Assembly (NCBI GenBank): GCA_039809905.1
Contig: JBDHVY010000001.1
Coordinates: 660,001-692,000 of the forward strand
Origin: Candidatus Babelota bacterium
Lineage (GTDB): Bacteria; Babelota; Babeliae; Babelales; Vermiphilaceae
Direction: 5' to 3'
Length of the DNA stretch: 32,000 bases
Numbering within the stretch: the first letter of the stretch is position 1; every line of letters begins with the position of its first letter. The notes beneath the pieces are model-generated. The model searched no databases. It was not told the origin of the DNA and was given only the letters and a program-made list of their open reading frames with translations. A program made the position numbers and the translations under genes. This document shows positions 1 to 32,000 of the stretch, one piece after another.

Positions 1-85
1 TATTTGTATATTTTATACGCTTTATATTGTATTTCAGTATGATTAAAGTTGAATAAAAATCAAGTTTGTATAAATTATTTTTATC

Positions 86-2566
86 CTATTCCAATATTAC
101 TTGTGCGTTCCATAATTCATTTTCTTGAACTAACTGAGAGCTTTGTGATTCATATTCGTGGTAGTTAATAGCAAGTGATTGAGTAACTCCGCGAATAAGT
201 TGATCATGTTCAGCCAGTGCATCACTTATGGCGCTATTTCTAGTAAAAATATGCATAGTAGCAATAGGAGTCTTTAAAGATAGCTGTTGTTCTGATTTAA
301 GTTTGCGTACCTGTGTTGCTATTGCAATAACAGAATTCATTACATCTCGCTCATTCTCAAAAATATAAGGAATTTGAATCTCTTGATAACGTGTTTGATG
401 TAATGATGGTATTTGTTCATGATTTTTATAAAGTTCTTGATACAATGCTTCTGTTATGTGTGGTATGTAGGGAGCGTATAATTGCAATATGCGTAATCCT
501 GCATGGTAAAGGGTCCAGCGAGTTGATTCAACTTCATGCATTGCATATTGATCGAGATTAAATAATTGATTTTTAATTAATTCAAGGTAGTTATCGCAAA
601 AATCATTCCAGAAAAATTGTTCAACGGTATCACGTGCAAGGCCATATTCTTGTTGCTCAAAATAATACTGATATTTGGTAAAACATGCAGAGATAGTGTG
701 TAACAACCATTTATTTATAGCTCCGATTTCACTAGGCGTGTGGAGTGATTTATTAAAATTAACTAAATGTGGTTCGGCAAAACGGAATGCGTTCCATAGT
801 TTAGTAATTAATTTTTGTCCAATCAGTAACTGTTCTTCTGAGAACATCATGTCTTGACCAAGTTTACCAGATGCTGTCCAATATCTAATTGCATCAGCAG
901 GATATTTTTCCAATAAGAGCAGAGGGTCCATTGCGGTGCCATCTTTTTTGGATATTTTTCCTTGTCCTTTATCGCTCAGTACGTGGCCTGATATGACAAT
1001 GTCTTTCCATGGTGCTATGCCATGATGCATCCATGTTTTTACAATGGTATCAAACGCCCATGTACGAATAATATCATGTGCTTGTGGGCGCATGTCCATT
1101 CTAACCCCATGTATCACATCGTTCTCCATGGGGACCCCATTAAAGAGAGAAGATGACGGAGAGAGAAGGTTGTAACAGATATACGGAGTTAAAGATGATG
1201 TATTCCATGTATCCATTACATCAGTATCAGGTTTGATATTAGTGCTGCCGCATTTTGTGCATGGCCCATCAAAGGGCGTCTCTTGAGGATCAACAGGTAG
1301 CTGCTCAGGTTGTGCTAATAATATTTCATTGCAATCCTGGCAGTGCCAAGCAGGAAATGGAATTCCATAAAAACGCTGGCGAGAGATTCCCCAATCCCAT
1401 GCAAGATTTTCTACCCAATCGGTGTAGCGAGATTTCATGAATGATGGATGCCAATTAATTTGCTCAGCCATATCTAAAAAATTTTGTTTATAAGGCAAGA
1501 TTTCAATAAACCATTGTGGCAATATGGTAAATTCAATAGGTTTTTTGCAGCGTTCATGAACGTTAACTGAGTGCGAAATTGCTTTTTGAGCCAGAAGAAC
1601 ATTGCTTTCGCGTAATTTTTCAATTACTGTAGCGCGGGCATCAGCTACTTTAAGTCCACTTAAAAAGCCTGCAAGTTCGGTACATTTTCCATCTAAACCG
1701 ATAACGTTTCTGTATGCTAGATTGTGTTTTTTATACCAAATAACATCTGTTTTATCGCCGAAGGTACACACCATTACTAGACCACTTCCCTTTTCAGGAT
1801 CAACAAGTTCATCTTGTAGGAGTGGAACTGATTGACCAAAGAGAGGAACAATCGCTTTTTTACCATATAAATGGCCATAGCGCATATCGCTGGGATTATA
1901 TAAAACAGCAACGCATGCAGGTAATAGTTCCGGACGTGTTGTTGCTATAACAAGGTCATTGCCATCGGAATCTTTAAAAACAATATCGTTAAAAGATGAT
2001 GGAAGCTCTTGATCATCAAGTTCTGCTTGAGCAACGGTAGTGCGGCAGGTGGTGCAATAAAGTGCTGGTTCTTGTTTGCGATAAATATATTGTTTTTTAT
2101 AGAGTTCAATAAATGATTCTTGAGAAATTTTACGTGCTTGATCAGATATTGTTGAATAAGTATAGTTCCAATCAGCAGAAAGACCCATTTTTTGCCATAA
2201 TGTCTTAAATGTATCGGCAGCATTATGTGATTCCTCTATACATAATGCTATAAAATCTGAGCGAGACATTTCATGTCCGCGAACATTACGCTTTTTTTCA
2301 ACATATCGTTCAGTTGGAAGACCGTTATCATCAAAGCCAAAAGGATAAAAAACAGAAAAGCCATTCATGCGCTTATAGCGAGCAATGATATCAGTTTGCG
2401 TGTATGAAAAAATATGACCAATGTGCAATGTACCCGAGACAGTAGGCGGAGGCGTATCTATGCTGAATAAGGCGCCAGGGTTATTTTCGATGGCATATGT
2501 TTGTTCTTTTTGCCATTGCTGTTGGGCAATTGCTTCACATTGTTGATGGTCGTATCTTTTTTCCAT
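86..2566 (-). CDS. valS: Valyl-tRNA synthetase (class I, short form without long C-terminal coiled-coil extension)
   Basis: 826-aa ORF. ValRS-type HIGH region TPPPTVSGTLHIGHIFSYTQTD, KMSKS-equivalent GKISKKDG, and an insertion the size of an editing domain. ATG at 2564-2566. Internal ORFs on both strands (675-857, 1255-1440, 1602-1835 on +; 1945-2223 on -) are treated as shadows. Confidence 0.85.
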   Translation of the reverse strand: MEKRYDHQQCEAIAQQQWQKEQTYAIENNPGALFSIDTPPPTVSGTLHIGHIFSYTQTDIIARYKRMNGFSVFYPFGFDDNGLPTERYVEKKRNVRGHEMSRSDFIALCIEESHNAADTFKTLWQKMGLSADWNYTYSTISDQARKISQESFIELYKKQYIYRKQEPALYCTTCRTTVAQAELDDQELPSSFNDIVFKDSDGNDLVIATTRPELLPACVAVLYNPSDMRYGHLYGKKAIVPLFGQSVPLLQDELVDPEKGSGLVMVCTFGDKTDVIWYKKHNLAYRNVIGLDGKCTELAGFLSGLKVADARATVIEKLRESNVLLAQKAISHSVNVHERCKKPIEFTILPQWFIEILPYKQNFLDMAEQINWHPSFMKSRYTDWVENLAWDWGISRQRFYGIPFPAWHCQDCNEILLAQPEQLPVDPQETPFDGPCTKCGSTNIKPDTDVMDTWNTSSLTPYICYNLLSPSSSLFNGVPMENDVIHGVRMDMRPQAHDIIRTWAFDTIVKTWMHHGIAPWKDIVISGHVLSDKGQGKISKKDGTAMDPLLLLEKYPADAIRYWTASGKLGQDMMFSEEQLLIGQKLITKLWNAFRFAEPHLVNFNKSLHTPSEIGAINKWLLHTISACFTKYQYYFEQQEYGLARDTVEQFFWNDFCDNYLELIKNQLFNLDQYAMHEVESTRWTLYHAGLRILQLYAPYIPHITEALYQELYKNHEQIPSLHQTRYQEIQIPYIFENERDVMNSVIAIATQVRKLKSEQQLSLKTPIATMHIFTRNSAISDALAEHDQLIRGVTQSLAINYHEYESQSSQLVQENELWNAQVILE

Positions 2567-2709
2567 GATGACTCTAAGTTATACGGTTTCAATAGGTCAA
2601 TTTCTATCTAAATATACAATGTTTTTGAATAAGCGGCTAGCCAATCTATCATTTTTCTATGAGAGCATTTGCAACAAGCATTAGGTCTTGAATTTGACCC
2701 TGCTCATAA

Positions 2710-2764
2710 ATAGGGATAAACTCATAACATAAATAAAAAATTTGTTTTATGAGTTTATCCCTAT
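2710..2764. promoter_or_regulatory. 18-bp perfect inverted repeat (ATAGGGATAAACTCATAA / TTATGAGTTTATCCCTAT) with a 19-nt A/T-rich spacer, ending 1 nt before the ATG at 2765
   Basis: Read directly and verified by reverse-complementing 2747-2764 against 2710-2727. Lies in the divergent valS / M50-like-tyrS-truB intergenic region. Function (operator or leader hairpin) is inferred. Confidence 0.5.
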
Positions 2765-3481
2765 ATGATTACACTACATACAGCCGAAATGTTTATTGGT
2801 ATTATTACTTTTTTTATTGCCTATCTTGTGGTGATTACAATTTCAAATGTATTTCGAGCATGGGTAGCATACGAAGTGGGTGATGATACGGGTGTTCGCT
2901 TAGGATACCTTACTTTAAATCCTATGCATCATATTGATCCAATTGGTCTTTTTTTCTTGTTTATGTTTTATTTTGGATGGGGACGTATGGTTCCAATTAA
3001 TCCGTTACTCATTTCTGAGCCATATCGCACGCTGAAACTAATAGTAGCATATCTTTCTGATTCTTTTATGAATCTTTTGCTGAGCTTATGTGGAATTATA
3101 TTATTGCTGGGCATTTTTGATGCAAATATTATAGGTGCAATGCGTTATATGGTATTGACGTATAATGTCTCTCATTTGGTTATTGCAAATATGTATCCTC
3201 AGGTTTCATCATTTGCTATTTCTCTTGGATTTATAATATTTGCTTTTGTATATCTTAATGTAGTACTTGGAGTATTGCATTTTATTATTAACTTCAGTAA
3301 TTGTTTATTATTTGTTTTGGCAGATCGTTCTTATAAAGTTGCGCAATATGCACAATACATAACAATTGGTTTACCTATTATTCTTATTTTGTTTTTTTCG
3401 CCATTGTTGCGATTGTTATCAGTGCATTTGATTTCGTATCTAGGTCTTATTATTGCCCATGTAATTGGTATAGCTGGATAA
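2765..3481 (+). CDS. Peptidase M50 (site-2 protease)-family polytopic membrane protein, catalytic HExxH motif not conserved
   Basis: 238-aa hydrophobic ORF. AWVAYEVGDDTGVRLGYLTLNPMHHIDPIG...FGWGRMVPINP matches my memory of the short M50 family (HEFAHAWxAxxLGDxTAxxxGRLTLNPLxHxDPxG...GWAKPVPVNP). The HExxH position reads SNVFR (2843-2857). Confidence 0.6.
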   Translation: MITLHTAEMFIGIITFFIAYLVVITISNVFRAWVAYEVGDDTGVRLGYLTLNPMHHIDPIGLFFLFMFYFGWGRMVPINPLLISEPYRTLKLIVAYLSDSFMNLLLSLCGIILLLGIFDANIIGAMRYMVLTYNVSHLVIANMYPQVSSFAISLGFIIFAFVYLNVVLGVLHFIINFSNCLLFVLADRSYKVAQYAQYITIGLPIILILFFSPLLRLLSVHLISYLGLIIAHVIGIAG

Positions 3482-3484
3482 ATT

Positions 3485-4681
3485 ATGATGAATATTGAAA
3501 AAATAATAGAACAACTATCTGCAGGAACAGTTAACATCTATTCTGAAAACGAACTTGTTACTGCAATAAAAAATGAAAAAATACTTACGGTAAAATTAGG
3601 GGCTGATCCTACTGCGCCTGATTTACATTTGGGGCATGCGGTTGTTTTCTCTAAATTAAAACAGTTCCAGGATCTTGGGCACAAAGTGATATTCTTAATC
3701 GGTAATTTTACCGCACAAATTGGTGATCCAACAGGGCGAGATAAAACTCGACCACCGCTAACAGCGCAAGCAATTCAGCATAATTTACAGTCTTATTTTG
3801 ATCAAGTTGGCAGAATTTTAGACTCATCAACAATAACTATCGTATATAATGCAGATTGGTTAAGTACGTTAACGAGTGCTGATCTTGTTGGTTTACTTGC
3901 TAAAGTAACTCTTGCTCGTATTGTTGAACGTGATGATTTTCAAAAACGTATCAAAAATAATGAATCAGTCAGTATGCATGAATTATTATACCCTATTTTT
4001 CAGGCATATGATTCTGTTGTACTGAAAGCTGATGTTGAATTAGGTGGTACTGATCAAACATTCAATCTCTTAATGGGGCGTTTTCTGCAAGAACAATATG
4101 GCCAAAAGGGACAAATTGCCATCACTATGCCATTGCTTGTTGGTTTAGATGGTGTGCATAAAATGTCAAAATCCTTAGGTAATTATGTTGGTTTAAACGA
4201 ACCAGCACATCAAGCTTTTGGAAAATTAATGTCTATGTCAGATCAATTGATGTGGCATTATTTTGAACTGCTGCTTCATAAAACTGCACAAGAAGTTAAA
4301 CAGATGCAAGACGATATCGCCTCTGGCTCTCTACATCCCATGAATATTAAAAAAGATATGGCTCAAGCTATTGTAGCACGTTTTTGGTCTGCTGATGAGG
4401 CAATAGCTGCACGAAATCAATTTGAAGCATTATTTCAGCAGCGTGATTATTCTCAGGCGCAAGATGTGCAGTTGCCAGAAAATACAGCCAATCCACTATG
4501 GATTGTTGAACTGCTCAAGATTTTAGATGCAGTGAAAACGTCTTCTGAAGCTAAACGATTAATTGAATCAGGATCTGTGCATATTGATGATAACATTATT
4601 AATGATTTTAAAGCTATTGTTGCTTACAAATCTGGTTCTATTATCAAAGTTGGCAAACACCGTATTTATAAGATTAAATAA
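3485..4681 (+). CDS. tyrS: Tyrosyl-tRNA synthetase
   Basis: 398 aa. HIGH region GADPTAPDLHLGHAV, KMSKS region HKMSKSLGNYV, C-terminal S4-like domain (AKRLIESGSVHIDDNII). Starts 3 nt after the upstream stop. Confidence 0.9.
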   Translation: MMNIEKIIEQLSAGTVNIYSENELVTAIKNEKILTVKLGADPTAPDLHLGHAVVFSKLKQFQDLGHKVIFLIGNFTAQIGDPTGRDKTRPPLTAQAIQHNLQSYFDQVGRILDSSTITIVYNADWLSTLTSADLVGLLAKVTLARIVERDDFQKRIKNNESVSMHELLYPIFQAYDSVVLKADVELGGTDQTFNLLMGRFLQEQYGQKGQIAITMPLLVGLDGVHKMSKSLGNYVGLNEPAHQAFGKLMSMSDQLMWHYFELLLHKTAQEVKQMQDDIASGSLHPMNIKKDMAQAIVARFWSADEAIAARNQFEALFQQRDYSQAQDVQLPENTANPLWIVELLKILDAVKTSSEAKRLIESGSVHIDDNIINDFKAIVAYKSGSIIKVGKHRIYKIK

Positions 4682-4687
4682 TATTAT

Positions 4688-5425
4688 ATGGATGCTATCG
4701 TTAAATCAGGATTTTTACTTGTTAATAAGCCAGTAGGTGTTAGTTCCTACGGTTGTATTGGTCGTATAAAAAAAATTATATACCAAAGTTATCAAGGGTC
4801 AGGTCGTCTCAAAATAAAAATTGGACATGCAGGAACATTGGATCCATTTGCATCAGGCTTGCTAATTGTTGCCATAGGTCGTGAGGCAACACGGCTTATA
4901 TCAAACTTTATGGTTATGGAAAAGACCTATATTGCTACTGGCAAATGCGGCGAACTAACTGATACGCTTGATTGTACAGGAACTATCGTATCTACTGCTG
5001 ATTATATTCCATCGCAAGAAGAAATAAAACAATCATTGGAAAGCTTTGGATCTTCTTATGAACAAATTCCTCCTCTTTATTCTGCGTTAAAGCACCAAGG
5101 AAAACCATTATATGCGCTGACCCGTAATAAAATAATGGATAAACAAGATTTGGAAGAAATAGCAAGCAATAAGCGCAGAACGATTCAAATATATGATAAA
5201 AAGTTTTTATCGTATGATGCTCCTTTTTTTACTATTCAAGTTCGTGTTTCTCATGGTACTTATATCCGCACACTTATCAATGATATTGCCAGTAGAGCTG
5301 GTAGTTGTGCTACAACATATCAACTTTCACGCACTTCCATTGGGCAATTTGATCTTGATCGGGCAATTGACGTATTTCAACTCAATACTATTGATGATCT
5401 TAATCAGAACATTATTTTTATTTAA
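4688..5425 (+). CDS. truB: tRNA pseudouridine(55) synthase TruB (short form, no obvious PUA domain)
   Basis: 245 aa. Catalytic-Asp motif GHAGTLDPFASGLLIVAIG, plus YSALKHQGKPLY and HGTYIRTL motifs typical of TruB. Confidence 0.9.
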   Translation: MDAIVKSGFLLVNKPVGVSSYGCIGRIKKIIYQSYQGSGRLKIKIGHAGTLDPFASGLLIVAIGREATRLISNFMVMEKTYIATGKCGELTDTLDCTGTIVSTADYIPSQEEIKQSLESFGSSYEQIPPLYSALKHQGKPLYALTRNKIMDKQDLEEIASNKRRTIQIYDKKFLSYDAPFFTIQVRVSHGTYIRTLINDIASRAGSCATTYQLSRTSIGQFDLDRAIDVFQLNTIDDLNQNIIFI

Positions 5426-5474
5426 CTCCATGTTTATTATGTTTTGCCTGTAATAATTGTTTTTTTAATCCCAT

Positions 5475-5510
5475 GCTTCATTTCATTGTTCATGGAGCTC
5501 TCCTATTTTG
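5475..5510 (+). terminator. Weak candidate intrinsic terminator after truB
   Basis: GCTTCAT (5475-5481) pairs with ATGGAGC (5492-5498): 7 bp including one G-U, 10-nt loop, followed by T-rich tctcctattttgattgttttt. Short stem, so low confidence. Confidence 0.3.
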
Positions 5511-5560
5511 ATTGTTTTTCTTATATTATCTCGATAAATCTTGTTATATCCCCTTGTCTT

Positions 5561-5578
5561 AATTCAATTTATTGAATT
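5561..5578. promoter_or_regulatory. Palindrome AATTCAAT-TT-ATTGAATT upstream of hsp20, candidate operator
   Basis: Perfect 8+8 inverted repeat read directly. A TATAAT hexamer lies at 5599-5604, about 40 nt upstream of the hsp20 ATG. It does not resemble CIRCE. AT-rich, so it could be chance. Confidence 0.2.
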
Positions 5579-5642
5579 CCTGTTTATACTTTGTGTATTA
5601 TAATTCTAGTGGAATATTTTATTTATAGAAGTAAGGAGCTTC

Positions 5643-6059
5643 ATGGCTATATCACGGATAGGTAAAAGCGGATTTTTATTATTGTTAACAGTATCGAATA
5701 TAATGCCTGGATTCAAACGCAGGCCAATGGATGGGAGTAGTACGATGTCTGTGATACAAAAAAATGTGGGGAATAATTTCAAAATGGATATGTATGAAAG
5801 CAATGGCAATATTGTTGTTAAAATGGATCTTCCTGGTATTAAACAGAATGATCTTAGCGTAGAAATAGAGGATGGACAGCTGCATGTTTTTGGCGAACGT
5901 AGAAAAAAAGAAGTGATTAAACAAGAGCATTATTATCACAAAGAAACAGAATATGGTTCGTTTGATCGGCTTATCTCTTTACCAAATGATATTGATAAGA
6001 GTGGTATGACGTATGAAATAGCAGATGGAGTTTTAACAATTGTTATACCAAGAGAGTAA
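5643..6059 (+). CDS. Small heat-shock protein, Hsp20/alpha-crystallin family
   Basis: 138 aa. Alpha-crystallin domain VVKMDLPGIKQNDLSVEIEDGQLHVFGERR...EYGSFDRLISLP...ADGVLTIVIPR. Strong SD AAGGAG 5 nt upstream of the ATG. Confidence 0.85.
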   Translation: MAISRIGKSGFLLLLTVSNIMPGFKRRPMDGSSTMSVIQKNVGNNFKMDMYESNGNIVVKMDLPGIKQNDLSVEIEDGQLHVFGERRKKEVIKQEHYYHKETEYGSFDRLISLPNDIDKSGMTYEIADGVLTIVIPRE

Positions 6060-6106
6060 AGATTACGTGGTGGAATAATATTTATATAAAAAAAGGGGGA
6101 TGCGCG

Positions 6107-7480
6107 ATGCTTATTAAGAGAGAAAAAAAAATGTGGGAAAGAGTTATACAAAAAGTAACAAGAACTATTCTACAAGGATTGTATATCGGGTTGTTTGTAT
6201 TTTTATTATTGCCGTCTTTCAAAATTGAAGCCAAAAGTGCTTCACCTGCTTTGCAAGGAGAACTTGCAAAAGCTCCAACTAAATCAGCTGGAATATTAAC
6301 TGATGAATATGTTCAGACAGAAGCGCATTTGCAAGTTGATGAAGTAAAAGAAGAAATGTCAAAAATTAATCTTCGACTTCCTGGTGTTCCATCAAAGCGT
6401 TCACTTAGTCCAAACCAGATGGTTACTCCTTATTTAAATATTATTTCTGCAGTAATTAATAAGGAAGTTGAATTAAAAAATACGCATTATGCCTTTTATA
6501 ATGCAAGTAATAATGAATGGCGCGTTCCACAGGATTTATATAAAAAATTATATATTCACTATAAAAAGCCGGGATCTCAACTTAATGATTTTGCTTTTGT
6601 GCGATTTGGCGGAGCCAAAAGTATAAAGGCGCAAGATTTTTTAAATGAAAATATTGCAAAATGGGGAGGTGTTAATGACAACATCCAGGAAGTCAAAGAA
6701 GTGGTAATGTCAGTTAACCTTGCATTATTTGGTAATGTTGGCTTTCCAGGTGAATGCACATGGAATTATTTTATGGAAGCAAAAAGCCATACAGATCCAT
6801 CCCCTCAGAGATATTATGAAATTGTAAAAGCTTTCGGTGTAACATATGACATAGAATTATTGGCAAAAGAAACAAAATCCTTAGCGGCTATGCTTTATAA
6901 TGCCTCTGAAGAACAAACATTATATCAGTTTTTTGTGCCAATAAATAAAGTTGATGAAGTTGCTTATATTGCATGGGTTCTTGGTTTTCCAGCACATCCC
7001 AAATCAATAGATCTTATGGAACGAGTGATAGGAAAAAAGCCACATATTGGTAAACATACTGTCCCTGCGGTACAAGGTGTAATGAAGCGATTTAAAAAAG
7101 ATAAAGATAATAGTGTTTACAAAGAATTAATCAAACTTGCTGCTGATGGAGAGTTTGGTATGAGTGGTTTCATGGAAGGAATGCGTAATGATCCTTTTTC
7201 AATAGAAAATCTTAATGAAACACAAGGGCGTTTATTGGTAACAAATCCAATGTTTCAAAATCCTTCTTCTGGCGTTAAAGTTTTTACCTATTTTACCACA
7301 CCAAAAAAAATTCAAGAGGATTATAATAGAAAACTTGATGCTTTAGTACAGAAAGTTGTTTCTCAAGAAGCAAGCAAAACAGCACAACAAAAGGCTGCAG
7401 ATCAAGCTAAAAATGAGGCAACTTATCGTAGACTAGAAAAAGAAGCAGCCCAAGCCGCTGCTGCATCAGCAAAAAAATAA
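6107..7480 (+). CDS. Secreted/membrane-anchored hypothetical protein, paralogue 1 of a tandem three-member family (C-terminal A/Q/K-rich tail)
   Basis: 457 aa. SD AGGGGGA 6 nt upstream. N-terminal hydrophobic segment ILQGLYIGLFVFLLLPSF. About 330-aa domain shared with 7516-8757 and 8820-10121: Y.FY....N.W.V.QD.Y..L..H, LALFGNVGFPGECTW, F.VP.N..D...Y.AW..G.PAH, Q.RL, SGVK, KLDAL..K.V. Confidence 0.75.
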   Translation: MLIKREKKMWERVIQKVTRTILQGLYIGLFVFLLLPSFKIEAKSASPALQGELAKAPTKSAGILTDEYVQTEAHLQVDEVKEEMSKINLRLPGVPSKRSLSPNQMVTPYLNIISAVINKEVELKNTHYAFYNASNNEWRVPQDLYKKLYIHYKKPGSQLNDFAFVRFGGAKSIKAQDFLNENIAKWGGVNDNIQEVKEVVMSVNLALFGNVGFPGECTWNYFMEAKSHTDPSPQRYYEIVKAFGVTYDIELLAKETKSLAAMLYNASEEQTLYQFFVPINKVDEVAYIAWVLGFPAHPKSIDLMERVIGKKPHIGKHTVPAVQGVMKRFKKDKDNSVYKELIKLAADGEFGMSGFMEGMRNDPFSIENLNETQGRLLVTNPMFQNPSSGVKVFTYFTTPKKIQEDYNRKLDALVQKVVSQEASKTAQQKAADQAKNEATYRRLEKEAAQAAAASAKK

Positions 7481-7515
7481 ATAAAAAAATAAGTAAATAA
7501 AGGGGGGAGATGATA

Positions 7516-8757
7516 ATGCGTATGTTAAAAATGAATGGAACGTGGCTGTTTTTATTGGCTTTGGTTATAGTGCCTTGTCATATGGCATTAGCAAAAGGAG
7601 GAAAGGCAGTTGCAGCAAATCCACAAAATGCACCAATAGCAAAGCCACAAGCTCCTCAGGTAAAACCTGCTGGTAAACCACAGGCACAAGCTCAAGTGCA
7701 ACCTGCTAAATCTGTACCTCTTGTGAAAACGCATGAGAAATACACTCAAACTCAAGCATACTTAATGCGACCTGAGTTGGTAAATCTTGTGACTAAATCG
7801 TATAATGGCAATTTTTCAATTGTAAATCACATGGATGTTGTTTCGCGTGTTATGGCAGCAGAAGCTGAATTACGAGATACCCATTGGGCATTATACCATG
7901 GCGTTACCAATACTTGGACTGTATGGCAAGATACTTACACAGCCTTATTTAATCATTTTAATCCATCTATGGCAAAACAAGGAGATGCTGATTTTATTTA
8001 TTTACGAACAAGAGGTAAGGAAAATATTAAAGCAAAAGATTTTTTGACCGGATCTCTTAAAAACTATGGACTTGTTGATGATACAGGAGCATTAAAAGGC
8101 TTATTATTATCAACGAATATTTTCCTTTTTGGTAATACTCCTGTTAGCGAAGAAAGTACATGGCTATATGTAATGAAAGAATTGTCACATGCCGAACCAG
8201 ATAGAGCAATGTATGAATCAATAATGGATGAGTTTGGATTATCATATCAATACGTTGATGAATTAATGAAGTTGGTAAAATTATTAGAAGCAAAACAACA
8301 GACTTTACTACAAATATTTGTTCCTAAAAATCTTATTGATGATATTGGTTATTTGGCATGGACAAAAGGTATACCTGCTCATCAAGGCTCAATTGATTGG
8401 GTTAAAAAAGTTAAATTTAAAAATAAAGGCAAAGGAATAGGTCGTATACTTTCTGACTTAAAGAATAATTTTAAAAACAAACAAGAAAAAGATCCTTTGT
8501 TTAGAGATATGTTAAAGGATGTAGAAGAAGATGCTTATAGTATTGATGATTATTTGAGCAAGTGTTGTAGTAATCCAGCAAGCGTTCCTAATATGAATGA
8601 AGTTCAAGCGCGACTTATTTTCACTGACGATATTTTATTAAATTCAGCATCTGGAGTAAAAATGTATCGTTATACGGGGGTACCGTATAGAAAAATGAAA
8701 GAGTATAAAAAGCGTTTTGATGCGCTCATAAAAAAAATGGTTGTTTCAAAAAAATAA
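7516..8757 (+). CDS. Secreted hypothetical protein, paralogue 2 (P/Q/A/K-rich linker; motif Cys replaced by Ser)
   Basis: The ORF opens at 7510, but SD GGGGGGAG ends at 7509, so ATG 7516 (or 7522) is the better-spaced start. Signal-like WLFLLALVIVPCHMALA|KG. Low-complexity NPQNAPIAKPQAPQVKPAGKPQAQAQVQPAK (about 7618-7710). Family motifs IFLFGNTPVSEESTW and GYLAWTKGIPAHQ. Confidence 0.75.
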   Translation: MRMLKMNGTWLFLLALVIVPCHMALAKGGKAVAANPQNAPIAKPQAPQVKPAGKPQAQAQVQPAKSVPLVKTHEKYTQTQAYLMRPELVNLVTKSYNGNFSIVNHMDVVSRVMAAEAELRDTHWALYHGVTNTWTVWQDTYTALFNHFNPSMAKQGDADFIYLRTRGKENIKAKDFLTGSLKNYGLVDDTGALKGLLLSTNIFLFGNTPVSEESTWLYVMKELSHAEPDRAMYESIMDEFGLSYQYVDELMKLVKLLEAKQQTLLQIFVPKNLIDDIGYLAWTKGIPAHQGSIDWVKKVKFKNKGKGIGRILSDLKNNFKNKQEKDPLFRDMLKDVEEDAYSIDDYLSKCCSNPASVPNMNEVQARLIFTDDILLNSASGVKMYRYTGVPYRKMKEYKKRFDALIKKMVVSKK

Positions 8758-8764
8758 TGATTTG

Positions 8765-17222: not shown

Positions 17223-17303
17223 AAAATCTTAAACAGGGGTTCCCAATATCTTTGCATCAGCTCAGGATGAGCGGAAAATCTTAAGCGGAGTTCCTAGCGG
17301 AGT
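17223..17303 (+). promoter_or_regulatory. Direct-repeat cluster in the ftsA-ftsZ intergenic region
   Basis: AAAATCTTAA at 17223-17232 and 17275-17284, each followed within 11 nt by GTTCC. AGCGGA at 17270, 17284 and 17296, the last two as AGCGGAGT spaced 12 nt apart. Locally G+C-richer than the surroundings. Function unknown. Confidence 0.3.
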
Positions 17304-17337
17304 GTTAACATAGCTGGGGTATAAAAAGGAGATCGCT

Positions 17338-18585
17338 ATGATAGAGTTTGAACAAGAAGCGTTACAGCGTCAAAGATCAATGGTATCAATCAAGGTCATT
17401 GGCGTTGGCGGTGCTGGTGGAAATGCAGTAAATAGCATTATAGAATCGGGATGTCAGGGAATTGGTTTTGTTGTTGCAAATACTGATGCACAAGCATTGG
17501 AATTTTCAAAAGCGCAACATAAAATTCAAATTGGTGTTAAGTCTACTAAAGGGTTAGGGGCGGGGGCAAATCCGGATATGGGAAAACGTGCAGCAGAAGA
17601 AGATCTGGATAAGGTAATGGATGCTGTTAGTGGAGCAGACATTGTCTTTATCGTTGGTGGCATGGGAGGAGGAACGGGTTCAGGAGGATTACCAGTTGTT
17701 GCGCGTGCATTGCGTGATAAAGGTGTGTTGGTAATTGCGATTGTAACTCGTCCATTTTTGTTTGAAGGTAAACGCCGTGCAGCTGTTGCAGATGATGCAA
17801 TTCAAAAACTCAAACAAGATGTTGACACATTGATTGTTATACCTAATCAAAAATTGCTTGAAGTAGTGGATCAGCATGTTTCTATGATTGATGCATTTGC
17901 AATGATTAATGAAGGTATTTTAAGTCAATCAGTGCGTGGATTATCTGATATCATTACTCGTCCAGGACACATCAATGTTGATTATGCTGATATCAGAACA
18001 ATTATGAAAGATCGTGGTCTTGCAGTAATGGGTACAGGTAAGGCATCAGGAAAAGGAAGAGCACGACAAGCAGCTCTAGAAGCAATATCATCACCATTAT
18101 TGGAAAATATGAGTGTTGAAGGTGCGCATGGTGTGTTATGCAATATTACTGGTGGTAAAGGTCTTGGATTACATGAAATCAGCGAAGCTGCGTCAGTGGT
18201 TTATGAACAAGCTCATGAAGATGCAAATATTATTATTGGTTCGGTAATTGATGAGAATTTACATGATGAAGTTATTGTTACTATCATAGCAACAGATTTT
18301 GAACGTCCTGTAGTTGTGCAGCAGACAAAAGAAGAAGTTGTGATTGCTGAACAAGTGATAGTGCAACACCATGAAGAAATCATTTTTGAAGCAATGCCGA
18401 TTGAAAAGCATGAACCCGTTATTGAACCGCTGCCATTAATGATGGAAACGCAAGAAGATGAATTCATGTTTGAGCCGGAAGAAACGAATAAGCATGATGA
18501 TGTTGTGGAAAAAAATACAACATTTAGTTGCGCAGTAGATTCCAAAGATCTTGATGTGCCGACATTTATGCGGCAGCAGAAGTAA
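17338..18585 (+). CDS. ftsZ: Cell-division GTPase FtsZ
   Basis: 415 aa. GVGGAGGNAVN, tubulin signature GGMGGGTGSGGLPVVA, acidic linker, and conserved C-terminal peptide DLDVPTFMRQQK. SD AAGGAG upstream. Confidence 0.95.
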   Translation: MIEFEQEALQRQRSMVSIKVIGVGGAGGNAVNSIIESGCQGIGFVVANTDAQALEFSKAQHKIQIGVKSTKGLGAGANPDMGKRAAEEDLDKVMDAVSGADIVFIVGGMGGGTGSGGLPVVARALRDKGVLVIAIVTRPFLFEGKRRAAVADDAIQKLKQDVDTLIVIPNQKLLEVVDQHVSMIDAFAMINEGILSQSVRGLSDIITRPGHINVDYADIRTIMKDRGLAVMGTGKASGKGRARQAALEAISSPLLENMSVEGAHGVLCNITGGKGLGLHEISEAASVVYEQAHEDANIIIGSVIDENLHDEVIVTIIATDFERPVVVQQTKEEVVIAEQVIVQHHEEIIFEAMPIEKHEPVIEPLPLMMETQEDEFMFEPEETNKHDDVVEKNTTFSCAVDSKDLDVPTFMRQQK

Positions 18586-18591
18586 GTTTAA

Positions 18592-18624
18592 GGAGGAGTT
18601 ATATCAAACTCCTCCGCATTTTTA
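18592..18624. terminator. Rho-independent terminator between convergent ftsZ and the 18637-19989 gene
   Basis: GGAGGAGTT (18592-18600) / AACTCCTCC (18607-18615): perfect 9-bp GC-rich stem, 6-nt loop, followed by GCATTTTTA. Confidence 0.75.
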
Positions 18625-18636
18625 TGTACGGGTAAA

Positions 18637-19989
18637 CTAATTTTTAGAGAGATTTTCATATTGATTTAAATAATTATCGGTGACATATCTTTTTTCAAAT
18701 TTTTTAAAAATTATTTCTGGTTCTAGAGTAGATAGCAATGTTCTTTGATCGCGAGTTAACTCCTCTGAAATTTTTTCAGTAAAATTCCATTTTTCTATTT
18801 TTGTTGGATTGTATATTTTTTCACATAGATGAATCAAGTCGCGCATTTGTTTAATTTTTAGTAATTTATTTTGTGCTTCAACAACTGTTGTTAGCCGCTC
18901 TTCAAGAGTTTTTTTGGGTTTTTCTGCGGCATACTTAGTAGCTTTTTCTATTATTTCTTGAATGTCAGTCAAAGTCATATTGTTTGTGTTGTCTAGAAAA
19001 TATTTTCGCAATTTTTTTTGTTCTTTGGGTAATATTGGATCTATAATTTTTTCTTTTTCTGGTAATTGTGGTAGTTGTTTTCGATATTTTATCTGTTTGA
19101 TATCCCATAGAGCTCTAGCAAAACAATCACAATCTATATTTTCTAATTCTGAGTTCTTGTTCATTGCAATTTGACTTGCATTTGAAATAAAGCTTTCTAT
19201 ATCTGCGGAATTTAATCCTTCTGTTACTTCTACTAACATTTTAAGAAAAGAATCAGGTATTTCTTTTTTAGGAAATATCTTTACAAAATTATCAGAAGGG
19301 ATTTTATTAAAAGATATTCTTAGTAAGTTTTCACGTTGAGATTCATTAAGAGCAGATTGTCCTGATTTCTCTTTTAGTTCTTCGAGCATTGGTTTAATAA
19401 CCGTTATCAAAGAAATATTTTGAGTTGATAAAAGTAATTCATGATATATTATTCGTAAAAATTCATGCTTGAAAGCTGGTATAGAGCTGTCAGTGAAATC
19501 ATTAGGCTTCTTTTTTTTTAATTTTTCAATTATTTGATTAATGTAATAGTCGATTTTTGTTCTTGTATCTGCTTGAGCTATTTTTGATCCTAATACTGTT
19601 TTATATATATTAAAAGTTTCTTCAGGTAATCCAGTTACTATTGTCTTTAATAAATTTATTGATGATTTAATAGATGCACTCGATTTATAAGGAATTGGTG
19701 TGAGGTATCGATCATACAATTCCTGTGCAGCTTTGCTAAATTGTTTATCCAGAGATGCGTTTTTCTTGTATCGCTTATAATTATATAGCCACGAAAAGTC
19801 TTCAAAAAGATCAGAAATATTTGTCACATTTTGTTTGTAATTATAATAGCTTTTCATCAATGTAGAAAGAGTAGTACGTATACCAGTAATTGTATCCCAT
19901 AGTGCATACAGTTGTTCTGCAGCACATATTTGTGTAGGCGATGCGTATATACTTATACTAAGCAAAGCAATCAAAAGATTATTCTTCAT
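18637..19989 (-). CDS. Secreted hypothetical protein (K/E-rich, predicted helical)
   Basis: The ORF extends to 20142. Internal ATG 19987-19989 is preceded by AAGGAA and begins a classic signal peptide MKNNLLIALLSISIYASPTQICA|AE. No recognisable domain. Confidence 0.65.
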   Translation of the reverse strand: MKNNLLIALLSISIYASPTQICAAEQLYALWDTITGIRTTLSTLMKSYYNYKQNVTNISDLFEDFSWLYNYKRYKKNASLDKQFSKAAQELYDRYLTPIPYKSSASIKSSINLLKTIVTGLPEETFNIYKTVLGSKIAQADTRTKIDYYINQIIEKLKKKKPNDFTDSSIPAFKHEFLRIIYHELLLSTQNISLITVIKPMLEELKEKSGQSALNESQRENLLRISFNKIPSDNFVKIFPKKEIPDSFLKMLVEVTEGLNSADIESFISNASQIAMNKNSELENIDCDCFARALWDIKQIKYRKQLPQLPEKEKIIDPILPKEQKKLRKYFLDNTNNMTLTDIQEIIEKATKYAAEKPKKTLEERLTTVVEAQNKLLKIKQMRDLIHLCEKIYNPTKIEKWNFTEKISEELTRDQRTLLSTLEPEIIFKKFEKRYVTDNYLNQYENLSKN

Positions 19990-20170
19990 TTCCTTTACCT
20001 TGTTTTTTTGATATTCAATCTGAATATAACAATGAGGGTAAAGAAAAAACAAGAAAAGACCAAACTCTTTTTTATCAGAAACGTGGTCTAGGTTCTGTTG
20101 AATTTTTGAAACAGTATCAAAGTTGTAGCACGAATATTTCAAGTAACTCCACGTGCTTATTCTGGCTTGT

Positions 20171-20542
20171 TTAATTTTTTGATACCATTTCTTGTTCTAC
20201 TTGTTGCTCTATTTTTGCCATCATAATGCAAGCAGGTGCAGCTAATAAAGTTCCCGTGAGCATGTATCGTAAACCTATTTTTTTAGAAGGTATTACATGG
20301 TAGGGAGGTTTTTGCAGGAAGTTAGGCATTCTATTTGAATAATGCATAGCTCCCCAGACGCTTATGAGTGGGTTAAGTAAGAGTGCAAATCCCGCCATTT
20401 GCCTAAGCTCCGCTTGCGCAAATGACTGTTTAGCATATATTTTTTTTCTTATTAAATCTTTTTGATTGTTCTCACTAGCAGCTAAAAGCATGGATAATAT
20501 TGCTAATATAAGCATAAGAATTAAGTTTTTTAAAGGAGCCAC
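20171..20542 (-). CDS. Small hypothetical membrane protein
   Basis: 123 aa. GTG start with AAGGAA 9 nt upstream. Hydrophobic segments LILMLILAILSMLLAA, GFALLLNPLISVWGAM, LTGTLLAAPACIMMA. Confidence 0.5.
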   Translation of the reverse strand: MAPLKNLILMLILAILSMLLAASENNQKDLIRKKIYAKQSFAQAELRQMAGFALLLNPLISVWGAMHYSNRMPNFLQKPPYHVIPSKKIGLRYMLTGTLLAAPACIMMAKIEQQVEQEMVSKN

Positions 20543-20684
20543 AATCTTTGTTCCTTTTATTCCTTTTTCTATTTTTTAGCTAAATCATATGTATGGAAAT
20601 ATTTTTTTACAAGATTTTTAATGATTGCTATCCAGTAACTTGAAACAATGATATTTTTTTAAAATTATATGATTCGGAGAGTGT

Positions 20685-22427
20685 GTGAGAAATTTTATTA
20701 TTCGTAGTTTGGTAATTATTGTAAACATGAGTGGGTTGTGTCTAGCCAATGAATTTGGTTCTACCGTAACACCAAATTCGATTATTTATATACAAGGCTT
20801 ATATAATGAACAATCTTTTTTTCAACAACCTAGTTCTTCTTGCCAAGCATATAAACATCGCAACAACATTTATTTTGGCGAAAACTTACATAATTATACG
20901 ATTACGCAACTTCAGCATTATTTCAGAACGCATAATTATTCTGAGCAACAAATACTTGATCAAGGATTATTATATCTTTCTGACGAGTTTGTAAAACTTG
21001 CAAAAACCTATGCTGCATATGAGCAAACCATAGAAAAATTGTACAATAAGTTCAAAAAATTTGGGTTCATCAAGAAGATTTTATATAGGTTTACAGGTTC
21101 TTATTCTTCTGGACTTAAACGACGCATAAGACAATTGCATGAAGAAATTCGCCTCAAAAAAGAATGCGAAAAAAAACAAGCAATCGAAACAATGCAGCAA
21201 TATAGTATATATTCTCACTATCTGCTATCCGATGTGAGCGATAGAGAATATCAAGAGTTAAAACCAGTGTATGATCAATTTTCACCATTACTTGCGCAGG
21301 CAATTGAAAAACGAATAGATGCTCAGACCAAAATTAAAAAGGGATCAGTTCAAGTTTCAACTAAAACATATCGATGTAGTGATTATATGTTGCAATTGCT
21401 TAGCGATAACAAAATTGGCCTTGATGAATTTACAAATTTCTACGGTAACCAATTGCAGCATGCTCTTCATTATGAATCAATCGGGATTCTGGAATATGTA
21501 GCGTCTTTGCCGATGTATTCAGTGTTATATGTTCATCAGAATGCAATTGTTAATTGTACTACAGCACTATCTGCCTACAACAAAGAAGGTTTAGTTGATA
21601 AAGCAAGTGTGGTAGCAGATTTTTGTTGGACTTTGCTTGATTATGGTCAGGCAATAGCAGAAGGTGCAGCATCAGGTTTATATACAACAGCGCAAGACCT
21701 TATAGCTAATCCTATTGAAGCAACTGTGTGCATTGTTGCAGGCAAACAGGTTCTTGCGTATCAGTTGTGCAAAGTATTTTATAACGTGACTGATATTGGA
21801 ATAACTGCATTAAATAATTATGATCGCGCAAAAGAAAAATGGGATTATTATATAGAGCCTATCAATAATCTGATTTCTGCTATCGAAAAAAAAGAAATAA
21901 CAATACGTGATGCCTTAAAAACAGGAACAGCTTTTGTTGTTGGCTATAAGGCACAAAGCAAATTATTGGGCGGGCTAGGTCAGTTTTTTGGGACGATTAA
22001 GCAAAGTGCTATTCGGTTTGCACAAACCAATATTTCTTCTTTTACAATACAGCAATATTTATCAACGCCAGAAGGATATTTATTAAGAAGCACTGCTAAA
22101 TTGTGTCGTTCGTCTAATTCTCCTAATCAATATGAGTATCTAAAACAATGGCTAAAAATAAAGGAATTTACTTCAGTTATAAAAACGAGCAAACACGGGA
22201 TAGAAAGATTAATCGAACGAGATTTCACGCCAGAAGAAGTTCTTGCAGTGATGAAGACTCCAACTTTTGTTAAAGTTCAGAAAGATGGGGCATTTGCTTA
22301 TATAAAACAAATAGGAGAAAAATTTAATGTGATTGTTTTTAATAAACAAAATGAAGAAGTTGTAACTGTTTTAAAACATACAACGCAAAAAAAACTTGAG
22401 CAGATGGGAAAAAATTATGGATGGTAA
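20685..22427 (+). CDS. Secreted polymorphic-toxin-like protein with C-terminal DUF4258 / RelE-BrnT-like RNase-toxin signature
   Basis: 580 aa. GTG start with GGAGAG 4 nt upstream. Signal-like MRNFIIRSLVIIVNMSGLCLA|NE. C-terminal 22191-22424 = KHGIERLIERDFTPEEVLAVMKTPTFVKVQKDGAFAYIKQIGEKFNVIVFNKQNEEVVTVLKH. Its stop codon is overlapped by the next ORF. Confidence 0.6.
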   Translation: MRNFIIRSLVIIVNMSGLCLANEFGSTVTPNSIIYIQGLYNEQSFFQQPSSSCQAYKHRNNIYFGENLHNYTITQLQHYFRTHNYSEQQILDQGLLYLSDEFVKLAKTYAAYEQTIEKLYNKFKKFGFIKKILYRFTGSYSSGLKRRIRQLHEEIRLKKECEKKQAIETMQQYSIYSHYLLSDVSDREYQELKPVYDQFSPLLAQAIEKRIDAQTKIKKGSVQVSTKTYRCSDYMLQLLSDNKIGLDEFTNFYGNQLQHALHYESIGILEYVASLPMYSVLYVHQNAIVNCTTALSAYNKEGLVDKASVVADFCWTLLDYGQAIAEGAASGLYTTAQDLIANPIEATVCIVAGKQVLAYQLCKVFYNVTDIGITALNNYDRAKEKWDYYIEPINNLISAIEKKEITIRDALKTGTAFVVGYKAQSKLLGGLGQFFGTIKQSAIRFAQTNISSFTIQQYLSTPEGYLLRSTAKLCRSSNSPNQYEYLKQWLKIKEFTSVIKTSKHGIERLIERDFTPEEVLAVMKTPTFVKVQKDGAFAYIKQIGEKFNVIVFNKQNEEVVTVLKHTTQKKLEQMGKNYGW

Positions 22428-22644
22428 AGAAAAAAAAGATAGATATGTATGTTGTTTTTGTGATGTTGTAATAGTATCTTGTAATGGCAATCCTATGGAA
22501 ATAGACATGTTAATAAATTTTGACAAACCAAAACAAAAACAAGAAAGGCAAGCCTTTTATTGTCATATGGAATGTTTTAAAGAACAGCTAAATGATGATT
22601 TTAAGATACATTTTCATTTAGATTCTTTTATTTCTTTAGAATAG
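22417..22644 (+). CDS. Cys-rich mini-protein (CCFC...CHxxC), candidate immunity protein 1
   Basis: ATG 22417 lies inside the last 11 nt of the upstream ORF (ATGGATGGTAA); GGGAAA sits 6 nt upstream. About 75 aa: YVCCFC...FYCHMECFKEQL. Paralogous to 22678-22953. Confidence 0.6.
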   Translation: MDGKEKKDRYVCCFCDVVIVSCNGNPMEIDMLINFDKPKQKQERQAFYCHMECFKEQLNDDFKIHFHLDSFISLE

Positions 22645-22677
22645 GTGTTTATCCATATAAAAAAATAGGTATCAGAA

Positions 22678-22953
22678 GTGAAATTAAAAAAAATCATAAA
22701 AAGAATATGGTCTATGATACAAGAAACGATCAACAATGAGTCTTTAGGATTTTCTTGTTGTTTTTGTTCCCAATCAATAATGGCTTTAGATAAGTATCCA
22801 GCAGATCTTCATATTACTGTTAATATTGATAAATCGGAAGATCAACAGCATGATCAATTTTTCTTTTGTCATACAGATTGTTTTAAGAATAAGTTGCATA
22901 ACAATATAAAATCTTACTTTACACTAGAGCAAATTGAGGACAAATATGACTAA
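22678..22953 (+). CDS. Cys-rich mini-protein (CCFC...CHxxC), candidate immunity protein 2 (paralogue)
   Basis: GTG 22678 (alternative ATG 22714). FSCCFC...FFCHTDCFKNKL. About 30% identity by eye to the preceding ORF over about 62 aa, with all Cys/His ligand positions conserved. Confidence 0.55.
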   Translation: MKLKKIIKRIWSMIQETINNESLGFSCCFCSQSIMALDKYPADLHITVNIDKSEDQQHDQFFFCHTDCFKNKLHNNIKSYFTLEQIEDKYD

Positions 22954-22973
22954 TGATCCTTTTATCAACAAGA

Positions 22974-24368
22974 CTATTTTTTTAAGGCTATTACTTTAAG
23001 TGAACATAATTCACGCAGCCCAGCTTTACCATGTTCTCGTCCAAGTCCTGATTTTTTATATCCACCAAACGGATCTTGCGGAATTACATAATTTGCATGA
23101 TTTATACTAATGTTGCCTGCTTGAAGATGTCTGCTTACTTGTACTGCACGTTCTTTATCTTGCGTATAGACAAAAGCACTTAATCCATATATAGAATCAT
23201 TTGCTAATGCGATTGCTTCTTCTTGGCTAGAAAATGGAATTATAGGAAGCACTGGCCCAAATACCTCTTCTTTCCATACGTTCATATCAAACGTTATATT
23301 GGTGAGAATAGTTGGTTCAAAGTAAGCACCTTGCAGATTCTGTGGTCGTTTTCCACCGATAATAATATGAGCGCCTTTTTGTACTGCATCAAGAACTTGG
23401 TTTTCAAGACTTATTACTTGACGTTCTGCAACAAGTGGACCGATATCTGTTGCTGGATCTTGTGCAGGGCCAACTTTTTTAGTGAGTACTTTGTTTTTTA
23501 ATTCTTGAACTACCTCATTGAAAATAGTTTGATGTACCAAGAGGCGCTTAAGACCATCACATGTTTGTCCGCTATTAATAAAACGATTAAAATAAATTGA
23601 TTCAATTGCCATTGAAATATGAGCATCTTCAAAAACAATTCCTGCTGATGAACCACCAAGTTCTAAAATTGTGGGAATTAATTTTTGTGCAGCGACTGTG
23701 TATAAATGATTTCCTACTCGAGTGCTACCCGTAAACCAAATAAGATCGATATTGCTTTGCATTAAATATTCACCAATATCATTACCATTGCCGTATACTG
23801 CATTAAAAACTCCTGTTGGTAAGTTTACGGAATGCATGATTTCTTCTAAAAGTTTTCCCGTAAAAGGACATGCTTCTGAATGTTTTAATACAATAGTATT
23901 TCCAACAACCAAATTTTGAATTACTGCCCAAATAAAAAGAGAAAAGGGATAATTCCAAGGGACACTTATTCCTGCTACTCCTTTAGGTTCATAATAAAGA
24001 TAATGAATTTCAGTATCAGATTCATATGTAATTTCAGGCGCTAGCCATTCCTGTGCATAATCTAAATATCCCCGCATATAGAGCAATCCAGGATCAATAT
24101 CTATCTGATTACATACTGATAAAGGCATGCCCACTTCTTGTGCTATGATGGAGCGTAGATCATTTTTTTTCGCTATAAATGCGTGATAAAGCTTTTCAAG
24201 ATATACAATTCTTTCATTAATAGAAAGCTCTGCCCAAGCTATTTGTGCCTTGCGAGCATTGATAACTTGTGCATCGATTTCGCTATAAGTTGAAGAATCA
24301 ATTTCTCCAATGACTTGATAATTATTGCTAGGGTTGAGTGAAACAATTTTTTGCGCTTTCATTGTCAT
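22974..24368 (-). CDS. NAD(P)-dependent aldehyde dehydrogenase
   Basis: 464 aa. ELGGSSAGIVFEDA (ELGGK-type Glu motif), catalytic Cys motif NSGQTCDGLKR, EEVFGPVLPI, PFGGYKKSGLGRE. Start may be ATG 24362, which is better spaced from GAAAGG. Confidence 0.88.
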   Translation of the reverse strand: MTMKAQKIVSLNPSNNYQVIGEIDSSTYSEIDAQVINARKAQIAWAELSINERIVYLEKLYHAFIAKKNDLRSIIAQEVGMPLSVCNQIDIDPGLLYMRGYLDYAQEWLAPEITYESDTEIHYLYYEPKGVAGISVPWNYPFSLFIWAVIQNLVVGNTIVLKHSEACPFTGKLLEEIMHSVNLPTGVFNAVYGNGNDIGEYLMQSNIDLIWFTGSTRVGNHLYTVAAQKLIPTILELGGSSAGIVFEDAHISMAIESIYFNRFINSGQTCDGLKRLLVHQTIFNEVVQELKNKVLTKKVGPAQDPATDIGPLVAERQVISLENQVLDAVQKGAHIIIGGKRPQNLQGAYFEPTILTNITFDMNVWKEEVFGPVLPIIPFSSQEEAIALANDSIYGLSAFVYTQDKERAVQVSRHLQAGNISINHANYVIPQDPFGGYKKSGLGREHGKAGLRELCSLKVIALKK

Positions 24369-24422
24369 ACCTTTCTTTGTATGTGGTCATTATAAAGAAA
24401 TATGATAGGCAAAAACAAATTT

Positions 24423-24452
24423 TTGACACTCTTATGATCGATTTTGCATAAT
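24423..24452 (+). promoter_or_regulatory. Near-consensus sigma70-type promoter candidate (TTGACA-N18-CATAAT)
   Basis: TTGACA at 24423-24428 and CATAAT at 24447-24452, with TG immediately upstream. Lies about 335 nt upstream of the next + strand CDS. In AT-rich DNA the -10 element is weak evidence; the perfect -35 is the notable part. Confidence 0.3.
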
Positions 24453-24785
24453 GTTTAGCGATTTCGTATCATATATTTTTCTACCAAAAGCATATTGCAA
24501 CTCAATGCAAAAAAGTATAAAGACATTGCAAGTAGAGTGCCATTATGCAGTGATCCCATTCCACAAATCTAATAATGGATGTATAGCTTGTTTTGTTTTA
24601 TGAATGTTCCTGTTGAGAATTATTTTTTCGTAAATTTTTTTTTATATGAGGTTTTTGTTCTGCGCAATAAAGATTGAGACATAGAGATGTTGCAATACAA
24701 GACAGCTTCATAATCAGTTTCATAGTTTTCTTTTGTTATTTTTAGTACAATAGGACAATCAAAATAATGATACAGAAGGAAGAAT

Positions 24786-32000: not shown

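Follow-up and report, generated by a model that had tools for sequence, protein, structure and literature searches.

The gene on the forward strand at positions 20685–22427 of the window (the whole 32,000-nucleotide stretch of DNA that was analysed) quite probably encodes a Sec-exported polymorphic toxin of the Dependentiae (Babeliales), with a swappable tip predicted to be an RNase, small proteins that confer immunity, and rival bacteria as the most likely target. The locus adds an undescribed carrier and a Cys/His partner to the known polymorphic-toxin design. Its features are as follows, with the evidence for each in brackets.

20675–20680, +, Shine-Dalgarno-like hexamer GGAGAG 5′ of the GTG start (read from the sequence)
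20685–22427, +, putative polymorphic toxin gene, 580 aa: signal peptide, carrier scaffold, junction and DUF4258/Ntox49-type tip (ORF, homologues, conservation profile)
20685–20750, +, predicted Sec signal peptide, residues 1–22, likely cleaved after GLCLA (hydropathy heuristic, homology)
20751–20888, +, variable linker, predicted to be disordered, residues ~23–68 (pLDDT, conservation)
20889–21644, +, all-alpha carrier domain 1, residues ~69–320, confidently modelled (model, conservation)
21645–22055, +, most conserved carrier core, residues ~321–457: long amphipathic/hydrophobic helices, Gly/Ala-rich (alignment)
22056–22085, +, junction/recombination motif YLSTPEGYLL, residues 458–467 (alignment, DNA identity breakpoint)
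22128–22427, +, toxin tip, residues 482–580: lead-in helix and DUF4258/Ntox49-type BECR domain (Pfam, alignment, AF2)
22188–22367, +, Pfam PF14076 match within the tip, residues 502–561 (HMM)
22417–22644, +, candidate immunity gene 1, 75 aa, C-x2-C...H-x2-C small protein (alignment, linkage to the tip)
22678–22953, +, candidate immunity gene 2, 91 aa from a GTG, paralogue of gene 1 (paralogy, orthologues)

The gene, its start and its predicted export signal

A first-pass annotation of this DNA had described a 580-aa reading frame with a GTG start and a GGAGAG Shine-Dalgarno sequence; it was found at exactly those coordinates on the forward strand, and the peptides quoted from it are exact, with AIAEGAASGLYTTAQDLIANPIEATVCIVAG corresponding to residues 323–353 and the stretch that opens KHGIERLIER beginning at residue 503, or nucleotide 22191. 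The frame is not a product of chance, given its 580 codons in DNA of 34% GC, its 118 homologues at E ≤ 1e-25 and its 874 representative clusters at E ≤ 1e-3. Three lines of evidence support the GTG as the probable start codon. The NCBI-derived gene call (P0229) is 580 aa long, another caller having taken the ATG at codon 15 to give 566 aa. The homologues P0004, P0014 and P0015 have an h-region plus a GLC[LS]A-[NDV]E[FI] junction in common with the toxin. Finally, a hydrophobic N-terminal segment occurs in 80 of 98 full-length homologues, compared with 0 of 98 for an internal control region. In keeping with the signal-like N-terminus noted in the first pass, residues 4–22 are the sole 19-aa window in the 580-aa protein with a Kyte-Doolittle value above 1.4 (it reaches 1.75), and residues 2–20 are modelled as a helix. 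The signal peptide is assigned by a heuristic that combines hydropathy with homology. Downstream of it, residues 20–63 have a pLDDT below 50 in the model and residues ~23–68 are the least conserved part of the carrier in the homologue conservation profile. A generic scan for promoters and terminators gave a signal no better than the shuffled expectation in this AT-rich DNA.

A conserved carrier with exchangeable tips

More than 100 homologues, labelled Babeliales or Dependentiae where they are named, resemble the toxin over residues ~80–470 up to the junction; conservation is high across this region and collapses at ~480. Within it, carrier domain 1 is moderately conserved and modelled with pLDDT mostly above 90. 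The carrier core reaches top-residue frequencies of 0.72–0.78 in the homologue alignment, has near-invariant residues at C314, W315, D319–G321, A323, G327, G331, L428 and G430, and is modelled with low pLDDT although it is strongly conserved. In longer relatives, a PT-HINT domain lies upstream of this core. The earlier statement that the N-terminal region carries no known delivery domain is borne out, in that the ~460-aa carrier has no match in Pfam, NCBIfam or the PDB by profile, PDB-sequence and Foldseek searches. RHS, LXG, DUF1020/MafB, PT-TG, PT-VENN and filamentous haemagglutinin carriers were each considered for the query and gave no domain match in Pfam or NCBIfam; likewise, no CdiA, Rhs, LXG, PT-TG or PT-VENN carrier or pre-toxin domain was found in it, PT-HINT being present only in some of the longer relatives. 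PDB entry 4wbq, considered as a relative of the full protein, scored at chance level (E 0.05) in the PDB sequence search, and the searches turned up neither a dedicated outer-membrane exporter nor a domain for receptor binding. A reading of the carrier as a simple integral-membrane protein was dropped because none of its helices, and indeed no carrier segment, rises above the hydropathy threshold. As far as sequence comparison can tell, the carrier is a lineage-specific and previously undescribed region.

The junction has the family consensus YLxTPEGxL[FL]K, in which Y458, T461, P462, E463, G464 and L466 are each at least 90% conserved in the homologues. When the window is compared with the syntenic locus L003, DNA identity drops from 80–85% to background at ~22060 and recovers past the immunity gene(s). 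The two loci have a common gene order (ftsA-ftsZ, toxin, Aldedh) and carry a DUF4258 tip and an Ntox17 tip, respectively; in the same way, loci L001, L007 and L008 share the order tolQRA, toxin, p210-tolB-ftsH and have three different tips. The first-pass annotation had proposed a search for other C-terminal variants on the same scaffold, and this search returned unrelated tip clusters numbering 13 among 97 proteins and 17 among 121. The tips found on this carrier include Ntox17, Ntox21, Ntox35, EndoU, CdiA_C and a ColE3-like “Cytotoxic” domain, plus unknowns, several of which match nothing known; some in sister proteins reach full Pfam significance (Ntox21 at 1e-27, Ntox17 at 4e-24 and also EndoU). 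Coupled downstream ORFs that are specific to the tip were found in 14 loci, with Ntox17 followed by an ORF of 127–136 aa (four loci), Ntox21 by one of 153 or 171 aa and EndoU by one of 130 aa. Orphan tips are present at L018 and L019.

A conserved carrier, a sharp junction, at least 13 tips and downstream ORFs that co-vary with the tip together make up the polymorphic-toxin architecture proposed at the outset. The locus family displays three of the properties by which Zhang, Aravind and colleagues (2012) recognise polymorphic toxins: a shared N-terminus with unrelated tips, a co-varying downstream gene, and tip replacement with orphans. Comparison of the loci shows tips and their cognate downstream genes to be exchanged as cassettes, apparently by recombination past YLxTPEGxL. 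The upstream minus-strand ORFs at 18637–20142 and 20171–20542 were also considered as partners in the system and were rejected because they are missing from the syntenic L003 locus.

A tip of the DUF4258/Ntox49 family

The C-terminal DUF4258 signature proposed in the first pass was recovered by profile search: PF14076 matches the query at E 8.6e-5 and 23.2 bits, below the gathering cut-off of 25 bits, over profile positions 2–69 of 71, and two close relatives pass the cut-off (P0129 at 27.1 bits and P0141 at 27.9 bits). DUF4258 matches at E ≤ 0.01 were obtained for 12 of 16 tip homologues, and the Firmicutes relatives bear the NCBI name “DUF4258 domain-containing protein”. Across the 16 aligned tips, H504, G505, R508, L509, E511, R512, F514 and P516 are invariant, as are K541 and T561; the H, R and E residues singled out earlier are among them. 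The AF2 model of the tip (pLDDT 93) has the topology pre-alpha, alpha, beta1–4, alpha, with helices at 22–30 and 35–43 and strands at 47–50, 56–62, 65–72 and 77–85 in tip numbering. As a prediction, this fits the colicin-like BECR pattern of pre-alpha, alpha and beta1–beta4 described in a 2026 preprint, in which DUF4258 is equated with Ntox49 and assigned to the colicin D/E5-like BECR branch rather than to a RelE-like one. Zhang et al. (2012) characterised Ntox49 by a conserved H, a conserved [KR] and the S/T that BECR domains have on their last strand, and listed Imm22 as its immunity protein; the residue signature is present here as H504, R508, R512, K541 and T561. In the model, the invariant H, R, E, R, K and T lie on the pre-alpha helix and the last strand, which are the colicin-like BECR active-site positions. 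Comparison shows the tip in the window to belong to the DUF4258/Ntox49 family, with a predicted BECR fold. It resembles that family in the near-full-length HMM match, in the H, K/R and last-strand T, in the predicted topology and in its position as a C-terminal tip; it differs in that the window's subfamily is divergent, the query and most of its relatives lying just under the Pfam cut-off, in an extra C-terminal helix that ends in a conserved NYGW, and in having a Cys/His small protein as partner where Imm22 is listed for Ntox49.

The further description of the tip as RelE/BrnT-like stands at the level of the fold, since DUF4258 belongs to the same BECR fold superfamily as RelE (Gerdes 2025), and fails for RelE or BrnT proper. 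Profiles for RelE, BrnT, HigB, ParE and YoeB in Pfam and NCBIfam gave no match to the query at E ≤ 1, and the newest classification puts DUF4258 in the colicin-like branch. A Foldseek search with the tip model returned no significant structural match and a weak resemblance to HigB and RelE; the tip differs from all of these toxins in being fused to a 480-aa carrier with a signal-peptide-like N-terminus and in having a partner that is not a DNA-binding antitoxin. The tip profile found nothing in the PDB below E 0.6, and PHROGs yielded, on the tip, a single weak match to phrog_30031 (E 1e-4), a family of unassigned function.

Gerdes (2025) gives the activity of DUF4258 as “Unknown”, with no biochemically characterised member, so that the RNase activity and the substrate of the tip are read from its fold. 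We would predict a metal-independent endoribonuclease that probably cuts tRNA or another stable RNA by means of H504 together with R508/R512/K541 and T561; characterised members of the colicin-like BECR branch are mostly tRNA cleavers (2026 preprint). Alternatively, the likeness to DUF4258 could reflect a shared small alpha/beta fold and nothing else, with any toxicity arising from another activity or from the action of the carrier core on membranes. The sub-threshold Pfam score of the query (23.2 against 25 bits), the lack of a significant structural match and of a characterised DUF4258 member, and the fact that conservation is highest in the hydrophobic carrier core and not in the tip could all be cited for such a view. 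However, the invariant residues occupy the colicin-like BECR active-site positions, the same carrier bears bona fide nuclease tips (Ntox21, Ntox17 and EndoU), and immunity specificity tracks the tip rather than the carrier; a tip that is not a nuclease is in our judgment improbable.

Candidate immunity proteins

The toxin gene is indeed immediately coupled to a small ORF, as first described: gene 1 starts with an ATG at 22417, in an 11-nt overlap with the toxin stop. The two downstream ORFs are paralogues of one family (35% identity, E 1e-15) and not two different candidates. The gene 1 family alignment has the invariant pattern CCFC..P..Q.F.(C)H..C, the invariant positions of the small protein being C12/C13-x-C15 ... 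H50-x2-C53, and the gene 1 product has no signal peptide. Gene 2 has orthologues of 88–91 aa at L001, L002 and L003, whose N-termini (MxIKxILQIIWSKI) favour the GTG start over a 79-aa call. A CCFC gene lies directly 3′ of the DUF4258-type tip in 5 of 5 Dependentiae loci and in 2 of 2 Firmicutes orphan cassettes; in the latter, which lie in classic polymorphic-toxin islands, the tip, the CCFC protein (E ~1e-19) and the joint all correspond to those of the Dependentiae. The overlapping toxin-stop/immunity-start joint, ATGGATGG, is conserved in both Dependentiae and Firmicutes. Comparison shows the tip to be linked, across phyla, to a C-x2-C...H-x2-C protein whose start overlaps the toxin stop, and the two small zinc-finger-like proteins are likely antidotes of the toxin. 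They would be expected to remain in the cytoplasm and to bind and neutralise the tip, both in the producer and in its kin. Orphan CCFC genes are kept at L003, L005, L011 and L015, and such orphans might be remnants of recombination and not defences maintained by selection.

The Imm22 profile gave no Pfam match to either small ORF (E ≤ 1) or to 14 family members (E ≤ 10), and a relationship to MqsA or Imm22, considered as a candidate, is without profile support. Searches against PDB sequences gave no match. zf-PARP (PF00645), whose ligand pattern for comparison is C-x2-C-x(~28–34)-H-x2-C, matched 5 of 14 family members, with a best E of 0.008 and scores far below the gathering cut-off of 39 bits.

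A Cys/His-rich partner invites comparison with toxin–antitoxin (TA) systems, since MqsA is a zinc-binding antitoxin and DUF4258 is found in type II TA loci too, as well as in fusions with MqsA. It could be argued that the locus is a membrane-anchored or periplasmic TA-like addiction or abortive module that acts within the producer, the hydrophobic segment being an uncleaved anchor; this would include the “host-addiction” idea for a Bodo saltans endosymbiont, PMC8163844 proposing that polymorphic-toxin-like TA systems enforce host dependence. We regard this as scarcely credible. The toxin has a conserved 480-aa carrier with swappable tips and is not a free-standing protein of 70–100 aa, profile searches found no HTH or RHH DNA-binding domain in the small partners, and a PADLOC search for defence systems gave no match. 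Furthermore, homologues preserve the signal-peptide-like GLCLA|NE junction, and related proteins contain PT-HINT release domains, which are typical of exported polymorphic toxins.

Comparison with known toxin systems

The system resembles MafB of Neisseria, which combines a signal peptide, DUF1020 and a variable toxin with MafI immunity. The two have in common a signal peptide of Sec type, here a predicted one, a conserved N-terminal domain that is restricted to one lineage and ends in a conserved motif, swappable C-terminal toxins out of the same pool, an immunity gene (here a candidate) directly downstream, and several paralogues per genome with orphan cassettes. Specifically, Zhang et al. 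(2012) assign MafB to the class “T2SS (MafBN)” and list Ntox49, Ntox17, Ntox21, Ntox35, EndoU and ColE3 with MafBN. There are also clear differences: neither the query nor any of 18 family members gave a DUF1020 match, the carrier here being unrelated and all-alpha; no conserved mafA-like outer-membrane partner is present, the neighbours varying (ftsZ, tolA, an ABC transporter); and the host lineage consists of obligate intracellular parasites of protists.

A second comparison is with the nuclease colicins and S-type pyocins (colicin D, E5, E3), which are likewise diffusible toxins with a disordered N-terminus, a helical middle and a C-terminal BECR or ColE3-type RNase coupled tightly to a small immunity gene. 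Group A colicins enter cells by way of the Tol system, and in one clade of the present family the toxin gene sits inside a tolQRA-tolB cluster, a likeness of genomic adjacency only. Unlike the toxin described here, with its predicted signal peptide, colicins are without signal peptides and use lysis proteins, and no colicin translocation or receptor domain was found in the toxin.

Probable target and possible route of entry

The proposed sequence of events begins with passage of the toxin across the inner membrane by Sec, after which it would leave the cell by a T2SS, in vesicles or by an unknown route; Dependentiae are reported to depend on Sec plus T2SS-like components. The conserved hydrophobic core of the carrier may then aid entry of the tip into the target cell, most likely a competing Dependentiae cell or another bacterium in the same protist host. 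RNase activity, secretion and a bacterial target are what we infer for this toxin; the last is favoured because adjacent immunity genes mark toxins of bacterial conflict and not host-directed effectors, according to Zhang et al.

Nonetheless, bacteria with an obligate intracellular life could just as well direct an RNase against their host, and it is worth considering a secreted effector that attacks protist RNA, stopping host translation or freeing nucleotides for a parasite unable to make its own, with the downstream proteins serving only to shield the cytoplasm of the producer until export. The Dependentiae live as obligate intracellular parasites, breakdown of the host by secreted nucleases and proteases has been proposed, 44% of Chromulinavorax CDS have signal peptides, the substrates of BECR RNases (tRNA, rRNA) are universal, and the carrier has no interbacterial delivery machine (T5SS, T6SS, T7SS, Rhs) attached. 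Against this, host-directed toxins of endosymbionts are typically without immunity genes (Zhang et al.), whereas here the immunity genes co-vary with the tips and stay on, as orphans or in arrays, once a tip has been replaced (L003, L015). In addition, the same tip–immunity cassette circulates in conflict islands of free-living Firmicutes, and the fast turnover of tips in close relatives fits conflict with kin and competitors better than a fixed host target. We therefore consider a host-directed effector unlikely, and retain rival bacteria as the probable target.

Because conservation peaks in the core, which is also hydrophobic, helical and poorly modelled, one can imagine that the core (~260–470) is a new and self-sufficient module for entry into target cells. 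A merely Sec-exported protein would then deliver many nuclease tips without a T5SS, T6SS, T7SS or Rhs. Separately from this, the tandem C-x2-C...H-x2-C proteins would make up a new family of zinc-finger proteins that give immunity to Ntox49/DUF4258 toxins. We put these proposals forward as tentative and somewhat doubtful ones. The core lies downstream of the PT-HINT release domains in longer relatives, such that release would set core and tip free as one piece. Entry by the core might exploit the Tol system in the manner of colicins, an analogy suggested by the one clade whose toxin gene is translationally coupled to tolA inside tolQRA-tolB and by a disordered N-terminal segment like that of colicin translocation domains.

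The Dependentiae are ubiquitous and almost uncultured obligate parasites of protists with genomes of ~1 Mb, and a literature search found no paper linking them with polymorphic toxins. The toxin family comprises 874 representative clusters, with three paralogues in this 1.23-Mb genome; its retention in a reduced genome suggests that conflict within protist hosts or in their surroundings matters enough for the family to be kept. Given that the carrier is undescribed and without an attached secretion machine, it may reveal a simple route for nucleases between cells. For DUF4258/Ntox49, with ~6,000 members and none of characterised activity, the locus offers a cross-phylum toxin–immunity pair, consisting of the tip and a new Cys/His small protein, on which the family can be tested. 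The YLxTPEGxL junction and the stop/start joint can likewise be used to annotate loci and to mine new toxin and immunity domains.

Results

A conserved carrier with exchangeable toxin tips

The toxin gene proposed in the first-pass annotation is real: the open reading frame (ORF) begins at a GTG with GGAGAG upstream, and both peptide strings quoted for it match the sequence exactly. The gene and its two small partners are as follows.

20685–22427, plus strand: toxin, 580 aa
22417–22644: first small Cys-rich (CCFC) protein, candidate immunity
22678–22953: paralogue of the first small ORF (35% identity, E 1e-15)

Gene callers differ on the toxin start (566 versus 580 aa; window 20685–20729), and homologue N-termini favour the longer GTG form. 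Three homologues (P0004, P0014 and P0015) align with the query across the hydrophobic stretch and share a 'GLC[LS]A-[NDV]E[FI]' junction, the 580-aa version is recorded at NCBI (P0229), and an N-terminal hydrophobic segment occurs in 80 of 98 full-length homologues versus none of the 98 in an internal control region; we therefore prefer the GTG to the ATG at codon 15. The signal-like N-terminus noted earlier corresponds to residues 4–22 (FIIRSLVIIVNMSGLCLAN), by hydropathy the sole strongly hydrophobic 19-aa window of the toxin, and the query has no transmembrane-like hydropathy outside this predicted signal peptide. The second small ORF was likewise called in two forms (79 versus 91 aa), with homologue N-termini again favouring the longer GTG form.

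A full-length search returned 118 homologues, the named ones being Candidatus Babeliales or Dependentiae. These proteins are moderately conserved from residue ~80 and very strongly at 260–470, and conservation collapses at ~480, following a near-invariant junction motif, YLxTPEGxL[FL]K (Y458–L467 in the query). The tails that follow form 13 unrelated clusters among 97 proteins, or 17 among 121 in a larger set, and the named tips include Ntox17 (4e-24), Ntox21 (1e-27), Ntox35, EndoU, CdiA_C and a ColE3-like 'Cytotoxic' domain. Several clusters lack any Pfam match (for example, the tips of P0020, P0005, P0108, P0111 and P0113), among them a 15-member '...YPGTKIPKSF...' and an 8-member '...DGYYEVNGFKF...' cluster; each with its own downstream ORF, these are candidate new toxin domains.

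With HMMER, 1.84 billion representatives were searched exhaustively; 874 clusters matched at E<=1e-3, and 229 did so at E<=1e-30. A scan of GTDB species genomes placed the carrier in 11 loci, of which three (L006, L007 and L010) are named Babeliales or Dependentiae and the remainder are titled 'uncultured bacterium' or 'uncultured Pseudomonadota'. The Dependentiae-type carrier at L013, L014 and L015 (CAZHJT01..., CAZNPD01...) lies in two MAGs titled 'uncultured Pseudomonadota bacterium', reflecting either a taxonomic mislabel or a family that reaches beyond Dependentiae. The window holds one carrier copy, and its genome (a 1,228,744-bp NCBI contig) encodes two more paralogues, P0035 and P0070, whose tips differ.

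The N-terminal part had been said to contain no known delivery domain, and the carrier indeed had no match in Pfam or NCBIfam, in the query or 18 other family members, nor in the PDB by sequence or Foldseek. An AlphaFold2 (AF2) model of the full protein (pLDDT 77.5) has five parts.

Parts of the AF2 model of the toxin
Residues 2–20: signal helix
Residues 20–63: disordered, variable segment
Residues ~70–320: confident all-alpha domain
Residues ~327–480: long helices, poorly modelled; most sequence-conserved, Gly/Ala-rich and hydrophobic
Residues 482–580: tip

Some longer relatives suggest what this core might do. In P0302 (852 aa) and P0286 (2093 aa) the signal peptide is followed almost at once by a Pretoxin-HINT (PT-HINT) domain (Pfam), then a long spacer, the carrier core and a tip (Ntox21 in P0302), with the TPEG junction present in P0302 but absent from P0286; P0253 (1443 aa) shares this layout from signal peptide to tip, except that its N-terminus is HINT-like by eye, without a Pfam PT-HINT match, and its tip is ColE3-like. 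PT-HINT frees whatever is C-terminal to it, in which case the carrier core would travel with the tip and may serve in entry into the target cell, not in export alone.

A divergent DUF4258/Ntox49 tip

The DUF4258 signature recognized in the first-pass annotation is recovered by Pfam at residues 502–561 (PF14076, profile positions 2–69 of 71, E 8.6e-5), with a score of 23.2 bits, slightly below the 25-bit gathering cut-off. In an alignment of 16 homologous tips, 12 match DUF4258 independently and none matches another toxin family. A profile built from this alignment reaches relatives outside the query's protein family; two of these clear the Pfam cut-off (P0129, 27.1 bits; P0141, 27.9 bits), and Firmicutes fragments found in the same search bear the NCBI name 'DUF4258 domain-containing protein'. 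The residues originally highlighted (H504, G505, R508, L509, E511, R512, F514 and P516) are invariant in the 16 tips, as are Q532, G535, K541, T561 and Y578.

The AF2 model of the tip, built on this alignment (pLDDT 93), consists of a lead-in helix, then helix-helix-four strands-helix. According to a 2026 preprint, DUF4258 overlaps the Ntox49 of Zhang et al. (2012), which those authors defined by a conserved H and [KR], and has a colicin-like BECR topology [pre-alpha + alpha-beta1-4] with its active site located on beta4 and the pre-alpha helix. In our model these are the elements that carry the invariant H/R/E/R and T561. We accept the tip, on profile and alignment evidence, as a divergent DUF4258/Ntox49 member with a predicted BECR fold. 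The proposed likeness to RelE and BrnT holds at the superfamily level only, since neither profile matches; Gerdes (2025) places DUF4258 within the RelE/ParE superfamily, with activity 'Unknown'.

A putative cognate Cys/His immunity family

The coupled small ORF proposed earlier was also borne out, its ATG at 22417 lying 11 nt ahead of the toxin stop. A tightly coupled ORF follows every toxin gene, and its family tracks the tip, in keeping with the polymorphic-toxin architecture proposed in the first-pass annotation.

Coupled ORFs by tip
Ntox17: 127–136 aa (4 loci)
Ntox21: 153 or 171 aa
EndoU: 130 aa
ColE3-like: 266 aa
Unknown-B: 111 aa
DUF4258-type: small Cys-rich protein (5/5 loci)

Two Firmicutes genomes carry the tip within classic polymorphic-toxin islands (SUKH, LHH, PT-HINT/Tox-HNH, DUF2247), where it forms an orphan cassette and precedes a member of the same Cys-rich family (E 2e-19 and 7e-20). 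In both phyla the joint nucleotides ...TATGGATGG... code for the toxin C-terminal N-Y-G-W and the partner M-D-G, and overlaps across Dependentiae and Firmicutes joints are 11–17 nt. This linkage across phyla and carriers provides the strongest available computational support for a cognate toxin–immunity pair.

The family has 81 members, all named 'hypothetical protein' and with no Pfam domain, and an invariant C-x2-C-x34-H-x2-C pattern. Five of 14 members show a weak, sub-threshold likeness to PARP-type zinc fingers (best E 0.008), and no profile match was obtained to Imm22, which Zhang et al. list as the immunity family of Ntox49. The proteins lack a signal peptide and so would act in the cytoplasm.

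One homologue (P0021, 492 aa, Babeliales VLB80_00885) stops 23 residues past the TPEG junction, inside the would-be DUF4258-type tip, and the next locus tag (P0166, VLB80_00890) is a CCFC protein; this looks like a truncated toxin that retains its immunity gene.

Cassette exchange at fixed sites

The window and locus L003 are syntenic (ftsA-ftsZ, toxin, ..., minus-strand aldehyde dehydrogenase); in L003 the toxin ends in an Ntox17 tip and a 134-aa ORF comes next. Directly past this Ntox17-specific ORF is an intact Cys-rich pair; these are orphan immunity genes, and orphan CCFC genes also occur in L005, L011 and L015. In three close genomes (TolQ 86–87% identical), the toxin occupies an identical tolA-tolB site with three different tips. 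DNA identity is 70–85% through the carrier, drops at the junction (window ~22060) to background and rises again past the immunity gene(s). Comparison of these loci shows a modular, recombining toxin–immunity system.

At 22128–22953, GC is 30.3% in the tip and 25.9% and 27.5% in the immunity genes, versus 34.0% in the carrier and a window average of 33.9%, which would fit a separate origin for the cassette. At L015:7224-10429, nine consecutive small plus-strand ORFs (60–129 aa), two of the CCFC family, follow an Ntox17-tipped toxin in what looks like a poly-immunity locus.

Discussion

We infer a pathway in which the toxin would be exported via Sec and released by a T2SS, vesicles or another route, the carrier core would aid entry into the target cell, the tip would cleave RNA (tRNA being the likeliest substrate, by comparison with the characterised colicin-like BECR toxins), and the cytoplasmic zinc-finger-like proteins would neutralise it. 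Dependentiae have been reported with Sec, T2SS-like components and many signal-peptide proteins, and the same reports make no mention of T3SS, T4SS or T6SS. Other bacteria, kin or competitors within a common protist host, are the most likely target, because the immunity genes vary together with the tips, are retained as orphans and arrays, and circulate in conflict islands of free-living Firmicutes. Host RNA is a serious rival target, and these same features argue against it, as does the point made by Zhang et al. that endosymbiont toxins directed at the host typically lack immunity genes; we consider it unlikely.

MafB of Neisseria is a functional analogue, in that both combine a lineage-specific N-domain and swappable tips with a signal peptide (predicted in the query) and immunity (putative in the query); unlike MafB, the query carrier is without DUF1020 and these loci have no conserved mafA-like neighbour. 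The nuclease colicins offer a second analogy; the tolQRA-toxin-tolB placement seen in one clade is adjacency alone. In this Dependentiae clade (L001:4037-10378, L007 and L008) the order is tolQ-tolR-tolA, toxin-immunity, p210-tolB-ftsH, and the toxin start and tolA stop overlap by 4 nt. L011 (447-7413), which is more distant, has an uninterrupted tolQRAB with the toxin ~1.4 kb downstream of it. The position inside the Tol cluster may reflect nothing more than synteny, or it may point to a functional tie with Tol (vesiculation or colicin-like import).

Polymorphic toxin systems and the tip family are already known, and some sibling proteins are auto-labelled at NCBI by their tip. The carrier family, its junction motif, its abundance in Dependentiae and the candidate Cys/His immunity family associated with DUF4258/Ntox49 appear to be undescribed; Pfam has no model for carrier, junction or immunity family, and our literature search found no paper tying Dependentiae to polymorphic toxins.

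Three other ORFs in the window merit mention.

18637–20142, minus strand: 501 aa, signal-peptide-like stretch at internal Met 52 (MKNNLLIALLSISIYASP...)
24786–25883, plus strand: 365 aa, weak sub-threshold matches to eukaryote-type WD40/beta-propeller families, best E 2.7e-5 (CDC20/Fizzy)
25989–27119, plus strand: 376 aa, hydrophobic N-terminal segment and C-terminal charged coiled-coil-like repeat (ERERIRLERERNRILQERNRIEQQK)

The stretch at Met 52 suggests a later true start for the 501-aa ORF, which, with its 123-aa neighbour, is absent from the syntenic L003 locus; the 376-aa and 501-aa products are putative uncharacterised secreted proteins. Eukaryote-like effectors are common among intracellular bacteria, and the 365-aa WD40-like protein may be one.

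Follow-up and report, generated by a model that had tools for sequence, protein, structure and literature searches.

Known partners of DUF4258 and Ntox49 toxins

The N-terminal zinc-binding domain of MqsA neutralizes MqsR. Zinc-containing partners of the MqsA type have been described for DUF4258 toxins, as have DUF4258-MqsA fusions (PMC11980606); a zinc-binding neutralizer of such toxins is thus not unprecedented in principle. Ntox49 toxins have a conserved His and Lys/Arg and an alpha+beta BECR topology (PMC3482391). The partner listed for them is Imm22, also an alpha+beta protein, with conserved W, Y and D residues (Zhang et al. 2012, PMC3482391).

The locus examined here lies in a 32,000-nucleotide stretch of DNA from a Candidatus Babelota bacterium (the window) and contains a putative toxin gene followed by two small genes. 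The two small proteins belong to an uncatalogued Cys2-His-Cys family, ~60–75 residues long, and comparative genomics makes it likely that this family provides a dedicated immunity protein or antitoxin to one DUF4258/Ntox49-like tip clade.

Organization of the locus

The relevant features, with positions counted from the first letter of the window, are as follows.

20685–22427, + strand: putative toxin precursor, 580 aa (ORF list)
22152–22424, + strand: DUF4258/Ntox49-like toxin tip, predicted to be an RNase domain of BECR fold (sub-threshold Pfam DUF4258 match; AF2 model)
22417–22427, + strand: overlap between the end of the toxin gene and the beginning of ORF A, 11 nt (ATGGATGGTAA; from the sequence)
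22417–22644, + strand: ORF A, a CCFC...CHxxC mini-protein, 75 aa (family profile E 5e-27)
22678–22953, + strand: ORF B, a paralogous mini-protein, 91 aa from GTG (family profile E 3.5e-29)

The sequence and the ORF list bear out the coordinates, the 11-nt overlap and the 33-nt gap that an earlier note on this DNA had described. The 580-aa ORF ends in ...AAT TAT GGA TGG TAA, and the ATG of ORF A (22417) is located inside it, within the codons for the conserved N-Y-G-W of the tip. An overlapped start of this kind also occurs in loci L003 and L017. ORF A is probably translationally coupled to the toxin gene: its start codon is embedded in the toxin’s last codons, so that synthesis of the antidote would accompany that of the toxin. 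The spacer between ORF A and ORF B is 33 nt, and ORF B begins with GTG. A gene caller had chosen ATG 22714 instead, which yields a protein of 79 aa (P0001); we prefer the GTG because orthologues have M-K-[IL]-K as their first residues where this start aligns. So defined, ORF B carries an N-terminal extension of ~20 aa relative to ORF A. Scans for transcription signals in this AT-rich DNA gave 16 promoter-like sites against 13.5 expected, which is uninformative, and found no terminators.

The precursor and its C-terminal tip

The 580-aa protein starts with a hydrophobic, signal-peptide-like segment (residues ~4–20; the highest Kyte-Doolittle window is 4–20). Some 470 aa of the precursor are largely Babeliales-specific sequence of no recognised kind, and a Pfam scan of the whole protein found no domain besides the tip. 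Orthologues in L001–L004 are 48–49% identical.

The tip contains the motifs LKIKEFTS...HGIERLIER...QKDGA...FNVIV...VVTVLK...KNYGW. The earlier note had referred to it as a DUF4258-type tip. Its Pfam match to DUF4258 is sub-threshold: with the cut-off at 25 bits, the full protein scores 20.1 and the isolated tip 23.0 (E 1e-4). Since its close relatives P0202 and P0206 carry precomputed PF14076 matches, we place the tip clade at the border of the DUF4258 family. The tip is 36% identical to that of L015 (E 2e-9) and 28% identical to the tip of an RHS/YD-shell cassette protein in L009 (E 1.5e-5).

An AF2 model of the tip (pLDDT 93.8) shows three helices, four strands and a final helix. RelE, HigB, ParE and CdiA-CT toxins top the Foldseek list for this model, none of them significantly (E 0.13–0.8). 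One H, two R and one K are invariant in the tip alignment A5; in the wider alignment A7 they are mostly conserved, save in N-terminally truncated sequences. We predict that the tip is a BECR-fold RNase toxin. The term “RNase toxin” is drawn from family context, given the sub-threshold DUF4258 score and the non-significant Foldseek matches (best E 0.13).

Related tips end RHS toxins in Acidobacteriota, Firmicutes and Actinobacteria. RHS-repeat proteins with this C-terminal tip are found in L026, L027, L035 and L038, and the tip follows DPxGL-type RHS ends (P0221; L022). Stand-alone tips occur in L020 and L022.

A mini-protein family absent from curated libraries

ORF A and ORF B are paralogues. 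They had been described as colinear with about 30% identity; BLASTP aligns them without gaps at 21/60 identical positions (35%, E 1e-15), a similarity far beyond chance. A profile built from 63 family members recovers both (E 5e-27 for ORF A, 3.5e-29 for ORF B) and has no other match in the window. At 50% identity the family falls into 311 clusters, with members in Babeliales, Acidobacteriota, Planctomycetota, Clostridia and Bacilli; orthologues of ORF A are 64–71% identical. One apparent member, P0110 (1541 aa), was discarded as a low-complexity repeat artefact, having been picked up by an exhaustive search through 17 short stretches.

As the earlier note had surmised, this is not a described immunity family: no model of it exists in Pfam, NCBIfam, PADLOC or PHROGs. 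Neither ORF A nor ORF B has a match in PADLOC or PHROGs, and no Pfam Imm family matches A, B or any of the 63 scanned members. A, B and the tip are under purifying selection, with dN/dS of ~0.1–0.35 at a dS near saturation. Conservation, profile E-values and dN/dS together rule out A and B as spurious small ORFs.

The Cys/His motif and the predicted finger

Four positions (C12, C15, H50 and C53 in ORF A numbering) are 97–98% conserved across 237 unique domains, and the third ligand position is His in 98% of them. C13, the second Cys of the “CC,” and C49, the Cys before the His, are conserved at 81% and 83%, respectively, in the same set. The CCFC...CHxxC motif noted earlier is therefore real, but its near-invariant core is better written C-x2-C-x34-H-x2-C. 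By this pattern, the family presumably binds a metal, zinc, through a Cys2-His-Cys site.

In the AF2 model of ORF A (pLDDT 86.6), DSSP places C12 and C15 in a hairpin region (strands 10–11 and 18–19) and H50 and C53 at the junction with, or in the first turn of, helix 51–57. The modeled finger thus looks like a treble clef or a PARP-type finger (Cys2-His-Cys). The four-ligand Cys/His site proposed in the earlier note is upheld by the conservation, whereas the “zinc ribbon” label attached to it is probably wrong: the model puts H50 and C53 at a helix start and not in a beta-hairpin knuckle as in a classical ribbon. An MqsA-like zinc ribbon antitoxin was also considered and rejected. The family has no Pfam or NCBIfam match, its profile finds no PDB sequence, MqsA included (E<=10), and MqsA is not among the best 50 Foldseek matches listed for the ORF A model. 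When the family was aligned with MqsA by hhalign, the alignment was confined to 15 columns surrounding one CxxC.

The family has a single recurrent remote similarity, a weak one, to zf-PARP (PF00645; PARP-1 Zn1/Zn2, DNA ligase III). Thirteen of 63 members have zf-PARP matches (best Pfam E 0.0015–0.0017), all below threshold: the best member scores 19.7 bits and ORF B 12.2 bits against a gathering threshold of 39.3, and ORF A has none. The four family ligands fall in register with C21/C24/H53/C56 of PARP-1 in an hhalign alignment of 3% probability. Foldseek lists PARP-1 Zn1 (3od8, 4av1, 2dmj) for the ORF A model, not significantly (E 0.46–0.9; TM 0.37–0.41).

Family genes are linked to the tip

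Does the family accompany this toxin elsewhere? Using the tip alone as query, we assembled 23 independent tip-seeded loci, three from metagenomes or MAGs (L017, L020, L024) and 20 from species genomes. A family gene lies directly downstream on the same strand, at about -10 to +48 nt, in 21 of the 23. Because the search patterns confined the 20 genome loci to a single tip sub-clade, this fraction may not extend to all DUF4258 relatives. Within that scope, the co-occurrence check suggested in the earlier note gave a very clear answer, and the adjacency spans several phyla.

Both exceptions, L025 and L026, belong to Solirubrobacteraceae and have another ORF in the slot. The ORF of L026 has a DUF2283 match, and that of L025 is near-identical to it (the DUF2283 scan covered L026). 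DUF2283 thus shares the slot directly after the same tip clade, here in an RHS locus, but it is unrelated to the family in sequence and lacks a Cys/His metal site. It would seem to serve this toxin family as an alternative antidote.

The pairing is common to RHS carriers, to the stand-alone tips of L020 and L022, and to the unrelated Babeliales 580-aa carrier; the linkage tracks the tip and not the N-terminal delivery module. In L009, where two RHS cassettes lie in parallel, one is followed by Imm44 and the other by a family member. The family domain is fused to Imm27 in P0172 and to DUF2247, which is Imm38 (PMC3482391), in P0056, and 2–4 tandem family domains occur in the single polypeptides P0011, P0012, P0014 and P0016. 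In L045 the tip is frameshifted and the immunity gene intact; in L005 the tip is lost and both A and B are kept. Tip identity and adjacent-gene identity rise and fall together in 22 loci (r 0.80; Mantel p ~5e-4), a correlation that co-inheritance alone could explain. Some family members have no tip nearby: one in L011 lies beside an 840-aa ILEI-domain protein, and one in L013 beside a DSPc phosphatase in a small-ORF island.

ORF B and the A+B pair

Genes of the B type follow A-type genes in L001–L006 and L017–L019, and at least four diverged Babeliales-like loci have kept the A+B pair. For ORF B, dN/dS is ~0.14–0.30 where dS is defined. The earlier note had termed the pair “one coupled, one orphan.” ORF B indeed lacks a toxin of its own, but it is not an accidental leftover, given the conserved pair and dN/dS of ~0.1–0.35. 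It is a maintained second gene and an old paralogue. It may confer protection from a divergent form of this tip in relatives, or it may act together with ORF A.

One form of the second option is that A and B make up a joint, hetero-oligomeric antidote, in place of B being an orphan immunity protein that acts independently on a foreign variant of the tip. The constant A+B order (in the window, L001/2, L003–6 and L017–19), the natural tandem-domain polypeptides and the purifying selection on both genes are all consistent with such an arrangement. Outside the Babeliales-like loci, however, one copy is enough after the tip (18 genome loci), and L045 keeps a single copy whose core is B-like; homogeneous polyimmunity arrays, moreover, look like tandem fusions too. 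We therefore regard the joint antidote as a possibility, and a somewhat doubtful one.

A probable immunity function and competing explanations

The linkage in 21 of 23 loci and the fusions to Imm27 and Imm38 lend strong comparative-genomic support to an immunity function, in agreement with what the earlier note had inferred for the toxin tip. The 580-aa protein, with its signal-peptide-like N-terminus, carries the predicted toxin domain as its C-terminal tip. In the mechanism that we envisage, ORF A would most likely bind this tip 1:1 and, up to the time of export, cover the face that binds RNA or holds the active site.

Could A and B instead be small zinc fingers with affinity for nucleic acids, acting as regulators of the toxin operon or binding the toxin’s RNA substrate? 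The family’s one recurrent remote similarity, in 13 of 63 members, is to a finger that binds DNA nicks in PARP and ligase III; hhalign sets the four ligands in register with those of PARP-1 Zn1, which also appears in the Foldseek list, and autoregulation is frequent among type II antitoxins. Yet this similarity is statistically weak in Pfam (E 0.0015–0.0017), hhalign (3%) and Foldseek (E 0.46) alike, while fusion to Imm27 and Imm38 and occupancy of the Imm slot of RHS cassettes are the signature of immunity proteins that bind toxins. RHS cassettes usually lack dedicated regulators, and a regulator of the toxin operon would have no reason to outlast a decayed toxin as the L045 gene has done. 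The earlier note had itself raised a regulatory role; no evidence favors it, and we think it improbable. We give still less credence to the idea that A and B are chaperones or adaptors that stabilize or export the tip and do nothing to protect the producer. Small accessory proteins are common beside secreted toxins, the genes are tightly adjacent with overlapping start codons, and the present results do not tell stabilization from inhibition. Known adaptors, however, track the N-terminal delivery module and are mostly encoded upstream, whereas this gene goes with the C-terminal tip, whether the carrier is of the RHS or the Babeliales type or the tip stands alone. Its retention after toxin loss (L005, L045) fits immunity and not a chaperone.

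The PARP likeness also allows a bolder, composite proposal. The family might be a bacterial branch of the nucleic-acid-sensing finger of PARP and DNA ligase III that was recruited as an anti-RNase antidote, and it might occupy the toxin’s RNA-binding groove as a competitor or mimic, or shield the RNA target. The Sec-exported toxin, in turn, might be aimed at a eukaryotic host or at co-infecting bacteria; Babeliales live inside protists. Taken jointly, these suppositions strike us as unlikely.

Significance

If the immunity function is confirmed, a broad and probably metal-dependent immunity family (>300 clusters at 50% identity) would be added to the catalogue of polymorphic-toxin and TA systems. 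The poorly characterised DUF4258/Ntox49 clade would gain a specific partner that could be used to find and annotate cassettes. As a compact (~65 aa) inhibitor with its toxin, the pair would be attractive for structural and biochemical work, and the weak, in-register likeness to a eukaryotic PARP-type finger adds structural interest. Babeliales, with their reduced genomes and protist association, would be keeping a toxin-antidote cassette in which both antidote genes are maintained; for an uncultured lineage, this offers a small hint about its conflict biology. Our literature searches returned nothing for Dependentiae with polymorphic toxins or for zf-PARP with polymorphic toxins.

Comparison with known systems

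How, then, does this cassette compare with described ones? In polymorphic toxins, the C-terminal tip position is also held by this DUF4258-like domain, namely in RHS proteins. Like the Imm proteins of such toxins, the family is encoded by a small gene immediately 3' of the tip on the same strand and is linked to the tip and not to the delivery domain. It also shares with them a place in RHS cassette arrays, fusion to Imm27 and Imm38, and retention after toxin decay. Imm22, in contrast, has no sequence match to the family, which is defined by its Cys2-His-Cys metal site.

With zf-PARP the family has in common the ligand order C-x2-C...H-x2-C, a hydrophobic position four residues beyond the first pair (CxxCxxxI) and aromatics before the His (“WYHFSCF” in zf-PARP, “FYCHMECF” in the family). 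The contexts differ: the family sits in bacterial toxin cassettes, as single-domain proteins.

MqsA/YgiT resembles the family in that a small zinc-containing domain (predicted in the family) partners a BECR/DUF4258-type toxin, with the genes in toxin-antitoxin order. The MqsA/YgiT site, however, consists of four Cys from two knuckles, whereas the family has His as its third ligand and, in the model, a second pair placed at a helix start. MqsA/YgiT also has a C-terminal HTH, while the family proteins have none and end ~20 residues past the site. In sum, the system is of a known kind and its probable immunity family is new, A and B being very probably the producer’s antidotes.

Organization of the predicted toxin locus

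The gene for the 580-aa, probably secreted toxin is followed on the same strand by two genes encoding paralogous Cys/His mini-proteins, ORF A and ORF B:

20685-22427, + strand: toxin ORF, 580 aa; 3' end ...AAT TAT GGA TGG TAA
22417-22644, + strand: ORF A, 75 aa; ATG 22417 lies within the last toxin codons (11-nt overlap)
22678-22953, + strand: ORF B, 91 aa; GTG start, 33-nt spacer after ORF A

The AT content of the window is high (GC about 29-40%), and ftsA/ftsZ-type genes lie close 5' of the toxin region (15974-18585). When the sequence was re-read, the coordinates, overlap and spacer reported in an earlier note all proved correct, as did its colinear alignment of A and B (BLASTP: 35% identity over 60 ungapped residues, E 1e-15). 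A public gene call (P0001) places the ORF B start at ATG 22714, which would yield a 79-aa form. Because ATG-starting orthologues begin M-K-[IL]-K where the window has GTG 22678, the likely product is instead the 91-aa form; its N-terminal extension (KLKKI..IWS) is kept in those orthologues.

An aldehyde dehydrogenase gene (22974-24368, - strand) converges on ORF B. Four neighboring ORFs had no convincing Pfam family: a 501-aa protein (18637-20142, -), a 123-aa hydrophobic protein (20171-20542, -), a weakly WD40-like beta-propeller (24786-25883, +) and a 376-aa coiled-coil-rich protein (25989-27119, +). All four may be secreted or effector proteins specific to this lineage.

The predicted toxin and its C-terminal tip

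The N-terminus of the 580-aa protein is hydrophobic and signal-peptide-like, and the ~470 residues after it had zero Pfam matches. The last ~90 residues (the tip) matched DUF4258 with 23.0 bits (E 1e-4), just under the Pfam cut-off of 25; in two of the tip's close relatives, PF14076 is present as a precomputed match. DUF4258 overlaps Ntox49, which Zhang et al. 2012 predict to be an RNase of the BECR fold and describe as conserving H and K/R, listing Imm22 as its immunity partner (PMC3482391). Elsewhere it has been treated as a colicin-like BECR domain (bioRxiv 10.64898/2026.08.28.747851), as a type II TA toxin that also occurs fused to MqsA (PMC11980606) and as a CdiA-CT domain marked 'tRNase (?)' (PMC11630599). 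The AF2 model of the tip was very confident (pLDDT 93.8), with three helices leading into a sheet of four strands and one last helix; RelE, HigB, ParE and CdiA-CT toxins topped its Foldseek list, none significantly (E 0.13-0.8). The toxin clade lies at the border of a known family.

The mini-protein gene follows the tip in other genomes

The earlier note had named genomic co-occurrence among the checks on its proposal that A and B are immunity proteins, and linkage across genomes gave the decisive comparison. Among loci fetched via the mini-protein family, the toxin-A-B cassette recurred in several Babeliales-like assemblies (L001-L006). Locus L009 holds two parallel RHS/YD-shell cassettes, one followed by Imm44 and the other by a family member; there and in L015, the upstream proteins terminate in the window protein's tip type (28-36% identical, E 1.5e-5 to 2e-9). 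In the reciprocal direction, with only the tip as query, a family gene stood directly 3' of it in all four metagenomic or MAG loci retrieved, one of which (L017) has a window-like A-type and B-type pair. A tip-only genome scan that took a single genome for each species yielded 20 loci, in Solirubrobacteraceae, Pyrinomonadaceae and other Acidobacteriota, Planctomycetaceae, Clostridia, Vallitalea, Sporotomaculum, Melghiribacillus and Paenibacillus, and in 18 of them a family gene lay a few dozen bases or less 3' of the tip. With one duplicate contig dropped (L022 = L041), 23 independent loci remained, and co-occurrence was borne out in 21 of them.

The two exceptions (L025 and L026, Solirubrobacteraceae RHS loci) have the same kind of ORF in the slot (~3220-3470), which matched DUF2283 when L026 was scanned with Pfam and is near-identical in L025; another RHS-type cassette comes after it. 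The tip carriers in L026, L035, L038 and L027 are RHS-repeat proteins. Across 22 loci, tip identity and neighbor identity are correlated (r 0.80, Mantel p about 5e-4), a relation that co-inheritance alone could give.

Several loci showed further arrangements. Family members without a DUF4258-like tip follow an 840-aa ILEI-domain protein (L011:3386-5908) and, in an island of many small ORFs, a DSPc phosphatase-like protein (L013:5485-5991); such members may act as orphan immunity genes or be paired with other toxins. The ORF 3' of the immunity gene in L022 (4536-4805) opens with ...YVDPLGL, the end-of-RHS-core motif, which marks the locus as an array of orphan RHS tip cassettes; the tip of L022 itself is shortened at the N-terminus and has no HG...R motif. 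A second family gene in L027 (1010-1204), ~300 nt 5' of the tip-carrying RHS fragment (ORF from 1483), suggests stacked cassettes.

The mini-protein family and its predicted fold

Only nine close relatives came up in a word-indexed search, and the annotation of one assigns it to a Candidatus Babeliales MAG. When 1.84 billion cluster representatives were searched exhaustively with a profile, 311 proteins matched at E<=1e-3, of which 58 reached E<=1e-10; most are of 60-90 aa, and some have two to four tandem domain copies. One repetitive 1541-aa protein (P0110) was rejected as a low-complexity artefact, its E of 1.5e-8 arising from 17 short 'CFKxRLH'-like stretches. Pfam, NCBIfam, PADLOC and PHROGs held no model of the family, in keeping with the earlier view that it is not a described immunity family, and PDB sequences gave zero matches to its profile even at E<=10. 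A and B thus belong to a real, broad, uncurated family. The CCFC...CHxxC motif first noticed stands in part: among 237 unique domains, C12, C15, H50 and C53 (ORF A numbering) are 97-98% conserved, whereas C13 (81%) and C49 (83%) fall outside the core signature, C-x2-C-x34-H-x2-C.

The AF2 model of ORF A (63-sequence alignment) was confident (mean pLDDT 86.6). It places the first Cys pair in a hairpin region, followed by two long strands, with H50 and C53 at a helix start. This predicted arrangement is treble-clef-like rather than a two-knuckle zinc ribbon, and the original "zinc ribbon" label is probably wrong. The model had no significant Foldseek match in the PDB (best E 0.24, ribosomal protein eS21); PARP-1 zinc finger 1 was among the non-significant ones (E 0.46-0.9, TM 0.37-0.41). 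Weak, sub-threshold zf-PARP matches occurred in 13 of 63 members. In hhalign, with verified reference sequences (PARP-1 Zn1 checked against the PDB), all four ligands were in register with PARP-1 Zn1, but at P 0.015 and 3% probability; the MqsA N-terminal zinc domain aligned over 15 columns only. We conclude that the finger is Cys2-His-Cys, with at best a distant likeness to PARP; membership of the zf-PARP, MqsA or zinc-ribbon class was not established.

Hallmarks of immunity genes

In one protein, from a Firmicutes MAG, the family domain is joined to Imm27; elsewhere it is fused to DUF2247, which is Imm38 according to Zhang et al. At L045 (~700-940), the tip is a pseudogene split over three frames by frameshifts, and the overlapping immunity gene (P0009, 929-1150) is intact. 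The start of P0009 resembles A and its core resembles B, a mosaic that may reflect recombination of the two paralogues; the region adjoins a Y1 transposase gene. At L005 (4360-5208), the toxin gene is shortened to 282 aa with no detectable tip, and A and B are intact, the ORF A protein being identical to that of L003. In four Babeliales-like loci, dN was 0.12-0.46 against a dS of about 0.7-3 or saturated, indicating purifying selection on A, B and the tip.

L001, from the Babeliales MAG GCA_035455925.1, has at 7730-7732 an in-frame Q->stop change (...NQYDNLK*WLKIKEFTS...), as does L002. The stop divides the first 492 aa from the tip, which is intact apart from this and remains under purifying selection (dN 0.13 vs the window tip). 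The gene may have become a pseudogene recently, the stop may be read through, or the tip may be expressed on its own. The tip in L017 is called as a separate 96-aa gene (1088-1378) whose frame differs from that of the upstream 372-aa ORF (3-1121), and is therefore detached from its carrier there as well.

Proposed roles and comparison with known systems

The tip linkage, the Imm27 and Imm38 fusions and the antidote gene outlasting the tip in L045 and L005 strengthen the earlier immunity proposal, and we consider it quite probable that the mini-proteins are immunity proteins. On the best-supported reading, A would be a co-translated antidote that binds the RNase-like tip and blocks it until export. 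Immunity proteins against other RNase toxins act in this way; MafI2, for example, covers the substrate face of MafB2-CT (PMC9970974).

The description of the pair as "one coupled, one orphan" is only partly apt: A, whose start lies within the toxin gene, is probably coupled. B is a maintained paralogue; that it is always behind A in Babeliales-like loci, and that tandem-domain fusions exist, both speak against a casual orphan. It may protect against a diverged tip, or it may cooperate with A; the single-copy state everywhere else implies that one copy is enough for the basic function.

This kind of system, a polymorphic toxin or TA module with its immunity protein, is already well known. The immunity family itself appears undescribed in the libraries and literature searched, and its predicted metal site has an architecture unusual for an immunity protein.
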